Assembly (NCBI GenBank): GCA_965217775.1
Contig: CBDCJH010000002.1
Span: forward strand, 1,088,001 to 1,152,000
Source: Acidobacteriota bacterium
GTDB taxonomy: Bacteria; Acidobacteriota; UBA6911; RPQK01; JAJDTT01
Length of the DNA: 64,000 nt
Direction: 5' to 3'
This document shows positions 1 through 64,000 of the stretch, one piece after another. A program made the position numbers and the translations under genes. Numbering within the stretch: position 1 is the first letter of the stretch; every line of letters starts with the position of its first letter. The notes under the pieces were generated by a model that searched no databases, had not been told where the DNA came from, and worked only from the letters and a program-made list of their open reading frames with translations.

Positions 1-2
1 AT

Positions 3-1391
3 AGTGGGCTGGACCGCCTGAAGCCGTTGATCCGCATGAGCCGCCACGCCGTCAAGACCATCAACGACAACATCTTCTGGTTCGGTCTGGTCTTCAATCT
101 GGCCGCGGTCATGGCCGCCTTCTGGGGCTACCTGAGCGCCGTGGGCGCCGCCGTGGTCCACCAGGGTTCCTCGTTCCTGGTGCTGATGAATTCCCTCAAG
201 CTGCTGGATCGCCGGCCGTCGGAGCTTCTTCCCCACGGGCTTCGCCACCGGCTGCACCACCTCCACCACCGGTACCACCATCTCCGCCACGACTTCCACC
301 ATCTCCAACACGATGTCCTCCACTGGTTGCACCATCGGAATCCGGCCCATCTTTTCAGGCACTTTCTCCATTGGGCGGGTCATCGCAAGAAATCCCTCCT
401 GCGCTGGGCCGCGGCCGCGGCCGTCCTGGCGTATCTGTTCTCCGGGGTCCGGATGCTGGCGCCGGAGGAGGTGGGAGTGGTCCAGCGCCTGGGCCGGCTC
501 GTCGAGGGGTCGCTGGACCCGGGGCTTCATTACGTGGCTCCGTGGCCCGTGGAGACCCTCCACCGGCTCCGGCCCGCGCAGGTCCGCACCGTGGAGCTGG
601 GTTTCCGGATCTCCGACTCGGCGCCCGGGGCCGCAGGCGGGCCGGCCGCCTACGAGTGGAACAATCAACATCGGCAGGGACGTTACCTGCGCCGGGAAGA
701 CGAGGCGCTCATGCTCACGGGAGATGAGTATCTGGTGGAGGTCAATGCGGTGGTCCACTACTCCATTGCCGACTTCCACCAGTACCTCTTCGCCAGTTCG
801 AACCTGGAATCCACCTTGCAGTTCCTGTGCGAAAGCGCCTTGCGCCAGGTAGCGGCCACGATGGAGTTGGATCGGATTCTGGCCCTGGACCGGCGCACCA
901 TCGAGAGCGCGGCGATGGCGATCGTCCGAGCGGAGGCGGACCGACTGGGCCTGGGGGTCCGGGTCCAGGCGTTCCACCTCCAGGACGTGCATCCGGCGCT
1001 GGAAGTGGTGGGTGCGTTTCGGGACGTGGCCAGCGCCCTGGAACAGAAGAGCCGCATGATCAACGAAGCGCATGCGTACGCCAACCAGCGGGTGCCCATT
1101 GCGGCGGGCGAGTCCCAGGGTCGCCAGATCCAGGCTCAGGCCTATGCGTTTTCGCGGGTCCGGCGTTCCGAGGGCGAATCCCGCCGTTTCGAACTGCGCT
1201 ACGACGCCTACCGGCAGTCCCCGCGAACGACCCGCATTCGTGTCTACCTGGAGGCCATCGAAGCGGGCTTGGCGGGCAAGAAGAAATACATCCTGGACCA
1301 GGGCTCCGGACGCCGGAAGATGCTTCTGTTTCGTAATTCGGTGTTCAATTTCGGAGACTTCGAGAAGGCGGTCGCCGCCCGCGATCAATGA
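3..1391 (+). CDS. 5'-partial heavy-metal P1B-type ATPase C-terminus fused via His-rich linker to an HflK-like SPFH domain
   Basis: Frame is open from nt 3. N-terminal part matches the last P1B-ATPase helices (SRHAVKTINDNI..., AAVVHQGSSFLVLMNSLKLL). Then a His-rich stretch, a TM helix and HflK motifs (EVGVVQRLG, PGLHY, LMLTGDEYLVEV, QDVHP..EVVGAFRDV, RVYLEAIE). Confidence 0.85.
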   Translation, partial: SGLDRLKPLIRMSRHAVKTINDNIFWFGLVFNLAAVMAAFWGYLSAVGAAVVHQGSSFLVLMNSLKLLDRRPSELLPHGLRHRLHHLHHRYHHLRHDFHHLQHDVLHWLHHRNPAHLFRHFLHWAGHRKKSLLRWAAAAAVLAYLFSGVRMLAPEEVGVVQRLGRLVEGSLDPGLHYVAPWPVETLHRLRPAQVRTVELGFRISDSAPGAAGGPAAYEWNNQHRQGRYLRREDEALMLTGDEYLVEVNAVVHYSIADFHQYLFASSNLESTLQFLCESALRQVAATMELDRILALDRRTIESAAMAIVRAEADRLGLGVRVQAFHLQDVHPALEVVGAFRDVASALEQKSRMINEAHAYANQRVPIAAGESQGRQIQAQAYAFSRVRRSEGESRRFELRYDAYRQSPRTTRIRVYLEAIEAGLAGKKKYILDQGSGRRKMLLFRNSVFNFGDFEKAVAARDQ

Positions 1392-1455
1392 CCCGGAGGC
1401 ACCGCCCGCGTTGGCGGCACCCTGCGGCGGACGCCGGTAGTTGGAGAACAAGTCG

Positions 1456-2355
1456 ATGACCCGAACTCGGAAAATAATCCGGAACCGGTTGTTCTGGATC
1501 CTGATCCTCTTGATCCTCTCCTATCGGAGCCTGTTCCTGGTGAACGAACAGGAGATGGTCCTGGTCACCCAGTTCGGCCGGCCGGTCGCCCAATACAAGG
1601 ATGCGGGGCCCCGTCTCAAATGGTTCTTCCAGGGGCTCACACGCATCGACAAACGTCTGCACCTGTACAATCCGCGGCCCTCCGAATATCTGACCCGGGA
1701 CAAGAAGAATCTCCTGGTGGAGACCTACGTCATCTGGCAGGTGGAGGAGCCGCTCCAATATCTGAGGACCGTCGGGGATCGCTCCGGCGCCGAGATGCGC
1801 CTGCACGACATCGTGTGGTCGTCGGTCTCGGCCGATCTGGGCCGGACCGAGCTTTCCGAATTGGTGGCTACGGACCCGGACCAGGTCCGGCTGGAGCCCT
1901 TGATGGAGAAGCTCACACGCGAGTGCGATGAGATCTCCCGCCAACGTTACGGAGTTCGAATCGCCTCGGTGGACGTGAAGCGGATCAATCTGCCCACCCA
2001 GAACCGCGAGAGCGTCTATGCCCGGATGCGGGCCGAGCGGGACCGCATCGCCAAGAAATATCGGGCCGAAGGGGAGGAGGAGGCCCGCAAGATCCGGGCC
2101 GAGGCGGACCGCCAAGCCGAGGAGCTGCTGTCGGCGGCCTACAAACAGACGGAGATCATCCGGGGCGAGGCGGACGCCCAAGCCACCCGGATCTACGGAA
2201 GGGCCTATTCTCGGGACCCCGAGTTCTACCAGATGGTACGGACGCTGGAAGCGTACCAGCGGATCCTGGACGACAAGACCACCGCGGTCCTTTCGGCGGA
2301 CTCTGAGTTGCTCAAGCTGCTGACCGAGGGGAGGAACGGAAGGTTGGCCCGGTGA
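1456..2355 (+). CDS. hflC: HflC-like SPFH protease modulator
   Basis: N-terminal TM; VTQFGRPV, EYLTRDKKNLLV, VKRINLP, VYARMRAER, DPEFYQMVRTLEAY motifs. GGAG RBS before ATG 1456. Confidence 0.88.
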   Translation: MTRTRKIIRNRLFWILILLILSYRSLFLVNEQEMVLVTQFGRPVAQYKDAGPRLKWFFQGLTRIDKRLHLYNPRPSEYLTRDKKNLLVETYVIWQVEEPLQYLRTVGDRSGAEMRLHDIVWSSVSADLGRTELSELVATDPDQVRLEPLMEKLTRECDEISRQRYGVRIASVDVKRINLPTQNRESVYARMRAERDRIAKKYRAEGEEEARKIRAEADRQAEELLSAAYKQTEIIRGEADAQATRIYGRAYSRDPEFYQMVRTLEAYQRILDDKTTAVLSADSELLKLLTEGRNGRLAR

Positions 2356-3275
2356 GAATCTGGTTGAGAGAAAACATTCTACTGGTGCTGGCCGTGGTCA
2401 TTGCCTTGTTCCTGGCTTCGGGGATCTACTACGTTCCCACCGATCGGCAGGCGGTGAAGTTGCGGCTGGGCCGGCTGCTTCCGGAGCGGATCCAACCGGG
2501 TCTCCAGTATGCCGCGCCCTATCCTCTGGAGGAGGTGGTCCTCTTGAAGACCAGCGAAGCCCAGCGGCTCACCGTCGGGGGAACCGATCTGGACCGCGCA
2601 CTGGGAGTGCGGGTCCTGACCGAGGACGACTCCCTTTTGAGCGGCGACCAGAACCTGGTCCGGGTCCGGGCTTCCATTCAGTACTACATCCAGGATCCGG
2701 GCCGGTATCTGTATCGGTCACAGGCCCTTCCCCGAGTCCTGGAAGTCCTTCTCTACCGCTCCCTCTCTCGAGCCGTGGCGGTCCGGGGCGTCGACGACGT
2801 GCTCACCACGGGCCGCATCGAGATTCAGAATCGGGTCCGGGAAGATCTGCAGCACGAGGCGGACCGCTTGGCTTTGGGTGTGGCCGTGACCTCCCTGGCC
2901 CTGGAACAGGTCCGTCCTCCAGAACAGGTCCGGGACGCCTTCCTGGAGGTGGCCAACGCCAGGGAGGACCGGAACCGGATCGTGCAGGAGGCCAGGGGCT
3001 ACTCCAGCGAGTTGCTGCCGCGAACCCGGGGCCAAGCCCAGGAAAACCTCCAAAAAGCTCGAATCTATGGCCGCGAGGTGGTTGATCGGGCTCAAGGGAA
3101 GTCGCAGCATTTCCTGAGTCTGTGGGGAGAGTACCGGCGCCATCCCACTGTCACCACGGCCCGGCTCTTCCTGGAGGCCATGGAGGAGATCCTTCCGCGC
3201 ACCCGCAAGGTCATTCTGGACGACGCCGGGAGCAAACAGGGGCTGGACCTGGATATATTCGCGCTGGAGGAGTGA
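2352..3275 (+). CDS. hflK: HflK-like SPFH protease modulator
   Basis: TM helix; LLSGDQNLV, VLTTGRIEI, VRPPEQVRDAF, RLFLEAMEEIL motifs. GTGA overlap with hflC. Confidence 0.85.
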   Translation: MRIWLRENILLVLAVVIALFLASGIYYVPTDRQAVKLRLGRLLPERIQPGLQYAAPYPLEEVVLLKTSEAQRLTVGGTDLDRALGVRVLTEDDSLLSGDQNLVRVRASIQYYIQDPGRYLYRSQALPRVLEVLLYRSLSRAVAVRGVDDVLTTGRIEIQNRVREDLQHEADRLALGVAVTSLALEQVRPPEQVRDAFLEVANAREDRNRIVQEARGYSSELLPRTRGQAQENLQKARIYGREVVDRAQGKSQHFLSLWGEYRRHPTVTTARLFLEAMEEILPRTRKVILDDAGSKQGLDLDIFALEE

Positions 3276-3311
3276 GGGAAGCCGGGGAGGGGGACCTCCG
3301 GGGAGACGGAG

Positions 3312-3785
3312 ATGGAACCGAGAAAATGGGTCTCCCTGCTGGCGATCCTGGGCTGCTTCCTCTATTTCGCCTCCCGCGATGCGCCCATCAGGGAAACCGT
3401 AAGGGAAGAGAGACCCGAAGATGTCCTGATCGCCATGGTCCAGGCCATGGAGCGCGGTGACGTCCAGGCGCTCAAGGAGTGCTTCGGAGGAGACCTGAGG
3501 CGGCGCCTGGAGGACCTGTTGGCGCGGGATTCGTCACCCCGGCAGTCCGAGTGGCTCAGGAGACGGGGAAGCGCCGTCAAGGGTCTGGCCATTCTGGGCC
3601 AGGAGGAACTGGGGCCGGATCAGGTCCGGGTGCTGACCGAGACGGTCTACAACGACCGCAACACCCGGCAGTCCTTCCTGTTGGAGCGGGAGAGCGGATC
3701 CTGGCGGGTGACCCAGAGCGATTTCGAAATGGTCAGCGACTGGGAAAACGATTTTGGGAAGTCGATTCGCGAGGTGGAGCGTTAG
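3312..3785 (+). CDS. membrane-anchored hypothetical protein (NTF2-like fold possible)
   Basis: N-terminal hydrophobic helix, GGAG RBS, C-terminal FLLERESGSWRV typical of NTF2-like lipoprotein domains. Co-oriented end of the operon. Confidence 0.65.
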   Translation: MEPRKWVSLLAILGCFLYFASRDAPIRETVREERPEDVLIAMVQAMERGDVQALKECFGGDLRRRLEDLLARDSSPRQSEWLRRRGSAVKGLAILGQEELGPDQVRVLTETVYNDRNTRQSFLLERESGSWRVTQSDFEMVSDWENDFGKSIREVER

Positions 3786-4022
3786 TGATTCTGGAGAGTC
3801 AGCAGTGGGAGCATCGCGCGCCGCCGTGGGCACCTTGACGACTGATTCTGGCCCGTTTGTGGCCATTGGTTGGCGCGAACTGGTTGACGGTTGCGACGGC
3901 GTGAACGACTCGAATCTCGATGCCTTTCCGGCGAGCGACCTTGCCGAAGTATGCAAACCTTCCGGACCGAAAGCATCGTAACTCTGGCTCATGCTTGTGT
4001 TTGCGACTGACACCCAGACCAG

Positions 4023-5204
4023 ATGAATCCCGAGACCAGCCCGTTCAGACCGGGGCAACCCGTTCCCATTGAGTTCTTCGTCGGTCGTGTCGACGAAATC
4101 AGTCGTCTGCACGGTATGGTGAAAGCCAGCACACAAGGCAGGTTCAAAATAGGATTCATCAGTGGCGAACGCGGCATTGGGAAGAGTTCCCTGGCGTCTT
4201 TCGTGCGCCACCTTCCCGAGCAAGGGAGCGCAGTCGCAGGGTGCCATGTGTCTCTTGGCGGCGTCCGGGGATTGCAGGAGATGCTAAGGAGGACCTTCAA
4301 TCGCCTCTTGAAGGAGAGCAGGGACAAGCCCTGGCACGGACAAATCCGGGAGTTTTTCGGAAACCATGTTCGCAAAGTGGGAATGTTCGGCATCAGCCTG
4401 GAATTGGATCTCAAGGACAGAGACCTGTCGACGGTTGCCCATGACTTCGTTCCAACCATCAGGCGGCTCATGGACAGTCTCAAGGGCCACAAGAGCGCCC
4501 TTTTTCTGATACTGGACGACATCAATGGACTCGCTGGTTCCGAAGCCTTCGCCAATTGGCTCAAGAGCATGGTGGACGAGATTGCCACTTCGGGACGTAC
4601 GGTGCCCCTCTGTATTCTCGTCGTCGGCCTCGAGGAAAGACGACAGGAACTGATAGAGCATCAGCGATCTCTCGCCCGCGTTTTCGAGTTGATCGACCTC
4701 GCGCCCTGGTCGACGGGTGAAGTCAAGCAGTTTTACGACACATCTTTCGACTCCGTGAACGCAAAGATCACTGACTCCGATATGGAACGACTTGTCCGGT
4801 TCACCGGCGGACTTCCTGTACTGGCTCATGAAATCGGTGACGCGGTATGGCGCACGGCGCGAAACTTGGACATCAGTGCAAGAGAAGTTACGGCCGGTAT
4901 TCGGACCGCCGCCGACGTGATCGGCCGAAAACTGCTGGAACCACGGATATTCGCCGCCATCCATAGTGAGCGTTACCGTTCGATTCTTCGAAAATTGTCG
5001 GCCGAGCCTCGGATGCGCTTTCGTAGATCGGAACTCGTGGATCGTCTGACGGACGACGAAAAAAGAGTCATGGACAATTTCCTGAGGCGTATGAAACAAC
5101 TCGGAGCGTTGGATGCCGATCCCGGAATCAGAGGCGGGTACCGATTTCCGAACCTCCTCCACGCGTTGTATTTCTGGATGGAGGCACAGCGAACCAGCGC
5201 ATGA
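4023..5204 (+). CDS. AAA/STAND-like P-loop ATPase (AAA_16/archaeal ATPase type) with C-terminal winged-helix-like region
   Basis: SPFRPG...FVGR motif, Walker A GERGIGKSS, Walker B LFLILDD, TGGLP motif. Confidence 0.85.
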   Translation: MNPETSPFRPGQPVPIEFFVGRVDEISRLHGMVKASTQGRFKIGFISGERGIGKSSLASFVRHLPEQGSAVAGCHVSLGGVRGLQEMLRRTFNRLLKESRDKPWHGQIREFFGNHVRKVGMFGISLELDLKDRDLSTVAHDFVPTIRRLMDSLKGHKSALFLILDDINGLAGSEAFANWLKSMVDEIATSGRTVPLCILVVGLEERRQELIEHQRSLARVFELIDLAPWSTGEVKQFYDTSFDSVNAKITDSDMERLVRFTGGLPVLAHEIGDAVWRTARNLDISAREVTAGIRTAADVIGRKLLEPRIFAAIHSERYRSILRKLSAEPRMRFRRSELVDRLTDDEKRVMDNFLRRMKQLGALDADPGIRGGYRFPNLLHALYFWMEAQRTSA

Positions 5205-5280
5205 ATCCGAGAGCAACGTTAACGGGACCACGTTCCGACGGCTGCAACTGCCAATCTGAGGGATTGATTGGTGACGAAAT

Positions 5281-5424
5281 ATGAAGGATCCAATCCTCAA
5301 GGAAATTCGAAAGACAAGGGACGCCCCCGCCACCAAGTTTCATTCTGACCTGCACACGATCTGCGAGGACCTTCGCAAGAAAGAGAAGATCTGCGGTCAT
5401 CCGGTCGTCTCCCTTCCGCGGTAA
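5281..5424 (+). CDS. 47-aa small protein resembling antitoxin-like partners of PIN toxins (possibly a remnant)
   Basis: Translated by hand: MKDPILKEIRKTRDAPATKFHSDLHTICEDLRKKEKICGHPVVSLPR. Resembles the DPIVEEIR..R....A.F..DL..I..DL...VVSL small-protein pattern. Confidence 0.5.
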   Translation: MKDPILKEIRKTRDAPATKFHSDLHTICEDLRKKEKICGHPVVSLPR

Positions 5425-5724
5425 ACGCATCCTCAAGAAGTCGTCCGTGTGAAATGGCGGAATCAGCCACTTCATGTCTAGCCCGCATTTCTCACCAGGT
5501 CGCTACGCGTATGATGAAAAAGAATTTGTTTTTGAGCATTTACGCGGATTATGCCAAGGTTTCTCCGGGACAGACTGCGCGCTGGGCGCTCGCTCGCTGG
5601 TCTTTTCGCCCTCAGCGCGCACATGCTCCCTCAAACGTAGTCACCACTACGCTCTCGGTCGCGAGCACGCGCTGAGGGCGAAAATCCTGCGCGATCGTCA
5701 CGCCCCCTTCTGAGAAACAACCCT

Positions 5725-7068
5725 TTATGTCGCCTGCGAAACTAGCTTGTAGCCGAGGAGACGGGCCTGGTTTCGCACCCGGCGTTCGAAACGTTGCCGG
5801 TCCTGGTGCTCGGTCTCGGTGATCTTGTCCTCCTTATAGTCCACGCGATCGGTGATGAGGCGATAGATGATCCGGGCGAGTTTATGCGCGGTGGCGACGA
5901 TCGCCGCCGGCGTGCCCACTCGGGCGCGCAGCCGGCGGAAGTATTGCCCGAGAGGCGATTGGCTGCGAAACAGGGACTGGGTGGCCCAGCGCAGAGCCTG
6001 GGCGGCCCGGTTCGCGCCCGGTCCGGTGCTGGAACTGATCACCTTGCCGCCGCTGATCTTGTTCTTGGGACACAGGCCCAGCCAGGAGGCGAAGTGCGCC
6101 GAATTGGGAAAGCGGGACAGATCCGGTCCCACTTCCGTGAACAGGACCAGGGCGGTCTGCTCCCCGATGCCGGGGATGCACATCAGGTCCGTGCCCATCA
6201 GTTGCTTCAGTTGCACCCGCAACGGCACCGCCGCAGCCGAGGCGTCCGCACCCTCTGAGGCCCTCGCTTCAAGCGGTAGCGTCGAGCGTTCGAACCCCCG
6301 GATCAGGACGGCGATTTCCTGATCACATTCCCCCAAGAGCTGCTGGAAGTGGGCATAGGTCTCCCGAGCTTGGCGTAGCGTGAACAGCAGTTCGTCGCGC
6401 CAGTTCCCTTCCAACGCTGCGATCAACAGTTCCCGTTTTCGGGTCCGAATCCGCGGGTGGGCCAAGTCGGCCAACCGGGCCGGATCCCGCTCGCCAGCCA
6501 GGATGGCGTCGATGATCCGCAGCCCCGAGAGTCCCGTGATGTCGGTGATCGCATGGTGCAGATGGACATTCATCTGGTCCATCGCCTTTTGCATGTGCAG
6601 CGTCGCCTTCGCGGCGGCCTTGACCAAGGTGTCGCGGTGCCGTAGCAGGGTGCGCACCCGACAGATCTCGTCGGCCGGTCGGAACGAGCCCCGCAACAAG
6701 CCCACCGAGTGCAGGTACCGCAGCCACTCGCAGTCGGCCACGTCGGACTTGCGTCCGGGGACCACACTCACATGACGGGCGTTGACCAGCACCACATCGA
6801 ACCCGTAGTGCTCCAGGATCTGGTACACCGGGATCCAGTAGACTCCCGTCGACTCCATGGCCACGCTTTTTACGTGGCACCCCTGCAGCCACCGCGCCAG
6901 GGCGTGCAGTTGGGAAGTAAAGCTGCGAAACGATCGGATCGGCTGCGGATCGCGGTCGGGGCGGATCGCGACGTACAGTTCCCGAGCGCCGATGTCGATG
7001 CCGGCGGCCTCCGGATGCACGACGTTGGGTTGGGCGCTCCGAGTGCCGGTGCGTTTGCGTCTTGCCAT
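5725..7068 (-). CDS. IS110-family transposase/recombinase (447 aa)
   Basis: DEDD motifs AAGIDIG, VAMESTGVYW, RKSDVADC; C-terminal IPGIG, FASWLGLCP, ISGG. GGAGG RBS before ATG 7068. Confidence 0.95.
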   Translation of the reverse strand: MARRKRTGTRSAQPNVVHPEAAGIDIGARELYVAIRPDRDPQPIRSFRSFTSQLHALARWLQGCHVKSVAMESTGVYWIPVYQILEHYGFDVVLVNARHVSVVPGRKSDVADCEWLRYLHSVGLLRGSFRPADEICRVRTLLRHRDTLVKAAAKATLHMQKAMDQMNVHLHHAITDITGLSGLRIIDAILAGERDPARLADLAHPRIRTRKRELLIAALEGNWRDELLFTLRQARETYAHFQQLLGECDQEIAVLIRGFERSTLPLEARASEGADASAAAVPLRVQLKQLMGTDLMCIPGIGEQTALVLFTEVGPDLSRFPNSAHFASWLGLCPKNKISGGKVISSSTGPGANRAAQALRWATQSLFRSQSPLGQYFRRLRARVGTPAAIVATAHKLARIIYRLITDRVDYKEDKITETEHQDRQRFERRVRNQARLLGYKLVSQAT

Positions 7069-7104
7069 GATGATTGCCTCCACGTTGATTTGGAAAATGT
7101 GCCA

Positions 7105-7295
7105 ATATGGAGCGGGGCGGCCAGGGCGTGAGTTCCGGTAATCTTCTGTTTGGGATGATCCTCTCTGGCTTGCTGCCAGGGAGGATCTCACCATGGATTC
7201 CGCCACCCGCCCCGGGACCAAGCTGATGACCGGGTTCGCCTCGAAAGGCTCAACGCCAGTGGGGGACCGGACTACTTCACGCCCCACTCCGAAAC
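7105..7295 (-). ncRNA. candidate IS110 bridge/seek RNA
   Basis: Lies within ~300 bp of non-coding sequence upstream of the transposase. TAGAAT -10-like box at 7303-7308 on the minus strand, 11-bp closing stem (7109-7119/7280-7290), 13-bp hairpin at 7157-7187, and 8-9 nt matches to target and element ends. Confidence 0.6.
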
Positions 7296-7527
7296 TGGCC
7301 CCATTCTAGCGAAAGCGAACCCCCCTGTTTCTCTTAGGATTTCGCCGGCCCCAGGCCGGTGGGGGAGCTGGTGAGAAATGCGGGCTAGGATAAGAACGCA
7401 GAATGGGAGCCTGCGGCGTTATAAGGAATTAAGTCTGGAGACGGTGTGGGTCATCGATGGAGAGTCCGTGTCCCGGGTGGGGAACGCTACCCGGATCGCT
7501 CAATAATTCGTACATGGGTAAATCTTC

Positions 7528-9981
<2,454 letters not shown>

Positions 9982-9991
9982 ACTGACACGG

Positions 9992-12505
9992 ATGTGGAAG
10001 TACTTCCTGCACGTGGCTGCGCTCGCCAGTCTGTCGCTGGCCCAACCGATCTTTGATCTCCTCTCTCAATTCCCCCAGTTTCTCGTCGCGCATCACGCCG
10101 GACTCATGGAGGTGCTGCTGCTCGTCCTCCTCCTCACCCTCGTCGTGCCGGGATCGGTGGTGGCCTTGGAATCATTCCAGGACCGGATCATGGGCGCCCG
10201 TTACAGGCTTCCAGGCTCGGGTATCGCTCTGTTTGTATTTCCTCTCGCCCTGCTCATCCTGAAACTCCCCGAAGGGATTCCAGGAACGCTGCTGGTCGGC
10301 GCTGCGGTGCTGCTGGCGTGGCTCAGTCGCCGCGCCTATCTTCGTATTCGGCCTGTTCGGGTGTACCTGACGATTCTGTCGCCGGCGATTCTCATCGTGC
10401 CGATCCTGTTCCTGACCGGACCCTCGGTTCGAAGAATCATCACTCCCGCCAAGCCGCAGGGCGTCGCGCTCGCGAATGGACAGACAGATACCCCGATCTT
10501 CATGGTTGTCTTCGACGAACTGCCCCTTCGATCTCTCCTCGATCGCCGGGGTGACATCGATTCGGTGCGTTTTCCCAATTTCGCCGATCTGGCCGGTCGA
10601 GCCGACTGGTACCGGCGCACGACCTCCGTCTCCTACTCTACCCAATACGCTTTACCGGCCATCCTGACCGGAAATCTCCCGCAGGCTGACCATTCGTTTC
10701 TCCCTACCCTGGCCCACTATCCGGACAATCTCTTCACTTGGCTTCGAAATTCTCACCAGCTCAATATTTCCGAGTCGATCACGCACCTCTGTCCCGATTG
10801 TCCGGAGTCCAAACCCGGTCACCTGCGAAGAGCGTTTCGGCTGCTGGTTGATCTTCCGGAGATCTATCTTCATCTCGTTCTGCCCGAGGATCTCACGACG
10901 GGATTGCCCGACATCCGTCACGGCTGGACGGTGCCGAATCAGCAGAGATGGCGGCTGGGCCACCCCGTCCGACAGTTCGAAGCGTTCTTGGAGACCCTTC
11001 CGGAAAAAGGCGAGCCCAGTCTGAATTTCATCCATATGCAGATTCCTCATTTGCCCTGGATCTACCTTCCTTCGGGAAAGCGCTATGTGTCCGGAGGGGA
11101 CATGAGCTTGTTCACGAAGAGGGATATCTGGACTCGAGACGAAACTCTGGTGACGCTGGCGTTCCAGCGCCATCTACTGCAAGTGGGTTTGGCCGACCGG
11201 CTCCTGGGCCGGCTGCTCCGGAAGTTGAAGGCTGACCGTCTCTACGACCGGAGCCTGATTATCGTCGTATCGGACCATGGAGTTGGGTTTCAGCCTGGTG
11301 GGAACCGGAGAAAAATTACAGAGGCAAACTTCAGGGACCTTCTGACGGTGCCGCTTTTGATCAAAGCTCCGTACCAGATACTGGGCCGGGTATCGGACCG
11401 GCCCACACGAACCACCGACATCCTCCCCAGCATTGCCGAGATCCTGCGAGTTCCGACGCCGTGGCCGACCGATGGAATCTCGGTCAACGAAACTGCAATG
11501 ACCCAGGAAAGAGATCCGGCGGCGCCTTCCCTCATCACGGTTCCTCCGTCCAAGTTTCTACGTTATCGAACGACCGTTTGTCTGGAAGGGATGACGTTCG
11601 AAGTGAGGCAGGACGGGGCTTGGGCCCATTTGGGGGAACTGACAGAAAGGGGAGACAAGATCATTTTGTGGGGCTGGGCGGCAGACATGGAGACCCTGGA
11701 ACCGGCCGAATCCATCCTCGTGTTCGTCAATGATGAACTGATCTTTCAAGGGATGACTCGGCACCCGCGGCCGGATGTGGCCAAGTTCTTCAAAGCAGTG
11801 GAGTTGGAGGATTCCGGATTCTATCTCGAGCTCGGCCGGGACCTCTTCCAAGGGAGCCCGGCAGTGCGTTGCTTTGCCGTCCTTGGGGATCGAATCCGCG
11901 AGGTGCAATATCCGCTCAGTTTCCCATGGCCTGTCGAACCGAAGTCGAGTCGGGAAGAAACCCACTCCTCCAATATCGATGGGACCTCTTGCATCGATCA
12001 GAAGCCGGCGCGTTCTTTTCTGATCACTCGCTCGCTGAGCCCGGAGACCCTGTGGGAAAGCTCTGGGTCCAGTGAATTTGAGACGGGTCTTCGCGAACTG
12101 GCCTGGGATGCGGGTCCGGACGGCGTGTTTAAAATGGGCCCTGCTGACTCACTGCTCGGGAAGCCGCTGGATCAGTTGCCTGTGACCGAACGAAGGGGAC
12201 TGCGAATCGAGTTGGACCAGCCGCGACTCTACGAGAGGGTTCGGCTCGATGCCGACTTCATCCCGGCTGCAATCGAAGGTTGGGTCTCGGCAACGGATGC
12301 CGAATATGTGGCCATTGGCTTGAACGGAACTCTCAGGGCCGTTGCCGCGACGTTCGAGGGTCCCGACGGCCGGCGGCGGTTCCAAGCCATCGCGCCGGAA
12401 GCATCCTTTGTGAATGGCGCCAACCGGATTCAGATGTTCGTCGTGGCGCGCGAGAATGGAAAAGTATTACTGCTTTCTCCGCCCGAGAACCGTCGGTCGC
12501 GTTGA
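9992..12505 (+). CDS. membrane-bound sulfatase-like / LTA-synthase-family transferase
   Basis: About five N-terminal TM helices; VVFDEL, RFPNFA, T..ALPAILTG, HMQIPHLPW, VVSDHG, VPLLIKAP, DILPSI motifs. Confidence 0.8.
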   Translation: MWKYFLHVAALASLSLAQPIFDLLSQFPQFLVAHHAGLMEVLLLVLLLTLVVPGSVVALESFQDRIMGARYRLPGSGIALFVFPLALLILKLPEGIPGTLLVGAAVLLAWLSRRAYLRIRPVRVYLTILSPAILIVPILFLTGPSVRRIITPAKPQGVALANGQTDTPIFMVVFDELPLRSLLDRRGDIDSVRFPNFADLAGRADWYRRTTSVSYSTQYALPAILTGNLPQADHSFLPTLAHYPDNLFTWLRNSHQLNISESITHLCPDCPESKPGHLRRAFRLLVDLPEIYLHLVLPEDLTTGLPDIRHGWTVPNQQRWRLGHPVRQFEAFLETLPEKGEPSLNFIHMQIPHLPWIYLPSGKRYVSGGDMSLFTKRDIWTRDETLVTLAFQRHLLQVGLADRLLGRLLRKLKADRLYDRSLIIVVSDHGVGFQPGGNRRKITEANFRDLLTVPLLIKAPYQILGRVSDRPTRTTDILPSIAEILRVPTPWPTDGISVNETAMTQERDPAAPSLITVPPSKFLRYRTTVCLEGMTFEVRQDGAWAHLGELTERGDKIILWGWAADMETLEPAESILVFVNDELIFQGMTRHPRPDVAKFFKAVELEDSGFYLELGRDLFQGSPAVRCFAVLGDRIREVQYPLSFPWPVEPKSSREETHSSNIDGTSCIDQKPARSFLITRSLSPETLWESSGSSEFETGLRELAWDAGPDGVFKMGPADSLLGKPLDQLPVTERRGLRIELDQPRLYERVRLDADFIPAAIEGWVSATDAEYVAIGLNGTLRAVAATFEGPDGRRRFQAIAPEASFVNGANRIQMFVVARENGKVLLLSPPENRRSR

Positions 12506-12544
12506 TCGGGCGTGAGCCGGGCGGCGGTTGAGATAATCAAGGTA

Positions 12545-13045
12545 ATGAAAAAGAAATCCAAGAAGACGCTGTATCTGGCCAATCCATACGGATTTTCCCG
12601 GCAGCAGCGGGAAGGTCCACTGGCGCTCCTGGTGGCCGCGTTGCAGGGGATCGGTGCCGAAGTCTGGGAGCCGTTTGCCCGCAACAACCAGATTGACCAA
12701 TCGAATCCGGGGTGGGCCTACCGGATCGGTCAGGCTGACGTCCGAGACGTGAGGGATGCCGACGGCATCTTCGCCGTGGTCAATGGCTGCCCCCCGGACG
12801 AAGGGGTGATGGTGGAACTGGGGCTGGCCATCGCTTGGCAAAAGCCGGTGTTCCTGTTCCGGGACGACTTTCGCCGATGCACCGACAGCGAGACTTATCC
12901 CCTCAACCTGATGGTGTTCGCAGGCCTGCCGGAGACGGGCTGGGAAGACTATTGGTACGCCTCCATCGACGAAATTGCCGATTCCGAAAAAGCGTTGGTC
13001 CGGTGGCTGCAGGAAGAGGACGATCTTCGGTCGCCAGAGAGTTGA
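12545..13045 (+). CDS. nucleoside 2-deoxyribosyltransferase-family protein
   Basis: LYLANPYGFS, DVRDADGIFAVVNG, DEGVMVELGLAIAWQKP motifs. Confidence 0.88.
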   Translation: MKKKSKKTLYLANPYGFSRQQREGPLALLVAALQGIGAEVWEPFARNNQIDQSNPGWAYRIGQADVRDVRDADGIFAVVNGCPPDEGVMVELGLAIAWQKPVFLFRDDFRRCTDSETYPLNLMVFAGLPETGWEDYWYASIDEIADSEKALVRWLQEEDDLRSPES

Positions 13046-13079
13046 GCCGGGATGATTTCGCGGCTCGCTCCGCCTGGTA

Positions 13080-16000
13080 TCAGAAAATCAACCGGAGCCC
13101 CCACTGCACGATCCGCTGGAACGGGGCGGTGCCCATGCCGCCGCTGAAAATGGTCTTGTCCAGGAACTGGTCGGTGCCGGGAGTGACGTATCCGGGAAAG
13201 CCCGTGGCATTGACGGTGGTATTGAACACGGATCCGTTGCCCACGATAGGGTTGGGGTGGTTGACAGTCCGTGGTGAAAGTCCCGCGAGCACCGAGACCG
13301 TTCCTGCGCCCGCCGGACAAGGCGCGATTCGGGTGCATACCGGGAGTATGTGCCCGAATCGCAACGCCGTCCGCCGGGATGCAGGGACGGTCGAATGCCG
13401 TGATGACTTTTGCCACGGGCTGTTGAAGGCGTTCCACAACTCGGCACGGAACTGCAGTCTCATCCCTTCTTTGCCTGGAAGATCCAGATTCCTGAAAATC
13501 CCCAGGTTCCAGACCTTGATCCCGGGTGAGAGGAACGTGCCCCGGCCCATGTTGGTCTGGGCGCCCGTTCCTCCCCGGATGTACCTTGCCCCCGGATCCC
13601 GAGCGACGTAGCCGACCACGTTGGCGGGGCCTCCGCACCGGTCGGAACTCTCCGCGATTCCGATTTCAGTCCCCTGCCGGCAGACGAAATTCACGTCCGT
13701 TCCGGTTTGGCCGCGGCCTTGGGGATTCTCGATGGCCGTATCGCCGGCGGTGTTGAAGTCCCCGTTCAGGTCGCGGCGGGAGATGATGGTGAGCGGCTGT
13801 CCGCTCTCGGCCAGATAGGTCCCGTTGATCTGCCACCCGCGGGTCAACAGGTTCAGCAAGCGGTTACCCCGGCTGACGCCCGGGAGGTTCCACAGCCAAC
13901 TGAGGGAAAGCTTGTGGGCATGGTGCAGTCCCGAGAGACCCCGGCCGGAGCGAATGTCCAGGTGATCGAAGGGCCGCCGAGGATTCATGAAGCTGGTGAA
14001 CAGGTCGTTCTCCATGAAGTCGATGGTCTTGCTCCAGGTGTAGTTGGCGTTGAACGAGAACCCTTTCGAAAACCGTTTCTGCAGCAACACGGAGCCCCCG
14101 TGGTACCAGGACTGGCCGTCGGGAGCGAACTCCGTCACCACTCCGGCGAACCCGTAGGGCCAGAGCAGCAGGCCCAGACCCAGGGGCGTCCCATCCGTGG
14201 CGGTGGAGCGCCTTCCCTTGAGGAAATCGGCCAGCGTCGGAGCGCCCCGAAAGTCCTGCTCCAAGGCATCGGACTCCCGGACGAAGGTGGGAAGGCGATG
14301 GGGGTTGGGGAGTCCCGCGCTCTTCCACCGCTGGACCGGCAGGTGGATCGCGTGATTGCCGACATATCGTGCTTCGATCATGTAGTCACCCGCCAACTGC
14401 TGCTGAAGAGCCAGGGACCAGGTGTAGGTTTCGGGCGACACGTCGTCGCGCACGAGGACTCCGGTGGCGGCCCGGGCGACATAGGTGTCGGTGAAGGTCG
14501 TGGGCGGCAGACTCGTCAGCAGGCCGCCCCCGCCCAGAAACCCGACGGTGGAGTGCCGGATGTCGGCGCTCAGAGCGTCACCGCCCGTTTCCATCAGGGC
14601 ACACCAGCCAGGCGAGGGGCTGATGGCGCAGGCGTTGGTTTCGCGATTCTCCGCCTGGATCTGTGGCGGCAGCATCAACAACGGCAGGTTGCCGAAGATG
14701 ACGTCGTGGGCCACCCCCACGCCTCCCCGAAGGGAGGTCTTGTGGGTCCCGAAGAGATCCCAGGCAAAGCCGATCCGGGGCGCCCAGTTGTTTCGATCGG
14801 CATGGGGTTTGCGGAAGATGAGCGACTCGCCCACATGGTTCAAGAGCGCGGACTGATGGGCCGGGGGCAGGGAATCGAAGATCTTGGCGCCCAAAAGAGG
14901 AGAGTCCGGGGCTACGCCGAGTGAGCCCAGGAGCTGCGGTGTGAAGACCTCTTCCCGAATGGATTCGATGTTGGACAGGGCGTTGAGGTCCTGCAGGGCG
15001 GTGTCCCGGGCCACCTGGGTGTATTCGTAGCGGAGTCCCAGATCCAAAGTGAGGTGCGGGTGAACCTGCCAGTTGTCCTGCAAATAGCCGAACATCGCCG
15101 CCCGGTTCTGGGCGAAGAACCCGGTTCCGACGCCTCGAATGGCCACCACGCTGGGGAAACGGTCGCGGACGAACTCGTCGAGGTCTGCGTAGGTGTACTC
15201 CGCCCGTCCCCGCGGGAGGAACAGGCTGCCCGCGATGATGTTCCTGTAGTCGGCTCCCATTTTGATGGTGTGGGAGCCCAGGCTCCAACTGAAGTTCTCG
15301 CTGACCTGATAGACGTTGTCGGTGCCCGCCTGAGGAAAGAGCAAATGAGGTCCGATGAACAGGCTGATGTCGTTGATGTTGTAGTTGCCGAAGGTGTCGG
15401 TGGGACCCGGGGCCGGGGGCAGATCCACCGGGAACCCGTTGGCGTTGCGGTTGTAGCCGATCCGCAGCTCATTGATCCGGGTCGGGCCGAGAGTGAAGAC
15501 GTCGCTCACCGTGACCCGTTGAGTGTCGGTGAAGACGTCGCTGTTGAAACGGGCGACCGGAAGCTCGCCGGCGGCAACCTGCCGATTCCGGCTGTAGTGG
15601 TATCGGGTGCTGATGCGGTGCCGGTTGGTCTGGTAGTCGCTGCTGATCAGGAAAAGGTGGGTTCGATCGAACTGGGGTGCCGACAACGACAGGACCCCCA
15701 GTTCGATGGGGACTCGCCGGCCGGTGGCTTCGTTGAGAACCGCCGCAGTGGCGGAGGCGGCAGCGGCGGGAGGCACGTGGTCCGCGATGATGCCGACGGT
15801 GACGGGACTGACACCGGTGCCCGGCTCCGCCGCCAGATTGCGCAACGCGGCCAGTCCCGCCCGGGTGGGGCCCAGGATCTGCCCAGGCGAGGTCCCGTCC
15901 AAGGTGAGATTCCGGTACTCGTAGGACCCGAAAATGAACCATTTGTCCTTTAGAACCGGACCTCCCAGCTGTCCCCCGAAGCGGTTCCAGTCATAACGGG

Positions 16001-16150
16001 GCTTGCGGTCCCCCGGCCGAGTGGCGGCCCGGGTCAAATTGTCCAGGGAGTTCGTATGCCGATTCTGGTTGAACCACCAGGCCCGGCCCTGCCATGAGTT
16101 GGTCCCCGACTTGGTCGTGGTGATGAACTGCCCGGCCGTGGAGTGGCCGT
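13080..16150 (-). pseudogene. N-terminally truncated Oar-like TonB-dependent receptor carrying an in-frame MITE
   Basis: GQFITTTKSGTN, NRFGGQLGGP, YLQDNWQV...LDLGLRYEY, NNWAPRIGFAWD, terminal QWGLRLIF. No signal peptide or plug N-terminus. The 5' boundary is approximate. Confidence 0.75.
13265..13422 (-). mobile_element. MITE family B copy 1 (158 bp, TCAA target duplication), in frame within receptor gene
   Basis: TTGA at 13261-13264 and 13423-13426. Imperfect TIR CAGCCCGTGGCAAAAGTC / GACTTTCACCACGGACTG. Near-identical copy at 20438-20595. Confidence 0.92.
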
Positions 16151-17444
16151 TGGGCCCGCCGGCGGTGAACGTGTTGTCCACCGACGGGTGGATCCGGACG
16201 TCGCCCAGGACAAACCTGCGGCCCGCTTCCGAAGTCCCCCCGACCGGTCGCAGATCGTGGGACAGGATGAGGGAACTGGCGGCCAGCGTGTCGTCCGGGT
16301 AGGAAGGCGGATCGACGGGTCGGCGAACGATTCCCGCCTTGCCGCTATTGAGGTCCCTGACCACCAGGTCGATCCGGTAGCGTCCTCGGCGGTCGAGGGA
16401 AATTAGTTACTGGTAGAGCGACCGGGATGCCCGAGCCCGGCCCAGGTCTTGCGGAAGGTAGCCCGAGACCAGTTCGTCCTCGAACTCCGCAACGAGCTGC
16501 CGGGAAACGCTGGTGACGATGCCGTAGACGGACACCCTCGCCGTCAGGGATCCGGCATCCGGCTCGTAGGTCAGTGCCTGGTCCCGGTTCAGTTTGAAAT
16601 GGTCTTGCCGCAATTTGAGCGGGAGGTCTCGATAACCGACCTCGAGCCGAACCAGCTCCCTCAGCTCCGTCGATTTGATCTCCGTGGGACGTTGGACTCG
16701 GCTGTAAGTCTCATAGCGATCGAATGGCGAGTCTTTGGCTCGCAGGGCGTTGAAGGAAGGAGGAGGCCGATATGCCTTGCGAGTCAGGCCTCTCCCCTCC
16801 GACCAGGTCAGGCCCGCGCCGGGAACCTGCCGGAGAACGTCCTTTTCGTCCGGGTTCAGGGCCAACCGGTATTCGCCCCCGCCCACCGGGTCCACGAACT
16901 CGAGCTCGACGTCGTCCCCGATGCCTTCGAGGCGGCGGTAACGCCAGATCTCGAAGGGATGGGTGGACGTGAACCCGCCGCCTTCGTGAACGGGGCGCTG
17001 GTAGGGGCCCCCGGAGGGGTGGCTCTCGATCTCGTCCGGTGGACCATGCAGGATGTAGATCCGCCCCCGGTCGGTCGTCCAGCCGGGCTTGCCGCTCCGG
17101 AACCACTGGTTGGCGTAGGCGATTCGCCGGTAATGCTCCTCCTTGTACTCGCAGACGGCGGTGCTGGGATCCGGGTCGCGGCGCCGCCAGAACTGCTCGA
17201 TGAACGTTTCCCGTTCCAGGTCGGTGTTCAGGCTCTCGAAGACGGTCTTTTCCCCAGGCGTGATGATGTAGGCGACAACCTGGTTGAGCCACCTTTCGAA
17301 GTGGTCGTCACTTTCCTCTTGCCCGCCCGCAGCGGCGGAGGCGGACGCCGCCGGTGGAGGCGAGGCCGAGGCTCCGAACGGAGAGTGGGAGACGAGGAGC
17401 AGTGCGAAGCAGAGACAAAATCTCCGGACGCTCTCGAGTCCCAT
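16151..17444 (-). pseudogene. GWxTD-domain protein, with internal TAA stop and C-terminal truncation
   Basis: Signal peptide; FIEQFWRRRDPDP, EEHYRRIAYAN, PGWTTDRGRIYILHGPPDE. TAA at 16407-16409 is followed in frame by GWxTD-like C-terminal sequence (GRYRIDLVVRDLNSGK, LAASSLIL). Confidence 0.8.
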
Positions 17445-17457
17445 GGGCGCGGTTGGG

Positions 17458-20310
17458 TTACCGGCGGGTGACCCAGATCGCCGAGGACCAGGCCATCATC
17501 TCGTCTTCCTGGATGACCCTCACGTAGTAGTAGCTGGTTCCCGGTCCGGAGTCCTGGTCCAGGTAGGTCACCGAGGCCTCGCGTTGGTGGGGCCGGGTCT
17601 GGTAGACGAACGTGTTGTCCTTGACCACGTCGATCTGCCGGATGGGTCCGGTCCCGATGGCCTTGATTTCCAGCTTCGGGGTTTCGGAGAGGGTGGTTTC
17701 GTCCCCCATGAAGGCGTCGCCGATACGGAAGTCGATGACGATGTTGTCGGTGGAGGCCAGGGTATGGCGCTGTTTCAGGCCCTGGAAGATCCCTTCCCGC
17801 GTGAACTCCGTGGCCCAGACTCCGGCGTAGGACATGTGGGTGGATTCATGGTCGGAGCTGCCGATGACGCCGATGCGGTGTCCGCGGGCCAGGGCGTCCC
17901 ACAACATGTGGGGTCCTTCGGGCCGGTTCCCCAGGGGACCCCGGCTCTCTTCGGGAAGTGCGTCCGCATGCTCGTAGGAGCGGCGAAAGCCCTGGTACAT
18001 TTCCAGCACCGGCTGGCTGACCGGATCATGCCACTTCCAGCTCACCCGGGGGCCCAGGGGAGAGTGGGGTATGGAGATTCCGTCGGTCCCCTTGAGCCTT
18101 TCCCACAGGCCCAGGGGAATGTTGTCCGAAGGAATGCCCACGTCGCCGGGAATCAATTCGCCGCGGCGTTCGGGCCAGATCAGGTTGCGGTGTCCCCCCG
18201 GATATTCCATGCTCCGCTCGTATCCGAACAGGGACACGAATCGGCCCGGAAACAGGTACATGTCCGCCACCTTCTGGGTTCGCCACCAGCCATACTCGCC
18301 CAGCGCGTCCTCCTTGCCGACGTTCCTGGCCCCTTTGGCCACCATGTTGTAGGTCTGGTTGTGGTCCGTGGTGGCCATGAAATCCAGTTCCGCCCCGTCC
18401 AGCGCGTAGCGGTATTGACCCGAGATGGAGAGGTCGGTCCAACCGTGGCCCACGATGTCGGTGTGGCGATGCAGGTCCCCGTAGTAGAGGCGATAGGTCT
18501 TGCCTCCCACCGTGGTCTCGTAGAGCTTGTTGGGCGTGGCGGAATAACGGGTCTCCGGCCCCGGAGCCGGGACCGGCCGCAGATCGCCGGCCTCACCGGC
18601 GGCCGGCGGCGCGGCCAAGCGCGAGGACCAGAGGTCCCACTGTCCCAGACGCCGGATTCCGCCCGCGCGGTAGTCGGTGGAATAGAGTACCCAGACGCTT
18701 CCGTCCGGGTGCGCGGCCGCGGGAAACTCCTGGGTCAAACGGCCGCTGCTGAAGGCCAGTTCCCGCGGCCGGGACCACTGCTCTCCGTTGAAATGGACGG
18801 CGTACAGGTTCCAGACCTCGTCCGGGTACATGCGGCTGGTCCACTGGCGGAAGATGAGCCAGAGGTTGCCATTCCGGCCCATCAGGAGCCGCGGCTGCTC
18901 CTGGAAATTCAGAGGCAGATCCAGGAAGCGGCTTCCCGGATCCTGTCCCATCCGGTGCCAGCTCCCTTGACTCCGGCAACGAATCCGGATCTTGCGGTCG
19001 GAATGGAGCAGAGTTGCCCCGAAATTGCTCTCCTGAGCGTAGTCCTTGCCCCACTCGGGACCCGATTCTTCCCAGGCGACCCAGAGCCGGTCCCGGGAAT
19101 CGAAGACAACCGAAGCATTGGCTTCGTAGTAGCGTGTGGCCGAGACCGGTTCCACTCTTCCCAGACGGCCACGGGGTCCGATGGTTCTCAGATAGATGTC
19201 GTAGTCGCCGTTCCGGTAGGTGTCCCAGGCGATGGCGGCCCCGCCCGAGGAGTCGACAGCGACGGCTGGGTGCCAGTCGGTCCCGGGATGCTCGGTGACG
19301 CGGATCTCGTCCGGCAGCCGACCGAAGTCGGCGATGGAGAGAGCGTAGATGTCGGAGTTTCCCTCTCTCAGGCCTTGCCAGACCAGCCAGTTCCTCCCGC
19401 TTGAGTCGAAAGCGGTCACCGGGTTGATGTCGTTGCCGGGGTGGCGGGTCAACTGGATCGGATCCTCCAGAGACGGCTTCAGTTGACGGGCCCAGAGGTC
19501 GAACTGGTCCTCCGCGAGCTGATTGTAGATGAGCCAGAGACTCTCGCCGGGACCCCTGGTGATCAGGGCCGTCCCGTAAATGGGGTTCCCGCCTGCCGAG
19601 GGGATTCGGTGAGGCGGGCCCCAGCCGTTCCGGCCCAGGGTGCTGGTGTAGAGGTGATCGGCCCCGTCCTGGTATTGGATCCAGGCCGCGTGAAGGTGAC
19701 CGTCCGGACCGACCACGATGGAAGGGTAGTCCTCTTCGCCGGGCGAGCGGGAAACCGGGAGAGCCGCGGGGGATCTCTCCACCGATGCGGCGCCGTCCAA
19801 GAACCATGCGGGGTCCGTGTCCGGAAGCTGGTCCAGGTCGACCTGGAAATCTCCCTGAACCGTGTTCACGTCCATCCGAGCTCCAGGCAGCGAGTCCAGT
19901 TGCAGCCAGACGCCCACGGGACGGGTGAGCTTGAAGCCATAGCGGGGCCGTGAGTTCCCGAGTCCCTTGACGGTCCAGCTCGTGTCCACGTCCGGGCGCT
20001 TGGTCCCGACCCTCCAGGCGATCTTCGGTTCCTGGATCACCTCGGACCCCTCCTCGTTGAAGTTCCAACCCTGGATCCGGTGGAAATCGCCCCGGTTCAG
20101 GTGGGCGATTCCGTTCCAGTCCCGGAGCTCCGCGTCCTTCAGGCCAAGTGAGACCTTCACGGTGAGGGGAAGCTGCGACGGTTCAAAGGAAGGCGCTGGA
20201 GATGAGGCCTGTGCCGGCTTTCCCGCGGACGGGAGCCACTCGGATCCGAAACGGATCCCCGCGGCGGCCGCCAGAGCCAAAATGAGCACAGCCGAGAGGC
20301 GTCGAGTCAT
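17458..20310 (-). CDS. secreted beta-propeller plus PHP-like (CehA/McbA/DUF3604-type) metallohydrolase
   Basis: Signal peptide, repeated propeller blades, then YGDLHRHT, LDFMATTDH, GYE, GHRN, IPH, IGSSDH motifs. Confidence 0.75.
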   Translation of the reverse strand: MTRRLSAVLILALAAAAGIRFGSEWLPSAGKPAQASSPAPSFEPSQLPLTVKVSLGLKDAELRDWNGIAHLNRGDFHRIQGWNFNEEGSEVIQEPKIAWRVGTKRPDVDTSWTVKGLGNSRPRYGFKLTRPVGVWLQLDSLPGARMDVNTVQGDFQVDLDQLPDTDPAWFLDGAASVERSPAALPVSRSPGEEDYPSIVVGPDGHLHAAWIQYQDGADHLYTSTLGRNGWGPPHRIPSAGGNPIYGTALITRGPGESLWLIYNQLAEDQFDLWARQLKPSLEDPIQLTRHPGNDINPVTAFDSSGRNWLVWQGLREGNSDIYALSIADFGRLPDEIRVTEHPGTDWHPAVAVDSSGGAAIAWDTYRNGDYDIYLRTIGPRGRLGRVEPVSATRYYEANASVVFDSRDRLWVAWEESGPEWGKDYAQESNFGATLLHSDRKIRIRCRSQGSWHRMGQDPGSRFLDLPLNFQEQPRLLMGRNGNLWLIFRQWTSRMYPDEVWNLYAVHFNGEQWSRPRELAFSSGRLTQEFPAAAHPDGSVWVLYSTDYRAGGIRRLGQWDLWSSRLAAPPAAGEAGDLRPVPAPGPETRYSATPNKLYETTVGGKTYRLYYGDLHRHTDIVGHGWTDLSISGQYRYALDGAELDFMATTDHNQTYNMVAKGARNVGKEDALGEYGWWRTQKVADMYLFPGRFVSLFGYERSMEYPGGHRNLIWPERRGELIPGDVGIPSDNIPLGLWERLKGTDGISIPHSPLGPRVSWKWHDPVSQPVLEMYQGFRRSYEHADALPEESRGPLGNRPEGPHMLWDALARGHRIGVIGSSDHESTHMSYAGVWATEFTREGIFQGLKQRHTLASTDNIVIDFRIGDAFMGDETTLSETPKLEIKAIGTGPIRQIDVVKDNTFVYQTRPHQREASVTYLDQDSGPGTSYYYVRVIQEDEMMAWSSAIWVTRR

Positions 20311-20437
20311 GGGAGGTCTGCGGGAATGAGGCTATTCGGTTGCCGACGGAGGTGTCAAGGAGCCGCCAGGCACAACGCTGCTTGTTCGGGATGGCTGCGA
20401 GACCGCCGGAACGTTTTTTTGTGGATCCTCTCCTCAA

Positions 20438-20595
20438 CAGCCCGTGGCAAAAGTCATCACGGCATTCGACCGTCCCTGCATCCCGGCGGACGGCGTTGCT
20501 ATCGGCTCACATACTCCCGGTATGCACCCGAATCGCGCCTGGTCCGGCGGGCGCAGGAACGGTCTCGGTGCTCGCGGGACTTTCACCACGGACTG
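20438..20595 (+). mobile_element. MITE family B copy 2 (158 bp, TCAA target duplication)
   Basis: TCAA at 20434-20437 and 20596-20599. Same termini and body as 13265-13422. Confidence 0.92.
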
Positions 20596-20674
20596 TCAAA
20601 GTTCATGGAAAACGGCAGGCAGTCGTTCTTATTGACAGGACCTGACCGAGTCAGTAGGTTCCATTGGAGGAAAC

Positions 20675-20950
20675 ATGAGCGTCGAATTGATCAGTGTTCT
20701 GGTGGCGATGGCGGCGATTGGCCTCGCTTTGGCGGGGTTGATCCTCACAACCAACCGGGGTCTGCGTCAGGATATGGCCCAAATGGAGAAGCGGCTGGAC
20801 GGCAGGATCGACGCTCTCGCATCTCGCTTCGATGAGTTTCAATCCCAGATGGAACGTCAGATTTCCGCGCTCCGTGAGCGTATGGCGCATGTGGAAGGAC
20901 TTTTGAGCGGACTACGAGAAGCCATCGTCAGACGGTCAATCGAGGGCTAG
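20675..20950 (+). CDS. small membrane-anchored coiled-coil protein
   Basis: GGAGG RBS, N-terminal TM helix, heptad coiled coil ending LRERMAHVEGLL. Confidence 0.75.
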   Translation: MSVELISVLVAMAAIGLALAGLILTTNRGLRQDMAQMEKRLDGRIDALASRFDEFQSQMERQISALRERMAHVEGLLSGLREAIVRRSIEG

Positions 20951-21193
20951 CCCGCATTTCTCCCCAGGGGGCGTGACGATCGCGCAGGATTTTCGCCCTC
21001 AGCGCGTGCTCGCGACCGAGAGCGTAGTGGTGACTACGTTTGAGGGAGCATGTGCGCGCTGAGGGCGAAAAGACCAGCGAGCGAGCGCCCAGCGCAGTAT
21101 GTCCCGGAGAAACCTTGGAAAATTCCGCGTAAATGCTCAAAAACAGATTATTTTTCATCATACGCGTAGCGACCTGGTGAGAAATTCGGGCTA
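20948..21193. mobile_element. MITE family A copy 2 (intact, 246 bp)
   Basis: Ends TAGCCCGCATTTCTCCCCAG / CTGGTGAGAAATTCGGGCTA. Reverse-complement match to 5479-5708 plus 7370-7387. Confidence 0.92.
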
Positions 21194-21222
21194 AGGAGAG
21201 ACCGGGAAAAGGGACGAGGCAG

Positions 21223-22515
21223 ATGTGGTTTCGGGCCTGTTTCCCGGTTCACCTTTTTTTGTTGCCGGTTTCCACCCTTGCGGCGGTGCAGTCCCCGCCC
21301 GAGCCTGACTTCAATCGAGATATTCTGCCCATCTTCCAACGCGAGTGTGTGGGTTGCCACAGCTCCACCCTGAAGCTGGGCGGATTGGTCCTGGAGAGCT
21401 ACCAGGACTTGATGACGGGGGGAGAGCAGGGAACCCCTCTGGTGCCGGGTCACGCCGATCAGAGCCTGCTGGTGAGGATGCTGGAGGGAACGGCTGAGCC
21501 CAGGATGCCCCTCAACGGCGAGTTGCCGGCCGAACAGATCCAACTGGTGCGAGCCTGGATCGACGCCAGCGCCCTCCCTCCGGTGACCCTGGAAACGGCC
21601 GCCGAAGCGGTCCCCATCCCGGACATTCCTCCCCAAGTTGAAGTCGAACCTCCGCTCGCGGCCCTGGGTTTCCATCCCGGGGGGAAGTTGTTGGCACGGG
21701 GCGGGTTCCGGAAGGTCGATCTCCTGGACTTGGCGGAGAATCGGACGATCCAAAGTCTCGAGGGCCCCCAAGACCTGGTTCGGAGTCTCAGTTTCAGCCG
21801 TGACGGAAAGCTGCTGGCGGCGGGAGGAGGAGCTCCAGCGCAGCAAGGTGAGATTCGCGTTTGGAGTCTGGACGGGTTTGGGCTCCAGACCGAGTTGAAA
21901 GGTCATTCGGACTGTGTCTACGCGTTGGATTTCAGTCCCGTCGGCCGAATTCTGGCCAGCTCCAGCTACGATCGGCTGATCCGGTTGTGGGATGTCGAAT
22001 CCGGGACCAGTCTCGGCACCCTGGAGGAACACAACGGGCCCGTCTATTCCATCGCTTTCCTGCCTTCGGGAAACGAACTGGTATCCGCTTCGGCGGACGG
22101 CACGGCGAAGGTCTGGGATGTCGCCTCGCGCCGGCGCCTCGTCACCCTCGCCGGAGCCGAGGGTCCCCTCTACGGCGTGGCCGTCCATCCGGAAGGCGGC
22201 CAGTTTGCGACTGCGGGTGGCGACGGGACCATCCGAGTGTGGGTCCGGGAGGGGGACGAGTGGCAGGTGAAGCGCTCCGTTGTGGCGCATCGGAGCGGTA
22301 CGGAGCACATCGTCTACTCCAGGGACGGACGGAGGATCGTCACCGGCGGCACCGATCGGGTGGTCAAGATCTGGGATTCGAACCCCCTGTCGCGCATCGG
22401 GGCCTGGGATCCTGAGCCCGACTCCATCTTGGCTCTGGCCCTGTCCGGCGACGGAAGCCTTGCTCTGGGACGTTATGACGGAGCCCTGAAACTCGTGGCC
22501 AACGCTGTGGAATAG
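21223..22515 (+). CDS. planctomycete-type cytochrome c domain plus WD40 repeat protein
   Basis: Signal peptide, DFNRDILPIF..CVGCH, VPG...S.L, RMP, RAWI, then GH...WD repeats. Confidence 0.88.
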   Translation: MWFRACFPVHLFLLPVSTLAAVQSPPEPDFNRDILPIFQRECVGCHSSTLKLGGLVLESYQDLMTGGEQGTPLVPGHADQSLLVRMLEGTAEPRMPLNGELPAEQIQLVRAWIDASALPPVTLETAAEAVPIPDIPPQVEVEPPLAALGFHPGGKLLARGGFRKVDLLDLAENRTIQSLEGPQDLVRSLSFSRDGKLLAAGGGAPAQQGEIRVWSLDGFGLQTELKGHSDCVYALDFSPVGRILASSSYDRLIRLWDVESGTSLGTLEEHNGPVYSIAFLPSGNELVSASADGTAKVWDVASRRRLVTLAGAEGPLYGVAVHPEGGQFATAGGDGTIRVWVREGDEWQVKRSVVAHRSGTEHIVYSRDGRRIVTGGTDRVVKIWDSNPLSRIGAWDPEPDSILALALSGDGSLALGRYDGALKLVANAVE

Positions 22516-22539
22516 CTGGACATACTGGCCGCCGCCTAG

Positions 22540-22698
22540 GAGCCTGCGCGGCAGAAATTGATCTACTGCGAAAGCGGTAGAATCGGTCCGGATTTCCCCG
22601 ATTTCTCGGCGAATAGAACAACTATGCACCTCAAAATCGAGAAAATCTGGCCTCGATTCCCCACTTTCTCGCTACGATCATTTCTACCGCGCAGACTC
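22540..22698. mobile_element. MITE family C (159 bp) between CTAG duplications
   Basis: CTAG at 22536-22539 and 22699-22702. Imperfect TIR GAGCCTGCGCGGCAGAAATTGATC / GATCATTTCTACCGCGCAGACTC. Internal hairpins. Confidence 0.75.
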
Positions 22699-22759
22699 CT
22701 AGCGACACATGAACCGGCAGCCGGACGCGGGCGCCGGACGGAGTGACCTGACCGTGGGC

Positions 22760-24037
22760 ATGGATTTTTCGGCGTTCGGACGGCGGCTGTTGGGCGACTC
22801 GGGGACTTGGTCGCTGATGGACGACCTCGGCGGAATTGCTGCGTCCGGCGGCTCGATCATGAATCTTGGAGGAGGCAATCCCAGCCTCGTCCCGGCCGCC
22901 GTAGTCCGGTTTCGCCGCCGCATGCAGGCACTGCTGGAGCGGGAAGGGGCGTTCGAGCGGGCGATCGGCTTCTACGGTGGGCCCGACGGAGACCGGAATT
23001 TCGCCCGCGCCCTGGCCCGATTCCTGCGGAGAGAGCTCGGCTGGGAGATCAGGGAGCGCAACATCGCCCTGACCAACGGGAGCCAATCCGCCTTCCTGCC
23101 CCTGTTCAATCTCCTGGCCGGCCCGATGGAGGCCGGCCGGCCGATGCGCCGCATCCTGCTGCCGTTGGCGCCGGAGTACATCGGCTACGCGGACCTGGGG
23201 CTCACGCCCGGTCTCTTGACCGCTTGCCGTTCGACCATCCATGAGCTGGACGACAAGCTCTTCAAATACGGGGTGGACTTCGAAGGACTGGACGGTGTCG
23301 AGGACATTGGAGCGATCTGCGTGTCCCGTCCGTCCAATCCGACCGGCAACGTGGTCACCGACTTGGAGGTCGACCGGCTCCGCGCCGCCGCCCGTTCCCG
23401 CGGTGTGCCCCTGATCCTGGACACCGCCTACGGATCGCCGTTCCCGGGCATCGTCTTCGGTCGGGAGACCCCCGTGTGGGACGAGCAGATGGTGGTCTGC
23501 ATGAGTCTGTCGAAACTCGGACTGCCCGGATTGCGCACAGGCATCGTGATTGCGAACGAGGAGATCGTCGCGGCGTTGGCCGCCGCCACGGCCATCTTCT
23601 GCCTGTCTCCGGGCCGGCTCGGACCCGCCCTCGCCACCGATCTGATCGAGAGCGGCGAGGTGCTGACGCTGGTCCGGGAGGTCATCCGGCCCCACTACGC
23701 GGAGCGCGCGGAGCGCGCCGTGGACCGGCTCCGCGCCGGGCTGGAGGACTATCCGATTCGCATCCACAAACCCGAGGGGGCGTTTTTCCTCTGGCTCTGG
23801 ATGCCGGGTCTCCCCATGACCAATGCCGCGCTCTACAAACGGCTCAAAGCGCGCGGCGTCATCGTCGTGTCGGGCCACTACTTCTTTCCCGGGCTCGAGG
23901 ACGACGACTGGCCGCACAAACGGGAATGTATCCGCATCAGTTATGCCGACGACTGGGACCGAATCGAACGCGGGCTCGACATCATCGTGGAGGAAGTGCG
24001 CCGGGCATACGACGGATCGCCGCCGGTCTCCCCATGA
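22760..24037 (+). CDS. avtA: valine--pyruvate aminotransferase
   Basis: LMDDL, LGGGNP, NIALTNGSQSAF, PEYIGYAD, FKYGVDF, CVSRPSNPTGNV, SLSKLGLPG (PLP Lys), RIHKPEGAFFLWLW. Alternative start at 22709. Confidence 0.92.
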   Translation: MDFSAFGRRLLGDSGTWSLMDDLGGIAASGGSIMNLGGGNPSLVPAAVVRFRRRMQALLEREGAFERAIGFYGGPDGDRNFARALARFLRRELGWEIRERNIALTNGSQSAFLPLFNLLAGPMEAGRPMRRILLPLAPEYIGYADLGLTPGLLTACRSTIHELDDKLFKYGVDFEGLDGVEDIGAICVSRPSNPTGNVVTDLEVDRLRAAARSRGVPLILDTAYGSPFPGIVFGRETPVWDEQMVVCMSLSKLGLPGLRTGIVIANEEIVAALAAATAIFCLSPGRLGPALATDLIESGEVLTLVREVIRPHYAERAERAVDRLRAGLEDYPIRIHKPEGAFFLWLWMPGLPMTNAALYKRLKARGVIVVSGHYFFPGLEDDDWPHKRECIRISYADDWDRIERGLDIIVEEVRRAYDGSPPVSP

Positions 24038-24131
24038 AGTCTTTGGCCTCGAGGTCCACCCGCTTTGGAAATCATTCTGACGGCGGGGTCCATCTCTGTT
24101 ATCCTTCTGTCGAGCCGATAGAGCTTTAATC

Positions 24132-25142
24132 ATGGCTGATCAAATTTTCGACATGCCCGAGTTTCGTCCTCCGAGGATCAATTGGAGGTACGTCCGACTA
24201 GGATTCCTGGTCATTTGTGTGGTGGTTCTGGCCTTTGGGACCGTCTATCAGGTGCAGCCGGAAGAGGTCGGAGTGGTCCTGTTTTTCGGGCAGCACGTTC
24301 GCACCGCCCAGCCGGGACTTCGCTTCAAGCTCCCCTTCATGGAAGACGTGCTGAAGGTCCCGGTGCAGCGCCAGCTCAAGCAGGAATTCGGGTTTCGGAC
24401 CACCCAGCCGGAGATCCGGACCCGCTATGCCTCCAAGCGGTTCCTGGACGAGTCGTTGATGCTCACCGGAGATCTGAACGTGGCGGTGGTGGAGTGGATC
24501 GTCCAGTTCCGGATCACCGATCCATTCCTCTTTCTCTTCAGGGTCCGGAACGTTCAGGAGACGTTTCGGGACATGAACGAAGCGGTGATGCGCGAGGTGG
24601 TGGGGGATCGGACCGTCACCGAGGTCTTGACCGTGGGCCGCCAGGAAATCGAGGACATCGCGGAGCAGAAGTTGCAGGAACTCTGCAGGCAGTATGAGAC
24701 CGGAATCACCGTGGACCAGGTCGTCTTGCAGAACGTGAATCCGCCCGATCCTGTCAAGCCGTCGTGGGACGAAGTGAACCAGGCCCAGCAACAGATGGAC
24801 CGCCTCATCAACGAGGCTCGCGCCGAGTACAACAAGGTGATCCCCCGGGCCAAGGGTGAAGCGGAACAGGCCGTCCTGCAGGCTCAGGGTTACGCCCTCG
24901 AGCGCGTCAACGAAGCCAAGGGGGATGCCTCCCGCTTCAAGTCTCTGCACGACGCCTACCGCCGGGCGCCCGAGGTCACCCGGCGGCGGATGTACCTGGA
25001 GACCATGCAGAAGATCCTGCCTCGTTCGGGTCGCAAACTGTTTCTGGACCAGGATGCGGACGGCGTCGTTCCGCTGCTGCCCATGGAGTCGCTGGAGAAG
25101 ATGATATCGGGTCGTTCACAAGCGGAGGGATCGGGCCCATGA
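24132..25142 (+). CDS. hflK: FtsH protease modulator HflK
   Basis: KQEFGFRT, ESLMLTGDLNVAVVEW, QNVNPPDPVK, VIPRAKGEA, RRMYLETM. Confidence 0.93.
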   Translation: MADQIFDMPEFRPPRINWRYVRLGFLVICVVVLAFGTVYQVQPEEVGVVLFFGQHVRTAQPGLRFKLPFMEDVLKVPVQRQLKQEFGFRTTQPEIRTRYASKRFLDESLMLTGDLNVAVVEWIVQFRITDPFLFLFRVRNVQETFRDMNEAVMREVVGDRTVTEVLTVGRQEIEDIAEQKLQELCRQYETGITVDQVVLQNVNPPDPVKPSWDEVNQAQQQMDRLINEARAEYNKVIPRAKGEAEQAVLQAQGYALERVNEAKGDASRFKSLHDAYRRAPEVTRRRMYLETMQKILPRSGRKLFLDQDADGVVPLLPMESLEKMISGRSQAEGSGP

Positions 25143-26068
25143 AGCGCCGACATCTGTATCTACTCCTGGGTGTGGCCATCCTGGCCCTGGTGGTGGACGG
25201 CACCTACGTCACGAACGAAGCCGAGCAGGTCATCATCACCCAGTTGGGTAGACCGGTCGGAGACCCGGTCACCGATCCGGGTCTTCACCTGAAACTTCCC
25301 TTCATCCAGACGGCCAACTATTTCGACAAGCGATTCCTGGAGTGGGACGGCGACGCGGACCAGATGCCGACCAAGGACAAGCGATTCATCTGGGTGGACA
25401 CCTACGCCAGGTGGCGCATCAGCGATCCGCTCCGATTCCTGGAGAGGATGCGGGACGAACCCAGGGCCCAGTCCCGGCTGGACGACATTCTGGACGGCGA
25501 GACCCGCAACGCCATCGCTCGCCACGAACTGGTGGAGGTGGTCCGGACCAGCAACCGGCAGGCCCAGGAAACCCAGGAGTCAGCCGAGGAGGAGACCTCG
25601 GTCCTCGAGATCATCGAGACCGGCCGCCAGGCAATTACCCGGGAGATTCTGGAGACGGCCACTCCCAAGGTGGCCGACTTCGGGATTGAGCTCATCGATC
25701 TTCAGCTCAAGCGGATCAATTATGTGGAAGAGGTCCAGAAGGACGTCTTCGCCCGCATGATCGCCGAGCGCAACCGAATCGCGGAGCGCTATCGCTCGGA
25801 GGGTCAGGGCCAGGCCGCCCGGATCCGGGGCGAGCGGGAGAGAGAACTGCAGCGGATTCAGTCGGAAGCGTACAAGACCGCTCAGGAGACCCGAGGCAGG
25901 GCGGACGGAGAAGCCACTCAGATCTACGCCGAAGCGTACAACCGGGATGCCTCCTTTTACGCCTTCATGAAGAGCATGGAGACGTACGAGCGGGGCGTCG
26001 ACGCCAAGACGATCCTGATCCTCACCACCAAGGGCGAGTTGCTCAGGCATCTCCAACGGGCTCAGTAA
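25139..26068 (+). CDS. hflC: FtsH protease modulator HflC
   Basis: PTKDKRFIWVDTYARWRI, KRINYVEEV, RMIAER, FYAFMKSMETY. ATGA overlap with hflK. Confidence 0.93.
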   Translation: MKRRHLYLLLGVAILALVVDGTYVTNEAEQVIITQLGRPVGDPVTDPGLHLKLPFIQTANYFDKRFLEWDGDADQMPTKDKRFIWVDTYARWRISDPLRFLERMRDEPRAQSRLDDILDGETRNAIARHELVEVVRTSNRQAQETQESAEEETSVLEIIETGRQAITREILETATPKVADFGIELIDLQLKRINYVEEVQKDVFARMIAERNRIAERYRSEGQGQAARIRGERERELQRIQSEAYKTAQETRGRADGEATQIYAEAYNRDASFYAFMKSMETYERGVDAKTILILTTKGELLRHLQRAQ

Positions 26069-26086
26069 GCCCGGCCCCAATTCGAG

Positions 26087-27544
26087 CTAATCGGCGAATC
26101 GCCAGGCCGGAACCGGTTTTCCCGAGGAGTGGACCTCCTCGAGATAGGCTCCGGACTGGGGGGCCGGTCCCAACTGGCGGACGATCTCTCCGTACTCCAA
26201 AATCCGGGTCACCATGACGTTGTGCCAGCGTCCGTCCCGCAGTCTCAGATTCACTGCCATGGGATGATCCACGTTCCAATTGGAGCCTCCGGGAGGAGTG
26301 CCGAATTCGCTCCGGCAGTCGCGGGCGATGATGGGTGTCTCCAGGCCCGTTCGGTCCGCGCGCAGAGGCCACAGCGCCAGAGCTTCGCGCGACCAACCGC
26401 CGCCTCGTGGATTCCCCCGGCGGTCCCGGGGGAGGCGGTAGGTGTGGGGCCAGGGATGCATCTGAACCTGATAGATGTTGGACGCCACGTAGAGAGTGCC
26501 GTCGGTGGCCCGGTTGAGGCAGATGGGTGTGCTGCCGACGATCCCCCGGACGTAGATGATCTGTTCCCAACTCCGGCCCTGATCCCGGGAACGCCAGATG
26601 CGCACGTCGTTGTAATCCGGCTCCTTGCCGCCGCGCACGCAGAAGAGGAGGGAACCGTCCAGGTCGCGCGCCACGCTGGGTTCGAAGGAGTTGTCCCCTC
26701 CGGTCACGGGAATGACGTCTGCCGCTTCCCATCGTCCGTTCCGATGCGTCCAGCGCACCAGCACCGCTCCGGTGGGTTCCGATGGCATGGTACCGGAGGG
26801 AGGCAGAGGCGCCGCCACCATCCCCAGGACCAGGTCGTCTCCGTCTGGGATGGCCGGGCTCAGGCCGCGGTTCGTGACCCGCCAGCCGGAAATGAGCTCG
26901 GTTTCCCCCACCTTGCGGGTCTCCGCCACCCGGAACGCCTCGCCGTCGAACGCGTATTGTTGAACCTCGAAATATCTGTATCTCTCATCTCCCTCGAAGG
27001 GTTCGACCCCCCGAGGATTGTCGAAATGCCAGACCTCGCCCCCGGACGGATCGGACTCGGCGGCCGGCCATCCGATAGCGCTGGCCACGCCGAACCCGGT
27101 CCCGCCCTGTTCGTATTCGGACCCGTCCACCCGCCTTGCCCCCAGGGGAAAGAACCCGCCCTGGACCGGATACTTGACCATGACGGCCGGCTTTCCGGGG
27201 GGGTGGGAGTTGGGATTGGGTTCGAGGTGATTTCGAGAGAGGACGACGGCCCGGGAGGCCCGGACGTCAGAGAGGTCGTCGAACAGGACCCCGTCGGTGC
27301 CGATCTCGAAATCGACTCCGGGACCATATTCTCGGCGGATGCCGCAAAAAAGAATCGCTTGGCGAGGGCCGACTTGGTAGGTGGCGCCCAATCCGTATCG
27401 CCAAGTGGCATTGACAGGCTGGCTCGGCGGCACCTGAATGTCGGGGCCGCCGCGGGTGATGCCGATGATGCCGGCCGCAGAAACCGGGACGGCCGCCATC
27501 ATTCCGGAACAAAGACACAGTAAAACCGCAGTCTTTCTGCTCAT
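26087..27544 (-). CDS. secreted hypothetical protein with sialidase/BNR-like repeat
   Basis: Signal peptide from ATG 27544, SFEPSV motif, Asp-box-like WRSRDQGRSW. Confidence 0.6.
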   Translation of the reverse strand: MSRKTAVLLCLCSGMMAAVPVSAAGIIGITRGGPDIQVPPSQPVNATWRYGLGATYQVGPRQAILFCGIRREYGPGVDFEIGTDGVLFDDLSDVRASRAVVLSRNHLEPNPNSHPPGKPAVMVKYPVQGGFFPLGARRVDGSEYEQGGTGFGVASAIGWPAAESDPSGGEVWHFDNPRGVEPFEGDERYRYFEVQQYAFDGEAFRVAETRKVGETELISGWRVTNRGLSPAIPDGDDLVLGMVAAPLPPSGTMPSEPTGAVLVRWTHRNGRWEAADVIPVTGGDNSFEPSVARDLDGSLLFCVRGGKEPDYNDVRIWRSRDQGRSWEQIIYVRGIVGSTPICLNRATDGTLYVASNIYQVQMHPWPHTYRLPRDRRGNPRGGGWSREALALWPLRADRTGLETPIIARDCRSEFGTPPGGSNWNVDHPMAVNLRLRDGRWHNVMVTRILEYGEIVRQLGPAPQSGAYLEEVHSSGKPVPAWRFAD

Positions 27545-27575
27545 TTCCGTCCTTCCTCTCGGTTCAGAAATTTCG

Positions 27576-28739
27576 CTACCTTTGCGGGGTTTCACTCCGG
27601 CCAAGGCCCGCCCAGTGGATGCCCGCGCTCCCGTGGTCATACTTCCGGTAGTGATCCGCCAAGACGTCGAAGCCGAAATCGTTCTCGTAGTCCCGCCAGA
27701 CCGAATGACTGTGGTTGCTCAGGTTCTGGGTGTTGTCGTATTCGATGAGGAAGGTGGGCGCCTGGACGCGATAGTAGTTGCCCCTGGCCTCCCGGTTCCC
27801 GGTGGTCCTGCCGCCGATGGGAACGGCCTTGGGCTGGGGTCGGCCGATTTGCCCCGCCCAGGCGAAGTAGAGCTGATCCCGGGGCGTTTCCCGAGCGGAC
27901 TTCAGGCGGCGGGCCGCCACTTCCTGGGGCATGTTGCCGGCGTATTCGCCGACGAGCTCCATCAGGCTCTCATATTGAGACTGGGTCATCTTCGACGCCG
28001 GCAGCCCCTGGGGAGCGCCCTCCAGCGTGGCCCGGCGATCCGCCATGGTCAGGATGTCCTCGGGCGCCACTTCCTGGTAGATGGCCTGCCCCTGCCGCTC
28101 CGGATCCAGGCTCTTGAGCAAGGCAACCGCCAGATCCTCCTCCCGTTCCAACACTCTCATCCCCTTGTGGGCTCCCTGGGCCACTTCGTGGGGATTGGCT
28201 CCGAAGAAGGTGGGACTGGATGAGATGAGCTTGCCGTCCTGGAGGGTGTAGTGCACCGAGAGGTGGTGTCCCTCCACCCGCCAGCCCCAGTTGCCCTTGT
28301 CCCCAGGGGTTCCGAAGATGGAGAAATGGAACCTCTCGGCGTCCCGGTGGCCCGTGTGATCGTCCTCGATGGCTCGGATGATCTCTTCCATGCTCATGAC
28401 CCGGGTCGCCTTGGCGAAACCGCTGCGGCTCAGCCCCGAAGCCAGCAGGGCGCTGGCCAGGTGTTTCTGCATGGGGTTCATCTGTTTGAAGGTGATGCCG
28501 TTGCGGACGTAGCCGTGGACCCGGGTGAATCCCCCTTCGGGAAAGTAATGCCAGTCGGCGCGGTGATCGGCGTCGAACGGGAAGAGTGTGTAGGATCTCT
28601 GGACCCGGTCCAGGGACTGGGACAGGACCTGGGCGGCGTCACGCATGAGCGCTTCGGTCGTCCGCGTCCCGTGGTTGGCTACCAGAGCGGCACCGGAAAA
28701 GAGCAGGGCCGCCAACCAGATTCGCAAGTGTTTTCTCAT
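27576..28739 (-). CDS. DUF3500-domain protein
   Basis: WHYFP, FSIFGTP, WGWRVEGHHLS, PTFFGANP, YFAWAG, YYRVQAPTFLIEYDN, HSHSVWRD. Confidence 0.88.
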   Translation of the reverse strand: MRKHLRIWLAALLFSGAALVANHGTRTTEALMRDAAQVLSQSLDRVQRSYTLFPFDADHRADWHYFPEGGFTRVHGYVRNGITFKQMNPMQKHLASALLASGLSRSGFAKATRVMSMEEIIRAIEDDHTGHRDAERFHFSIFGTPGDKGNWGWRVEGHHLSVHYTLQDGKLISSSPTFFGANPHEVAQGAHKGMRVLEREEDLAVALLKSLDPERQGQAIYQEVAPEDILTMADRRATLEGAPQGLPASKMTQSQYESLMELVGEYAGNMPQEVAARRLKSARETPRDQLYFAWAGQIGRPQPKAVPIGGRTTGNREARGNYYRVQAPTFLIEYDNTQNLSNHSHSVWRDYENDFGFDVLADHYRKYDHGSAGIHWAGLGRSETPQR

Positions 28740-28834
28740 GTTTTTCCTCTCTCTGGGATCAGGTCCGGACTAAGACGGGTTCGACCCGGGTGACACCCGC
28801 CCAGTCTACCAGAGTCCCGTCCCCGCGACCCACG

Positions 28835-30361
28835 TCAACCCGTCCGAAACCGGCGGAGATATTGGTGAACGTAGCTCGCCAGACTTCCGACCAGCAGATT
28901 CGCCGCCAGGGCAAACGGTCCGATCCAGATGAAGCTCACCGGGTCGTAGCCGGTCTCCGGATCGAATCCGAAGATGGGTCCGGAGTAGGCCACCAGGACG
29001 GCCGTCGTGATGCCGGCCACGGTTCCGCAGACCACACCCAGGGGGGTGGCGAAGGGGACGAAGAAAGCGAAGAAGAAGAGAGCGAACAGTGGAGTCGAAA
29101 GCAGCCCCGACGTCTTCTGGCCGACCGCCCAGATGTTTCCCGGCACGTTGTCTATAAGGGACCCGCCCACCACCACGATCGTACCGATCGAGAACGCCAT
29201 GATCTTGGCCAAGCGGATCCGGGCGCGCCGGCTGTCCGGCAATCTCCCGAAACGGTGCAGAAAATCGCGGCTGACCACGGCAGTAATGGAGTTGACGCCC
29301 GAGTCGACGCTGGACATGGCGGCGGCGAAAATCGCCGACACCACCAGCCCCGAGATGCCGGGAGGCAGCACGTAGGCAATGAAATAGGGAAAGACACTGT
29401 CGGCCCCCGGGCCGACGTTGATGCTGGAGGGAAGCGTCCGAGCCGCCTGCTGCACGTACCCCAGTAGGGCGAGCCCGGTGGTCCAGAGAGTGAGCACGAC
29501 AGCGAGACCTGCAATGATATTGGCGATAAAGGAGCGCCGAGCGGCCTTCAGGCTCCCCGTGGCCATATATCTTTGGACGTGGCTCTGGTCGGAGGCGGCT
29601 CCACAGATGCTCTCGAGGGTGACGTAGATCACCGATCCGAATACGGTGACCCGAACCGCCGGGTCGAAGCTGAACCAAGGCTGGTGGTCCCAATGGGGCT
29701 GCCAGGAGGTCGGGATCCAGGTGACGGCGCCCAGTTGGTAGGTCACGATCCCGATCACCAGCCAGGCTCCTCCCAGCATGAGGGTCAGTTGGAGGGTGTC
29801 CGTGATGACGACGGTTCGCAGACCCCCGACCGACGTGTAGATCACGGCGACGAATCCCGTTACCAGGATGACGACTGGAATCCACGATTCGTCCACGCCC
29901 AACATGACGGTCATGGCCCGGGCCGACAGGTAGACGAGAAGCGACATCCAGATCAGGCGCGAAAAGAGGAATATGGCGGCGCCCAGGAGCCGGATCCGCA
30001 AACCCAGTCTCTCTTCCAGGTACTCGTAGGCACTCGTGACGCGCCGGCGCATGTAGAGCGGAAGGAAGACGTATCCCATGACCAGGTAGAGGATGGGATA
30101 GACCATGAAGTTGTTGAACATGGCTCCCGGGCCCTTGCCGATGGCCTCGCCGGGGACCGCCAGGTAGGAGATGGTGCTCAGACCGGTCGCGAAGATGGAG
30201 AACCCCACCAGGGTGGAATTCATGCGCCCGCTACCGGTGAAGTATTCGTTGAGGCTGGTCTGACGGCGGCCGTAAAAATAGCCCAAGACGAGTGTGCCCA
30301 GCGCGTAGAGGGCGATGATCGCCCAGTCGATACCTGCGAGTCCCGCGCCGGAACTATTCAC
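28835..30361 (-). CDS. sodium:solute symporter (SSS family)
   Basis: IDWAII, EYF, SIFAT.LSTISYLAVPG, SAYEYLEERLG, GGLRTVVITD, DQSHVQRY, AAAMSSVDS. Many TM helices. Confidence 0.92.
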   Translation of the reverse strand: MNSSGAGLAGIDWAIIALYALGTLVLGYFYGRRQTSLNEYFTGSGRMNSTLVGFSIFATGLSTISYLAVPGEAIGKGPGAMFNNFMVYPILYLVMGYVFLPLYMRRRVTSAYEYLEERLGLRIRLLGAAIFLFSRLIWMSLLVYLSARAMTVMLGVDESWIPVVILVTGFVAVIYTSVGGLRTVVITDTLQLTLMLGGAWLVIGIVTYQLGAVTWIPTSWQPHWDHQPWFSFDPAVRVTVFGSVIYVTLESICGAASDQSHVQRYMATGSLKAARRSFIANIIAGLAVVLTLWTTGLALLGYVQQAARTLPSSINVGPGADSVFPYFIAYVLPPGISGLVVSAIFAAAMSSVDSGVNSITAVVSRDFLHRFGRLPDSRRARIRLAKIMAFSIGTIVVVGGSLIDNVPGNIWAVGQKTSGLLSTPLFALFFFAFFVPFATPLGVVCGTVAGITTAVLVAYSGPIFGFDPETGYDPVSFIWIGPFALAANLLVGSLASYVHQYLRRFRTG

Positions 30362-30779
30362 GGAGCCCTTCTCGCTCTGGATTGAAGGCTCCGGCCTCGG
30401 TTGCCGACGCCCGGGAGCGATCCCGCAGGCTGAGCCCGACGCCGCCGGCAACGGAGGTCAGGAAGGCGCCGACGATGACGGGTTCCAGAACCGGATCCGG
30501 TATCTCCAGACCAGTCCCTTCCCTGATCAGAAAGCCGATGTAGTTGTGGGGCAGGTTGAGCTCACCCAGCGATCGCCGGACCTGCCAGTGCCAGTCGGTG
30601 CAGATGCAGTATCCCCACCCTCGCCAATAGCCGAGTCCGAACCAGGAAATAGCGGTCAGGCCCAGTGCCGCCAGGCTATACCGCCGGGTCCGGGACCAGA
30701 TCCAACCCAGAACCACCAAGAGGATCCAGAGGGAATGGAAAAGGAGGAAAAAGACGTCCAGAAGTTGAAGGAAGCTCAT
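30354..30779 (-). CDS. DUF2784-family membrane protein
   Basis: FH..., GWGYCICTDWHWQVR, YI motif with 3-4 TM helices. Confidence 0.75.
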   Translation of the reverse strand: MSFLQLLDVFFLLFHSLWILLVVLGWIWSRTRRYSLAALGLTAISWFGLGYWRGWGYCICTDWHWQVRRSLGELNLPHNYIGFLIREGTGLEIPDPVLEPVIVGAFLTSVAGGVGLSLRDRSRASATEAGAFNPEREGLRE

Positions 30780-31021
30780 CGTTTCCTTCCGTTTGCAACG
30801 GCTCCCGTCAACTCTCCTATTTCAATCAGACGTCGCTGAACGATACTGTTTGGAGCATTTTGCCGCAAATTGTGCGCCGCGACGTCGGCAGATTCCGCAT
30901 CTTCCCTGTTGCCCGGATACCTCCTCTTTTGGCTTCTCTCTTTCCTATTTTTCTCTTTTCTCTTTTCCTCATCCCCGCCTTGATTCCGTTTCGGGAAATA
31001 TGACAAGATTCGCGCCCGAAT

Positions 31022-32731
31022 ATGGACGCATTGAAGTGTGATCTTCTGATCGTGGGCGGCGGGGCAGCCGGGCTGCGGGCCGCGGTGGCGGCGGTCGAGG
31101 TTCAGCCGGACCTGGACATCGTCGTGGTCTCCAAGGTCTATCCCATGCGCAGCCACACGGTGTCGGCCGAGGGCGGCACGGCGGCCGTGCTGCGGGAATA
31201 CGACAGCCTGGATCTGCACTGCTTCGATACCATCCGTGGAAGTGACTACCTGGCGGACCAGGACGCCGTCGAGCTGTTCGTCGACACGGCTCCCGACGAA
31301 GTTCTGCAACTGGAGCACTGGGGATGTCCGTGGAGCCGGGACCGGGACGGCCGTATCAGCGTTCGGGCCTTCGGCGGCATGAGCGTCAAGCGAACCGTCT
31401 TCGCCTCGGACAAGACCGGCTTCCATATGCTCCACAGCCTCTTCCAGCACTCGCTCCGGTATGCCAGGATCCGCCGCTATGACGAGTGGTTCGTCACCTC
31501 TCTCCTGGTGGACGACGGCAAGTGCGTGGGAGTGACCGGCCTGGATCTGGCCACCGGACGGATTCAACCGATCCTGGCCAAGTCGGTGATGCTCTGTACG
31601 GGCGGAGGCGGCCGGATCTTCCCCTTCACCACCAACGGCAACATCAAGACCGGGGACGGGATGGCCATGGCCTACCGGGCCGGGGCGCCGTTGAAGGACA
31701 TGGAGTTCGTCCAGTACCATCCCACCGGCCTGCCCGGGACCGGAATCCTGATCACGGAGGCCTCCCGGGGCGAAGGCGGGTATCTTTTCAACCGCGAGGG
31801 CGAGAGGTTCCTGGAGCGCTATATCCCCGGCAAGATGGAACTGGGACCCAGGGACATCCTCTCCCGCGCCATCATTTCCGAACGTCAGGCGGGCCGGACC
31901 TTCGAAGGCCGGCATGGAGAGTATGTCCATCTCGATCTCACGCATCTGGGTGAGAAGGTCATCAACGAGAAGCTTCCCTTCGTCCGGGAGTTGGCGTCCA
32001 AGTACGTCGGGATCGACCCGGTGCAGCAACCGATTCCGGTCCGCCCCGTGGTGCACTACATGATGGGAGGCGTGAGTACCGCAAACGACGGGAGCACTCC
32101 CTTGGAGGGTCTCTACGCGGCCGGAGAAGTCGCCTGCGTGACCATCAACGGCGCCAATCGTCTGGGGTCAAATTCCCTGACCGAATGCCTGGTCTTCGGC
32201 GGTTTCGCCGGCGAGGCGGCCGCCCGCCACGCCGTCGCCAGCGAGCTGGTCGATCCGAGCCGGATCCGGGCGGCGGCGCGCAGGGAAGAGGAGCGGATCG
32301 AGCAGGGCTTTCTCCACCGCGAAGACGGGACCGAGCGCATCAGTGGTCTCCGGGGCGAGATGCAGTCCGCCATGGAAAAGGGATGCGGTGTCTATCGGAC
32401 CCGGGACAGCCTGCTGGAGACCTGTTCGGAGCTGGCGGAGCTGAGAGAACGATTCGCCAACCTGCGCATCGACGACCGCGGAAGAGTCTTCAACACCGAT
32501 CTGGTAGCGGCTCTGGAACTGGACTTCATGCTGGACGTGGCCCGCTGCATCGCCGGCGCCGCTCTGACCCGCGAGGAGTCTCGCGGGGCTCAGGCCCGGG
32601 TCGACTTTCCCGAGCGCGACGACGAACGGTTCCTGCATCACCAACTGTCCCTCTATTCGGAGGAGGGCCCACGGTTGGAGACCCAGCCGGTGACCATCAC
32701 CCGCTGGGCTCCCGAGGAGCGGAAATATTGA
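31022..32731 (+). CDS. frdA: fumarate reductase/succinate dehydrogenase flavoprotein
   Basis: GGGAAG FAD site, [16 protein letters not shown] (covalent FAD His), [31 protein letters not shown]. Confidence 0.92.
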
Positions 32732-32751
32732 GCCAGGAGCGAGATTCCGGC

Positions 32752-33489
32752 ATGAAGACCATCGACATCACCGTCACCCGGTACGATCCGGAGAACAGTT
32801 CTGCCCCGTACGATCAGACGTACACCATCCCCTTCGACGACGAGATGGTGGTTCTGGACGGCCTCAACTACATCAAGGACCATGTGGACGGCAGCCTGAC
32901 CTATCGCTGGTCCTGCCGAATGGGGGTCTGCGGGAGCTGCGGCATGATGGTCAACGGAGTGCCCGTACTGACCTGTGCAGTCTTCCTGAAGGACTATCCG
33001 CAGGGCGTGCGCGTGGGTCCGCTGGACCATTTCCCGGTGGTCCGGGATCTGGTCATCGAGATGGATGACTTCATGGACAAGCTCCGGGCGGTGAAGCCCT
33101 GGATGATTCGCGAGCAGGAGAAGCCGGTTCAAGAGGGCGAGTATCTGCAATCCCCCGAGGAGTTGCAGCTCTTTCGACAGTTCAGCATGTGCATCAACTG
33201 CGCCCTCTGCTATGCAGCCTGCCCGGTCTACGCGGCGGACAAGACCTTCATCGGACCCGCCGCCATCGCCTTGGCGCACCGGTATGACATGGACTCCAGG
33301 GAGGAGGGCCAGGACCAGCGGGCCGAGGTCATCGGAAGCCACGAGGGGATCTGGGAATGCTCCTTCGTCGGCGAGTGCTCGGTGGTATGTCCCAAGCATG
33401 TGGATCCCGCGGCGGCGATCCAGCGTTCCAAGGTGCAGTTGACGAAGGACCATATCCTTGGGTTGCTCTGGCCCTGGGGGAAATCGTGA
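32752..33489 (+). CDS. frdB: fumarate reductase iron-sulfur subunit
   Basis: YRWSCRMGVCGSCG, CINCALCYAACP, CSFVGECSVVCPKHVDP. Confidence 0.93.
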   Translation: MKTIDITVTRYDPENSSAPYDQTYTIPFDDEMVVLDGLNYIKDHVDGSLTYRWSCRMGVCGSCGMMVNGVPVLTCAVFLKDYPQGVRVGPLDHFPVVRDLVIEMDDFMDKLRAVKPWMIREQEKPVQEGEYLQSPEELQLFRQFSMCINCALCYAACPVYAADKTFIGPAAIALAHRYDMDSREEGQDQRAEVIGSHEGIWECSFVGECSVVCPKHVDPAAAIQRSKVQLTKDHILGLLWPWGKS

Positions 33490-33890
33490 GCGTCGCTTCG
33501 CCGCAACGTCCGCCTCGCTATCGGCCCCAGCGGTCGGCCCTCTGGTGGCTGAGCAACGGCCGATATTTTCTGTTCATGGTCCGGGAGCTGTCGGCGGTGT
33601 TCGTGGCGCTCTACGCGCTCAGTTATCTGGTGGGCCTGTATCGGCTGTCTCAAGGGAAGGACAGCTATGAGGCTTACCTGGCCATGCTCCAGCATCCGGC
33701 CGTCCTCGTATTCCTGGGAGTGGTCCTGGTCTTCTGCCTGTTGCACACGGTGACCTGGATCCACCTGACCCCCATCGTGATGGTGGTTCGGATGGGGCGG
33801 AAGGTGGTCCCGGCCAAGTTGGTGCTGGCGGCAAACTATCTGGCCTGGATCCTGCTTTCCGGGGTCCTCTGGTACTTGGTGGTGAACTGA
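33486..33890 (+). CDS. frdC: fumarate reductase membrane anchor subunit C
   Basis: WWL...Y..FMVRELSAVF, LLHTVTW, three TM helices. Confidence 0.88.
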   Translation: MSVASPQRPPRYRPQRSALWWLSNGRYFLFMVRELSAVFVALYALSYLVGLYRLSQGKDSYEAYLAMLQHPAVLVFLGVVLVFCLLHTVTWIHLTPIVMVVRMGRKVVPAKLVLAANYLAWILLSGVLWYLVVN

Positions 33891-33891
33891 G

Positions 33892-34245
33892 ATGGGTGTC
33901 CGGCTCAAGACGACCGACCCCATCTGGTGGGCTCTTTTCTCGGCCGGCGGCACGGTGGCGGCCTTCCTGGTCCCGGTCCACATCCTGGTGACCGGCCTGG
34001 GCATCGGCTTGGGCTGGATTCCCCCCGAGACACTCTCCTACGAACGGGTCGGGGAACTCCTGGAGAACCCGCTGGTCCGGCTCTACCTTCTGGTTTTCAT
34101 TTCCTTGCCACTCTTCCACTCCGCTCACCGTCTCCGGCACATCCTGATCGACCTGGGACGCGGAGCCCTCAGGACGCCGATCTCGATCCTCTGCTACGGC
34201 GGCGCCATTGCGGGAACGGCTGCCGCCGTCTGGCTGTTGGTGTAG
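33892..34245 (+). CDS. frdD: fumarate reductase membrane anchor subunit D
   Basis: DPIWWALFSAGGTVAAF, LPLFHSAHRLRH, LCYG. Confidence 0.9.
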   Translation: MGVRLKTTDPIWWALFSAGGTVAAFLVPVHILVTGLGIGLGWIPPETLSYERVGELLENPLVRLYLLVFISLPLFHSAHRLRHILIDLGRGALRTPISILCYGGAIAGTAAAVWLLV

Positions 34246-34490
34246 GAGGGGCGACATCCCTGTCGCCCGTTGGACGGGCGATTTCCAGTCGCCCAGTGGA
34301 GGGGCGACATCCCTGTCGCCCGTTGGAGGGGCGATTTCCAGTCGCCCAGTGGGAGAGGCGACTTTCTTGTCGCCGGCTCTTCGCCGCTACCGAAGATTCG
34401 CGAGACCGGAAAGTATTGAGGGGGAAAGTGTACAGTGGGGACTCCGTCCCCCCTGCCCCCCTGTTCGGCGACAAGAAAGTCGCCGCTCCA
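34245..34490. repeat. tandem REP-like palindromic array
   Basis: Two 53-bp units (34245-34297, 34298-34350), each with GGGCGACATCCCTGTCGCCC and GGGCGATTTCCAGTCGCCC hairpins. Then an inverted pair GGCGACTTTCTTGTCGCCG / CGGCGACAAGAAAGTCGCC. Confidence 0.85.
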
Positions 34491-34573
34491 CGCCGCCGCT
34501 CCTTTCGAAACGAAACCTTATTCGCGAAAAATCCGTCTACTTATCAGAGTGTTTACCAAGTCAGGTGAACGAG

Positions 34574-36094
34574 ATGAGGAAAACCAAATTCGGGGCGGGT
34601 GAAAACATGTATGGAACTGTTCTCGGAGGCACGGGTCCCCTTTGGCGCCGGAAGACGAATTCGAATCCGTGGGAGCGGAATGAGGTCCTGGGAGCGGAGC
34701 CGGCTGGGAAAAGGGGAGAGTACGGTGACGACACCATCTACGCCTACCTGAAGGAGATGGGTTCGATACCTTTGCTTACGGCCCACCGGGAGATCGAGGT
34801 CGCCCGCCAGTTGGCCCGGGGCCGGGAACGGATCTCCTATTTTCTGTACCGTTGCCCCATCGCCGTCGGAGAGCTTCTGGTCTGGGGAAAACGGCTACAG
34901 GTCGGTGAGATGCGGATTCGCGAGATTGCCCGCCTCAATTCCGATGTCACCTCGGGAGTCGAGCCTGTGAAGTGGTTCCGGGCCCAACTGGGGGCCATTG
35001 CCCGTCTGGACGAACAGGCGCGACGGCTCTGGCGTCGATGGCGACAGGTGGTTCAGGATGGAGAGCCCGGCTTCCGGGAACTCCTGGGGTTGGCCCGCGT
35101 CCGTGGCGCGATCGCCGGGCGGATTCGTAAGCTCGGTCTGAAACAGGAAGCATGCGACCGGTTGCTCAAGTCGCTCAAGACCTCACTGGAACCGCTCTTG
35201 GAGCTGCTGAAGAAGAGCGAGAGTCTCCGGCGGAGCCAGGCGGATCCGGACCGGGACCGATACCGGCAGGTCTGCAACGAACTGGAGCAATGGGAGCAAT
35301 CCCGGTGCGTGACCCGGGAGCAGGCGCGCCGAACCTTCGGCCGTATCCGTGACGCACAGCGCCGGGCCGATGACGCCAAACAGGAACTGGTGCAGTCCAA
35401 CCTGCGGTTGGTGGTGTCCGTGGCCAAGAAATACCGGGGGCGCGGGCTGGCCTTCCTGGATCTGATCCAGGAGGGGAACATCGGTCTGATGAAGGCGGTC
35501 GACCGCTTCAATCACCGTCTGGGATTCAAGTTCTCCACTTACGCCCACTGGTGGATCCGGCAGGCGATCCAGCGATCCATCTCCAATAAGGGGAGAACGA
35601 TTCGACTCCCTGTCCACATCTCCGAGGTCGTCTACAAGTCCGTCCGGACGGTTCGCGAGTGGACGCGGATCCATGGACGCAAACCAAGTACGGAAGAACT
35701 CGCCGGAGTCGTGGGACTGCCGGCGGAGCGGGTCCGGAGCATCCTGGATATCGCTCGAAAGCCGGTTTCCCTGGAGGCCCCGATCGGCCGGGACGAGGAG
35801 GGTAAGCTGCAGGACGTCCTCGAGGACTGCAACAGCGAGTCTCCTTCCGAAAAACTGCTGCGTCAGAGCGTGGCGGATGAAACCTCAGGCATCCTCATGA
35901 ATCTGGACTCCCGGGAGGAGCGGGTGCTGCGCCTGAGGTTCGGCGTTGGGGAAGACAGGGAACATACTCTGGAGCAGATTGGCCGCGTTTTCTCCCTGAC
36001 CCGGGAGCGAATCCGGCAGATCGAGGCCATGGCTCTCCGCAAGTTGCGTCGGGCCTATGCCGGCCGTCGCTCAGTCCAGGCTGCAACACGGTAA
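34574..36094 (+). CDS. RpoD/SigA-family sigma-70 factor lacking region 1.1
   Basis: YLKEMGSIPLLT (1.2), SNLRLVVSVAKKY, DLIQEGNIGLMKAVDRF, FSTYAHWWIRQAI, TLEQIG...TRERIRQIE. Start uncertain (34574 or slightly downstream). Confidence 0.9.
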   Translation: MRKTKFGAGENMYGTVLGGTGPLWRRKTNSNPWERNEVLGAEPAGKRGEYGDDTIYAYLKEMGSIPLLTAHREIEVARQLARGRERISYFLYRCPIAVGELLVWGKRLQVGEMRIREIARLNSDVTSGVEPVKWFRAQLGAIARLDEQARRLWRRWRQVVQDGEPGFRELLGLARVRGAIAGRIRKLGLKQEACDRLLKSLKTSLEPLLELLKKSESLRRSQADPDRDRYRQVCNELEQWEQSRCVTREQARRTFGRIRDAQRRADDAKQELVQSNLRLVVSVAKKYRGRGLAFLDLIQEGNIGLMKAVDRFNHRLGFKFSTYAHWWIRQAIQRSISNKGRTIRLPVHISEVVYKSVRTVREWTRIHGRKPSTEELAGVVGLPAERVRSILDIARKPVSLEAPIGRDEEGKLQDVLEDCNSESPSEKLLRQSVADETSGILMNLDSREERVLRLRFGVGEDREHTLEQIGRVFSLTRERIRQIEAMALRKLRRAYAGRRSVQAATR

Positions 36095-36119
36095 GTCCTG
36101 CGGCAACCGTCCGGCGACG

Positions 36120-38510
36120 CTACTCGATGGTCACGAGGATGGGCCGGGAGGCGTAGTCGACCGACTCTTCCAGGATTCCCAGGCCCCTCATCTTTTCGGT
36201 TCGCTCGCTGCGGTGCCGCGTGACGACGTAGATGGGGACGGTCATTGGCTCCAGCGATTCTTCCGCCAGAATGTTCAAGGTGCGGGAGTGTTCCCCCTTG
36301 CTGATGACCAGACCCGCATTGGTGGACCGCCCGTCTACGAACAGCCCGGGCGGGCGATTCTTCACTTCGATGCCCACCTCGTGGGCGAAATCCTTGGGAC
36401 AGTCGATTCGGACATGGAGGCGGCCCTGGGTTCCACGCCGCAGGACCAGATGCTCCGGTTCCACCAGGGGCCGGATGGTGGCGGGTGGGACCAGGGAGAC
36501 CAGGTTCAGCCCGCTGTCCGGGTCCACCGCGGGATGGATTCTTTCCACGCCGCCGATGCTGGCCCGCCCTTGGATCTTGAGCTTGTGATCGGGCGGTACC
36601 GGATGGGCTGAAGAGTCCGCGGTGAAGATCAGGGTCGTCTGAAATTCGTCCCGGCGAATGGTCCCCGGCACGGCGCGGATGCCGGGCGGCAGATCCAGGG
36701 CTTCGATCCGGATTTCGTCCCGGAAGCCGTCGATCCGCAGGGCGGACACCACCAGGGGAACGCTCCCACCCAGAGGGACGTTGGGGCTCCTGGCTCCCGC
36801 TCCCCGCAGGTCCCGCTGTTGCATGAAGCCGTCGTCCAGATAGAGCCGGAAATCGGGACGGGCCGGCCGGACCGTGAGACGGTACGTATGGCGGGGTCCT
36901 CCCGCGCCGTGCAGGTCCCGCAGCCGAACCAGGTATTCTCCGTCCGCCGGGGGGTCGAACAGGAGATACGAGTCCTTGCCGTAGACGGGACCGCCGTCGT
37001 CGTTTCGATAGAAGAGGGTCAGGGTGGACGACCCTCCCGGGGCCGGAGCCCCGGGGGGGAGGATTTCCACCTTTCGGGCGTTGTAGTTCTTGGGGTGGTT
37101 CTGGGGACTGGTGCCCAACCAGGCCAGGCGCTGCCCCAAGAGGCCCTGGGCCAGGGAGAAATCGTCCGAGTGGCGGAGTCCCTCTTCCAGCCGGACCAGT
37201 TCCCGCTCGCTCAGGAGGACGAAATCACCTCCCCGAAACGCCATTCCGCTGGCCACGTCGAACCGCTGCAACTGCAGGGAACGGGAGGCCAGGGGTTCCA
37301 GGTGGCTTCCTTCAAAGACGGTCCTGAGCCGGGCCCGGGGCAGGGAACGCCCTTGGAGGTCCAGGATTTCGATATGCGAATCCAGGGGAGAATCAAGCCG
37401 TTGAGCCGCGACCTCCAAGGCCAGAGGCCGACCGCGGCGTGCCGGAAAGCGGAAGACATCGGCGTCCCGGGTCGAATCGATCCGGCCGTTGACGGTGATC
37501 GGAACGGAGATCGGCTGAGCCGTCTCCGCGGCGTCGTTCTCCTCCCGTTCCAGAGTCTCATCATGGCTTCCCACGGCGATCCGAACCGGGTTCAGGGCCG
37601 GACCCCGGGGCGTCCGGATCGTCAGGTCCCGAAAGCCGTCCTCTCGCGGCGGCCGATCCCCGCGGAGCCGGATATTCGTCTGATCTCCCAGATTGAAGCC
37701 TTCCAGCCGCGCTTCCACCTCTTCGCTTCGACGCCCGCCCGCAGGGAACAGGTGGGTCACATAGGGAACTGCGCCCAAGGTAAGGCGGTAGAAGCGCCGT
37801 GAGCCGCCTCCGCCGGCGAAGTCGGTGACCCGGACCGAGTAGCGGCCCGATCGGGGCAGCCGCAATCCCAGCATGGCGTCGAGATTTCGTGGAGAGGCGT
37901 TGTTGCTGCTGGCCAGGACGCGTCCCTCCGGTCCCATGAGGGTCAGGGCTCCGTCCAGCCGGGAACCGAGGGGGTGGGCCCGGAGTCGGAGCACCAGCTC
38001 CTCGCCCCGGCGCCCTTCCAACTGGAAGTAGTCTTCCTCTCCGGTTTTGGCGATGGCGCCGTTCACCGTCACCGGAAGAGTCACCGGTTGGGCTCCGGCA
38101 AGGGCGCCGTTGCCGTCGGACTCGCGGATCTCGGAGAATTGCCCGACGGCGAAGGGAATCCAATTGCTGGCCCCGTGCCGGGTCTTGACTCGGAATCCGT
38201 AGATTGCGGGAGGCGTTTCCTCGTGGACCTCGACTTCCAGACGCAACCGCTCCAGTGGAGTCTGGAAACGGCCGTTGGGACCGTCCCATCCCTCAAGGAT
38301 GATCGCCGTTATGTTCGAGATATTAAAAATTATATTTTCAGCCTCTTTGAGATGTATTCCCTCCAGAACGACTTGAACTCTGGATCCGGCCTGAGCGCCG
38401 GTTGGGTTGGCCAGATAGACCACCGGCGCGGAAGGATAGTAGGTGGTGGCCAGGCCCCAGGAAAGGGAGCCGACCATGATGAGGATCAAAGTTCCGGGTT
38501 TCGGGCGCAT
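36120..38510 (-). CDS. secreted PPC (pre-peptidase C-terminal) repeat protein of DUF1501 clusters
   Basis: Signal peptide; repeated E.E.ND..AQP...P.TVNG.I....D.F, SPLDS, NDDG, DSYL.F.PPADGEY motifs. Confidence 0.82.
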   Translation of the reverse strand: MRPKPGTLILIMVGSLSWGLATTYYPSAPVVYLANPTGAQAGSRVQVVLEGIHLKEAENIIFNISNITAIILEGWDGPNGRFQTPLERLRLEVEVHEETPPAIYGFRVKTRHGASNWIPFAVGQFSEIRESDGNGALAGAQPVTLPVTVNGAIAKTGEEDYFQLEGRRGEELVLRLRAHPLGSRLDGALTLMGPEGRVLASSNNASPRNLDAMLGLRLPRSGRYSVRVTDFAGGGGSRRFYRLTLGAVPYVTHLFPAGGRRSEEVEARLEGFNLGDQTNIRLRGDRPPREDGFRDLTIRTPRGPALNPVRIAVGSHDETLEREENDAAETAQPISVPITVNGRIDSTRDADVFRFPARRGRPLALEVAAQRLDSPLDSHIEILDLQGRSLPRARLRTVFEGSHLEPLASRSLQLQRFDVASGMAFRGGDFVLLSERELVRLEEGLRHSDDFSLAQGLLGQRLAWLGTSPQNHPKNYNARKVEILPPGAPAPGGSSTLTLFYRNDDGGPVYGKDSYLLFDPPADGEYLVRLRDLHGAGGPRHTYRLTVRPARPDFRLYLDDGFMQQRDLRGAGARSPNVPLGGSVPLVVSALRIDGFRDEIRIEALDLPPGIRAVPGTIRRDEFQTTLIFTADSSAHPVPPDHKLKIQGRASIGGVERIHPAVDPDSGLNLVSLVPPATIRPLVEPEHLVLRRGTQGRLHVRIDCPKDFAHEVGIEVKNRPPGLFVDGRSTNAGLVISKGEHSRTLNILAEESLEPMTVPIYVVTRHRSERTEKMRGLGILEESVDYASRPILVTIE

Positions 38511-40975
38511 CAGTGGTTGAAGAGAAATTCCTTGCTCATCATCAAGCCCGCCCATAAGTCCTCCAGGAGTTCGCGCCGCGCCGGCTCCCGGGACGAGGCC
38601 GAGTCCGCAACCGGACGGAGGAGCTCCAGGATTTCCGCCTCCTCCCCCGGGGAAGGCGGCCGGGAAAGCGAGCTCCAGAAGATATGGCGGATGATCTCCC
38701 GATCCGCGATCCCCTGGTCGAGCATCTGCTGGAGGTTGCCCTCGGGGGAGCGGAGTTTGGCGCTCAGAAACTCCCCGTTGAGCAGGTGCAGGACCTGGGG
38801 AACCGTGGAGCTCCGGACCCGCTCCGAGTAGGCGTTGATCTCTCTGGCGGGACGTCCGAAGAGGGTCAGGGCGTAGGAGCTCACCCGGGAGTCGGGCAGT
38901 TGAAGAGCCCGCACGCCCTCAGGGTGTCCGGCAAAGTTCTCGGGCACTCCGAGAACCTGGGACACCACGTCCAGCAGGACCTCGGCGGGGAGTCTCCGGA
39001 TCAGATAGTGGGAGTGATACTTCCGGTCGTGGCTGTTGCCTTGCGGCCGGGAGCTCCTCTGGTAGGTGGCCGAGTTCATTATGGATCGGATCAGAGACTT
39101 GAGGTCGAATCCGCTCCGCACCAGCTCGCGCCCCAGCGCCTCCAGGAGGCGGGGGTTGGAAGCCGCGTTGGTTTCCCGCATGTCGTCGGCGGGATGGACC
39201 AGGCCTCGCCCCATGAAGTGATGCCAGACGCGGTTCACGACGGCGCGGACGAAGTAGCGATTCTCGCCCGACGTGAGCCATTGGGCGAGAGGCAGCCGCC
39301 GGTCTCGCCCCGGACGGTCGCCGATCGTCTCCACCGACTCCAGAGGACGGGGAGCCAGAGGCCGGCCCAGGCGTGGATGGATCACCTCTCCGCGGCTGGC
39401 GGTGAATATGGTGGTCTCTTTCAATGAGTTGGGATTGTCGGCAAAACCGTAGCCCACGTCGTTCTTGCGGCCGACTCGGGAGAAGAAGCTGGAGAGGTGG
39501 TAGTAGTCGTCCTGGCTCCATTTGTCCAGGGGGTGGTTGTGGCAACGGGCGCAGTTGATGGAGATTCCCATGAAGGTGAGGGTCATGTTCTCCGCCAGCA
39601 CGGTGGGCTCGTCGTGCAGCAGGTAGTAGTTGGCGGCGCCGTTGCTCAGATTGCTTCCGGAAGCGGTGATAATCTCCCTGACGAAGCGGTCCCAGGGCTT
39701 GTTTTCGGCGACCGCCTGTCGAATCCAACCGTGGAAGGTTCGAGTCGCGGCCGGTGTGAGCTTGGAGCTGGAGACCAGGAGCAGGTCGGACCATTTGTAG
39801 GCCCACAGATCCGCGAACTCGGACCGCTCCAGCAACGCGTCCACGAGACGGGTTCGTTTTCGGGGGTCCGGATCGGCCGCGAACCGTCTCGCCTCTTCGC
39901 CGCTGGGCAGGATTCCCGCGGCGTCCAGGTAGGCCCGCCGCAGAAACTCCGAATCGGTGCAGAGATCCGATGGGGGAATCCGCATCTGTTGGAGCTTCTC
40001 CAAGACCGGATCATCAATGAAATTGTGGCGGGCCGCCTTGCGGAAGACCTCCTCCGGCAGCCGTGCCGGAAAGGGAACGGCGATTCTCGCCGAGGCGATC
40101 CGGTCCAAATACCAGACCGACAGGATCGCCTCACCGTGACCCGACGTCTCCACCATTCCATCCTTTCCGACCTTGGCCACGGAGGCATCGCTGCTGGAGT
40201 ACTTGCCCCAGCGGGTGACGTCCTCGGTCCACCCGTCGGAGAAGAAAGCCCGGACCACCAGCCGGTGCCGGTCCCCGGGCCGTAGCGTCGCCCGGGAAGG
40301 GTAGACCTCCAACCGCTCGATCCTGGGATCGTCGGGAGCGGGGCCCGTGGCTCCGCCCGCGATCCAGTCGGCCAGGATTCGATAGTCGAGGGAGTCGGTT
40401 TCCAGCAGCTTCCCTCCGCCGTGGGAGACGGCCAGGGTGGGTTTGAGCAGGATCAGGCTCCGAGATGGCTCCTGGCGGGAGATTCTGCGGCCCCCGGCCT
40501 CCCGGGTCAGAGCCCGATAGTCCTCCTCCGGCGAATAACCTCTCAACGAGAGCTTGAAGAAGTTCTGTCCCGCTCCGGCGCCATGGCAGGCTCCGGAATT
40601 GCACCCCGACTTGGTCATGACCGAGCGGACCTGGTTGCGAAAGTCCCGGAGCGGCGGTTGGCCGGCCGATTCCACCCGGACCCGGACGGACGTATGGGGG
40701 CCGTCGGGCAGCCGGGCGGTGATTCGAGTCTCTCCGTCGCCCACCGCCCGCACCACGCCTCGAGCGTCCACTCGGGCGACGCCGGGAGACGATGAGACGA
40801 AAGTCGCTTGCGGGGTCAGGTCGGTCTCGGAGCCGCGTTGGGGTGTCCACCGGGTCAGGATGAGCCGCTGGGTTGCGTCCTGGCCCTGAAGCGTGATGTC
40901 GGGTGGCAACAATGCCAGTGAACCGGCACCGGAAACCGTGAGGGTGGACGCGGCCAGCAGGAGAGTCGCGATCAT
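38510..40975 (-). CDS. DUF1549/DUF1553 protein with Ig-like and c-type heme-like motifs
   Basis: GCNSGACHG, FKLSLRGY, NFID, EFLRRAYLD..G.LP, CARCHNHP, VNRVW.HFMGRGLV, SKEFLFNH. Start set at ATG 40975. Confidence 0.92.
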   Translation of the reverse strand: MIATLLLAASTLTVSGAGSLALLPPDITLQGQDATQRLILTRWTPQRGSETDLTPQATFVSSSPGVARVDARGVVRAVGDGETRITARLPDGPHTSVRVRVESAGQPPLRDFRNQVRSVMTKSGCNSGACHGAGAGQNFFKLSLRGYSPEEDYRALTREAGGRRISRQEPSRSLILLKPTLAVSHGGGKLLETDSLDYRILADWIAGGATGPAPDDPRIERLEVYPSRATLRPGDRHRLVVRAFFSDGWTEDVTRWGKYSSSDASVAKVGKDGMVETSGHGEAILSVWYLDRIASARIAVPFPARLPEEVFRKAARHNFIDDPVLEKLQQMRIPPSDLCTDSEFLRRAYLDAAGILPSGEEARRFAADPDPRKRTRLVDALLERSEFADLWAYKWSDLLLVSSSKLTPAATRTFHGWIRQAVAENKPWDRFVREIITASGSNLSNGAANYYLLHDEPTVLAENMTLTFMGISINCARCHNHPLDKWSQDDYYHLSSFFSRVGRKNDVGYGFADNPNSLKETTIFTASRGEVIHPRLGRPLAPRPLESVETIGDRPGRDRRLPLAQWLTSGENRYFVRAVVNRVWHHFMGRGLVHPADDMRETNAASNPRLLEALGRELVRSGFDLKSLIRSIMNSATYQRSSRPQGNSHDRKYHSHYLIRRLPAEVLLDVVSQVLGVPENFAGHPEGVRALQLPDSRVSSYALTLFGRPAREINAYSERVRSSTVPQVLHLLNGEFLSAKLRSPEGNLQQMLDQGIADREIIRHIFWSSLSRPPSPGEEAEILELLRPVADSASSREPARRELLEDLWAGLMMSKEFLFNH

Positions 40976-42324
40976 GTGGCGCCGAAAAGCTCCCGGATCG
41001 GATCCACCCCGATTTCCACCACGGGAACGGGCCGGCTGCCCGGTCCGTCCAGCTCGGTGTGAACGCTGATCCCCAGGGCGTGATACAGGCTGGCCAGAAT
41101 TTCCATGGGTTGCACGGGCCGGTCCCTCGGTTCGCTGGCCGTGCGGTCGGAGGAACCGATGACCTGTCCCCCTGCGACGCCTCCGCCGGCCAGGATGAGC
41201 GTGCCGCAGGCCGGCCAGTGATCCCGCCCTCCAGCCGGATTGATCTTGGGGGACCGGCCGAACTCTCCCATGGCCACCACCAGGGTCTGCTCCAACAGAC
41301 CCCGCTGCTGGAGGTCTTCCAGCAGGGAAGAGAAGGCCTGGTCGAACATGGGCCCGAGGGTGTCGAGCGCGCTCAGGGAGGTGAAGGGCGCTTGGCCATG
41401 AATGTCCCAGGATCCGGCCAGATCGTCGAACATGTTGACCGTCACGAAGCGGACGCCGCGCTCCACGAGCCGGCGGGCCAGGAGGCAGCTCTGGCCGAAC
41501 CGGTTCATGCCATAGCTCTGCCGAAGCGGGTCCGGTTCCCCGGTCAGGTCGAAGGACTGGCGGGCCTGGCGGGAGGAGACGATCCGGTAGGCCTGGGAAA
41601 AATTGGCGTCCAGGAGCCGGCTCTCGGCACAATTCTCTTCGAAATCGAGGAAGCTCCGGTCGATGAGCCGGCGGAACGAAATCCGTCTCCGGGCTCGAAC
41701 CGCCGAGATGTAGTCGGGCGGCCGGAGGTCCCGGACCCTAAAGGAAGGGTCGGAAGGGTCCGAGTCGATGACGAAGGGCTCGTGGGTCTTGCCCAGGAAG
41801 CCGGGCCCCTGGCCCTTGTCCGGCCGGTAGGGGAGCAGGATGTGTGCCGGCAGGTCGCCCCGGGCTCCTTTCAGCTTGTCGACGACACAACCCGGATGGG
41901 GATACTGGATTCCGGGGAGCGGCGGCCGTCCGGTCTGCATCCAGGTCTTGGCCTGGGGATGGGCCGGATTGGTGTGGTAGCAGGAGCGGATCAACGCGAA
42001 CTTGTCGGCGTGCCGGGCCATTTGGGGAAACAGCTCGGTGATCCGGATCCCGGCCACGTTGGTGGCAATGGGCTTGTAGGGTCCCCGAATCTCGGCCGGA
42101 GCATCCGGCTTCGGGTCCCAGGTGTCCATTTGGGGAGCGCCCCCTTCCAGGAAGAGAAGAATGCAGTTCACGTCCTTGTCGGGAGTGGTCCGGCCGGCGG
42201 CCCGGAGTTCCATGAAGCCCGGTAGAGTGAGTCCCAGGAAGGCCAAAGATCCCGCGTGCAGAAAATCCCTGCGATGAACTTCCTGACAGAGATGAGGAGT
42301 TGAGGGGCCGTCAAGTCGAAGCAT
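40972..42324 (-). CDS. DUF1501-domain protein
   Basis: RRDFL..G, LFLEGG.PQMDTWDPKPDAP, YG...FGQSCLLARRLVERGVRFVTV, WDIH, GEFGRSP.IN, GRDHW. Confidence 0.93.
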   Translation of the reverse strand: MLRLDGPSTPHLCQEVHRRDFLHAGSLAFLGLTLPGFMELRAAGRTTPDKDVNCILLFLEGGAPQMDTWDPKPDAPAEIRGPYKPIATNVAGIRITELFPQMARHADKFALIRSCYHTNPAHPQAKTWMQTGRPPLPGIQYPHPGCVVDKLKGARGDLPAHILLPYRPDKGQGPGFLGKTHEPFVIDSDPSDPSFRVRDLRPPDYISAVRARRRISFRRLIDRSFLDFEENCAESRLLDANFSQAYRIVSSRQARQSFDLTGEPDPLRQSYGMNRFGQSCLLARRLVERGVRFVTVNMFDDLAGSWDIHGQAPFTSLSALDTLGPMFDQAFSSLLEDLQQRGLLEQTLVVAMGEFGRSPKINPAGGRDHWPACGTLILAGGGVAGGQVIGSSDRTASEPRDRPVQPMEILASLYHALGISVHTELDGPGSRPVPVVEIGVDPIRELFGAT

Positions 42325-42387
42325 TGGTCCAACTCCCAAGTCTAGACTCTAATCCTGCTTGGGGGAAGTCGCCGGAACGTCAGCATC

Positions 42388-42484
42388 GGAGCGGCGGTTT
42401 CCAACCGCCGAACTCCGGACGAAGCATGGGGGACGGGCGCATGGGGGAATAAGGAGAAATAGGCGACTGGAAATCGCGCCACCA
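42388..42484. repeat. inverted REP-like pair
   Basis: GGAGCGGCGGTTTCCAACCGCCG followed by GGCGACTGGAAATCGC. The latter is the exact reverse complement of a palindrome in the 34245 array. Confidence 0.7.
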
Positions 42485-42571
42485 CGCCGCCACGACATGT
42501 CCTTCGGAAACCGCCATGGGACAGAGCAGTCCCAGCGTCCCCATGCTATGATCCCCGCCGGGAGAGACGGC

Positions 42572-44074
42572 ATGAAATTGATTTCCAGCTTCTGCTTGGC
42601 GGTTTTCCTTGGAGGCGTTCTGTTACCGGGGGTCGCCTGTGCTCCGGGTTCCGAAGCGGATCCTCCCATCCGGCTGGACGATCGGGTCCAACTGTTCGTC
42701 GATGACCAGCTCATCGAGCGGATGGACCAGGTCTGGCGGAGTCTGGGCCGGGGAGGAAAAGTGGCCGGGAACCCCCTGATCCGGTCCGACCGGCCCTGGG
42801 AGGGTTATCTGATACTTCAACCGGGAAGCGTTATCTACTCTCCGGAAAAGAAGATTTTCGAGATGTGGTACAACACGCTGCCCCGGACCGGTGAAGCCGA
42901 CATCGAGCAGTTCGTCTGTTACGCCACCTCCAAGGACGGGATCCGGTGGGAGAAGCCGGAGTTGAATCACCTGGAGTTCCGCGGCTCCAAGGCCAACAAC
43001 ATCGTCCTGCGCTGGAACAACTGGAACCATTCGGTGATCCTGGACCCGCAGGATCCGGACCCCGCCCGCCGCTACAAGATGGGCTATTGGCAGACCAAGG
43101 AACGGGAACGTTGCGGCATCTGGGCCGCCTTCTCGCCCGACGGCATCCGCTGGACCGATTACGAAAAGAATCCGGTGGTGCCCTGCTGGGCGACGGGAGA
43201 CACCTTCGCGGTCATGCGGGACCCCGTCTCCCGGCAATACTGGCTCTATCACAAGACCAATCCCGGAGGTCCCAGAAAGGTGTCGCGGCTGGTCAGCGAC
43301 GACTTCATTCATTGGACCGACGATCGCCTGGTCCTGGAGCCGGACATCCACGACCGTCCCGGAACCGAGTTCTACGGGCTATCAGCCTTCCCCTACGGCA
43401 GCCAGACTTTGGGGCTGCTCTGGGTCTTTCATACCAACATCCAGACCATGGATGTCCAACTGGTCTCCAGCCGCGATGGCGTCGAGTGGGACCGGAGCGT
43501 GTACCGGCGGCCCCTGGTCTACCTGGGCTACCAGAGGAACGAGTATTCGGGAAAGAGCTTCGACAGCGGGATGATCTGGCCCATTACGGCTCCCGTGGTC
43601 AAGGATGGAATGGTCTGGATCTACTACTCCGGGTTCGACAATCTCCACAACGCCCCGTCGGAGGATCACACGGGAGAAATTGGATTGGCCCGCTTGCGCC
43701 AGGACGGCTTCGTCGCCCTCGACGCTACTGCCGAAGGCTCCGTCGTGACCCGGCCCGTGCAGTTCCCGGGGAGCACGCTCCAGGTCAACGCCCGTCTCCT
43801 GAAGAGGGAGGGGGACGCGTCGACGGCGCCGGGAGAAGTGACCTTCAACGACAGTCCCAACCAGGAAGGTTATCTGAAGGTGGAGGTCCAGGACGTCGCG
43901 GGCAAAGCCATTCCCGGTTACGAAGCCGACAGTTCCAGTCTGGCCCCCGCGGAGGGGGTCTACTCCAAGGTCTCCTGGGAGGGAAAGGAGAGCCTGGAGG
44001 AGCTTCAGGATCGGCCGGTTCGATTGAAGTTCATTCTGAGCCGAACCCGCCTATATTCCTTCCAAATCAACTGA
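42572..44074 (+). CDS. secreted five-bladed beta-propeller glycoside-hydrolase-like protein
   Basis: Signal peptide; QLFVDD, YATSKDGIRWEKP, SPDGIRW, SRDGVEW, LRQDGFV motifs. Confidence 0.8.
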   Translation: MKLISSFCLAVFLGGVLLPGVACAPGSEADPPIRLDDRVQLFVDDQLIERMDQVWRSLGRGGKVAGNPLIRSDRPWEGYLILQPGSVIYSPEKKIFEMWYNTLPRTGEADIEQFVCYATSKDGIRWEKPELNHLEFRGSKANNIVLRWNNWNHSVILDPQDPDPARRYKMGYWQTKERERCGIWAAFSPDGIRWTDYEKNPVVPCWATGDTFAVMRDPVSRQYWLYHKTNPGGPRKVSRLVSDDFIHWTDDRLVLEPDIHDRPGTEFYGLSAFPYGSQTLGLLWVFHTNIQTMDVQLVSSRDGVEWDRSVYRRPLVYLGYQRNEYSGKSFDSGMIWPITAPVVKDGMVWIYYSGFDNLHNAPSEDHTGEIGLARLRQDGFVALDATAEGSVVTRPVQFPGSTLQVNARLLKREGDASTAPGEVTFNDSPNQEGYLKVEVQDVAGKAIPGYEADSSSLAPAEGVYSKVSWEGKESLEELQDRPVRLKFILSRTRLYSFQIN

Positions 44075-44086
44075 ATTGAAGGGACG

Positions 44087-46519
44087 TTGCTAGCGGCGAA
44101 CGTAATCCCCTCCCGGGTGCTCCGGAGCTTGGGGACCCTGACTCTGGTTCTGGGCTTCACTCTGACCAAGGACGGTGCGAAAGCGTCCGGCCGCACTTGC
44201 ACGGCGGACGTTCGCATCACGTCTCCCCTTCCATTCGGCCAGATTCCCATCGACCCCTGGATCGACTTCTCCTCCCTGGCCGGAGAGGCCGGAGTCGACG
44301 GTGTGCTGGATCCCAACTCGATCCAGGTCGTGGACGCGATGTCGGGGGCCCCTGTGCCTCATGCCCTGAGCCGCGACTTCCACCACGGACAGCAGGGACG
44401 CGTCCAGTGGGTGGTGGAGGACCCGGAGCACAGAGACTACCGGATCCGGTTTCGGGTGAGTCCCGGCCGTCCGCCGCTGAAACCGCGTCCTTACGTCCCC
44501 ATGATCGGCACCGGCGACCTGCTTCGCTACAACGCGGGGGAACCGAAACCCATATCGCTTCCCATCCTGGGCGCCCTGGTGGACCTGACGGGAGACGGCA
44601 AGCGGGATCTGGTCGGAACGGGCATTTACACCTATTCGCCCGACCGTCCGCCTGGAGGAATCGTCTGCTACCCCCGGGTCGGTGATACCGGCGACTTCCG
44701 GTTCGGGGACCCCGTGGCGATCCGGTACCTGGAGGAGTCCGGTTCTTCGGAACCGCGGCATCTGCGGGCCGGTTACCTCCACTTGGACGCCGGAGACCTG
44801 AACGGCGACGGCCTGGTCGACCTGGTCTATGCCTCGCCCGCCGACGGCTCTCATCAGAATCCCCGCAGCGCAGGAGGTTGGATCGTCTTCCTCCTCAACA
44901 CCGGACGACGTGACGACGGAGGACTTCCCATCTTCCGGGACTTCGGCCGCATCTCCCGTCCCCGGGACTGGTGGGGGCCGGTACGCATCGTGGACCTGGA
45001 CCGGGACGGTGTTCTCGACCTGGTGGTGGGGTCCATGTTTCAAGGCAACCGAATTCCTCCCGACGGCCGCGGTTACTTCATTCGGAATACCAATCCCGGA
45101 GGCTGGCCGTTTCAGCCCGCAACTCCCGTTCGAATCGATCCGGGCGTGAGAGCCAGTTTCCAGGACCTGGACGGCGACGGTCTGCCGGACAGTGTCTGCT
45201 TGGTTCATGATCCCGAATCCGAAAGGAAAAAGTACTTCAAGCGGGTGGCCTGGCGCCGGAACCTGGGCGGGACGGTTCCCCGCTTCGGTCCTCCCCGCCT
45301 ACTGGAGCAGATAGACGTCCGGGCCGCCTTTTTCACCGCGTCCGTGCCCTCGGGTCCGCGCCGGGGAGTGCTGGTAGCCTACGATCACTTCCGAAAGTTG
45401 GCTTTCTTCGAGCAGGTTCGAAGTGGTCCCGGAAAGGAACCGGCTTTCCGCCGCCAGGAGGCGCTGTCGCTTTCCGCTCACGCGATCCTGGGAGAACAGT
45501 CCACGCCCTATCCCTGCGACTGGGACGGAGACGGGGACTGGGACCTGCTGGCCGGCGACGGATTCGGCTTCGTGCGAGTCCTTATCAACCAGGGTTCCGG
45601 CACCCGGCCCGTCTTCGTCCGGGAGCAGCCGGTCCGGTCCCAGGGAGAGCCGATCCGCCTCTTCATGAGCCAAGTCTTTCCCGGCTTGGAGGAATACGGC
45701 CACAACATGGGGTACACGCACCCAGTCTACATCGACTGGGACGGAGACCAACTGCCGGACCTGATGCTGCCCAACCTCACCAACCGGATCTACTGGTACC
45801 GGAACGTCGGCACCCGGAGCCGGCCCCGGTTCGGGCCGCGGCTCCAGGTTTTGTGCGAGGGGTATCCCGACGGAAAGGAACTCCTGGCCGCGACCGCCAA
45901 GCTCCTGGGCGCCGGCACCCGGCAGTGGAAGAAGCGGGTTCCCAACCGTCACCAGCCGTTCCGCTGGCGGGCCCGGGCCGCCTTCGACGATCTGGACGGG
46001 GACGGTCTCACCGATCTGGTCACGGCCGCCGCCGTCACCCGGGAGGCCCACCTGTTCCAGCGGTTCCAGGACCGGGAGGGTTCCCTTCGGCTCCGGGACG
46101 ACGGACCCTTTCGCCTCCCCGATGAGGACACCATCCAGGGAGTCGATTTCCAGCCGACCCAGTTCTTCCTGGTGGACTGGAACGGGGACGGCCTGCTGGA
46201 CCTCTTCTTCAATGAATGCTGGCGCAAGTCGGGCGAATGGGACCACAATCCGACCCGGCCTCTCATCTATCCCAACGTCGGCACCCGGACCGAACCGCGC
46301 TTCGGCCGGCCCCTGGTTCTGGCCCTCTTCGGCAAACCGTTGGAAGGGCTCGCCTCACACGGTCCCTACTACGGCTTTCGGGACCTGGACGGAGACGGCA
46401 AGCCCGACATTCTGGCCTCTCCCGAAATGGGGACGTATTTTTTCTACCGGCACACGGCGCTGGAACTGGACTCCCGCCCCACCGTCCGATTGGGCCGGGC
46501 TATCGAGTTGGAACGTTGA
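44087..46519 (+). CDS. FG-GAP/VCBS repeat protein
   Basis: Many DxDGDGxxDL Ca-binding blades and NVGT..P.F motifs. Confidence 0.88.
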   Translation: MLAANVIPSRVLRSLGTLTLVLGFTLTKDGAKASGRTCTADVRITSPLPFGQIPIDPWIDFSSLAGEAGVDGVLDPNSIQVVDAMSGAPVPHALSRDFHHGQQGRVQWVVEDPEHRDYRIRFRVSPGRPPLKPRPYVPMIGTGDLLRYNAGEPKPISLPILGALVDLTGDGKRDLVGTGIYTYSPDRPPGGIVCYPRVGDTGDFRFGDPVAIRYLEESGSSEPRHLRAGYLHLDAGDLNGDGLVDLVYASPADGSHQNPRSAGGWIVFLLNTGRRDDGGLPIFRDFGRISRPRDWWGPVRIVDLDRDGVLDLVVGSMFQGNRIPPDGRGYFIRNTNPGGWPFQPATPVRIDPGVRASFQDLDGDGLPDSVCLVHDPESERKKYFKRVAWRRNLGGTVPRFGPPRLLEQIDVRAAFFTASVPSGPRRGVLVAYDHFRKLAFFEQVRSGPGKEPAFRRQEALSLSAHAILGEQSTPYPCDWDGDGDWDLLAGDGFGFVRVLINQGSGTRPVFVREQPVRSQGEPIRLFMSQVFPGLEEYGHNMGYTHPVYIDWDGDQLPDLMLPNLTNRIYWYRNVGTRSRPRFGPRLQVLCEGYPDGKELLAATAKLLGAGTRQWKKRVPNRHQPFRWRARAAFDDLDGDGLTDLVTAAAVTREAHLFQRFQDREGSLRLRDDGPFRLPDEDTIQGVDFQPTQFFLVDWNGDGLLDLFFNECWRKSGEWDHNPTRPLIYPNVGTRTEPRFGRPLVLALFGKPLEGLASHGPYYGFRDLDGDGKPDILASPEMGTYFFYRHTALELDSRPTVRLGRAIELER

Positions 46520-46525
46520 AAACGG

Positions 46526-48208
46526 ATGCGCGTTTCTGAAAAACACCCACATCACTCCCGGAAGCCGATCGTCGCCGGACGCAGGGCTCTCCGGACGCTC
46601 CTGTGGATCCTTCTCGGAGTCTCACTGGGCGAGGCCTCGTCTCCGCCCCGTCCCAACATCATCCTGATCATGGCGGACGATCTGGGCTACTCCGACCTGG
46701 GTTGCTACGGAAGCGAGATCCGAACCCCGAATCTGGACCATCTGGCTCGCAACGGGCTTCGCTTTTCCCAGTTCTACAACAACGCCATCTGTCCCGCCAG
46801 CCGGGCGTCGCTGCTCAGCGGACTCTACTCCCAGCAAGTGGGAAGCAGCCGATTCCTGGGATGCGTCACCTTGGCGGAAGCGCTCCGGGCCGCCGGGTAC
46901 CGGACCCTCATGTCGGGCAAGTGGCACCTGGACGGCCATCCCTTGAAACGGGGTTTCGAGCGTTACTACGGACTCCTGACGGGGACCTGCAACCACTTCA
47001 ATCCGGGTCGGCGCAGACCGGGAGAGCCGGAACCGGGCAAGAAATTCCCCGGCGACGATCAACCCTTTTCTGTCGACGGGAAGGTGATCCGCCCCTACAC
47101 GCCGGAAGATCGCCGCTTCTACAGCACCGACGCCTTCACCGATCGCGCCATCCGCTACCTGGAGCAGTACGGCCGGGAGGACCGCCCCTTCTTCCTCTAT
47201 CTCGCCTATACCGTGCCCCACTACCCACTCCATGCCTGGCCTGAAGACATCGCCCGCTACCGGGGCCGATTCATGGCCGGTTGGGATGCTCTCCGCCGGG
47301 AACGCCACCGGCGTCTGGTCCGGGAGGGGCTGATCCCGGAGCAATCCGAGCTTTCCGCGCGCAGTTCCCACTCCCCCGCCTGGGACGAAGTGGCGGACAA
47401 ACAGGCCTGGGATCTCAAGATGGCGGTCTATGCCGCCATGGTGGACCGCATGGACCAGAACATCGGCCGCCTTCTGGAGACCGTGCGTGCACTGGGCAAG
47501 GAGAGCAACACCCTGGTTCTGTTCCTCTCCGACAACGGTGCCAGCGACGAGGACCGCACCCGGACCCCCGACCTGCCGCCCGGTCCGGTGGAATCCTACC
47601 GATCGGTGGATCTTCCCTGGGCCAATCTCAGCAACACGCCATTTCGCCAATTCAAGCGATGGAATCACGAAGGGGGCATCGCCACGCCCCTGGTGGCCTA
47701 CTGGCCCCGGGGCATCGCGCAGCCGGGAAGGGTCAGTTCGGAAGTCGGCCACCTCATCGACATCATGGCCACCTGTCTGGAGGTTGCGGGAGCCGACTAT
47801 CCGTCGGAGGTCAACGGGATGAAGATCCCGCCGCTCGAGGGCCGGAGCCTGCTTCCCATCTTCCGGGGAAAAACCCGCGCGGGCCATGAGACGCTCTTTT
47901 GGAATCAGCGGGGCCTCTGGCGGGCGGTCCGGCAGGGAAGGTGGAAACTGGTCTCTCCCGATCATTGGATTCGCTACGAGCCCTGGCGGCAGGCGGGGTC
48001 GGACAAGACGGTCCCACCAACCCCGGGGGATCGGGAAGAACTGTGGCAACTCTACGACATGGATTCCGACCGCACCGAGGAGCGAGACCTCTCGTCCCGC
48101 TATCCGGACCGCGTGAAGGCAATGGGCCGTCTCTATAAAGCGTGGAATCAGAGGGTTTCGGAGGACTGGGAATCGGCCCTGGAAGGAGAAGTGAGAGTTG
48201 AGGAGTAA
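46526..48208 (+). CDS. arylsulfatase (formylglycine-dependent)
   Basis: RPNIILIMADDLGYSD, CPASRASLLSG (CxAxR variant), GKWHL, PHYPLHA, SDNG, EGGIATP. Confidence 0.93.
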   Translation: MRVSEKHPHHSRKPIVAGRRALRTLLWILLGVSLGEASSPPRPNIILIMADDLGYSDLGCYGSEIRTPNLDHLARNGLRFSQFYNNAICPASRASLLSGLYSQQVGSSRFLGCVTLAEALRAAGYRTLMSGKWHLDGHPLKRGFERYYGLLTGTCNHFNPGRRRPGEPEPGKKFPGDDQPFSVDGKVIRPYTPEDRRFYSTDAFTDRAIRYLEQYGREDRPFFLYLAYTVPHYPLHAWPEDIARYRGRFMAGWDALRRERHRRLVREGLIPEQSELSARSSHSPAWDEVADKQAWDLKMAVYAAMVDRMDQNIGRLLETVRALGKESNTLVLFLSDNGASDEDRTRTPDLPPGPVESYRSVDLPWANLSNTPFRQFKRWNHEGGIATPLVAYWPRGIAQPGRVSSEVGHLIDIMATCLEVAGADYPSEVNGMKIPPLEGRSLLPIFRGKTRAGHETLFWNQRGLWRAVRQGRWKLVSPDHWIRYEPWRQAGSDKTVPPTPGDREELWQLYDMDSDRTEERDLSSRYPDRVKAMGRLYKAWNQRVSEDWESALEGEVRVEE

Positions 48209-48428
48209 GAACTTCCGGTCTCGTTTTTTGGAATTTGTCCCACCCGACCCGTAGCGGTGACCCTTGTGGGTGCCCTCTTCCGTCCAATACAGGGCTAGAT
48301 GCGACCAATATGAAGATTCGGGGACTGGAGAGCCCCCGCTCCGGGGGAGAACTTTTGGTTCCGGCTACACCGGGTTGGGAACTTGGAAGTTTTGATTTCT
48401 CCCAGATGGGAGGCGTACGTATCACGCT

Positions 48429-50261
48429 TTGGTAAGTCTTTACGGAATATCTACTGAGAACGTTTCGAGATTCCTGACCGGAACGATCCGCCATCTTGTG
48501 TCCGTCCTCACGCTGGGGACCTGCCTGTTCGCCGGGATCCAGCTCGAACCCGAAGCGCCTCGATGGGGTCAGGACTTTTTCGTACGGATCACTCCGGAAT
48601 TCCCCCGGGGGCGGCTTTATCCAGACGATCGCGTGTTCGTCAACTTGTCGACTTGGCATCAAGATGTCCTCTCCACCGTCAACGAGAAGGCCGTTTGGGA
48701 CGGAGAGGCTTTCGTGGCTCGGGTGACGTTACCCGGTAACTGCGAATGGGCCTCAATCAGGATCCGGACACCGGAAAGGTTTTTTCGTGGCATGGGTTTT
48801 GCGCCTCGAACGGATGCCGGAGAAATGCCGCCCGGAACCCGGGTCATGGCGTCATGCAGACCGCGTACGGGCCTCTCGGCGTGTAACGAGGCCATCGACC
48901 GCGCCCTCACTGAGAACCCGGATCTGTGGTGGATCTACCCGAAGGTCTGGGGGCTGAGAGAAAGGGTCTTGAAGAATCTCGACAGCAATGAAGTCATTTC
49001 GCAGCTCCGCAGGATGGAGTCACACCAGAAGAGGCCATCACTGCTTCGGACCCTGTCTATGGGTTATTGGCTCGCAAAGCGGTCCGACCGCGCGTTTGAG
49101 AGTTTGACCGAACTCTGCACTCGGTTTCCTGGGTCGAGATACTCCGTCCAAGCGCTGAACGAAGCCATTTACTGGATTTCGACTCAGGGTTTGGACCCCT
49201 TGAGCGCTCGGTTGGAGAAACTGCAGGCGAAGGTCGTGAATGAGGCGCCGACCAACCCACGTCTGTGGAAGGACAGGAGATCCGTCCTCTGGCTCCGGAG
49301 CAATTCAATCGTGAGCCTGGACGCCATGCGCAGCCTGTTCGAAGCCTGGGTCAAAGAGGACCCGGTCGATCCCCGTCCCTATTTGCTGCTGGCGAACGCT
49401 CTGTCCAGGGAGGGGACCTCGGACGAAGAAGCCGGTCGACTCATCGACCGGTCCCTTGATCTCTATTACACGCCGCGAGCCTTTGTTGCCGACAAGCACC
49501 TGCGGGATCTCGCCTACAGGGTTCGCGCCCGGCTTCGGCTCCGGAACGGGGATGCCGAAGGGGCACTGGCCGACATCAAGATGGCTCAAGCAGACGAACG
49601 AGGCCGATCGGCGGAGGATCTCGAAATCGAGGCGGCAATCTGGAAAAGCATTGGCCATCTCCGCCGGTCCGAAGAGATCCTTGTGGACGCCTATCGAATG
49701 GGATCCGCGACGGCCGAGGAGCTGTTGAAGGACGCCTACGTGTCCCGCACCGGCGACAACTACGGTTTCAAGGATTACGTCATGACCCGGTTGACCGGCA
49801 ACATTCCGGAACCGGAACCCGCTCCGGAGATCGAAGGGACGACGCTGGACGGCATCGCTCTGACTTCCAGATCACTGAGGGGGAAGCCGGTGGTCGTAAA
49901 TTTCTGGTTTACCAGTTGCGGCCCTTGTATCAAGGAAATCCCCGATCTGAACGACTTGGCGGACGAGTTCGCAGGGAAGGCCCGATTTCTGGCATTCGCC
50001 ACCGATGACGCGGAACCGATCAGGCAGTTCCTGAAGGACCGTGAGTTCCGATACGAGATCGTTCCATCCTCCAGCCGGCTGGCACGGGCGTTCGGAGTAG
50101 AGGCCTACCCGAGCCACTACATCATCGACGGCGAAGGCAACATCGTCTGGAGCGCACTTGGTGCCGCCCCGAAAACCGTCCAGATCCTGGGAGACATACT
50201 GCAGAGGCTGTTGAGCGGAAAGCCGATTCCGGTGAAGGGTCCAAGACAACGGCGAGGGTAG
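48429..50261 (+). CDS. TPR-like protein with C-terminal TlpA/redoxin domain
   Basis: C-terminal LRGKPVVVNFWFTSCGPCIKEIP and YPSHYIID after helical repeats. Start uncertain (GTG 48498 possible). Confidence 0.8.
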   Translation: MVSLYGISTENVSRFLTGTIRHLVSVLTLGTCLFAGIQLEPEAPRWGQDFFVRITPEFPRGRLYPDDRVFVNLSTWHQDVLSTVNEKAVWDGEAFVARVTLPGNCEWASIRIRTPERFFRGMGFAPRTDAGEMPPGTRVMASCRPRTGLSACNEAIDRALTENPDLWWIYPKVWGLRERVLKNLDSNEVISQLRRMESHQKRPSLLRTLSMGYWLAKRSDRAFESLTELCTRFPGSRYSVQALNEAIYWISTQGLDPLSARLEKLQAKVVNEAPTNPRLWKDRRSVLWLRSNSIVSLDAMRSLFEAWVKEDPVDPRPYLLLANALSREGTSDEEAGRLIDRSLDLYYTPRAFVADKHLRDLAYRVRARLRLRNGDAEGALADIKMAQADERGRSAEDLEIEAAIWKSIGHLRRSEEILVDAYRMGSATAEELLKDAYVSRTGDNYGFKDYVMTRLTGNIPEPEPAPEIEGTTLDGIALTSRSLRGKPVVVNFWFTSCGPCIKEIPDLNDLADEFAGKARFLAFATDDAEPIRQFLKDREFRYEIVPSSSRLARAFGVEAYPSHYIIDGEGNIVWSALGAAPKTVQILGDILQRLLSGKPIPVKGPRQRRG

Positions 50262-50380
50262 TCCTTCGGCACTACCGCAGTATCGAAGTAGAGGGTTTCG
50301 GCGAACCCATTTCCGGGCGGCGTTCCAACCTTGGATTCCACAGTGACTTCTCGACTTGATTTTCAAAACCAGATTTTCGG

Positions 50381-50415
50381 TTGAAATAAGGTATATACCG
50401 TACTATCCTATACGT
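50381..50415 (+). promoter_or_regulatory. putative leaderless sigma-70 promoter with palindromic operator upstream of blaI-like gene
   Basis: TTGAAA-17 nt-TATCCT-6 nt-ATG, no SD sequence. Palindrome GGTATATACC at 50390-50399 in the spacer. Confidence 0.55.
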
Positions 50416-50787
50416 ATGTCTAAATCCTTAAGTCGTCAGGAACTGGAGATCATGAAGCTGATCTGGCGTCTGGACAAGGAAGAGGTCACTGTGCGCGACG
50501 TCTACGAAGAACTGCGCCTGTGGCGCCGGATTGCGTACACGTCGGTCATGGGCACCATGCAGAACCTGGACCGAAAAGGATTCCTGCGGAAGTGGAAGCA
50601 GGGTAGAGCCCACATCTACCAGCTCACCCGTCCGCGGGAAGAAGTGATCCGGGAGGTGGTGTCGGATCTGGTGGAGCGGGTGTTCGGAGGGTCCAGCGAG
50701 GCTCTGATGCTGCATCTGGTCCGGCGCCACGATATCTCCCGAGACAAGCTCCGGGAACTGGAAGAAATGATCGAGGAAGGGGAATGA
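50416..50787 (+). CDS. BlaI/MecI/CopY-family transcriptional repressor
   Basis: LSRQELEIMKLIW, TVRDV, AYTSV..M.NL..KG, GRAHIY, VFGGS. Confidence 0.93.
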   Translation: MSKSLSRQELEIMKLIWRLDKEEVTVRDVYEELRLWRRIAYTSVMGTMQNLDRKGFLRKWKQGRAHIYQLTRPREEVIREVVSDLVERVFGGSSEALMLHLVRRHDISRDKLRELEEMIEEGE

Positions 50788-52331
50788 GCCTGGAATTGTG
50801 GCTGTCCAATCTCTGGTTCTACAGCCTCCAGACCGGAATCCTGATTCTGGTCGGCGGCCTCCTCGCCTGGATCTCCCGTCTCCGCGAGCCCGGCCGCTTG
50901 TACCTCTACTGGCGTCTGCTGCTGGCAGGGTGTCTGATCCTGGTATTTCAACCTGGGGTCCCGGGAGCCTTGCCTGATCCGGTGTCCGTTCCGTCACTCG
51001 GGGTATCGGTTCTTACCACTGCTCAGGTGGCGAACCCAGAGGCGCGCCCCGTCGCCAATTTATATCCGTGGTTGGGAGGACTGCTGGTCTCGGGCATCGT
51101 GCTCCGCCTGATCTGGCTGGGAATCGGTCTCTTCCGGCTCCGCCGCTTAAAGCTCAGTACCGTGCGTCTTCCCCTACCGCAGCAGGTGCAGATGCTGAAG
51201 GAGAAGCTGGGAGTCTCCGCCCGATTTCGTGTCTCGTCCGAGGTGAGCGGTCCCATCACCTTCGGCTGTCTGCAACCCGTCGTCATCTTTCCCGAGTCGT
51301 TCACCGAATTGGACAAGGGAATGCAGAGTGCCGTCGCCTGCCATGAGCTGCTGCACGTGAAGAGGAGGGACTGGCTCTGGAACACGGTGGAGGAGTTTGT
51401 GAGAACTCTTTTTTGGTTCCACCCTGGTTTCCATTGGCTGATCAGCCGGATTCAACTGACCCGGGAGCAGGTGGTGGACGAGCAGGCCGTGATCCTGCTG
51501 GGTTCCAGTAGGACCTATCTTCGATCTTTGGTGGAGATCGCGAAGCGGGGCAGGAGCGCCCCCTTGCCGGCTCCTCTGTTTCTCAAGGAGTCACAACTCG
51601 GACGCCGCGTACGGCTGCTGCTCCAACTCCGGGAGGTAAAAATGTCCAAGATGAAAACGAGAATATCTTTGGCCGTCAGTCTTGTGATGCTGGCGGTGAC
51701 CGGCTGGTGGAGCTTGGCTGCACTGCCCTTGACGTCCCCTCACTCGGCGCGACTTCCGCAAGCGGAATCTGAACTTCAGGAGCCTGTTCAGGTGGGAAGT
51801 AACGTCATGAAGAGCAAACTGGCCCTCCGGGTTCAACCTGAGTACCCGGATCACCTGACTGCTTCTCGACCAACGGGTCACGTCATATTGTCTGCCGTGA
51901 TCGGCAGGAGTGGAGAAGTTCAACAGGTGGAAGTCTTGCGAGGCGACGAAAGCCATCCTGCTTTGAACTCTGTGGCTTTGGAGGCGGTGAAACTGTGGCG
52001 CTATGAGCCGTTTACATTGGACGGGAAACCCGTTCCAGTCAGGACCACCGTCATTGTTCGTTTTCCTCCGGATGGAATCGATCCCCAACTGGTCGATGAG
52101 ATGAAGGAAAGCCAGCGCGAGATCGAGAGGACGCGGAAGGAACTTGAGCGAGCCCGGAGCGAGATCGCTGGGATTGATCTCAAGGAGCTGGAAAGAGCGC
52201 GGAAGGAACTTGAGCGTGTCTGGGGTGAGATGGCTGAGATCGATCTCCAAATCATGGCCGATAGGTTGGAGGAGATCAGGGGCCAGATCGAGACGGTACG
52301 GAAGGAACTCGAGCGGCCAAATTTGAGATGA
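50784..52331 (+). CDS. BlaR1-like M56 peptidase fused to TonB C-terminal domain and coiled coil
   Basis: GPITFG...PVVIFP, HELLHVKRRD, FWFHP, REQVVD; then VQPEYP, G.V...VI...G.V, A.EAVK.WRYEP..LDGKPV. Confidence 0.9.
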   Translation: MSLELWLSNLWFYSLQTGILILVGGLLAWISRLREPGRLYLYWRLLLAGCLILVFQPGVPGALPDPVSVPSLGVSVLTTAQVANPEARPVANLYPWLGGLLVSGIVLRLIWLGIGLFRLRRLKLSTVRLPLPQQVQMLKEKLGVSARFRVSSEVSGPITFGCLQPVVIFPESFTELDKGMQSAVACHELLHVKRRDWLWNTVEEFVRTLFWFHPGFHWLISRIQLTREQVVDEQAVILLGSSRTYLRSLVEIAKRGRSAPLPAPLFLKESQLGRRVRLLLQLREVKMSKMKTRISLAVSLVMLAVTGWWSLAALPLTSPHSARLPQAESELQEPVQVGSNVMKSKLALRVQPEYPDHLTASRPTGHVILSAVIGRSGEVQQVEVLRGDESHPALNSVALEAVKLWRYEPFTLDGKPVPVRTTVIVRFPPDGIDPQLVDEMKESQREIERTRKELERARSEIAGIDLKELERARKELERVWGEMAEIDLQIMADRLEEIRGQIETVRKELERPNLR

Positions 52332-52575
52332 AACCGTTTGTGTTGGGATTCTGCAAATGCTGAAAGAGAAATGGAAACAAGCCATCCGTGAAGGGAATTT
52401 TCTGCTTAGTCCCAACCCTATGGTTACAGGGCCCCGCCTCTTGGAATCGGTCCCGTTCCTGAAGCGGTCGAGAGTCGACTGGGTCCTGGTACTCGGACCC
52501 AGTCCCATGGAGTTCCAGGAGTCCGGCGCCGAAGTGATCTGCACATCCGATTGGGTACAGATCAGGAGTCCCGAA

Positions 52576-54834
52576 ATGCTGAAACAATTGGGCAAGGCAG
52601 TTTGGCCCTGGGTTGTATTGCTGTGGGCAGTTACGAGCCTGTCCTGCCAACTATGGCAGAGGGGAAGCGATTCCAATCCGGAGACGTCAATTCACCGGAT
52701 AGATGTTCGATATGACGCAGATGTGCTACCCGAAGAAAACGATCCGCCGTTCGTTCCCGGGGCTGAATGTGGGGTGCAGTCCAGCGACGACGGGATTCTG
52801 AACATTGAAGACAACGTGTCTGAAGTCGGATCAGGAGCCTCCATGTGTACGTTCTATTCCCGGAATGACCCCTTGACGAGTCAAGATGACGCTGAAATGG
52901 AATTTCGAGTACGGGTTCGCTCGGTCGGATCACCGGGCGGAAGCCGATCGGTCCAAGCCGGGTTTCTCGATGGAGCCAAGATCATTCAACTCGGCCTTTC
53001 AACCACCAGCGTTCAGTTCTTGACCAGCCAGGGCATGGAAATTGCAAAGTCTCGCGTCTCTGTGGATACAACGGTCTTTCATACCTATCGGATCGTGAAA
53101 CATGGCGATGTGTCCGTTGACATTCTTGTCGACGGAGAGTTGAAGGTCAGGCTCTCCTACGCGTCGCTTTCCGACTACTCTGGCCAGGAAGCTCCGAGGC
53201 AGGGATTCGGGGCCGGATCGAGCTGGGGAACCTCGAAGTCGGACTGGGATTTCGTCAACTACAACATCAGTCGACGCCCGCCGCAGGATGACAGCCAGGA
53301 ATCGGACACCTTGGATATCTCTCAGAAGCGATTACAGCAAAATGATCGAGAACCCAAGTATCTGACTACCGAAACTGCCGACAATCTGAAAAGGCCACGG
53401 TTGGTGTTGTTGGAAGAAATCCGTCTCGACCCACCCGAAGGCCTCTCACTACACATGCATGACGTGGCCATCGGACCCAAGAGTTTCTTTCTGCTCAATT
53501 TCCGAGATACCGTCTCCGAGTTCGGTCTGGACGGCCGGTTTATTCGTCACTATGGGGAGAAACTTCGAAATCAGCTCGATCTCGGCCGGCTGTACGGGTG
53601 GGCAGCGAATCCCCGAAACGGCCGGCTCTATGTTTCGGAAACCAGACTCCTCACTATTTTTTATCCTGACGGATCGTTCGGACAGAGAATTGAACTTCCC
53701 GAAAACATAACTGCGTCTGCAATCACTTTTAGCCGGAACGGCGATCTTGTTCTGGATCTCAATATGATTGACGGCCCCTGGCTCGCTGTCCTGAAGGACG
53801 ACGGGAATATAACTCTCTTCGGCGAAGAAAGACGAAAATTGTTGGGCCCGGACGAAGAATTCAGGCCGAATTTCATGCCGCGGTTTCATACTCTGACCGA
53901 CAGCAGTGGCAACATTTATGCGATTAACAGAGTGGATTACGAGATTCGGAAGTATGACCAGGATGGCGTCTATATTGGGGACTTCAAGATACAGAGAGAT
54001 CAGCACTATCGCCCTCCGCCCGATGGAGTAGACAAATCGCTGCTGTGGACCGACCCGGAATTCAGTGAAAATTGGTATTCCACCTGGACGGCTGTGACCG
54101 GTTCAGCAATCGCCAATGGCCGATACCTGATCGCAGCTCTCGGATCGTTGTCCGCGGCCGACCAGAAAGTGCGTCTCCACTTCTACGACCTGGAGGGAAG
54201 GAAGGCCTTTCAACAGATAGAGTGGGAAGAACATCTGGTCGGAAACGATTCGGAAGGCGATCTGTACTTTTACTCGAGGCCGGCGGATGCCTTGAGAGTC
54301 TACGCGTTGGAGCCGACTTATTCGCCTGACAGGTCCAAACATACCCGCCTTCTGAATAAAAAGCGCGAGAATGGAGGTGGAAAGGCTTACGAAGAAACCC
54401 GGAAGGTCGAGACCGAGGCAGCGCCTGCGCCTGCTTTCAGTGTGACCTCGCTCGATGGAGAAGACCTCAACTCAAGGTCCCTCCGTGGCAAGGTGGTCGT
54501 GCTGAATTTCTGGTTCATCGGGTGCGCACCCTGCCGAATCGAGATCCCCAGTCTCAACAAGTTGGTGGATGAATTCGACCAGGACGATGTCGTGTTCATC
54601 GCGTTTGCCAGGGACGACGAGGCGCCACTCAGGTCCTTTCTCAAGGAACTGCCGTTCAAATACAAGATCATCCCCGCCGCGGACGTCATCAGTAAATTCA
54701 ACGTCAGCACGTATCCGACTCACATCGTTATCGATCAGAAGGGCGACATCGACACGGTCCTTTTCGGTGGTGGCGAAAATCGCCATGAAGACCTGCAACC
54801 ATTGATCGAGCGCCTTCTACAAGCGGAGTCGTAA
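52576..54834 (+). CDS. putative lipoprotein: lectin-like domain, 6-bladed propeller, TlpA/redoxin domain
   Basis: GGAG RBS and lipobox-like SLSC; NHL-like blades; C-terminal LRGKVVVLNFWFIGCAPCRIEIP. Confidence 0.78.
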   Translation: MLKQLGKAVWPWVVLLWAVTSLSCQLWQRGSDSNPETSIHRIDVRYDADVLPEENDPPFVPGAECGVQSSDDGILNIEDNVSEVGSGASMCTFYSRNDPLTSQDDAEMEFRVRVRSVGSPGGSRSVQAGFLDGAKIIQLGLSTTSVQFLTSQGMEIAKSRVSVDTTVFHTYRIVKHGDVSVDILVDGELKVRLSYASLSDYSGQEAPRQGFGAGSSWGTSKSDWDFVNYNISRRPPQDDSQESDTLDISQKRLQQNDREPKYLTTETADNLKRPRLVLLEEIRLDPPEGLSLHMHDVAIGPKSFFLLNFRDTVSEFGLDGRFIRHYGEKLRNQLDLGRLYGWAANPRNGRLYVSETRLLTIFYPDGSFGQRIELPENITASAITFSRNGDLVLDLNMIDGPWLAVLKDDGNITLFGEERRKLLGPDEEFRPNFMPRFHTLTDSSGNIYAINRVDYEIRKYDQDGVYIGDFKIQRDQHYRPPPDGVDKSLLWTDPEFSENWYSTWTAVTGSAIANGRYLIAALGSLSAADQKVRLHFYDLEGRKAFQQIEWEEHLVGNDSEGDLYFYSRPADALRVYALEPTYSPDRSKHTRLLNKKRENGGGKAYEETRKVETEAAPAPAFSVTSLDGEDLNSRSLRGKVVVLNFWFIGCAPCRIEIPSLNKLVDEFDQDDVVFIAFARDDEAPLRSFLKELPFKYKIIPAADVISKFNVSTYPTHIVIDQKGDIDTVLFGGGENRHEDLQPLIERLLQAES

Positions 54835-54965
54835 GGGGTTTGTAAAACCGACGCGAGGTTGGCGAACTGTGAGTGTTCGGTCAAATTCAGGTGCTTGTGT
54901 CAGGCCAAGGTCGGTTCGACAAAATGGTTCGTGCTGGGATTCGGACCTCTGGCCTTCCAGCTGTT

Positions 54966-55514
54966 TCAGTTGTCGAACTCTCCCCGATACGACACTTGGA
55001 GGGCATTGTTGAACAGGTTCAGCAGTTGAATCAGGCCGATCAGAAACGTTAGCTCTACGATCTCCTCATCCGAAAATTCCTTCCGGAGCCGATCGAAGAA
55101 GTCTTCCTCGATTCGGTTGGCGTCCTGGATCGCCAAGGCCGTGTAGTCCAGCGCCAATGCCTCCCTGCGGCTCAGATGCTCCGGCGCTTCCAGATCCTCG
55201 ATCTGCGGATCCGGAATACCGATCATCCGCATCACGGTTCGGTGGGTGTTGATACAGAACTGGCATTCGTTTTGGAGCGAGGCTTTCAGGATCACCTTCT
55301 CCTTCAGAGGACGTTCCAAAATCCCGCCGGGGTAGACTCCCTGGCCGGTTTCTCCGAAGGCCTTCAGGATCTCGGGCCGCAAGGACATGGCCTGAAGCAT
55401 CTCCAACGGCAGGCGGCCGGCCTCGGCAAGTGCCCGGCTCTCTTCGAACGCGGGAGAACCGCTCAGCCCTTGGAAAATCTGCTTGACTCTTTCCGGATCG
55501 ATACTGACTCGCAT
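54966..55514 (-). CDS. AhpD/carboxymuconolactone decarboxylase-family protein
   Basis: LKEKVIL..S..NECQFCINTH and FSDEEIVEL motifs. Confidence 0.88.
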   Translation of the reverse strand: MRVSIDPERVKQIFQGLSGSPAFEESRALAEAGRLPLEMLQAMSLRPEILKAFGETGQGVYPGGILERPLKEKVILKASLQNECQFCINTHRTVMRMIGIPDPQIEDLEAPEHLSRREALALDYTALAIQDANRIEEDFFDRLRKEFSDEEIVELTFLIGLIQLLNLFNNALQVSYRGEFDN

Positions 55515-55645
55515 CGGCTGCCTCCAAATGAAATGTCCCGGCACCGGCTCCGAACGACTGGAATTCTCTCAGGTTCGGGTCTAGCATTCATACAAGACGA
55601 CGGTACAGTCCTTTTTCCGGTCCACACAGCCGAGGAGGTGAACAA

Positions 55646-56944
55646 ATGTCCGCTACGAATCGTCGAGCTTTCTTGCAGGAATCGGGTCTGGGTCTGACGG
55701 CGGCCGCCGTCGGGTTGACTCCCGCGGTGGGCAGCGTTCTGGGAGCCAACGACCGCCTCCACGTGGGGGTCATCGGCTGCGGCGGCCGGGGACGGCGGCT
55801 GGGCGAGAACTTCGCTGCCTTGGAGGGCTGCCGGGTGACCCATGTCTGCGACCCGGACTCCCAGCGCGTGGCACAGGCCTTGGAACAGACCGGCGCGGCT
55901 CGCGGAGTCGCGGACCTCCGCTACATCCTGGACGACCCCGAGGTGGATGCGGTGGTCATCGCCACCTGCGATCATTGGCACGCTCCGGCCGCCATCCTCG
56001 CCTGCCAGGCCGGCAAGCACGTCTACGTGGAGAAGCCCTGCTCCCACAACGTCCGGGAGGGGCGGCAGATGATCGAGGCCGCCCGCCGTCACGGCCGGGT
56101 GATGCAGCACGGCACCCAGAGCCGGTCCAGCTCCGGCGTGATCCGAGCCATCGGGATGCTCCGGGAAGGAGTGATCGGCGAAGTCCTGGTGGCCAAGCAC
56201 GTGAACAGTCAGAAACGGCGCAATATCGGGCACGAAAAGGCGGCCCGTCCCCCGGCGCACGTGGACTACGATCTCTGGGTCGGTCCCGCCGAATGGGCCG
56301 AGTACCAGGCCAACTACGTCCACTACCACTGGCACTGGTTCTACAACTTCGGCACCGGTGACATCGGCAACGACGGGGTCCACGGCATCGACCTCGCCCG
56401 CTGGGGGCTGGGCGTTGAGACCCATCCCAATCTGGCCACCGGCTACGGGTCCAAGCTCTACTTCGACGACGACCAGGAGTTCCCCGACACCTACACGGTG
56501 ACGTTCGTCTATCCCGGAGGCGGCGGCGACCGTCAGGAACGGCTGCTGGTCTACGAACAGCGCATCTGGTCGCCCTATCGAAACGACGCTCAGGAGAACA
56601 GCCTCTACTTCTACGGCACCGAGGGGATGATGACCCTGGGAGGGCAGGGAATCCGGATCTATGGCAAGAAGAACGAGCTGATCCGCGAGGAAGAACGGTA
56701 CAAGCTCACCAGGGGAGTCCATCAGAAGGACTTCCTGGACGCCATTCGATCCGGTGGGCGCCCCGTGGCGGACATCGAGGTCGGCCACCTCTCCTCCACT
56801 CTCCCCCACTTGGGGAACATCGTGGCCCGGACGAATCGAAGCGTCCGCTTCGACCCGGACCAGGAGCGGATCGTGGGAGACGACGAGGCCGATGCGCTGC
56901 TGGCCCGCCGCTACCGGCCCGGCCACTGGGCCGTACCCAGTTGA
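55646..56944 (+). CDS. Tat-exported Gfo/Idh/MocA oxidoreductase
   Basis: NRRAFL Tat signal, GCGGRG, ATCDHWH, HVYVEKP, GTQSRS, DYDLWVGPA. Confidence 0.93.
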   Translation: MSATNRRAFLQESGLGLTAAAVGLTPAVGSVLGANDRLHVGVIGCGGRGRRLGENFAALEGCRVTHVCDPDSQRVAQALEQTGAARGVADLRYILDDPEVDAVVIATCDHWHAPAAILACQAGKHVYVEKPCSHNVREGRQMIEAARRHGRVMQHGTQSRSSSGVIRAIGMLREGVIGEVLVAKHVNSQKRRNIGHEKAARPPAHVDYDLWVGPAEWAEYQANYVHYHWHWFYNFGTGDIGNDGVHGIDLARWGLGVETHPNLATGYGSKLYFDDDQEFPDTYTVTFVYPGGGGDRQERLLVYEQRIWSPYRNDAQENSLYFYGTEGMMTLGGQGIRIYGKKNELIREEERYKLTRGVHQKDFLDAIRSGGRPVADIEVGHLSSTLPHLGNIVARTNRSVRFDPDQERIVGDDEADALLARRYRPGHWAVPS

Positions 56945-56954
56945 GGCGCAAGGA

Positions 56955-57296
56955 TCAGGCCTTCAGCGATACCGTCGCTATCACCTGACACACGGCCCCG
57001 GCCGGAAGCTCCGCACGGAGCCGCAGGTAGGTGCCGAAGTGGAGTACCCGGCAGAAGGTCAACTCACCCACCCGGCCGGGCAGGGCGAGGGTGGTGCCCT
57101 CATCGACCCAATGCACACCGTCGGGCGAGATCTGGACCGCGGCCCGAGCGTCGTTGACCTCTCCCTGCACTCGTAAGGCTCGAAGAAAGAAGATGGCTTC
57201 CGAGGCCCAGGCGGCTTCGTAGGGCTCGGTCGCGAACTTGTGCTCCCAATCTTCGCCCAAGGAGAGAATCGCCGTATGACTCTCTCGCAACCTCAA
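56955..57296 (-). CDS. conserved hypothetical protein coupled to upstream DUF6772-like gene
   Basis: TTGA overlap with upstream gene; ATEPYEAAWASEA and VQISPDGVHWVDEG. Confidence 0.7.
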   Translation of the reverse strand: MRLRESHTAILSLGEDWEHKFATEPYEAAWASEAIFFLRALRVQGEVNDARAAVQISPDGVHWVDEGTTLALPGRVGELTFCRVLHFGTYLRLRAELPAGAVCQVIATVSLKA

Positions 57297-58186
57297 TCCC
57301 AGTCTCCCGACAAGATCACGGAGTCGATGTAGTAGAAGGCTCTCTTGTCCAGGTCCGTCTCGACGAAGAAGGCAACATTGAGCATGTTCCTCAGGTTGGG
57401 CATGGCGGGAATGACGATGGGGTCGATGCCGTCCATGTCATAAGCCATGTCGTTGCACCGGAAATGCGTGTAGCGCATGGTCCGCAGGTCGAACCCCACC
57501 TTGGCATAGTGCCAGTTCACCTTGGTCGGAATCTCGTTGTAGCAGAGCTCCTGCCCGCGGTCCGAGAGGGGGCGCCAGTCCCGGTCGGCCAGGTGATGAT
57601 GCGTGACCGTCTTCTCACCGACTCGGACGAACTCGACGGTCTGCTTCTTGTACTGCCAGCGCTGCACCCTCCGGCCGTCGCTGGAGTTGAGGTATCTCAG
57701 GTGCGGCATCACGCGATGGGCATCGTCCTGGAGATCGAACAGGACTCCCACCGAGCGAACGTCCAGGTCCGATAGCCGGAGCTCGGAGGCCTCGGGCTTG
57801 AAGGTGAAGATGAACTCCAACTGGATGGGACAGGGTCTGGAGAAGGTCACCCGTTTGATGGCGACTGCCTGGGCACCGCTCTGGGGACGAGTGGCCAGCT
57901 TCAGTGCGTAACTCCCGCTCATCGCCCCATGAGTTCCGCCGTCCCAGTGGGTCAGGTTGCTCAGCATCGGCTGGGTCAGGGACCTGTAGCCGGGATGCAT
58001 GCTGTCGAGGCTTCCCTCGTAGTTGCCGATCAGCGCCGTCCAGCCATTCATTCCCTGGTTGAAGTCGTCGTAATAGAAGATCCGAGGCAGCGGATCGAAA
58101 CGGCTCAGAGAGGGGTGGGAACGAAAAGGGAGGCTATCCGGTGACCCCATCCAGCATTCCTGCGCCCGAGAACACGGGCGGCTCAT
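57293..58186 (-). CDS. hypothetical protein (DUF6772-like)
   Basis: Long ORF with DDFNQG.NGW, GTHG...G.YALKLAT, LCYNE.PTK.NWHY motifs. Family name recalled, not searched. Confidence 0.65.
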   Translation of the reverse strand: MSRPCSRAQECWMGSPDSLPFRSHPSLSRFDPLPRIFYYDDFNQGMNGWTALIGNYEGSLDSMHPGYRSLTQPMLSNLTHWDGGTHGAMSGSYALKLATRPQSGAQAVAIKRVTFSRPCPIQLEFIFTFKPEASELRLSDLDVRSVGVLFDLQDDAHRVMPHLRYLNSSDGRRVQRWQYKKQTVEFVRVGEKTVTHHHLADRDWRPLSDRGQELCYNEIPTKVNWHYAKVGFDLRTMRYTHFRCNDMAYDMDGIDPIVIPAMPNLRNMLNVAFFVETDLDKRAFYYIDSVILSGDWD

Positions 58187-58267
58187 GACTTGCGATCATC
58201 CCGCGAGGCTACTTCCTGCTACTGTAAAGTATACGCGCCTCGTATGACCGGAAGACCCAGTCACGTT

Positions 58268-60412
58268 CAGGGCCATCCCACGCTAGGAATATCTGACGAT
58301 TCGCCCCAACAACCGCAGAGGTTTGCATTCTCCGCTGGCTTTTTTTCGCCCCAGGCTTCATCCTGGGGGTATGAGCGCTCCAGCAGACGACGAAGTGATC
58401 TTCAAGGAAACCCCGGAAGGCTTTTTCCTCAACGATGCCCAGGTGCGACTGGCCCGCCCCGACGAGCGGGTGAAGTGGGACCGACGGGTTCACCAACACC
58501 ATTACCTCGGCTTCAAACGGTTTGCCGGTCGCGGTCTGCGCTACGTCGTCGAATGGCGCGGGAAGTGGCTGGCGCTCGCCGGCTGGCAGTCGGGCGCCTT
58601 CAAGTGTCGGCATCGGGACCGCTGGATCGGGTGGAAGCCCGACCTGCAGTACCGGCGTCTGCATCTGATCGCAAACAACACGCGATTCGTGATTCTCGCT
58701 TCCAAGGGCGTCTTCCCGGGTCTCGGCTCCTGGACGCTGGCCCGGATGCTGCGGCGTCTCGGTGACGACTGGCAGGCGCACTATGGACACCCGGTACTGA
58801 TCGCCGAGAGCTTTGTCGACCCCGCCCGCTTCGACGGCGCCCTCTACCGCGCTTCCAACTGGCGTTATCTCGGCGACACGCGGGGGTTTGCGCGTCACAA
58901 CGGTCGCTATACCGATCCTCACGGCCAGCCGAAGCAGCTGTACGTGTCCCCGTTGCGGCGCAACGCCTGCCGTCGTCTGCGCGACCCTCGCCCGCTGACC
59001 TCGAAGTGGGAGCCCAAGGGTCCGACCCGGAAGGGCGCGAGCGAGTTGCGCTCGCTGGTTCAGGAGTTGGCCGAGATCAAGGATTTCCGGCGTGCCCAGG
59101 GGCGCAAGCATTCCGTGGCCTCGGTGCTCACCGTCTACCTGCTCGCGAGGCTGGCGAACCTGCGCGGTCCGGTCGCGGCCGCCGAGTATGCGCAGAAGCT
59201 CTCGCAGCCGGAAATCGAGGCGATCGGCGCCTGGAAGAACCCCCGGACCGGCCGCTACGTTCCGGTCTCCAAGTCCACCCTGCACCGCGTGATCTCCTCG
59301 GTGGATCCGGACCAGATCGAGGCCGTGCTCCGGCGGTTCTCGATGCCGAGACTGCAACTGGGCCGCGCGATTGCGGTGGACGGCAAGCGGATTCGCGGCG
59401 CCAACCGCAACGGAGACGGACATTTCGAGACCGCGACACTGGTGGAGCACACCACCGGATTGCCCCTCGCCACCCTCAGCTTCAATGAAGAGGGCGGGGA
59501 GATCGCTGCCGTGCGCGCTCTGCTGGAGAAGGTCGATGTCTCGGGACGCGTCCTCACGGTCGACGCCTTGCACACCACCCGCGAGACCGCGCGCGTCATC
59601 GTCGAAACCCACGGGGCCGACTATCTCATGACGGTCAAGGAAAACGCCCCCGAAACCCATGAGATGCTCTCGACCATCGACTGGAACCGGGACGCGACCG
59701 GGTCTTTCCAGGAAGAGACCGACTTGGCCCATGGGCGCATCGAGCAGCGCTCCATCCAGGTCATGACTCCTCTGGAGGGCCTCCTGAACTACCCCCACGT
59801 CGCCCAGATCTTCCGCATCACACGCCGGCGCACCGACGCCCGGCAAAACGGAACCGGAAAAACCAGCCGCGAGCAGGTCTACGGCATCACCTCGGCGCCG
59901 GCTTACCGCGCGTCCCCCCGGCAACTCCTTGCCGACAACCGCGGCCACTGGGCGGTCGAAGTCAATCACAACCTCCGGGACACCCTCTTTGCCGAAGACG
60001 ACTGTCTCGCCCGCACCCGATTCGCGCCGGCGAACAATGCGACCTGCACCAACCTCGCGATCGCGATCATCATTCACCAGACTTCGTTTGACAGCTTCGC
60101 CTCCGCCACTCGCCACTTCGCACTCCAACGCCAGGACGCCTTCACCGCGCTGCAGTCTCCGTGAGCACCGGCCCAACTCCCATCCCCACACGGCGACGAT
60201 CCGATCCCTCCCGCCGTCCCTGAGACGGAACTTCTACTCGTCCGCAGCCCGACCGGGCCGCTCGGGACCCTCAGCGGCAGGAGCTCAGGGCCCTGACGGC
60301 CCCATGGTGGCGCCCCCATTCGGACCGACCCAACGCCCAGGCCGACAGCAGCGCGCCCTGATCTCGAAAATCAACTCAATTCACGGCAATGTCAGAGCGT
60401 GGGATAGTCCTG
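58268..60412 (+). mobile_element. complete ISAs1-family insertion sequence (2145 bp)
   Basis: 17-bp TIR CAGGGCCATCCCACGCT / AGCGTGGGATAGTCCTG (2 mismatches). 10-bp TSD CAGTCACGTT at 58258-58267 and 60413-60422. Confidence 0.95.
58371..60164 (+). CDS. ISAs1 transposase with N-terminal DUF4338-like domain
   Basis: N-terminal HHYLG, RDRWIGW, IANNTRF, ESFVDP..F.G..YRASNW; then DFRRAQG.KH, AVDGK.IRG, TVDALHT, TVKEN, HGRIE.R, RGHWAVE. Confidence 0.92.
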   Translation: MSAPADDEVIFKETPEGFFLNDAQVRLARPDERVKWDRRVHQHHYLGFKRFAGRGLRYVVEWRGKWLALAGWQSGAFKCRHRDRWIGWKPDLQYRRLHLIANNTRFVILASKGVFPGLGSWTLARMLRRLGDDWQAHYGHPVLIAESFVDPARFDGALYRASNWRYLGDTRGFARHNGRYTDPHGQPKQLYVSPLRRNACRRLRDPRPLTSKWEPKGPTRKGASELRSLVQELAEIKDFRRAQGRKHSVASVLTVYLLARLANLRGPVAAAEYAQKLSQPEIEAIGAWKNPRTGRYVPVSKSTLHRVISSVDPDQIEAVLRRFSMPRLQLGRAIAVDGKRIRGANRNGDGHFETATLVEHTTGLPLATLSFNEEGGEIAAVRALLEKVDVSGRVLTVDALHTTRETARVIVETHGADYLMTVKENAPETHEMLSTIDWNRDATGSFQEETDLAHGRIEQRSIQVMTPLEGLLNYPHVAQIFRITRRRTDARQNGTGKTSREQVYGITSAPAYRASPRQLLADNRGHWAVEVNHNLRDTLFAEDDCLARTRFAPANNATCTNLAIAIIIHQTSFDSFASATRHFALQRQDAFTALQSP

Positions 60413-60555
60413 CAGTCACGTTGGTCGTCTGTCAGTGGCGATCCCTATTTGCACACATCGCGGGAGCCCGAGACGTTGACTCCAGACATCTCTGAGTTCA
60501 GGGTGGTGAAGCGCGAGCTGAAGCTCGTCGGACGGCGTGCCGGGAGGGTTACCGC

Positions 60556-61308
60556 ATGGACTACGAGGCGATTGCCCGTGAATACCACGAGAACGGATTC
60601 GGGGTTGTTCCCGGCTTCTTCTCAGCAGAGGAACTCGCTGTGGTGGATCGACAACTCCGCCTGTATCTGCAGGAGTCCCTTTCCGATCTGGAAGCCGGCG
60701 AAGCCTACTTTGAGGATGGCGGCGATGGTGCGGTGCGGTGCGTTTTCAGGATCAACCAACGCTCCGGCTATTTTGCGAGCTTGATGTGGGATCCGCGTCT
60801 GATCGCGCTGGTCGAAGCGCTCTATCCCGGTGCCGCGGCGGAGGCGGATGGCGTGATGCTGATCGACAAGGCCCCCTACGCCAGCTACCGGTTCCCCTAT
60901 CATCAGGACAACGCCTACCAGTTCTGGAACCCGGCGGAGGCCGTAGCCGTCACGTTGGCGCTGGATGAGGCCGACGACCGGAACGGGACCATCGTCTGCC
61001 TGAAGGGCTCGCACCACGCTCCGATCCTGCCGCACCAGCCTTCGGGCGTCACCGGCGCAAGCCTGGGCCTGGTGGAGAAACCGGACCTCAGCCGTTTCCC
61101 TGAGGTGTCACTCGACCTGAAGCCCGGAGATCTTTCGCTCCACCACGTCAACGTGATCCATCGTACCGGACCGAATCGCACTGCTGATCACAGGCGCAAC
61201 CTCGGCTTCGCCTACCACTCTTCCCGGGCCCGGCGAGACCGGGAGGCCCACGCCCGCTACCGGGAACATCTGGGCCGGATCAACACGTCGATCGGGCAGG
61301 AGAACTGA
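60556..61308 (+). CDS. phytanoyl-CoA dioxygenase (PhyH)-family Fe(II)/2OG enzyme
   Basis: YHENGF, HQDNAY (HxD), NG...LKGSH, LKPGD...H...IHRTGPN, RR. Confidence 0.9.
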   Translation: MDYEAIAREYHENGFGVVPGFFSAEELAVVDRQLRLYLQESLSDLEAGEAYFEDGGDGAVRCVFRINQRSGYFASLMWDPRLIALVEALYPGAAAEADGVMLIDKAPYASYRFPYHQDNAYQFWNPAEAVAVTLALDEADDRNGTIVCLKGSHHAPILPHQPSGVTGASLGLVEKPDLSRFPEVSLDLKPGDLSLHHVNVIHRTGPNRTADHRRNLGFAYHSSRARRDREAHARYREHLGRINTSIGQEN

Positions 61309-61397
61309 GCAGTTGTTCCTATCGGCGTGACAGCCGATCGGGATGTGGATGACTGGCAAGTCGCCCCGCCGGGCCGCCTTGATCCGCTTCGGACGCT

Positions 61398-62540
61398 GTG
61401 ACATTCTCGCAGGCCGTGGCTGAGACCTCCCCCAGCAACACATCGACGCCCCGAACTATCACCGGGGAAGTCCTGACGCGGGATCTCACTCGACTTGGGG
61501 TCCGCCGGGGGGACTGCGTCATGCTCCACAGCTCCTTGAGCAGCTTGGGGTGGGTGGACGGGGGTGCGGCGACGGTGGTGGAGGCGTTCCTGGACGCCAT
61601 GGGACCGGAGGGGACGTTGCTGACGCCGGCCTTTACGGGAGGCGCCTGGACCGAGCACATGGCCCTCCCGGACTGCCGCGACGTCTGCCCCCAGCCCTTC
61701 TGTCCCAGCCAGTGGGCCAGCCGGGAGGGAGCGATCCCGAACGCCGCCCTGCAGCGCCCCGGCCGTCTCCGAGGCTGCCATCCCACCCACTCCTGGGTCG
61801 CCAACGGGGCGCGGCGACGGGAGGCGCTACGCGGACAACGGGACTGTCCGACCCCCTGCGGCCGAGGGAATCCGTTCGAGAAGGTGGTGGAGTGGGACGG
61901 CTGCATCGTCATCCTGGGAGTCGGCGTCGACACCATCACGCTCTGGCACTACTACGAGGATCTTCTGGAGGTGGACTACCTGGGCTACTATCATCCGGAG
62001 GCGCGGCATCTCTCTTATTGCGCCACCGGAAAACGGATTCAATACGACTTCCCCGGGATCATGCAGGACGTGGTCCGGGCCTCCAGAATCATGACCACGG
62101 GAAAGGTCGGGAGAAACGAGTCGGGGTTGATCCGGGCTCGCGTCTTCCGCCGGTTCATGGCCACCATCATGGCCGACGATCCCGATTGTTTCGTGTTGAG
62201 GCCGGCGGATGCGACGAACGGCGACTTGGCCGCCGACGCACTGGCCAAGGGATCCGCCATGCTCCGGGCTTGGCGCCGGGGTCCCGTTGAATTGCCCGTG
62301 CGGATCGACCTGCCGCAAGGCTACGACGATCTGGTGCGGGAGGACTGCCCCTCGTTTGCCGGCTACCACGAGGCGGACGGCCGGCGATGGCCTCTCTGCT
62401 GGGCCAACGACCGGCATCCGGAGTTGCACCACCACGGAGGAATCTTCGATCGTCTGGGAAAGACCTGCTGTGGCCGGTGTTCCTGGCACCATCGATATCC
62501 GGAGGGATCGGCCCGGTCGGAGAACGAAGGTCAAGGTTAG
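61398..62540 (+). CDS. AAC(3)/YokD-family N-acetyltransferase-like protein with Cys-rich extensions
   Basis: LGVRRGD.VMLHSSLSSLGWVDGGA, GTLLTPAFT, GAIP, HPTHS, ILGVG..T.T.WHY.E. Confidence 0.82.
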   Translation: MTFSQAVAETSPSNTSTPRTITGEVLTRDLTRLGVRRGDCVMLHSSLSSLGWVDGGAATVVEAFLDAMGPEGTLLTPAFTGGAWTEHMALPDCRDVCPQPFCPSQWASREGAIPNAALQRPGRLRGCHPTHSWVANGARRREALRGQRDCPTPCGRGNPFEKVVEWDGCIVILGVGVDTITLWHYYEDLLEVDYLGYYHPEARHLSYCATGKRIQYDFPGIMQDVVRASRIMTTGKVGRNESGLIRARVFRRFMATIMADDPDCFVLRPADATNGDLAADALAKGSAMLRAWRRGPVELPVRIDLPQGYDDLVREDCPSFAGYHEADGRRWPLCWANDRHPELHHHGGIFDRLGKTCCGRCSWHHRYPEGSARSENEGQG

Positions 62541-62550
62541 CCGGAACTTC

Positions 62551-64000
62551 TCACCGGGAGTCGAAGCGAAAGGCGAACAGGTCCGCGTCCTTCAGGACGA
62601 AGCGAAGACGCACTGGTCGTCCGGCCAGCTCGCCGACGCCCGAACCCTGCTTCCAGCGGATCTCCCGCTCCAGTTCGTCCCCGAAGTTGGGCGGGGAATC
62701 TTCCAGGGTGTAGCCCTCCAAAGGCATCCCCGCGGCGTCCTGGATCTCCACCTGAAGGCTCCCCGCCGCCGAGGTGGAGAAGTTCAGCAGCAGGCGGTCC
62801 CCCTGGAAGCGAATCGGACGAGTGATGATTTCTCCGCCCGGCATGGGTGCCGAGACCGTCACGAACCCGTCTAACCTCAGGGTGTACCGCCGCAGGTTGA
62901 GACTTTCCCCTGTCCAGTACCCCTCGGTGGCGTAGAAGGAAATCTCGTTGGGAGCTCCCTCGATGTGGCTTCGGGTCTCCACCAGACCCCAGTTCTGATT
63001 GTTGTCCCCGTAGACCCAGTTGTCGACCGGTCTCAGCCCGGGACGGATGAAGGCTTCCGGCCAGCGGTGGAAGTGGATCCGGTCGCGGCTTGCCATCAGG
63101 AGACCATCGGTGAGGCCGGTTCCGTAACGGAGGCTGACGCCGGCTCGCAGCCGGCGATGCTCCAATCCCGGGAGGGCTCTCATGGAATCGGACCATCCCC
63201 GCTCAAGGTAGCGGTTGGGAAACCCCAGCAGGATGTGAGGGGCCCGGTGGTAGGGAATGATCTGGTTGGTGTAAAGATGTTCGTCCCGGGAGCCGGGGTA
63301 GTTCAGCCAGACCGGATCGGTCCAGTTCAGAAAGTCCTGGGAAGTTCCGGTCATGACGTCCCGGATACCCTTGGTCCTCGGCTGATTCTCCGCAGTGGGC
63401 CTGAAGTCGCGATGGTATTCGCGGTACTCGTTTCTAACCGAATCCCAGAAAGCCAGGTTCTGGGAGTCGAAGTAGCCCTTGGTGATGACCGGGCGGTCCG
63501 CCATCAACTCCCAATGGATGCCGTCAGCCGACTTCCAGGCGTAGAGCCCCCATTTACGGCTCAAGGAGAAGGCCTTGTAGCGCGCATCGGACGAGGCCGC
63601 CGGGTTGGCATCCTTGAAGGGGACGAAGTTACGGATAATGTCGCCGTTTGGAAGCCGATCCATGAGGATGTTGTTCCGCTTGGACCCCTCGAACTCGACC
63701 AGACCCAATTGGGGTCGATACCAATGGATACCGTCCAGGCTCTCGGCGTAGCAGGTCACCTGCCGGCGTGGGAACTCGAGCTTCTTCCCGGTCACGAAGT
63801 GCCAGCCCCGGTAGTACATTCGATAGCGGTTTCCGTCCCGGAAGATAGTGAAGGTGAAGCAGGCATTCCCCTCCCAGGGCCGATCGGTCACCAGGGCCAC
63901 TCCCCGGGGAATCGGTCGTTGTAACTGGAGTCGAGCCTCGCCGCGGAGTTCTTCCACCAGGCTCGGTTCCACGAACAACTCCAGCCGGGAACCCACCTCC
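62551..64000 (-). CDS. 5'-partial beta-propeller glycoside-hydrolase-like protein
   Basis: LELFV, YAESLDGIHW, SADGIHW, FDSQNLAFWD, LRRYTLRLDGF. Frame runs to the window edge. Confidence 0.8.
   Translation of the reverse strand, partial: EVGSRLELFVEPSLVEELRGEARLQLQRPIPRGVALVTDRPWEGNACFTFTIFRDGNRYRMYYRGWHFVTGKKLEFPRRQVTCYAESLDGIHWYRPQLGLVEFEGSKRNNILMDRLPNGDIIRNFVPFKDANPAASSDARYKAFSLSRKWGLYAWKSADGIHWELMADRPVITKGYFDSQNLAFWDSVRNEYREYHRDFRPTAENQPRTKGIRDVMTGTSQDFLNWTDPVWLNYPGSRDEHLYTNQIIPYHRAPHILLGFPNRYLERGWSDSMRALPGLEHRRLRAGVSLRYGTGLTDGLLMASRDRIHFHRWPEAFIRPGLRPVDNWVYGDNNQNWGLVETRSHIEGAPNEISFYATEGYWTGESLNLRRYTLRLDGFVTVSAPMPGGEIITRPIRFQGDRLLLNFSTSAAGSLQVEIQDAAGMPLEGYTLEDSPPNFGDELEREIRWKQGSGVGELAGRPVRLRFVLKDADLFAFRFDSR

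Follow-up and report, generated by a model that had tools for sequence, protein, structure and literature searches.

Can a metal pump and the membrane scaffold that is presumed to act on it be made as one polypeptide, and if so, how would the two work together? The question is raised by the beginning of a 64,000-nucleotide stretch of DNA from an Acidobacteriota bacterium (the window; G000:C2:1088001-1152000). HflK binds and modulates FtsH and forms a 24-subunit assembly with HflC, and the theme of an oligomeric SPFH scaffold that acts on a membrane transporter, and whose operon also encodes a small protein anchored in the membrane, is found as well in stomatin-type systems, in which the small partner is of the NfeD type. 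What an SPFH ring or cage does to the membrane proteins it encloses is debated. As described in PMC13220708, HflK/C cages enclose FtsH hexamers, and the architecture of HflK/HflC-FtsH is a matter of debate between a closed cage and an open "nautilus" form. An earlier note on the window claimed that a single frame joins the end of a P1B-ATPase to HflK, followed by hflC, a second hflK and a small anchored protein.

The fused gene

Within the window the fused gene is open at its 5′ end and occupies positions 3 to 1391 of the plus strand (residues 567-1028). When the upstream DNA was read, the whole ORF was found at L003:6305-9391 (G000:C2:1086305-1089391), encoding 1028 aa with no interruption. 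Most of the ATPase does lie outside the window, as the earlier note had it, and the upstream part supplies an unbroken frame with both DKTGT and CPC. Pfam places E1-E2_ATPase at residues 129-301, Hydrolase at 317-542 and Band_7 at 720-925. Judged against the curated NCBIfam cut-offs, both halves score above threshold, the pump half with TIGR01525 (554 bits, cut-off 346.25, residues 82-633) and the second half with hflK TIGR01933 (175.3 bits, cut-off 159.4), which together with the single 1028-aa ORF bears out the claim of one joined frame. An AlphaFold2 model (mean pLDDT 84.9) runs from eight pump helices through a helical linker to a ninth transmembrane helix (TM9), the SPFH domain, a coiled coil and C-terminal strands. 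Judging from the DNA, we conclude that the fusion is genuine and that its ATPase is complete, with the catalytic motifs intact.

Translation probably starts at the ATG at L003:6320, five codons into the 1028-aa ORF, because the resulting 1023 aa is the length of P0002, a database protein 98% identical to the fusion, and because residue M6 (not to be confused with helix M6 below) is a near-invariant column in the family. A promoter and terminator scan of L003:5600-12000 gave 1 promoter-like site where 0.8 would be expected and 3 terminator-like sites where 4.1 would be, and is uninformative except as a pointer that suggests the same ATG.

The pump half and its metal

By its sequence the pump half is a P1B-type heavy-metal ATPase, and ATP-driven transport is predicted. 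The ORF contains ACPCAMV, FDKTGTLT, ITGES and GDGVND; DKTGT, TGE and GDGxND are invariant among the near-full-length family members (107/107), as is the CPC of helix M4 (residues 279-281; 107/107). An HMA domain is absent from the pump half. Eight transmembrane helices are predicted in the model (18-40, 52-73, 79-93, 96-128, 238-265, 268-300, 568-606 and 612-634), the last two of which, M5 and M6 (residues 568-634), lie at positions 6 to 206 of the plus strand according to the family alignment and the model. M5 has the conserved residues N589, F593 and N598, and M6 carries the signature A-x2-H-Q-x-S-S-x2-V-x2-N, with the Gln present in 106/107 members.

The pump probably carries a divalent metal of the Zn/Co/Ni type. 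Clues to this are the sequence VHQGSS in M6, which aligns with VHEGST..N of the solved pump 7QBZ, His-rich cytoplasmic segments whose position differs between lineages, and a gene adjoining in two lineages that is UreH/NicO-like by language-model similarity only. CopA-type Cu(I) pumps (P1B-1) are characterized by YN in M5 and M-x2-SS in M6. We rejected this identity, as FN and HQGSS stand opposite the YN and MALSS of 3RFU (LpCopA); the family consensus of the fused pumps has no Met at the CopA M6 ligand position. The P1B-4 (CoaT/CzcP type) signature is SPC in M4 and HEGST in M6, and is present also in 7QBZ and in pump matches of this analysis. Like the P1B-4 CoaT-type structures 7QBZ and 7QC0, which match residues 33-636 and thus reach near its N-terminus, the fusion lacks an HMA domain, and its M6 aligns with that of 7QBZ, VHQGSSFLVLMN in the fusion against VHEGSTLVVVAN in 7QBZ. 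Unlike P1B-4 pumps, however, it has CPC rather than SPC in M4 and Gln rather than Glu in M6 (H-Q-x-S-S), so that P1B-4 identity was likewise rejected and the likeness is one of M6 resemblance only. The SPC/HEGST rows of the pump tree are placed well away from the fused clade.

Linker, ninth helix and HflK half

The pump is followed by a cytoplasmic linker of 53 aa (residues 637-689; positions 213 to 371, plus strand), which is predicted to be helical and in the genus of the window holds 18 His. Across the family the linker varies in sequence and in length (3-53 aa), and we rejected the idea of a family-wide metal-binding domain because 79/107 members carry 0-2 His in it; the His-rich form is confined to the genus of the window and near relatives. 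TM9, the HflK membrane anchor (residues 695-712; positions 387 to 440, plus strand), was placed from the model and aligns with the E. coli HflK transmembrane segment at about residues 83-100. Next come the SPFH/Band_7 domain (residues 720-925; positions 462 to 1079, plus strand), and the coiled-coil helices (residues 899-971 and 973-989) with the C-terminal strands (positions 999 to 1271, plus strand, from the model). The best solved relatives of the SPFH half are the E. coli HflK structures 7VHP, 7WI3, 9CZ1 and 9CZ2 (E 5.7e-27), with stomatin and QmcA as weaker solved matches. Like E. coli HflK, the fused half thus has one transmembrane helix, an SPFH domain, a long coiled coil and C-terminal strands; unlike E. 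coli HflK, it has a whole P1B pump in place of the disordered cytoplasmic N-terminus (about 80 residues in the alignment).

The alignment also revealed an insert in the fused HflK, (E/G)PAAYEWNxQHRxGR(F/Y), with the core W-x3-H (residues 779-794; positions 639 to 686, plus strand). Y783, E784 and H789 are found in 107/107 members and W785 in 106/107, which makes the insert about as conserved as the catalytic motifs. In the alignments, the YEWNxQH insert is absent from hflK2 and from canonical hflK.

Companion genes and the canonical hflKC

Downstream of the fusion, the ORFs and NCBIfam agree with the gene order originally proposed. Gene 2 (positions 1441 to 2355, plus strand; 304 aa, TTG start) is an hflC-like paralogue scoring 189.5 bits with hflC TIGR01932 (cut-off 134.4). 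Gene 3 (hflK2; positions 2352 to 3275, plus strand; 307 aa), a second and unfused hflK-like paralogue, has a GTG start that overlaps the hflC-like stop by 4 nt (GTGA), and scores 198.6 bits with TIGR01933 (cut-off 159.4). Gene 4 (positions 3312 to 3785, plus strand; 157 aa) is predicted to encode an N-terminal membrane anchor and a periplasmic NTF2-like domain (model pLDDT 77), the model giving Foldseek matches to NTF2-like structures with E from 4e-5; Pfam and NCBIfam gave nothing above cut-off for it. A complex prediction of hflK2 and hflC' with gene 4 as partner, run without controls, scored 0.01 against a mark of 0.32 and speaks neither for binding nor against it.

A separate, normal hflKC does exist outside the module at 24132-26068 of the plus strand (hflK 24132-25142, 276.7 bits; hflC 25139-26068, 262.8 bits), with scores well above those of the module paralogues, which are 31-35% identical to these canonical proteins of their own genome. 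In the SPFH tree each of the three module genes has its own clade, apart from canonical HflK/HflC, and the branching inside these clades matches; the canonical HflK clade has support 99, fused HflK and HflK2 group as sisters (support 88), and both fall outside the clade of the genome's canonical HflK. The module genes are thus a dedicated set of paralogues, with clades of their own, co-inherited and distinct from canonical hflKC. Like E. coli HflK/HflC, the fused half and genes 2 and 3 pass the equivalog models, and HflK-type and HflC-type genes are adjacent. Unlike E. coli HflK/HflC, the module has three paralogues instead of two, its fused paralogue carries the conserved W-x3-H insert, and it has no linked ftsH.

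There is no ftsH in or near the module, and bona fide FtsH is encoded by a single copy about 4.6 Mb away. In 4/5 module genomes tested, a canonical hflKC that scores far higher is kept apart from the module; in one genome (G221) there is no HflK above cut-off outside the module, so the module SPFH proteins may still serve FtsH there. Around the module, the neighbouring sulfatases and a DUF3604-like protein are not conserved across lineages, Pfam and NCBIfam gave nothing above cut-off for the His-rich upstream membrane protein of f5/f69, and a shared operator was not evident when the regions upstream of 11 loci were read by eye.

Distribution of the fusion

The fusion is a conserved family and not a one-off. 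Fusion proteins fall into at least 177 clusters at 90% identity (long proteins, E<=1e-3), and the 120 listed among these all have both Hydrolase and Band_7 (120/120). In the phylum, 15/301 sampled genomes contain it, including that of the window, so that the single fused frame recurs in 14 further sampled genomes, and it recurs in hundreds of metagenome proteins; named members outside the phylum belong to Planctomycetota and Elusimicrobiota. Fused proteins account for 47 of the best 150 pump-half representatives, and the pump tree groups the fused pumps in a single clade (support 97), where they are 46 of 50 rows. Short pump-only representatives within this clade (P0123, P0131, P0160 and P0217) end 10-93 residues past helix M6 and may be cut gene calls. 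The neighbourhood recurs too, as the order fusion-hflC'-hflK2 was found in 10/10 further loci, and an HflC-type gene is adjacent in 11/11 loci of the phylum. The three-SPFH set is not a universal companion of the fusion, since L064, a fused locus from a Planctomycetales MAG and the sole fused locus examined from outside the phylum, lacks hflC', hflK2 and gene 4 in the 3.5 kb that follow it downstream. A scan of species representatives by full-length alignment with generic P-type ATPase motifs gave 1 fused locus (L064) among the 80 listed, and is unsuited as a distribution survey.

Unfused cassettes and the hmtA cluster

The same parts also occur as separate genes. In P. aeruginosa the hmtA cluster PA2434-PA2439 is described as a P1B pump beside three HflK/HflC-family genes (PMC4542158, PMC11761036), of which hmtA (PA2435) and PA2437-2439 are induced together under zinc depletion (PMC4542158, Table 2; PMC11761036); HmtA is an importer according to work cited in PMC4542158. 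The earlier remark that no functional description is known stands for the fusion, for which we found none in the literature searched; for an unfused counterpart, however, a description has been published.

We find that the module has the make-up of an hmtA-type cluster, with an HMA-less CPC pump with His in M6 beside HflK-like, HflC-like and second HflK-like genes, a likeness that rests on the published layout and on related genomes. The pump and three-SPFH parts are present in L068 and in 4/4 top loci from the order of genomes that includes a Salinicola locus, where the cassette reads HflK-like, HflC-like, HflK-like, pump. In contrast to the fusion, such cassettes encode the pump on its own, at their opposite end; the pump of the Salinicola-order loci has CPC and, in M6, H-N-L-S-T, with HN where the fusion reads HQ, and this type lies outside the fused clade. 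Unfused pump loci of the CPC/HN type have no SPFH neighbour in 8/9 cases. The HflC-like genes of the cassettes match the module hflC with E 8e-33 to 6e-38; canonical hflC was matched in one locus only, at 3.6e-18. In the SPFH tree that includes the unfused cassettes (59 rows) the branches are long, and the deep nodes between the two HflK types are open. In an alignment of 16 sequences, the W-x3-H core is common to the first HflK-like gene of the unfused cassettes from 1 Verrucomicrobiales locus and 4 loci of the Salinicola order, and the insert thus marks the pump-linked HflK, fused and unfused alike.

Discussion

With modest confidence, we lean towards the explanation that the fused pump-HflK, the HflC-like protein and HflK2 form a periplasmic ring or cage with the pump as its built-in client. 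The fusion would be one inner-membrane polypeptide, in which an eight-helix pump is followed by a cytoplasmic linker, TM9 and a periplasmic HflK-type SPFH protein, a domain order that would keep the native topology of both halves. Together with the HflC-like protein and HflK2 it would most likely build a ring or cage of the HflK/HflC type on the periplasmic face, and we infer that its client would be the pump, in place of FtsH or in addition to it. HflK2 could take HflK positions without a pump, and thus set the number of pumps per assembly, and the W-x3-H loop, which lies in the membrane-proximal SPFH domain, could contact the pump at its periplasmic mouth or gate it. This explanation draws on gene structure, motifs, conservation, co-inheritance and kinship with the unfused pump and three-SPFH cassettes.

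Alternatively, the SPFH half and its partners may bind FtsH, by which the pump would be held near the protease and its abundance cut rapidly as metal status shifts. We regard this as unlikely. In its favour, the three SPFH genes pass HflK/HflC equivalog models, G221 has no other HflK above cut-off, PMC13220708 describes FtsH hexamers inside the cages and counts the P-type ATPase MgtA among the known substrates of FtsH, and a P. aeruginosa proteomics paper mentions that HflK/HflC partner the zinc protease HflB (PMC11761036). However, a higher-scoring canonical hflKC is present beside the module in most of the genomes tested, the module paralogues are distant from the canonical proteins, and the only bona fide ftsH is far away. 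It is also conceivable, but improbable in our judgment, that the fusion serves co-expression and co-insertion, with the SPFH proteins then acting on the membrane at large (lipid order or microdomains in metal stress) and on the pump in no specific way. A covalent link is dispensable, since unfused cassettes with the same parts exist, and the linker is variable in length and sequence; yet the fused state has been kept over a deep clade and at least three phyla, and an insert conserved like the catalytic motifs marks exactly the pump-linked HflK. That the fusion is an artefact or non-functional, whether because the assembly or the frame is wrong, because the pump is decaying or because the SPFH half is normally translated from an internal start, seems to us very improbable. 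An internal start is compatible with the sequence and there are short pump-only rows within the fused clade, but these may be cut gene calls, the same frame recurs across genomes and metagenomes, and all catalytic motifs are invariant.

The ring or cage with the pump as client could be taken one step further, to a closed periplasmic compartment built by the three SPFH proteins, with several pumps tethered to its wall. Such a metal-handling nanocompartment would be insulated from the bulk periplasm, and the pumps would move metal into or out of it; the W-x3-H loop would serve as a relay or gate, and the anchored NTF2-like protein would be an accessory on the inside. This is a speculation to which we give little weight.

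Unlike stomatin-type systems, the module has its presumed client covalently attached in the fusion, and unlike stomatin operons its small partner, gene 4, is NTF2-like and not NfeD-type. A fusion gene with two scaffold genes and an anchored protein is thus a naturally occurring scaffold that comes joined to its likely client, and it ties the presumed client pump to a scaffold subunit in a field where the effect on enclosed proteins is under discussion. This tie has been kept together with two further dedicated scaffold paralogues. The covalent linkage, which sets the stoichiometry, the conserved loop and the pump activity as a read-out of the scaffold would make it a practical system. By the Rosetta-stone argument, the fusion hints at cooperation between the pump and the first HflK-like protein in the unfused cassettes as well, and the argument extends to clusters with the layout of the P. 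aeruginosa hmtA cluster, which is induced by zinc starvation.

Structure and start of the fused gene

Positions 3-3785 of the window, which spans G000:C2:1088001-1152000, are filled by four ORFs on the plus strand, namely the 3' part of the fused P1B-ATPase-HflK gene (3-1391, open at its 5' end), an hflC-like gene 2 (hflC', 1441-2355), an hflK-like gene 3 (hflK2, 2352-3275) and gene 4 (3312-3785), all placed by ORF calling and genes 2 and 3 also by NCBIfam. An earlier note had proposed that one frame joins a P1B-ATPase to an HflK domain, and that the ATPase upstream should be unbroken and carry its motifs. Both points hold, as in the 8 kb of upstream DNA that we examined (L003) the first frame extends without a stop into a single ORF of 1028 aa (L003:6305-9391) with the motifs ACPCAMV (CPC), FDKTGTLT, ITGES and GDGVND. 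Pfam finds E1-E2_ATPase at residues 129-301, Hydrolase at 317-542 and Band_7 at 720-925, and the NCBIfam scores are 554 bits for TIGR01525 (cut-off 346) and, over residues 716-1006, 175.3 bits for hflK TIGR01933 (cut-off 159.4). The hflC and second hflK with a GTGA overlap, described in the same note, are likewise recovered: NCBIfam assigns gene 2 to hflC (189.5 bits, cut-off 134.4) and gene 3 to hflK (198.6 bits), and the GTG start at 2352 overlaps the stop ending at 2355, so that the two genes share 4 nt.

The ORF as called begins at a GTG, where a promoter-like match ends; the match is weak, since the scan found 1 site against 0.8 expected. From the sequence, an ATG five codons further 3' seems the likelier start, because the promoter-like match ends at the GTG with this ATG only five codons on, a database protein 98% identical to the fusion is 1023 aa long, and the column of the corresponding methionine, residue 6, is near-invariant in the family. 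The choice of start codon leaves the fusion itself unaffected.

The module is bordered by other genes. Divergent from it and just upstream of the window lies a gene for a 330-aa protein (L003:4735-5727, minus strand; G000:C2:1084735-1085727), the N-terminus of which is dCTP-deaminase-like (Pfam DCD 32.1 bits; NCBIfam dCTP_deam 43.6 bits, below cut-off) and the C-terminal half of which, about 150 aa, has a hydrophobic stretch at its end, a build that is unusual for this enzyme family. Directly downstream of the module are a STAND/AAA_16-type NTPase (4023-5204, plus strand; AAA_16 51.5 bits) and then an IS110-family transposase (5725-7287, minus strand; DEDD_Tnp_IS110 and Transposase_20). As GC falls to 0.54-0.57 over 4001-5500, this stretch may be a mobile or foreign insertion at the operon border.

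Predicted anatomy of the fusion protein

The AlphaFold2 model, built from a 52-sequence alignment (mean pLDDT 84.9), contains eight pump helices (18-40, 52-73, 79-93, 96-128, 238-265, 268-300, 568-606 and 612-634) and visible A, P and N domains. These are followed by a linker that is helical at 644-676 and over which confidence drops from ~74 to 45. A ninth TM helix (TM9, 695-712) then leads into an SPFH domain (715-897), after which come two further helices (899-971 and 973-989) and the C-terminal strands. With eight helices, the pump is predicted to have both its N- and C-terminus in the cytoplasm, and TM9 would bring the SPFH part to the periplasm, the side on which it lies in the accepted topology of HflK. 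In alignment TM9 matches E. coli HflK from residue ~83, and therefore the pump stands in for the ~80-residue cytoplasmic N-terminal region of HflK. The order of parts in the single polypeptide preserves the topology of both halves; the catalytic core of the pump is intact, and the HflK half is complete in its build.

For the family we aligned 107 near-full-length sequences, the window's protein and 106 matches of 940-1100 aa. The fused pumps have no HMA domain, with a median of 8 residues before the first TM helix, and the linker is 3-53 aa long (median 34). The 18 His in the linker of the window's protein are a trait of this genus; at least 5 His occur in 23 of the 107 sequences and 0-2 in 79. 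Other lineages have His-rich segments in a different place, namely the N-terminus in the fused pumps of family f69 and in the unfused pump of L068, a locus from a Verrucomicrobiales MAG. A 54-nt match to the His-rich linker region (query 255-311; 77% identity, E 6.8e-4) at another place in the window's genome, locus L002 (G000:C2:2590009-2593062), may be another His-rich coding segment.

Pump signature and probable metal

CPC, DKTGT, TGE and GDGxND are invariant in the 107-sequence alignment. N589, F593 and N598 are conserved in helix M5, and so are H619 (107/107), Q620 (106), S622 (101) and S623 (95) in helix M6. The FN and HQGSS of the fusion align opposite the YN and MALSS of solved LpCopA, and the best match for M6 alone is the CoaT-type pump 7QBZ (VHQGSSFLVLMN against VHEGSTLVVVAN). 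Because CPC is invariant while M6 aligns best to 7QBZ, the signature reads as a hybrid, CPC with a P1B-4-like M6 that has Gln in place of Glu. The class names (CopA-type, P1B-4) follow what we take to be the textbook P1B subgroup signatures, and signature classes are discernible among the matches themselves. The fused members of the best 150 representatives are CPC/HQ (35), CPC/HE (10), CPC/HL (1) and CSC/HQ (1), and the unfused ones include CPC/HN (41), CPC/HQ (18) and CPC/HE (11). Of the unfused pumps in the phylum sample, the five closest differ in signature and have no SPFH gene within 1.5 kb, a statement independent of the one locus among the five (L022) that comes from an unpublished genome (G024). 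The pump probably transports a divalent metal of the Zn/Co/Ni kind.

Just upstream of the fusion in families f5 and f69 lies a gene for a membrane protein of 220-251 aa (L031:8726-9481 and L027:2588-3250, both minus strand). The protein is polytopic, with a His-rich loop in f69, belongs to no Pfam or NCBIfam family, and has an ESM Atlas score of 0.97 against clusters that in part bear the labels UreH-like, DsbD_2 or NicO; as a lead, it is possibly a second metal permease.

Distribution and ancestry of the fusion

Whether the fusion occurs in other genomes could be answered in the affirmative from database proteins, from the phylum and from further phyla. A database search with words from the HflK half, in which the candidate length of 565-1799 aa was set by the whole protein, gave 177 proteins at E<=1e-3 among 7999 scored candidates. 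Among the matches listed, which come mainly from Acidobacteriota MAGs, 120/120 carry Hydrolase and Band_7 and 107/120 also E1-E2_ATPase, the 13 that lack it being 573-773 aa long. They carry automatic source names: "HflK", "cadmium-translocating P-type ATPase", "Cu+-exporting ATPase" and, in one case, "P-type ATPase/HflK protein".

In the window's phylum, where scoring covered the top two candidates of each genome, 14 of the 301 sampled genomes (the window's own included) have a match across both halves in one frame, and with G221, which is fused too, the count is 15/301; the unpublished G024, G152 and G049 were counted as non-fused, and the tally is independent of them. By family, the fused genomes are 8/8 in f1 (the window's own), 1/3 in f5, 5/5 in genus g133 of f69 and 1/2 in f44. 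The pump half alone has 83,882 matches at E<=1e-3 in an exhaustive search of 1.84 billion representatives, and 47 of the best 150 of these bear an HflK-like C-terminal extension; named fused members belong to Gemmataceae (Planctomycetota) and Elusimicrobiota. A fused locus from a Planctomycetales MAG (L064) was found among species-representative genomes.

In a FastTree of pump domains (146 rows, fragments P0122, P0143, P0207, P0229 and P0243 excluded) the fused pumps form a single group of 50 rows with support 97, comprising 46 fused and 4 short pump-only rows; the latter stop 10-93 residues past M6 and may be cut gene calls. One fused row, P0185, falls outside this group. The tree requires at least 6 changes between fused and unfused states, against about 40 with shuffled labels. 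P0143 (1301 aa) is a longer fused variant in which the pump match begins at residue 322 and the HflK-like part starts ~290 residues past M6, and it therefore has additional N-terminal and linker segments.

A dedicated set of SPFH paralogues

A neighbourhood survey found the order fusion, hflC-like, hflK-like kept in 10/10 further loci of the phylum, covering five lineages and reaching down to ~42% pump identity. Outside the phylum, the 3.5 kb downstream of the fused L064 gene (1180 aa) contain neither hflC' nor hflK2 nor gene 4. Orthologues of gene 4 are present in 10/11 loci; the gene is directly downstream of the module in f1, f5 and f69, with a 4-nt overlap with hflK2 in L027 and L031, and no gene 4 ORF of at least 90 aa was found in L030. 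In G221 (L033; G221:C5:145000-157000) gene 4 lies upstream of the fusion, with a 1017-aa DUF3604/Reg_prop-like gene between them.

The small anchored protein that the earlier note placed at the end of the operon agrees with the model of gene 4, a TM anchor plus an alpha+beta cone (pLDDT 77). Its Foldseek matches are NTF2-like structures (E from 4e-5, target-normalised TM-score ~0.5-0.6), and NCBIfam gave a sub-threshold match only. Its alignment has no invariant Cys, His or Met, so gene 4 does not resemble a metal chaperone.

The separate, normal hflKC pair reported at 24132-26068 is present (hflK 276.7 bits, hflC 262.8 bits), and the module proteins are paralogous to it, as had been proposed, at 31-35% identity within the window's genome. 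A tree of 44 HflK/HflC-type proteins resolves five clades, canonical HflK (support 99), canonical HflC (99), module HflC (96), HflK2 (97) and fused HflK (99), with HflK2 and fused HflK as sisters (88) that both stand separate from canonical HflK (92). The module's three clades branch alike internally, which indicates inheritance as one unit. The window's genome has 7 Band_7 loci and one FtsH above cut-off, at C2:5.72 Mb. Canonical hflK is retained elsewhere in 4/5 module genomes tested (269-288 bits); in G221, which is 100% complete, the only TIGR01933 matches above cut-off are the two HflK inside the module.

A shared insert and the unfused cassettes

The membrane-proximal SPFH domain of fused HflK contains an insert that HflK2 and canonical HflK lack in the alignment. 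The core of the insert, (E/G)PAAYEWNxQHRxGR(F/Y), equals the catalytic motifs in conservation: Y783, E784 and H789 occur in 107/107 sequences, W785, Q788, R790 and G792 in 106 and N786 in 105, and in the 52-sequence set, which is more diverse, W is found in 50/52 and H in 49/52. The model has pLDDT <50 at 779-787, as expected for a loop.

Unfused cassettes consist of three SPFH genes and a separate pump gene. Among 80 named loci, L068 encodes in turn an HflK-like, an HflC-like and a second HflK-like protein and then the pump (CPC/HNAGS); around the other 8 loci of the set with a CPC/HN pump there is no SPFH gene within 3.5 kb. When 201 genomes sampled from the order that holds a Salinicola locus were searched with the L068 pump, the four best matches all had the four genes arranged as in L068, with a pump that reads CPC / H-N-L-S-T. 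Their HflC-like gene matches module hflC at E 8e-33 to 6e-38, canonical hflC was matched in one of the four loci only (3.6e-18), and in one locus all three SPFH genes are Band_7 by Pfam. The first HflK-like ORF in these loci (L155:1785-3923, plus strand, and its equivalents in L154, L156 and L157) is 654-713 aa as called from putative starts, and its ~350-390 N-terminal residues before Band_7 have no Pfam match.

Adding the cassettes to the tree gave no clear pairing of their HflKs with the module HflKs. The best evidence for a correspondence is the W-x3-H of the insert, which has the form YEWNxQH in fused Acidobacteriota, REWQTGH in fused Planctomycetales, LLWTKPH in the first HflK-like gene of L068 and RLWDA[ST]H in that of 4/4 Salinicola-order loci, and is absent from the remaining HflK-like genes and canonical HflK in the same alignment. 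As W-x3-H appears to be a shared derived mark, we take the fused HflK to be the counterpart of the first SPFH gene in the unfused cassettes.

A cluster of similar layout, the hmtA cluster of P. aeruginosa, is on record. In Table 2 of PMC4542158 the pump gene PA2435 appears as "P-type ATPase importer (HmtA)", and the entries for PA2437, PA2438 and PA2439 read "HflC family", "HflC" and "HflK family"; the term importer is taken from another paper cited there. In a znuA mutant these four genes showed 5.6- to 14.4-fold induction, and a putative weak Zur site (E 0.11) is given for the PA2434-PA2439 cluster (PMC4542158); zinc depletion raises the PA2435, PA2438 and PA2439 proteins (PMC11761036). The proposed identity of our cassettes with this cluster of strain PAO1 draws on its published layout and on relatives of the cassette type.

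Possible role of the module

Neither the parts nor the unfused arrangement is new, and databases contain the fusion under automatic names. The expectation that it might be annotated there and lack a functional description was borne out, as no description of a P1B-ATPase-HflK fusion was found in a full-text literature search, with most subscription journals outside its coverage. As far as we found, there is no earlier description of the covalent fusion, of the paralogue set dedicated to it, of the W-x3-H mark or of the CPC/HQ pump clade.

That the fused form is non-functional or is translated separately seems to us highly improbable, the frame being uninterrupted and the catalytic motifs invariant across the family. 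Also improbable, if less so, is that pump and SPFH proteins are only loosely coupled and the pump itself is not specifically affected, given the conserved insert of the pump-linked HflK. The main alternative is that the assembly still recruits FtsH, so that the pump can be turned over quickly. The known FtsH substrates listed in PMC13220708 include a different P-type ATPase, MgtA, and G221 has no further HflK above the TIGR01933 cut-off; we nevertheless consider this alternative rather unlikely.

The reading we favor, at slightly better than even chances, is that of an SPFH assembly with the pump as its client, tuned by HflK2 and with a loop by the pump mouth. HflK/HflC occurs in closed forms, solved with 24 copies, as well as in open ones (PMC13220708), and the three SPFH proteins of the module would assemble like them into an alternating ring or cage. 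The W-x3-H loop would then lie at the periplasmic membrane surface beside the pump mouth, and with the unfused HflK2 the cell may be able to adjust how many pumps each assembly holds.

What the first reader, a model, noticed from the sequence alone, without database searches (positions are those of the whole stretch)
5479..7387. IS110 element inserted at a CT core inside a MITE, with an empty MITE copy in the same window
The intact MITE-A (20948-21193, reverse strand) reads ...GTCACGCCCC-CT-GGGGAGAAATGCGGGCTA. Copy 1 reads ...GTCACGCCCC-CT-[IS110]-CT-GGTGAGAAATGCGGGCTA. This defines the exact ends, the target (TCACGCCCC CT GGTGAGA) and the predicted circle junction (GTGGGGGAG CT TCTGAGAAA). 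IS110 members are known to target repeats such as REPs and transposon ends. Here the site is the inner edge of a MITE TIR, and both TIRs stay intact, so the IS could also hitch-hike in the MITE. The empty copy differs at one target base (GGGGAG versus GGTGAG), which might explain why it is unoccupied.
Basis: partly seen in the sequence, partly recalled or inferred. Interest (0 to 1): 0.8.

Follow-up and report, generated by a model that had tools for sequence, protein, structure and literature searches.

The report
IS110 insertion sequence inside a MITE
A 1.66-kb RNA-guided (IS110-family) insertion sequence sits at one exact spot inside the end repeat of a small mobile element, and all three of its copies in this genome do the same; targeting of repeats is already known for this family, so the case is clear but not surprising.

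Summary
Window 5709-7367 is a 1659-bp IS110-family element with a 447-aa transposase on the minus strand. It is flanked by CT on both sides and lies 18 bp from the outer end of a 21-bp MITE terminal repeat. The MITE copy at 20948-21193 is the matching empty site. The ~300-nt leader upstream of the transposase folds into a two-module RNA supported by covariation. Its loop strands match the flanks and one IS end. This pattern covaries across relatives from other phyla. It predicts the target CCCC-CT-G(A/G)TGA.

- 17 MITE ends with a fully suitable target are also empty, so the one-base difference is not needed to explain the empty copy.
- The three host MITEs differ, so nothing shows hitch-hiking.

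Extras: four MITE copies carry an apparent IS-loss scar, other samples hold an allele lacking both MITE and IS, and this subgroup places its guides in the order reported for IS1111-type elements. It is a new member of a known kind, of moderate interest.

The parts
5478..5481 (.). Left copy of the CTAG (or TA) target duplication of the MITE.
   Evidence: The sequence is. The joint 5477->7385 in contigs of runs X1 and X7 skips 1907 nt with 4 ambiguous letters. Flanks of 38 MITE pairs read ..cT|AG...CT|Ag...
5479..5708 (+). Left part of the occupied MITE. It holds the left 21-bp terminal inverted repeat, an internal GC-rich hairpin at about 5598-5686, and the left half of the IS target (..CACGCCCC-CT).
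   Evidence: Searches show 96% identity to the empty copy over 230 nt. The hairpin appears as a chance Rfam hit.
5707..5708 (+). Left copy of the core dinucleotide CT (AG in the sense of the transposase).
5709..7367 (-). IS110-family insertion sequence, 1659 bp.
   Evidence: There are three genomic copies at 100, 99.9 and 98.9% identity.
5709..5719 (-). Right end of the IS by gene orientation. It is a 3-nt extension plus the box GAGAAACA, which is inverted-repeated in the leader. Its last bases are matched by RNA segment E.
5725..7068 (-). Transposase (bridge-recombinase type) CDS, 447 aa plus stop. GGAGG lies 9 nt upstream of the ATG.
7069..7367 (-). Non-coding left end (leader), 299 nt.
7106..7294 (-). 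Predicted bridge-RNA-like structured region with two stem/internal-loop/hairpin modules.
   Evidence: RNAalifold on 15 relatives gave 27 pairs, 17 of them with compensatory changes.
7261..7268 (-). Segment B (GGUCCCCC), on the 5' strand of the first loop. Its CCCCC is complementary to the G of the core plus GGGG of the flank next to the IS right end.
7221..7230 (-). Segment C (GUCAUCAG) plus 2 nt (CU), on the 3' strand of the first loop. It is identical to the flank next to the leader plus the core. The extra 2 nt equal the first 2 nt of the IS and resemble a handshake guide.
7143..7151 (-). Segment E (AAACAGAAG), on the 3' strand of the second loop. Its CAGAAG is identical to the last 4 nt of the IS plus the core.
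7303..7308 (-). -10-like hexamer TAGAAT inside the leader. It is a candidate promoter for the RNA and is only inferred.
   Evidence: The sequence is, and similar boxes align in relatives. The consensus promoter scan found nothing.
7326..7335 (-). Leader box AAGAGAAACA, the inverted repeat of the right-end box. This sub-terminal inverted repeat covaries across the clade.
7368..7387 (+). Second CT (7368-7369) plus the outer 18 bp of the right MITE terminal repeat (GGTGAGAAATGCGGGCTA).
7385..7388 (.). Right copy of the CTAG (or TA) target duplication of the MITE.
20948..21193 (-). Empty MITE copy of 246 bp including the TA. Its target reads CCCC-CT-GGGGAG, and the variant base is at 20963.

Best explanation
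Window 5709-7367 is an intact IS110-family insertion sequence. It consists of a DEDD/Tnp recombinase gene preceded by a ~300-nt leader.

The element integrated by conservative site-specific recombination at a CT dinucleotide, 18 bp inside the right terminal inverted repeat of a TA/CTAG-flanked MITE.

The leader most likely encodes a bridge (seek) RNA with two internal loops:
- In the first loop, the 5' strand (CCCCC) pairs with one strand of CCCC-C.
- The 3' strand of the first loop (UCAUCAG) pairs with the other strand of CT-GATGA. A G:U wobble allows CT-GGTGA.
- Together these specify the 11-bp target CCCC-CT-G(A/G)TGA, which the MITE family supplies in about 20 copies.
- In the second loop, the 3' strand (CAGAAG) matches the IS right end plus the core. 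It would hold the circularised donor junction GTGGGGGAG-CT-TCTGAGAAA.

Shown: the ends, the empty site, the family of the protein, 3 of 3 copies at the same site, the covarying RNA fold, and the covariation of segments C, E and (in part) B with flanks and ends across relatives.

Inferred: transcription of the leader, the circle, and RNA-DNA pairing as the cause of the site choice.
For: Ends and empty site.

Protein family: PF01548 and PF02371; NF033542 at 263 bits against a cut-off of 140; IS621 transposase 8wt6 at E 5.4e-11, with the GID, E and SG positions aligned.

Site specificity: 3 of 3 full IS copies found by blastn of the whole genome lie at ..CA(C/T)GCCCC-CT|IS|CT-G(G/A)TGAGAAATGCGG... 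They sit in three structurally different MITE variants.

RNA fold: RNAalifold on 15 leaders from several phyla gave 27 pairs, 17 with compensatory changes. Segments B and C lie on the two strands of the first loop, and E lies on the 3' strand of the second.

Guides:
- Segment C equals the flank plus the core. Over 43 distinct guide/flank pairs (17 guide classes), 194 of 301 positions match. Shuffled pairings gave a mean of 113.6 and a maximum of 148, and 0 of 10000 reached the observed value.
- The 2 nt after C equal the first 2 nt of the IS in 6 of the 8 subfamilies for which one search printed both.
- Segment E equals the right end plus the core in every subfamily listed. The matching motifs are CAGAAG, TAGAAG, TGGGAG, TGAAAG, TAGGAG and CAGGAG.
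- Segment B is the reverse complement of the core G plus the flank in 6 of 13 B classes, including ours. Examples are GCCGAC/GTCGGC, GGGGAC/GTCCCC, GGCGAC/GTCGC and CGGGAC/GTCCC. The observed sum of runs was 134. Shuffles gave a mean of 71 and a maximum of 102, and 0 of 10000 reached the observed value.

Layout in print: the layout of one guide per DNA strand flanking a hairpin, with the core included and handshake bases after one guide, is the one described for IS621. I read passages of PMC11208160 and PMC11208158.

Circle junction: a relative IS has a tandem copy joined as right end-AG-left end, the predicted circle-type junction (L005).
Against: - No RNA data. Rfam has no matching family and the sigma-70 scan found no promoter.
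- The fourth guide, for the leader-proximal IS end, could not be located convincingly.
- Segment B fails to match the flank in 6 of 13 classes and matches only partly in 1. The failures include all 11 copies of the closest relative, L001.
- The guide matches in our IS are short: 7 nt with one wobble, 5 nt, and 6 nt. On their own they are not significant. A 9-nt match elsewhere in the leader is reached by 85 of 1000 shuffles.
- The permutation tests ignore relatedness, so they overstate support.
- I placed the boundaries of relatives' ends by comparing copies and by motifs I chose. This is partly circular for segment E.
- 11 non-MITE sites carry the same 11-mer and are empty. The data cannot tell whether the 11-mer alone is sufficient; the chance that all 3 insertions fall in MITEs anyway is (20/31)^3 = 0.27.
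- No circle junction was seen. Only contigs were available.
Confidence: 0.8

Rival explanations
1. The IS did not choose this locus. It arrived here as cargo of the MITE: the 1907-bp MITE+IS composite was moved by the MITE's own, unidentified TA/CTAG-type transposase.
For: The outer 18 bp of both terminal repeats are intact, and a CTAG duplication flanks the composite. Contigs from two other studies (X1 at depth 47.9, X7 at depth 56.2) join 5477 to 7385 and so lack both MITE and IS. No allele with the MITE but without the IS was seen at this locus.
Against: The three IS copies sit in three different MITE backbones, of 244 bp, half-diverged, and 134 bp. At least two of the insertions are therefore independent IS events. 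No second copy of this particular composite exists. No transposase-bearing element with these repeats was found within 8 kb of paired repeats. The X6 contig 5218-5507 shows the MITE at this locus, but it cannot say whether the IS is inside. Contigs cannot order the events.
Confidence: 0.1
2. The site is chosen mainly by something other than RNA-DNA pairing. Candidates are a DNA structure of the MITE, or direct protein recognition of the terminal repeat, with the short guide matches being secondary.
For: All 3 insertions are in MITEs, although 11 of 31 genomic 11-mer sites are outside MITEs. For ISPpu10, a target stem-loop beside the paired bases is reported as an extra specificity determinant (abstract of 10.64898/2026.03.19.712850). 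A 17-bp-stem hairpin lies about 20 nt from the CT in full-length MITEs.
Against: The 3-of-3 result is not significant (0.27). IS copy 3 sits in a 134-bp variant that lacks the internal hairpin. Guide/flank covariation across relatives whose targets are unrelated to this MITE argues that pairing is the general rule in this clade.
Confidence: 0.15
3. The MITE copy in the window is empty because its single base change (GGGGAG for GGTGAG) blocks insertion.
For: The changed base pairs with the fourth base of segment C, where it gives an A:G mismatch in the middle of the 7-bp duplex. For IS621, single mismatches in the target guides are poorly tolerated (passages of PMC11208160).
Against: 17 MITE ends with the same 11-mer as the occupied copies are empty too. 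Of these, 16 extend through GAGAAA, and of the MITE ends listed, 12 read GGTGAG and 4 read GATGAG. Occupancy is only 3 of about 20 suitable sites, so an empty site needs no special explanation.
Confidence: 0.3

Closest known systems
IS621 and its bridge RNA (IS110 family). I read passages of Durrant et al. 2024 (PMC11208160) and Hiraizumi et al. 2024 (PMC11208158).
   Same: - DEDD plus Tnp recombinase with an SG motif.
- Non-coding RNA upstream of the gene.
- Two internal loops, each with one strand pairing to each DNA strand and covering the core.
- Two handshake-like bases after one target guide.
- CT core and insertion into a genomic repeat.
   Different: - The proteins are only distantly alike (E 5.4e-11 over two short stretches), and ours is 447 aa against a 328-residue chain.
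- CT is on the strand antisense to the genes (AG in gene sense).
- The order of the two guide types along the RNA is reversed in gene-sense terms.
- The long guide (7-9 nt) is the one next to the handshake bases, and the short one has 5-6 nt.
- The element has a sub-terminal inverted repeat.
- No junction promoter is evident.
ISPpu9 and ISPpu10 of Pseudomonas putida. I read only the abstracts of PMC12288879 and 10.64898/2026.03.19.712850.
   Same: - IS110-family elements whose copies all lie in copies of one intergenic repeat (REP).
- ISPpu9 has a small non-coding module that moves using its transposase, which resembles the short elements sharing our IS's termini.
- ISPpu9 circles make no hybrid promoter.
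   Different: - The target here is the terminal inverted repeat of a MITE, not a REP hairpin.
- No stem-loop requirement is evident, since one host lacks the internal hairpin.
[quoted passage not shown] I saw only the title, in the reference list of PMC11187229.
   Same: An IS110/IS1111-type element inserts at a fixed position inside the terminal inverted repeat of another transposable element.
   Different: - Those elements have the non-coding region downstream and 11-13 bp sub-terminal repeats.
- Here the host is a non-autonomous 134-244 bp MITE, and the non-coding region is upstream.
seekRNA of IS1111-type elements such as ISEc11. I read passages and section 6 of Siddiquee et al. 2024 (PMC11187229).
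   Same: In gene-sense terms the segment complementary to the top strand precedes the one matching the bottom strand. This is the order reported for IS1111-type seekRNAs. A sub-terminal inverted repeat with a 3-nt extension is present at the right end.
   Different: - The non-coding region is upstream, as in the IS110 type.
- The repeat is only 8-10 bp, and its left copy lies 32 nt inside the end rather than 7.
- The transposase is 447 aa, within the size range that paper gives for the subgroup around IS110 itself (395-455 aa).

Membership tests
IS110 family (RNA-guided DEDD transposase / bridge recombinase) | N-terminal DEDD RuvC-like domain | tested here: met
   PF01548 at E 2.3e-18, residues 23-167. 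The GID and E positions align with IS621. The two later D residues were not checked one by one.
IS110 family (RNA-guided DEDD transposase / bridge recombinase) | C-terminal Tnp domain with the G--P----SG motif | tested here: met
   PF02371 at E 5.5e-16. The ORF contains GLCPKNKISGG, aligned to the IS621 stretch holding its SG. The motif is as worded in PMC11187229 section 6.
IS110 family (RNA-guided DEDD transposase / bridge recombinase) | Curated whole-protein model | tested here: met
   NF033542 equivalog at 263.4 bits against a cut-off of 140.
IS110 family (RNA-guided DEDD transposase / bridge recombinase) | No terminal inverted repeats. A short core (2 nt) is present at both junctions and once in the empty site. 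| tested here: met
   CT lies at 5707-8 and 7368-9 and occurs once in the empty copy.
IS110 family (RNA-guided DEDD transposase / bridge recombinase) | Sequence-specific insertion | tested here: met
   3 of 3 copies lie at the same site.
IS110 family (RNA-guided DEDD transposase / bridge recombinase) | Long non-coding end that encodes a structured RNA with a target loop and a donor loop | tested here: inconclusive
   The fold has 17 of 27 pairs covarying. Three guide segments covary with flanks or ends. The fourth guide was not found. Transcription was not tested. There was no Rfam hit.
IS110 family (RNA-guided DEDD transposase / bridge recombinase) | Circular intermediate with right end-core-left end junction | not testable with these tools
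   Only assembled contigs of public runs were available and no such joint was listed. A tandem junction of that form exists in relative L005.
IS1111 subgroup | Non-coding region downstream of the transposase gene | tested here: not met
   There are 16 nt downstream and 299 nt upstream.
IS1111 subgroup | Sub-terminal inverted repeats of 11-13 bp with 7-bp left and 3-bp right extensions | tested here: not met
   An 8-10 bp repeat exists and covaries across the clade, and its right extension is 3 nt. But the left copy lies 32 nt inside the end. The definition is from PMC11187229.
IS1111 subgroup | Top-strand complement precedes bottom-strand match in the RNA | tested here: met
   Segment B (complement of the top strand, gene sense) lies 5' of segment C.
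MITE (host element) | Short, non-coding, with terminal inverted repeats, a target duplication, many copies, and presence/absence polymorphism | tested here: met
   - The repeat is 21 bp.
- There are 38 repeat pairs within 2.2 kb of each other: 13 of about 244 bp, 10 of 134 bp, others, and the 3 holding the IS.
- Flanks are TA/CTAG.
- An allele without the MITE occurs in X1 and X7.
- The MITE end is present in 9 of 9 genomes of the genus.
- The cognate transposase was not identified.

The most novel reading that the evidence does not exclude
This long-transposase subgroup of IS110 may represent an architecture that has not been described. It has a bridge RNA upstream of the gene, as in the IS110 type. 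But its CT core is on the antisense strand, its guide order is IS1111-like, and it has a covarying sub-terminal inverted repeat. In this genus it also forms a three-level nest: a MITE; the IS110 element that uses the MITE's terminal repeat as its landing pad; and short non-coding elements that share the IS termini and occupy the same CT in related species. Two-base scars in MITE copies would record past IS losses.
Probability: 0.3. Interest if true: 0.55.

Novelty: new member of a known kind. Interest (0 to 1): 0.35.

Why it matters
The locus is a natural example of RNA-guided insertion in which every piece needed for a test lies in one genome:
- occupied sites;
- wobble-matched, perfectly matched and single-mismatch empty sites;
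- apparent loss scars;
- 11 off-MITE sites with the same 11-mer.

This allows a direct test of how many paired bases this distant branch of bridge recombinases needs, and whether context beyond pairing matters. It also gives guide assignments for a subgroup (447-aa enzymes) that differs in layout from the two systems studied so far. That may interest people who mine new bridge recombinases. For the biology of the organism itself it is ordinary: one mobile element parked harmlessly inside another.

Tried and rejected
- Rfam scan of 5000-8000. It found no bridge-RNA family. The single weak hit (mir-2068, 24 bits against a gathering score of 99) is just the MITE's internal hairpin.
- Promoter and terminator scan. 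It found no sigma-70-type promoter. The TAGAAT box I name rests only on my reading.
- Single-sequence fold of the leader. The z-score was only -2.1, so I relied on the alignment fold instead. A first RNAalifold run on a wider alignment gave little.
- Leader matches to the target that first looked striking. These were GGGGCGUGA (9 of 9), UGGUGAGA and UCACGCCC. They lie in scaffold positions conserved in relatives with other targets. A 9-mer match is reached by 85 of 1000 dinucleotide shuffles. I reject them as guides.
- An antisense RNA reading of the leader. I considered it and dropped it, because it does not restore the IS621 geometry and the conserved boxes and Shine-Dalgarno sequence fit the sense strand.
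- The guide for the leader-proximal IS end. I looked on the 5' strand of the second loop. There was partial resemblance in ours and in L001 and none in the other groups, so it was not assigned.
- Search for an autonomous partner of the MITE. Only chance pairs of repeats 2-7 kb apart turned up. None was followed further.
- Public runs. All 24 runs are kept as contigs, so a rare circle junction or excision product could not be seen, and none was listed. Joints with short sides (5641/5642->7370/7372 and 5707->7370) come from other MITE copies and say nothing about this locus.
- Structure prediction, complex prediction, atlas and large protein searches were not used, because the family was clear without them.
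- Supplementary files of the papers were not opened. The supplementary phylogeny and alignments of PMC11187229 and the supplementary data of PMC11208160 may already show the guide order of this subgroup.
- I did not search the literature specifically for that point. My only two searches were bridge RNA terms; IS110, MITE, terminal inverted repeat, target. I therefore make no claim that it is absent from print.
Full report
1. WHAT IS THERE

The window's + strand reads ...GATCGTCACGCCCC-CT|TCTGAGAAACAACCC... at 5694-5724. It reads ...GGCCGGTGGGGGAG-CT|GGTGAGAAATGCGGGCTA at 7354-7387. The reverse strand of 20948-21193 reads the same MITE uninterrupted...GATCGTCACGCCCC-CT-GGGGAGAAATGCGGGCTA.

The inserted segment is therefore 5709-7367 (1659 bp), with CT present at both junctions and once in the empty copy.

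On the minus strand the element carries one ORF. From the ATG at 7068, which has GGAGG 9 nt upstream, it encodes 447 aa. The protein shows:
- Pfam PF01548 (DEDD_Tnp_IS110) and PF02371;
- NCBIfam NF033542 'IS110 family RNA-guided transposase' at 263 bits against a cut-off of 140;
- the solved IS621 transposase as best PDB relative (E 5.4e-11), with the GID, E and SG positions aligned.

There are 299 nt of non-coding sequence upstream of the gene and 16 nt downstream.

2. THE HOST ELEMENT

The host is a MITE with a 21-bp terminal inverted repeat, TAGCCCGCATTTCTCACCAGG.

A scan of the genome for the repeat with up to 3 mismatches gave 135 hits on contig C2. They form 38 inverted pairs within 2.2 kb of each other: 13 of about 244 bp, 10 of 134 bp, several other sizes, and the 3 that hold the IS. 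Another 59 hits are unpaired. The flanks read T|A, mostly CT|AG.

The IS sits between CCT and GGTGAG, 18 bp from the outer end and inside the 21-bp repeat.

The right-end motif of the MITE occurs in 9 of 9 genomes of the genus that were searched.

3. DOES THE REFUTATION TEST BITE?

No. blastn of the IS against the whole genome (2 contigs, 6.43 Mb) finds three full copies, at C2:1093709-1095367 (the window), 2209669-2211327 and 2286565-2288222, plus one 51-nt fragment.

All three copies have the same ends and the same position in a MITE-family member. The left flanks read ..TCACGCCCC-CT..TCATGCCCC-CT and ..TCACGCCCC-CT. The right flanks read CT-GGTGAGAAATGCGGGCTA, CT-GGTGAGAAATGCGGACTG and CT-GATGAGAAATGCGGGCTA.

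The three hosts are different:
- a full-length MITE;
- a MITE whose left half is diverged (88.6% over 132 nt only);
- a 134-bp deletion variant.

The three IS copies differ at 20 positions in all, and each keeps an intact 447-aa ORF.

4. HOW THE SITE IS PROBABLY CHOSEN

I fetched 66 loci encoding relatives of the transposase, at 42-66% identity, from genome collections. They include 11 full copies of one element in a Spirochaetia MAG, one element in an Acidobacteriota MAG, and many in Acidobacteria.

Ends of the closest relative. Its 11 copies define its ends. The flanks are unrelated except for (C/G)TCAAG-AG on the leader side. One tandem pair is joined as right end-AG-left end.

Alignment of the leaders. 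It shows conserved scaffold interrupted by three variable segments. RNAalifold on 15 of the leaders predicts 27 pairs, 17 with compensatory changes, which form two modules:
- In the first module a basal stem encloses segment B, an apical hairpin and segment C.
- In the second module segment E lies on the 3' strand.

Segment C. In the sense of the gene, C ends in AG and repeats the flank next to the leader plus the core. Over 43 distinct guide/flank pairs, 194 of 301 positions agree. Shuffled pairings gave a mean of 113.6, and 0 of 10000 reached the observed value. The two bases after C repeat the first two bases of the IS in 6 of the 8 subfamilies where one search printed both.

Segment E. It repeats the last bases of the IS plus AG in every subfamily listed.

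Segment B. It is the reverse complement of the core G plus the other flank in 6 of 13 classes. Inside the acidobacterial group four B variants each fit their own flanks. B fits partly in 1 class and fails in 6. The failures include all 11 copies of the closest relative.

These permutation figures ignore relatedness and are therefore too optimistic. I placed the ends of relatives by comparing copies and by motifs of my own choosing.

In our IS the segments are:
- C is GUCAUCAG (window 7230-7223);
- B holds CCCCC (7265-7261);
- E holds CAGAAG (7148-7143).

Read on the window's + strand these predict the target CCCC-CT-GATGA. Copy 3 sits in exactly that sequence. Copies 1 and 2 sit in CCCC-CT-GGTGA, where the U of segment C would face a G (a wobble pair).

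5. RELATION TO THE PUBLISHED MECHANISM

For IS621 I read the relevant passages. They describe the following:
[quoted passage not shown] - Two handshake bases follow the right target guide and pair with the donor after strand exchange.
- The core is CT on the sense strand.

Here the core is AG on the sense strand, and in gene-sense terms the two guide types come in the opposite order.

If 'top' is instead defined as the strand that carries CT, everything falls into the IS621 scheme. B becomes the left target guide on the 5' strand. C becomes the right target guide on the 3' strand, followed by two bases complementary to the donor's left half. E becomes the right donor guide.

The difference is then that the gene cassette lies inverted relative to the core, and that the long guide is the right one.

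Siddiquee et al. state that IS1111-type seekRNAs have the top-strand complement first and IS110-type ones the reverse (passage). Ours follows the IS1111 order, although its non-coding region is upstream.

It also has an 8-10 bp inverted repeat between a leader box (AAGAGAAACA, 7335-7326) and the right end (GAGAAACA plus 3 nt, 5719-5709). This repeat covaries across the clade: AAGGAACA/TGTTCCTT, AAGTAAC/GTTACTT and GATGAACA/TGTTCATC. It does not meet the IS1111 definition of 11-13 bp with a 7-bp left extension.

That paper says the subgroup around IS110 itself has 395-455-aa transposases and that further families may hide in the IS110 group (section 6). I could not see its supplements, and I did not search for a description of this layout.

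The mismatch idea. The G in the window's empty copy (20963) faces the fourth base of segment C and gives an A:G mismatch. A weaker target is therefore plausible.

But the 11-mer CCCCCTG(A/G)TGA occurs 28 times unoccupied in the genome: 17 times in MITE ends and 11 times elsewhere, with about 12 expected from composition. Of the MITE ends listed, 12 read GGTGAG and 4 read GATGAG. Most suitable sites are empty, so the empty copy needs no explanation.

With 20 of 31 matching sites in MITEs, three hits in MITEs have a chance of 0.27. Extra context dependence, as reported for ISPpu10 (abstract), is neither shown nor excluded. One host lacks the MITE's internal hairpin.

The hitch-hiking idea. Three different hosts mean at least two independent IS insertions. 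No duplicate of any composite exists.

Contigs of two other studies join 5477 to 7385 with a 4-letter overlap (CTAG), which is an allele with neither MITE nor IS (X1 and X7). A contig of X6 runs from the left flank into the MITE. A 2215-nt contig of X5 covers 5579-7383 with 17 differences and then diverges, as expected for the counterpart of IS copy 2. This shows recent mobility at the locus but cannot order the events.

7. OTHER OBSERVATIONS

Scars. Four MITE copies read CCCT-TCTGAGAAA(T/C)GCGG instead of CCCT-GGTGAGAAATGCGG. They keep the first 9-10 bases of the IS end.

The IS end and the MITE share TGAGAAA, so the two junctions are 9-of-11 direct repeats (CTTCTGAGAAA and CTGGTGAGAAA). Deletion of the IS by slippage or homologous exchange within the 7-bp identity would leave exactly this two-base change. 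Recombinase-mediated excision at CT would not.

The four copies belong to three or four MITE subtypes whose other members read GG. The GG form also mirrors the left repeat and is therefore ancestral.

In the genus the scar form is found 4 times in this genome, once each in G002 and G007, and not in six other genomes. The normal form is in all nine. Gene conversion among MITEs is an alternative I cannot exclude.

Distribution of the IS. The full IS is found only in this genome among the 41 relatives searched. A 70% relative is in G005. Thirteen of 41 genomes have some match, a count that includes the unpublished G016.

Short repeats sharing the IS terminus. The last 46-48 nt of the leader end recur as short non-coding repeats in most genomes of the genus. 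By my reading of the contexts, about twenty occur in this genome. tblastn finds no further transposase except a 32% relative at C2:322577-323703 and a fragment.

In G003 and G007 (the same locus in both), a 199-nt element ends with this terminus and begins with GGTGAGAAAC. It lies at the very same CT of a MITE end. One 86% counterpart lies at C2:4420575-4420770. These look like non-autonomous derivatives, comparable to the ssr9 module of ISPpu9 (abstract), but I did not define their limits.

8. VERDICT

The finding is correct and the element is real and intact. It behaves like the IS110 family is known to behave: site-specific, RNA-guided insertion into a repeated sequence. Published precedents for repeats as targets are REPs and transposon terminal repeats (title seen).

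It is a new member of a known kind. The guide layout of its subgroup, the scars and the short derivatives add moderate interest.

Noticed in passing
G000 C2:791992-792234, 1848149-1848282, 4962192-4962325, 6235444-6235586 (outside the window): Four MITE copies read CCCT-TCTGAGAAA(T/C)GCGG at the IS target, so they keep the first 9-10 bases of the IS end. They look like scars of IS loss by exchange within the 7-bp TGAGAAA shared by the IS end and the MITE. The scar form occurs 4 times here, once each in G002 and G007, and not in 6 other genomes of the genus.
   Followed up: partly
window 5478-7388 versus runs X1 and X7: Contigs from two other studies join 5477 to 7385 with a CTAG overlap. This is an allele of the locus with neither the MITE nor the IS.
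   Followed up: partly
G000 C2:4306330-4306375, 4420725-4420770, 3164361-3164401, 3954363-3954410 and about 15 more; also G001-G003 and G005-G007: The last 46-48 nt of the IS leader end (hairpin plus ..GGCCGGTGGGGGAG|CT) recur as short non-coding repeats. They mostly lie in intergenic hairpin clusters and are often followed by TT(T/C)CTCT. No transposase is attached.
   Followed up: partly
L074 and L075 (G003 and G007, same locus), about locus position 1350-1560; G000 C2:4420575-4420770: A 199-nt non-coding element begins with GGTGAGAAAC and ends with the IS leader terminus. It lies at the same CT of a MITE end in two related species. One 86% counterpart lies elsewhere in this genome. It may be a non-autonomous derivative mobilised by the IS.
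   Followed up: partly
window 7326-7335 and 5709-5719; relatives L001, L012, L014, L024, L031, L040 and L044: A sub-terminal inverted repeat between a leader box and the right end covaries across the clade. Its right extension is 3 nt, as in IS1111-type elements, although the non-coding region is upstream.
   Followed up: partly
L005 (Spirochaetia MAG): Two copies of the 66% relative IS lie in direct tandem, joined as right end-AG-left end. This is the form of the predicted circle junction.
   Followed up: no
L010 (Acidobacteriota MAG), upstream 150 nt and downstream 40 nt of the IS: The 64% relative is preceded by a fragment of a second, related leader that breaks off right after its own C segment. 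It is followed by an (AAG)n run and a GGGGGGACA..TGTCCCCCC hairpin, of a kind also seen in this genome's intergenic repeats.
   Followed up: no
G000 C2:322577-323703 and C2:4433323-4433727: There is a second, distant IS110-family transposase gene (32% identity) and a fragment of another.
   Followed up: no
window 62538-62555: A further MITE-repeat-like 18-mer with 3 mismatches. It corresponds to the unpaired hit at C2:1150539.
   Followed up: no
Acidobacterial relatives L013-L049: Their left flanks share a loose consensus (..GAT.(A/G)GT(A/C)C...AAG) and their right flanks begin TCGGC or TCCCC. These relatives may also target a repeated sequence in their hosts.
   Followed up: no

What the first reader, a model, noticed from the sequence alone, without database searches (positions are those of the whole stretch)
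7069..7367. Candidate bridge RNA with matches to both target flanks and the donor end
The non-coding region contains TCACGCCCC (7277-7285, identical to target flank 5698-5706) and its complement GGGCGTGA (7124-7131). It also has TCTCACCA (7186-7193, reverse complement of target flank 7369-7376), GTGGGGGA (7259-7266, identical to element end 7359-7366) and CTTCTG (7143-7148, core plus other end). A -10-like TAGAAT and long stems are present. The order and orientation do not map cleanly onto the IS621 LTG/RTG/LDG/RDG layout, so the architecture may differ. Caveat: some matches may simply be stem partners in GC-rich DNA.
Basis: partly seen in the sequence, partly recalled or inferred. Interest (0 to 1): 0.72.

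Follow-up and report, generated by a model that had tools for sequence, protein, structure and literature searches.

The report
Bridge RNA of an IS110-family element

Summary
Window 5709-7369 is a 1661-bp IS110-family insertion sequence. Its transposase is on the minus strand (7071-5725). It sits in the right terminal repeat of a ~250-bp MITE, at a CT/AG core. The genome holds 3 copies and many empty sites. The 298-nt left end (7072-7369) encodes, on the transposase strand, a structured RNA conserved in relatives. A covariance model finds 94 matches in 100 sources, and 36 of 39 pairs show compensatory changes.

Family covariation gives these guides:
- GUCAUCAG (7223-7230) reads the left target flank plus core.
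- The next 2 nt, CU, read the first donor bases, like a handshake guide.
- CCCCC (7261-7265) reads the right target flank.
- AACAGAAG (7143-7150) reads the right-end donor flank plus core.
- No guide was found for the donor's left-end side beyond those 2 nt.

Only CTTCTG is a correctly assigned guide. GTGGGGGA overlaps the right-target guide. TCACGCCCC, GGGCGTGA and TCTCACCA are conserved helix strands.

Read in the RNA's own direction, the guide order is the reverse of IS621 and matches the IS1111 type. No expression data were available. I rate it an ordinary member of a known kind with a variant layout.

The parts
5478..5708 (.). Left part of the ~250-bp MITE-like repeat that holds the target. 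It has 21-23-bp terminal inverted repeats, CTAGCCCGCATTTCTCACCAG...; the other part is 7370-7388.
   Evidence: 47 matches in the genome, about 14 of them full-length uninterrupted copies; contigs in runs X1 and X4 join 5477 to 7385, an allele lacking both repeat and IS.
5707..5708 (.). Core dinucleotide CT (AG on the transposase strand), left copy. The right copy is at 7368-7369.
   Evidence: Comparison of both junctions with 14 empty sites.
5709..7369 (-). IS110-family insertion sequence, 1661 bp counting one core copy.
   Evidence: Three copies in the genome (1661, 1661 and 1660 bp) differ at 20 alignment columns. All sit at the same position of the repeat.
5709..5724 (-). Right end (16 nt). 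On the transposase strand it reads ...GTTGTTTCTCAGA before the AG core. It holds the family-conserved GTTYCT motif and one arm (5712-5719) of an 8-bp subterminal inverted repeat.
5725..7071 (-). Transposase/recombinase gene, 448 aa.
   Evidence: Pfam PF01548 + PF02371. NCBIfam NF033542 'IS110 family RNA-guided transposase', 263 bits. Distant match to IS621 and ISCro4 structures, with D26, E73 and S340 aligned to their catalytic residues. D110 and D113 are invariant in the 9-sequence family alignment.
7072..7369 (-). Left end (298 nt), non-coding. It holds the bridge RNA gene.
7105..7293 (-). Bridge RNA core: the closing helix P1 encloses a target-binding and a donor-binding stem-loop.
   Evidence: Covariance model R1: 107.5 bits, E 1e-24, the only hit in the 64-kb window. 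Covariation.
7303..7308 (-). -10-like TAGAAT, about 13 nt upstream of P1. Relatives have TATACT, TAGACT or TATAGT at the same place. No -35 box was recognised.
   Evidence: The strict sigma-70 scan found no promoter.
7280..7290 (-). P1 5' strand GGAGUGGGGCG, pairing with 7109-7119 (CGCCCCGCUCC).
   Evidence: helix 1: all 11 pairs show changes on both sides.
7261..7265 (-). Right-target guide: RNA CCCCC, on the 5' strand of the target-binding loop. It pairs with the second core base G plus GGGG of the right target flank on the transposase-sense strand.
   Evidence: Family-wide complementarity at this column only. All 3 occupied sites have GCCCC-CT.
7223..7230 (-). Left-target guide: RNA GUCAUCAG, on the 3' strand of the target-binding loop. 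It has the same sense as left flank plus core (CTCACCAG). One U where the site has C allows a U:G wobble. It matches the CTGATGAG variant of the repeat perfectly.
7221..7222 (-). Handshake-like dinucleotide CU, directly 3' of the left-target guide. It equals the first two bases of the element's left end (CT).
   Evidence: equal in 35 of 43 elements against 18% in cross pairs.
7143..7150 (-). Donor guide for the right end: RNA AACAGAAG, on the 3' strand of the donor-binding loop. It has the same sense as right end plus core (CTCAGAAG) with 6 of 8 matching.
7187..7194 (-). Conserved strand AUGGUGAG, pairing with AUCCCA (7151-7156) at the base of the donor-loop hairpin (7157-7187).
   Evidence: helix 6: 95% of cells paired; UGG and GA are nearly invariant.
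7122..7130 (-). P2 3' strand CACGCCCUG, pairing with 7204-7214 (CGGGGCGGGUG).
   Evidence: helices 4 and 5.
7326..7333 (-). Left-end arm (RNA sense GAGAAACA) of the 8-bp subterminal inverted repeat. It lies upstream of the -10-like box. AGAAAC is conserved in relatives.

Best explanation
The stretch 7072-7369 is the left end of an IS110-family insertion sequence (5709-7369). It encodes a bridge RNA of about 185-200 nt on the transposase (minus) strand.

Structure. A closing helix P1 encloses two stem-loops, each with a large internal loop.

Target loop. Its 5' strand (CCCCC, 7261-7265) pairs with the second core base plus 4 nt of the right target flank. Its 3' strand (GUCAUCAG, 7223-7230) pairs with the other strand of the left target flank plus the AG/CT core. 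The next two bases (CU) match the first two bases of the element's left end, like the handshake guide of IS621.

Donor loop. Its 3' strand (AACAGAAG, 7143-7150) pairs with the right end of the element plus core.

Function. The RNA, bound by the DEDD/Ser recombinase, would align the circularised element's RE-LE junction with the terminal repeat of a MITE and direct insertion at the CT core.

Shown here: element borders, the shared core, conserved and covarying RNA structure, and covariation of three guide segments plus the 2-nt extension with the flanks across relatives.

Inferred: that the RNA is made, is bound by the protein, and works by the IS621 mechanism.

Polarity. With the core written as CT, the loop layout is collinear with IS621 (5' guide reads the left flank's bottom strand; 3' guide reads core plus right flank, followed by the handshake). 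In that frame the RNA and transposase genes lie on the bottom strand.
For: Protein: Pfam PF01548 + PF02371; NCBIfam IS110 RNA-guided transposase, 263 bits; catalytic residues aligned to IS621.

Borders: 3 copies and 14 empty sites give TCACGCCCC-CT-GGTGAGAAAT.

Structure: model R1 finds 94 matches in 100 sources, and the 80 L061-L140 loci are oriented so the transposase match is on +. The only window hit is 7105-7293(-). 88.4% of cells are paired against 65.8% in shuffles (0 of 500 reach it) and 37-44% when partners are slid. 36 of 39 pairs have changes on both sides. RNAalifold on the plain MAFFT alignment recovers the local helices independently. P1 duplex energy is -21.3 kcal/mol with the own partner against -10.0 with others' partners, and the own partner is best in 24 of 40. 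The invariant U:G pairs would be A:C on the other strand, which fixes the transcribed strand.

Guides: the 7-mer before YUGGUCCC matches perfectly at the left border in 42 of 57 elements, against 0.8% for other elements' guides. The 7-mer after AUCCCG matches perfectly at the right end in 49 of 57, against 1.8%. An unbiased 5-mer scan of all RNA columns found right-flank complementarity at one place only (24% against 2.9%). The 2-nt extension equals the first donor bases in 35 of 43, against 18%.

In this genome: the three guides are identical in all 3 copies. 3 of 18 sites of the CCCC-CT type are occupied, against 0 of 28 other TIR sites among the fetched loci.
Against: No RNA evidence: no RNA run was listed, and no promoter was found by the strict consensus scan. 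The -10-like box has no recognisable -35.

In this element both flank guides have a mismatch: the left-target 7-mer has 1 (a possible wobble), and the donor guide matches only 6 of 8.

No guide was found for the donor's left-end side beyond 2 nt, and the 5' strand of the donor loop shows no signal. The donor half of the 'bridge' is therefore weaker than in IS621.

Left and right borders of single-copy relatives were located with the guides themselves. The LT and LD matches are thus partly by construction; the cross-guide control, the right-flank signal and the 2-nt signal are not.

Alignment A3 is fitted to the model, so the counts lean towards the structure.

The site preference (3 of 18 against 0 of 28) is only suggestive. 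My own hypergeometric arithmetic gives about 0.05; no call computed it.

The excess of 8-9-nt matches is not fully explained by my reading.
Confidence: 0.85

Rival explanations
1. The 8-9-nt matches (RNA GGGGCGUGA, UCACGCCC, UGGUGAGA, UCCCCCAC) are the programmable target and donor guides of a bridge RNA with a new layout.
For: As a set the matches are far above chance (0 of 2000 shuffles reach 5).
Against: In the RNA's sense, GGGGCGUGA, UGGUGAGA and UCCCCCAC would pair with the DNA strands opposite to those read by IS621-type guides.

The letters are conserved in relatives that have other targets: GGRGCGCGAAGUAG, UUCACGCCUYGGCC, YUGGUGAG. They are helix strands with covariation around them.

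An unbiased scan found no family-wide link between these columns and any flank.

Copy L003 carries 7279 A>G, which breaks the 9-mer. Copy L002 sits at TCATGCCCC. Copy L003 sits at GATGAGA, which breaks the UGGUGAGA match.
Confidence: 0.05
2. The conserved stems double as auxiliary pairing surfaces in this particular element. UCACGCCC could extend pairing along the right target flank (bases 2-9). UGGUGAGA could pair with the left flank's top strand. This would add affinity for the MITE end beyond the canonical guides.
For: Once complementary and functional matches are set aside, two or three independent 8-9-nt coincidences remain. I judge that unlikely by chance, from the shuffle distribution, in which only 5% of shuffles had 2 or more matches.
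Against: The same as for the first rival: the identities are broken in 2 of 3 copy/site pairs, and there is no family signal. The segments are buried in helices.
Confidence: 0.07
3. The left end is only a structured 5' leader or promoter region that controls transposase expression. It has no role in DNA recognition.
For: The structure lies between a -10-like box and the ribosome-binding site. No terminator follows it, so it is probably part of the mRNA leader.
Against: Three loop segments and a 2-nt extension track the flanking DNA of each element across relatives. A leader has no reason to do this. The protein family is the RNA-guided recombinase family.
Confidence: 0.03

Closest known systems
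IS621 bridge RNA (IS110 group; Durrant et al. 2024, PMC11208160; Hiraizumi et al. 2024, PMC11208158; passages read)
   Same: A DEDD/Ser recombinase with the RNA encoded in a long left end upstream of the gene, and a very short right end. There are two internal loops, one for target and one for donor. Guides read opposite strands on the two sides of a 2-nt core shared by target and donor. A 2-nt handshake-like extension follows the 3' guide of the target loop. The natural target is a repeated extragenic element.
   Different: The protein is only distantly related (phmmer E 5e-11, partial; 448 aa against 328).

In the RNA's own direction the core reads AG, not CT. The left-flank (bottom-strand) guides sit on the 3' side of the loops, and the right-flank guide on the 5' side.

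The guides are shorter: about 5-6+2, 4-5+1 and 5-6+2.

No guide was detected for the left-end donor side, and there is no donor-loop handshake.

A long closing helix P1 replaces the separate 5' stem-loop. The -10-like box lies about 62-67 nt inside the left end, rather than the promoter being rebuilt across the RE-LE junction.
IS1111-type seekRNA / bridge RNA (ISEc11, ISKpn4, ISPa11; Siddiquee et al. 2024, PMC11187229; passages read)
   Same: The segment complementary to the top strand precedes the segment complementary to the bottom strand, as here. Subterminal inverted repeats are present (here 8 bp, GAGAAACA / TGTTTCTC).
   Different: [quoted passage not shown] Here it is upstream, in a long left end. 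I did not test phylogenetic placement relative to IS1111-type proteins.
Large-scale bridge RNA catalogues (Durrant 2024: bridge RNAs predicted in 85.7% of IS110s; preprint 10.64898/2026.10.21.760802: 86 covariance models and 32,190 bridge RNAs; section 2.4 read)
   Same: The same approach (covariance model plus covariation with reconstructed target and donor). Those authors state that many models deviate visibly from the IS621 structure yet covary with target and donor.
   Different: I could not see their figures or supplements. I therefore cannot tell whether this particular architecture is among their models.

Membership tests
IS110-family RNA-guided insertion sequence | Recombinase with DEDD RuvC-like domain plus Tnp domain | tested here: met
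   PF01548 (E 2e-18) and PF02371 (E 6e-16). NF033542: 263 bits against a cut-off of 140.
IS110-family RNA-guided insertion sequence | Catalytic D, E, D, D and Ser present | tested here: met
   D26, E73, D110 and D113 are invariant in the 9-sequence family alignment. D26 and E73 align to the GID and E(A/S)TG motifs of IS621, and S340 aligns to the Ser of its ESG motif. Residue numbers for IS621 come from the paper. The match of S340 to S241 assumes a 2-residue offset in the chain.
IS110-family RNA-guided insertion sequence | No long terminal inverted repeats; a short core shared by target and element ends; site-specific insertion | tested here: met
   CT core at both junctions and in empty sites. 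All 3 copies sit at the same position of the same repeat family.
IS110 group (as opposed to IS1111 group) | Long left end, short right end, RNA upstream of the gene | tested here: met
   Left end 298 nt, right end 16 nt. RNA model hit at 7105-7293, upstream of the start codon at 7071.
IS110 group (as opposed to IS1111 group) | Only 2-3-bp subterminal inverted repeats; bottom-strand guide precedes top-strand guide | tested here: not met
   An 8-bp inverted repeat, 5712-5719 / 7326-7333. The top-strand (right-flank) guide lies 5' of the bottom-strand (left-flank) guide.
Bridge RNA | Conserved structured RNA with two internal loops next to the recombinase gene | tested here: met
Bridge RNA | Loop segments that covary with target flanks | tested here: met
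   Left flank: 42 of 57 perfect 7-mers against 0.8%. Right flank: 24% against 2.9%, with an antidiagonal of Z 1.6-3.4.
Bridge RNA | Loop segments that covary with both donor flanks | tested here: inconclusive
   The right-end side is met (49 of 57 against 1.8%). The left-end side is read only by 2 nt attached to the target guide (35 of 43). There is no signal in the 5' strand of the donor loop.
Bridge RNA | RNA is transcribed and binds the recombinase; guides are reprogrammable | not testable with these tools
   No RNA run was listed. This needs bench work.
Rfam families | Match to a curated covariance model | tested here: not met
   Nothing relevant at E up to 10 in 5000-8000; the best hits are chance miRNA and snoRNA matches. 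I did not check whether Rfam 15 holds a bridge RNA family.

The most novel reading that the evidence does not exclude
This clade (relatives at 38-66% protein identity in Acidobacteriota, cyanobacteria, proteobacteria and enterobacterial plasmids) may be a third architectural class of bridge RNA. It would combine an RNA upstream of the gene, as in the IS110 group, with IS1111-type guide polarity and subterminal repeats. It would have a closing helix around both loops, and three guides plus one 2-nt handshake. There would be no RNA guide for the left-end donor side, which would instead be read by the protein through a conserved end hairpin. The protein may also read the conserved GTTYCT motif, which the targets partly mimic. 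In this element the conserved stems might add extra pairing to the MITE end.
Probability: 0.15. Interest if true: 0.55.

Novelty: new member of a known kind. Interest (0 to 1): 0.35.

Why it matters
It shows that raw 8-9-mer matching between an IS110 end and its flanks can mislead even when the matches are statistically real. Family covariation places the guides elsewhere. For people who mine bridge recombinases, this clade offers two things. First, its layout has the crossover frame inverted relative to the genes. Second, its donor loop seems to read only one side of the donor. If confirmed, that bears on how much RNA pairing the recombinase needs. For the genome itself it is an ordinary, probably recently active, insertion sequence that targets one end of a MITE.

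Tried and rejected
Rfam scan of 5000-8000 at E up to 10: only chance hits.

Strict sigma-70 scan: no promoter. The one terminator-like site (7415-7397, minus strand) lies outside the element.

No RNA holder was listed for 6900-7500, so expression could not be examined. The four runs laid were contigs of unknown kind and say nothing about RNA.

Search for a guide to the left-end donor flank. I tried contiguous matches of 5 nt or more from the 5' strand of the donor loop, position-by-position Z-scores, matches of 6 nt or more anywhere in the RNA, and a 5-mer scan over all alignment columns. None gave a consistent signal. Isolated long matches in single relatives (10 nt in L103 and L119) were not at a common position.

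The idea that the RNA is made from the plus strand (where three reader matches would have IS621-like sense) was rejected. The model hits follow the transposase strand, and the invariant U:G pairs would not pair on the other strand.

The idea that the MITE derives from the IS left end was rejected. There is no extended similarity beyond the short matches.

MAFFT alone put P1 and P2 out of register. I therefore used duplex energies and a covariance model.

I did not attempt phylogenetic placement against IS1111-type and IS621-type references, because no reference sequences were on hand. Paper supplements and figures could not be seen. They may show whether this architecture is already catalogued.

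Full report
**What is there.** The finding lies upstream of a minus-strand ORF (7071-5725, 448 aa). That ORF carries the two Pfam domains of IS110-family recombinases and scores 263 bits on NCBIfam NF033542, 'IS110 family RNA-guided transposase'. A search of solved structures finds only IS621 and ISCro4, distantly (E 5e-11 and 3e-9). The GID, E(S)TG and SG motifs align to their catalytic residues. D26, E73, D110 and D113 are invariant among nine relatives.

**Borders.** The window's genome holds three copies of the element and 47 matches to the region. Most of those matches belong to a ~250-bp repeat with 21-23-bp terminal inverted repeats.
- Fourteen uninterrupted copies read, with variants, ...GATCGTCACGCCCC-CT-GGTGAGAAATGCGGGCTAG.
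- The interrupted copy in the window reads ...TCACGCCCCCT|TCTGAGAAAC... on the left and ...GGTGGGGGAGCT|GGTGAGAAAT on the right.
- The element is therefore 5709-7369 (1661 bp with one CT). It has a 16-nt right end and a 298-nt left end, and it sits in the right terminal repeat of the MITE.
- All three copies are at the same position and in the same orientation. They differ at 20 alignment columns.
- In two metagenome runs a contig joins 5477 to 7385. That allele lacks both MITE and IS.

**The observation.** Against the four junction flanks, the left end has five distinct exact matches of 8 nt or more. Dinucleotide shuffles give a mean of 0.38, and 0 of 2000 reach five.

**Relatives and structure.** I fetched relatives from related genomes (12 of 61 genomes had a match) and from genome contigs (571 relatives confirmed, 80 kept, 42-66% identity).
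- Their upstream regions share blocks: a -10-like hexamer, GYNAAGRCCG, CAYUGGUG, RCCCG, YUGGUCCCG, CAYUGGUGAS and AUCCCG.
- RNAalifold on a plain MAFFT alignment of 40 sequences recovers three local helices, with compensatory changes in 10 of 19 pairs.
- The long-range helices P1 and P2 were out of register in MAFFT. For these I used duplex energies. P1 gives -21.3 kcal/mol with the own partner against -10.0 with others' partners, and the own partner is best in 24 of 40. P2 gives -15.7 against -10.7.
- A covariance model with 39 pairs found 94 matches in 100 sources. In the window it found one hit only, 7105-7293 on the minus strand.
- On the resulting alignment, 88.4% of cells are paired against 65.8% in shuffles (0 of 500 reach it) and 37-44% with slid partners. 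36 of 39 pairs show changes on both sides. That alignment is fitted to the model, which favours the structure.
- Two U:G pairs are invariant or nearly so (UG in 89 of 89 and 86 of 90 cells). They fix the strand.

**Guides.**
- The 8 nt before YUGGUCCC and the 8 nt after AUCCCG both end in AG.
- The 7-mer of the first occurs perfectly in the 150-nt window where the left border should lie in 42 of 57 non-identical elements. Guides of other elements do so in 0.8% of cases.
- The 7-mer of the second occurs perfectly at or after the stop codon in 49 of 57, against 1.8% (listing).
- Borders of multi-copy relatives, read from copy comparison, agree with this (four copies in G055, six in G028).
- Both guides have the sense of the transposase strand, so they pair with the other strand of the left target flank plus core and of the right end plus core.
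- A scan of every RNA column for 5-mers related to any flank found one further signal: complementarity to core plus right target flank at the variable 5-6 nt before CAYUGG (24% against 2.9%). Position by position it forms an antidiagonal, with the conserved C opposite the core G and the five bases before it opposite flank bases 1-5 (Z 2.2, 3.0, 1.6, 2.2, 3.4).
- The two bases after the first guide's AG equal the first two bases of the left end in 35 of 43 elements, against 18% in cross pairs. The borders had been placed without using these two bases.
- No signal was found for the rest of the left-end donor flank.

**This element.**
- The left-target guide is GUCAUCAG (7223-7230) against CTCACCAG. 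The U opposite the site's C allows a wobble. The guide fits the CTGATGAG variant of the repeat perfectly. That variant is present at the third copy's site and in three empty copies.
- The handshake-like CU is at 7221-7222.
- The right-target guide is CCCCC (7261-7265) against G+GGGG.
- The donor guide is AACAGAAG (7143-7150) against CTCAGAAG.
- None of the 20 differences between the three copies falls in these segments.
- Among the 46 terminal-repeat sites in the loci I had fetched, 3 of 18 with CCCC before the core are occupied, against 0 of 28 others. This is suggestive only.

- CTTCTG is part of the donor guide and was correctly assigned.
- GTGGGGGA (RNA UCCCCCAC) overlaps the right-target guide. 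Its identity to the element's own end is mostly a C-run meeting conserved flanking letters. The same relation was seen at this location in 3 of the 41 non-identical elements scanned (ours, L098, L110). By the 5-nt measure the figures are 10% against 3%.
- TCACGCCCC lies over the inner half of P1 and the junction, where close relatives with other targets read GGRGCGCGAAGUAG.
- GGGCGTGA is the P2 3' strand, where relatives read UUCACGCCUYGGCC.
- TCTCACCA is the invariant UGGUGAG, which pairs with AUCCCR.
- Within the genome these identities are not kept. Copy L003 has 7279 A>G, copy L002 sits at TCATGCCCC, and copy L003 sits at GATGAGA.
- I cannot fully explain why so many 8-9-mers coincide. An auxiliary role is kept as a low-probability rival.

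**Comparison with known systems.**
[quoted passage not shown] A 2-nt handshake guide follows the 3' guide.
- Here, in the RNA's own direction, the core is AG and the sides are swapped.
- Siddiquee et al. report that IS1111-type seekRNAs have the top-strand match before the bottom-strand match, and that their IS110-type example has the reverse. This clade has the IS1111-type order but the IS110-type location.
- If the core is written as CT, the layout becomes collinear with IS621, including the position of the handshake. The genes then lie on the bottom strand.
- A 2026 preprint reports 86 bridge RNA models and 32,190 loci, many with structures that deviate from IS621. I could not see its figures or supplements. 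I therefore file this as a new member of a known kind, and I state the variant features without claiming priority.

**Not shown.** I have no evidence for transcription, RNA ends, protein binding or activity. No RNA run was available. The -10-like TAGAAT (7303-7308) is conserved in position among close relatives but lacks a recognisable -35.

**Tools.** Paper supplements were closed.

Noticed in passing
window 5478-5708 + 7370-7388; loci L004-L030: A ~250-bp MITE-like repeat with 21-23-bp terminal inverted repeats ending in CTAG. The genome has 47 matches to the region, with shorter deletion variants of about 125 and 105 bp. Contigs in runs X1 and X4 join 5477 to 7385 with a 4-nt overlap, so related strains lack it at this locus.
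   Followed up: partly
window 5598-5686: An imperfect long palindrome inside the MITE (TTTTCGCCCTCAGCGCG...CGCGCTGAGGGCGAAAA). It gave a chance Rfam hit to mir-2068 (24 bits against a cut-off of 99).
   Followed up: no
right ends and left target flanks of relatives: The right end has a nearly invariant GTTYCT at -12 to -7 from the crossover. Left target flanks partly mimic it: 12 of 45 have the motif, against 2-3 of 45 in control flanks. In this element the target and the right end share TTTCTCA. This suggests a protein-read motif besides the RNA guides.
   Followed up: partly
L055, L074, L117, L037, L039, L056, L057: Some relatives are inserted next to, or into the end of, another copy (a second RNA model hit in L074 and L117), or into short sequences that look like an RE-LE junction of a related element.
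   Followed up: no
window 4023-5204 and 7528-9981: The MITE and IS lie between a STAND/AAA_16-type ATPase gene and a full-length RecQ helicase gene (DEAD, Helicase_C, RecQ_Zn_bind, RQC, HRDC, HTH_40).
   Followed up: partly
plasmid hits H3-H5: Relatives at about 44% protein identity occur on Enterobacter, Citrobacter and Moellerella plasmids. They are annotated only as IS110 family transposase or hypothetical protein.
   Followed up: no
window 7345-7359: The left end begins with a short GC hairpin (CCGGCC-UGG-GGCCGG) directly after the first 10 nt. The same feature is seen in most relatives (C-N6-ACCGGCC...). It is a possible recognition element for the donor side that has no RNA guide.
   Followed up: no
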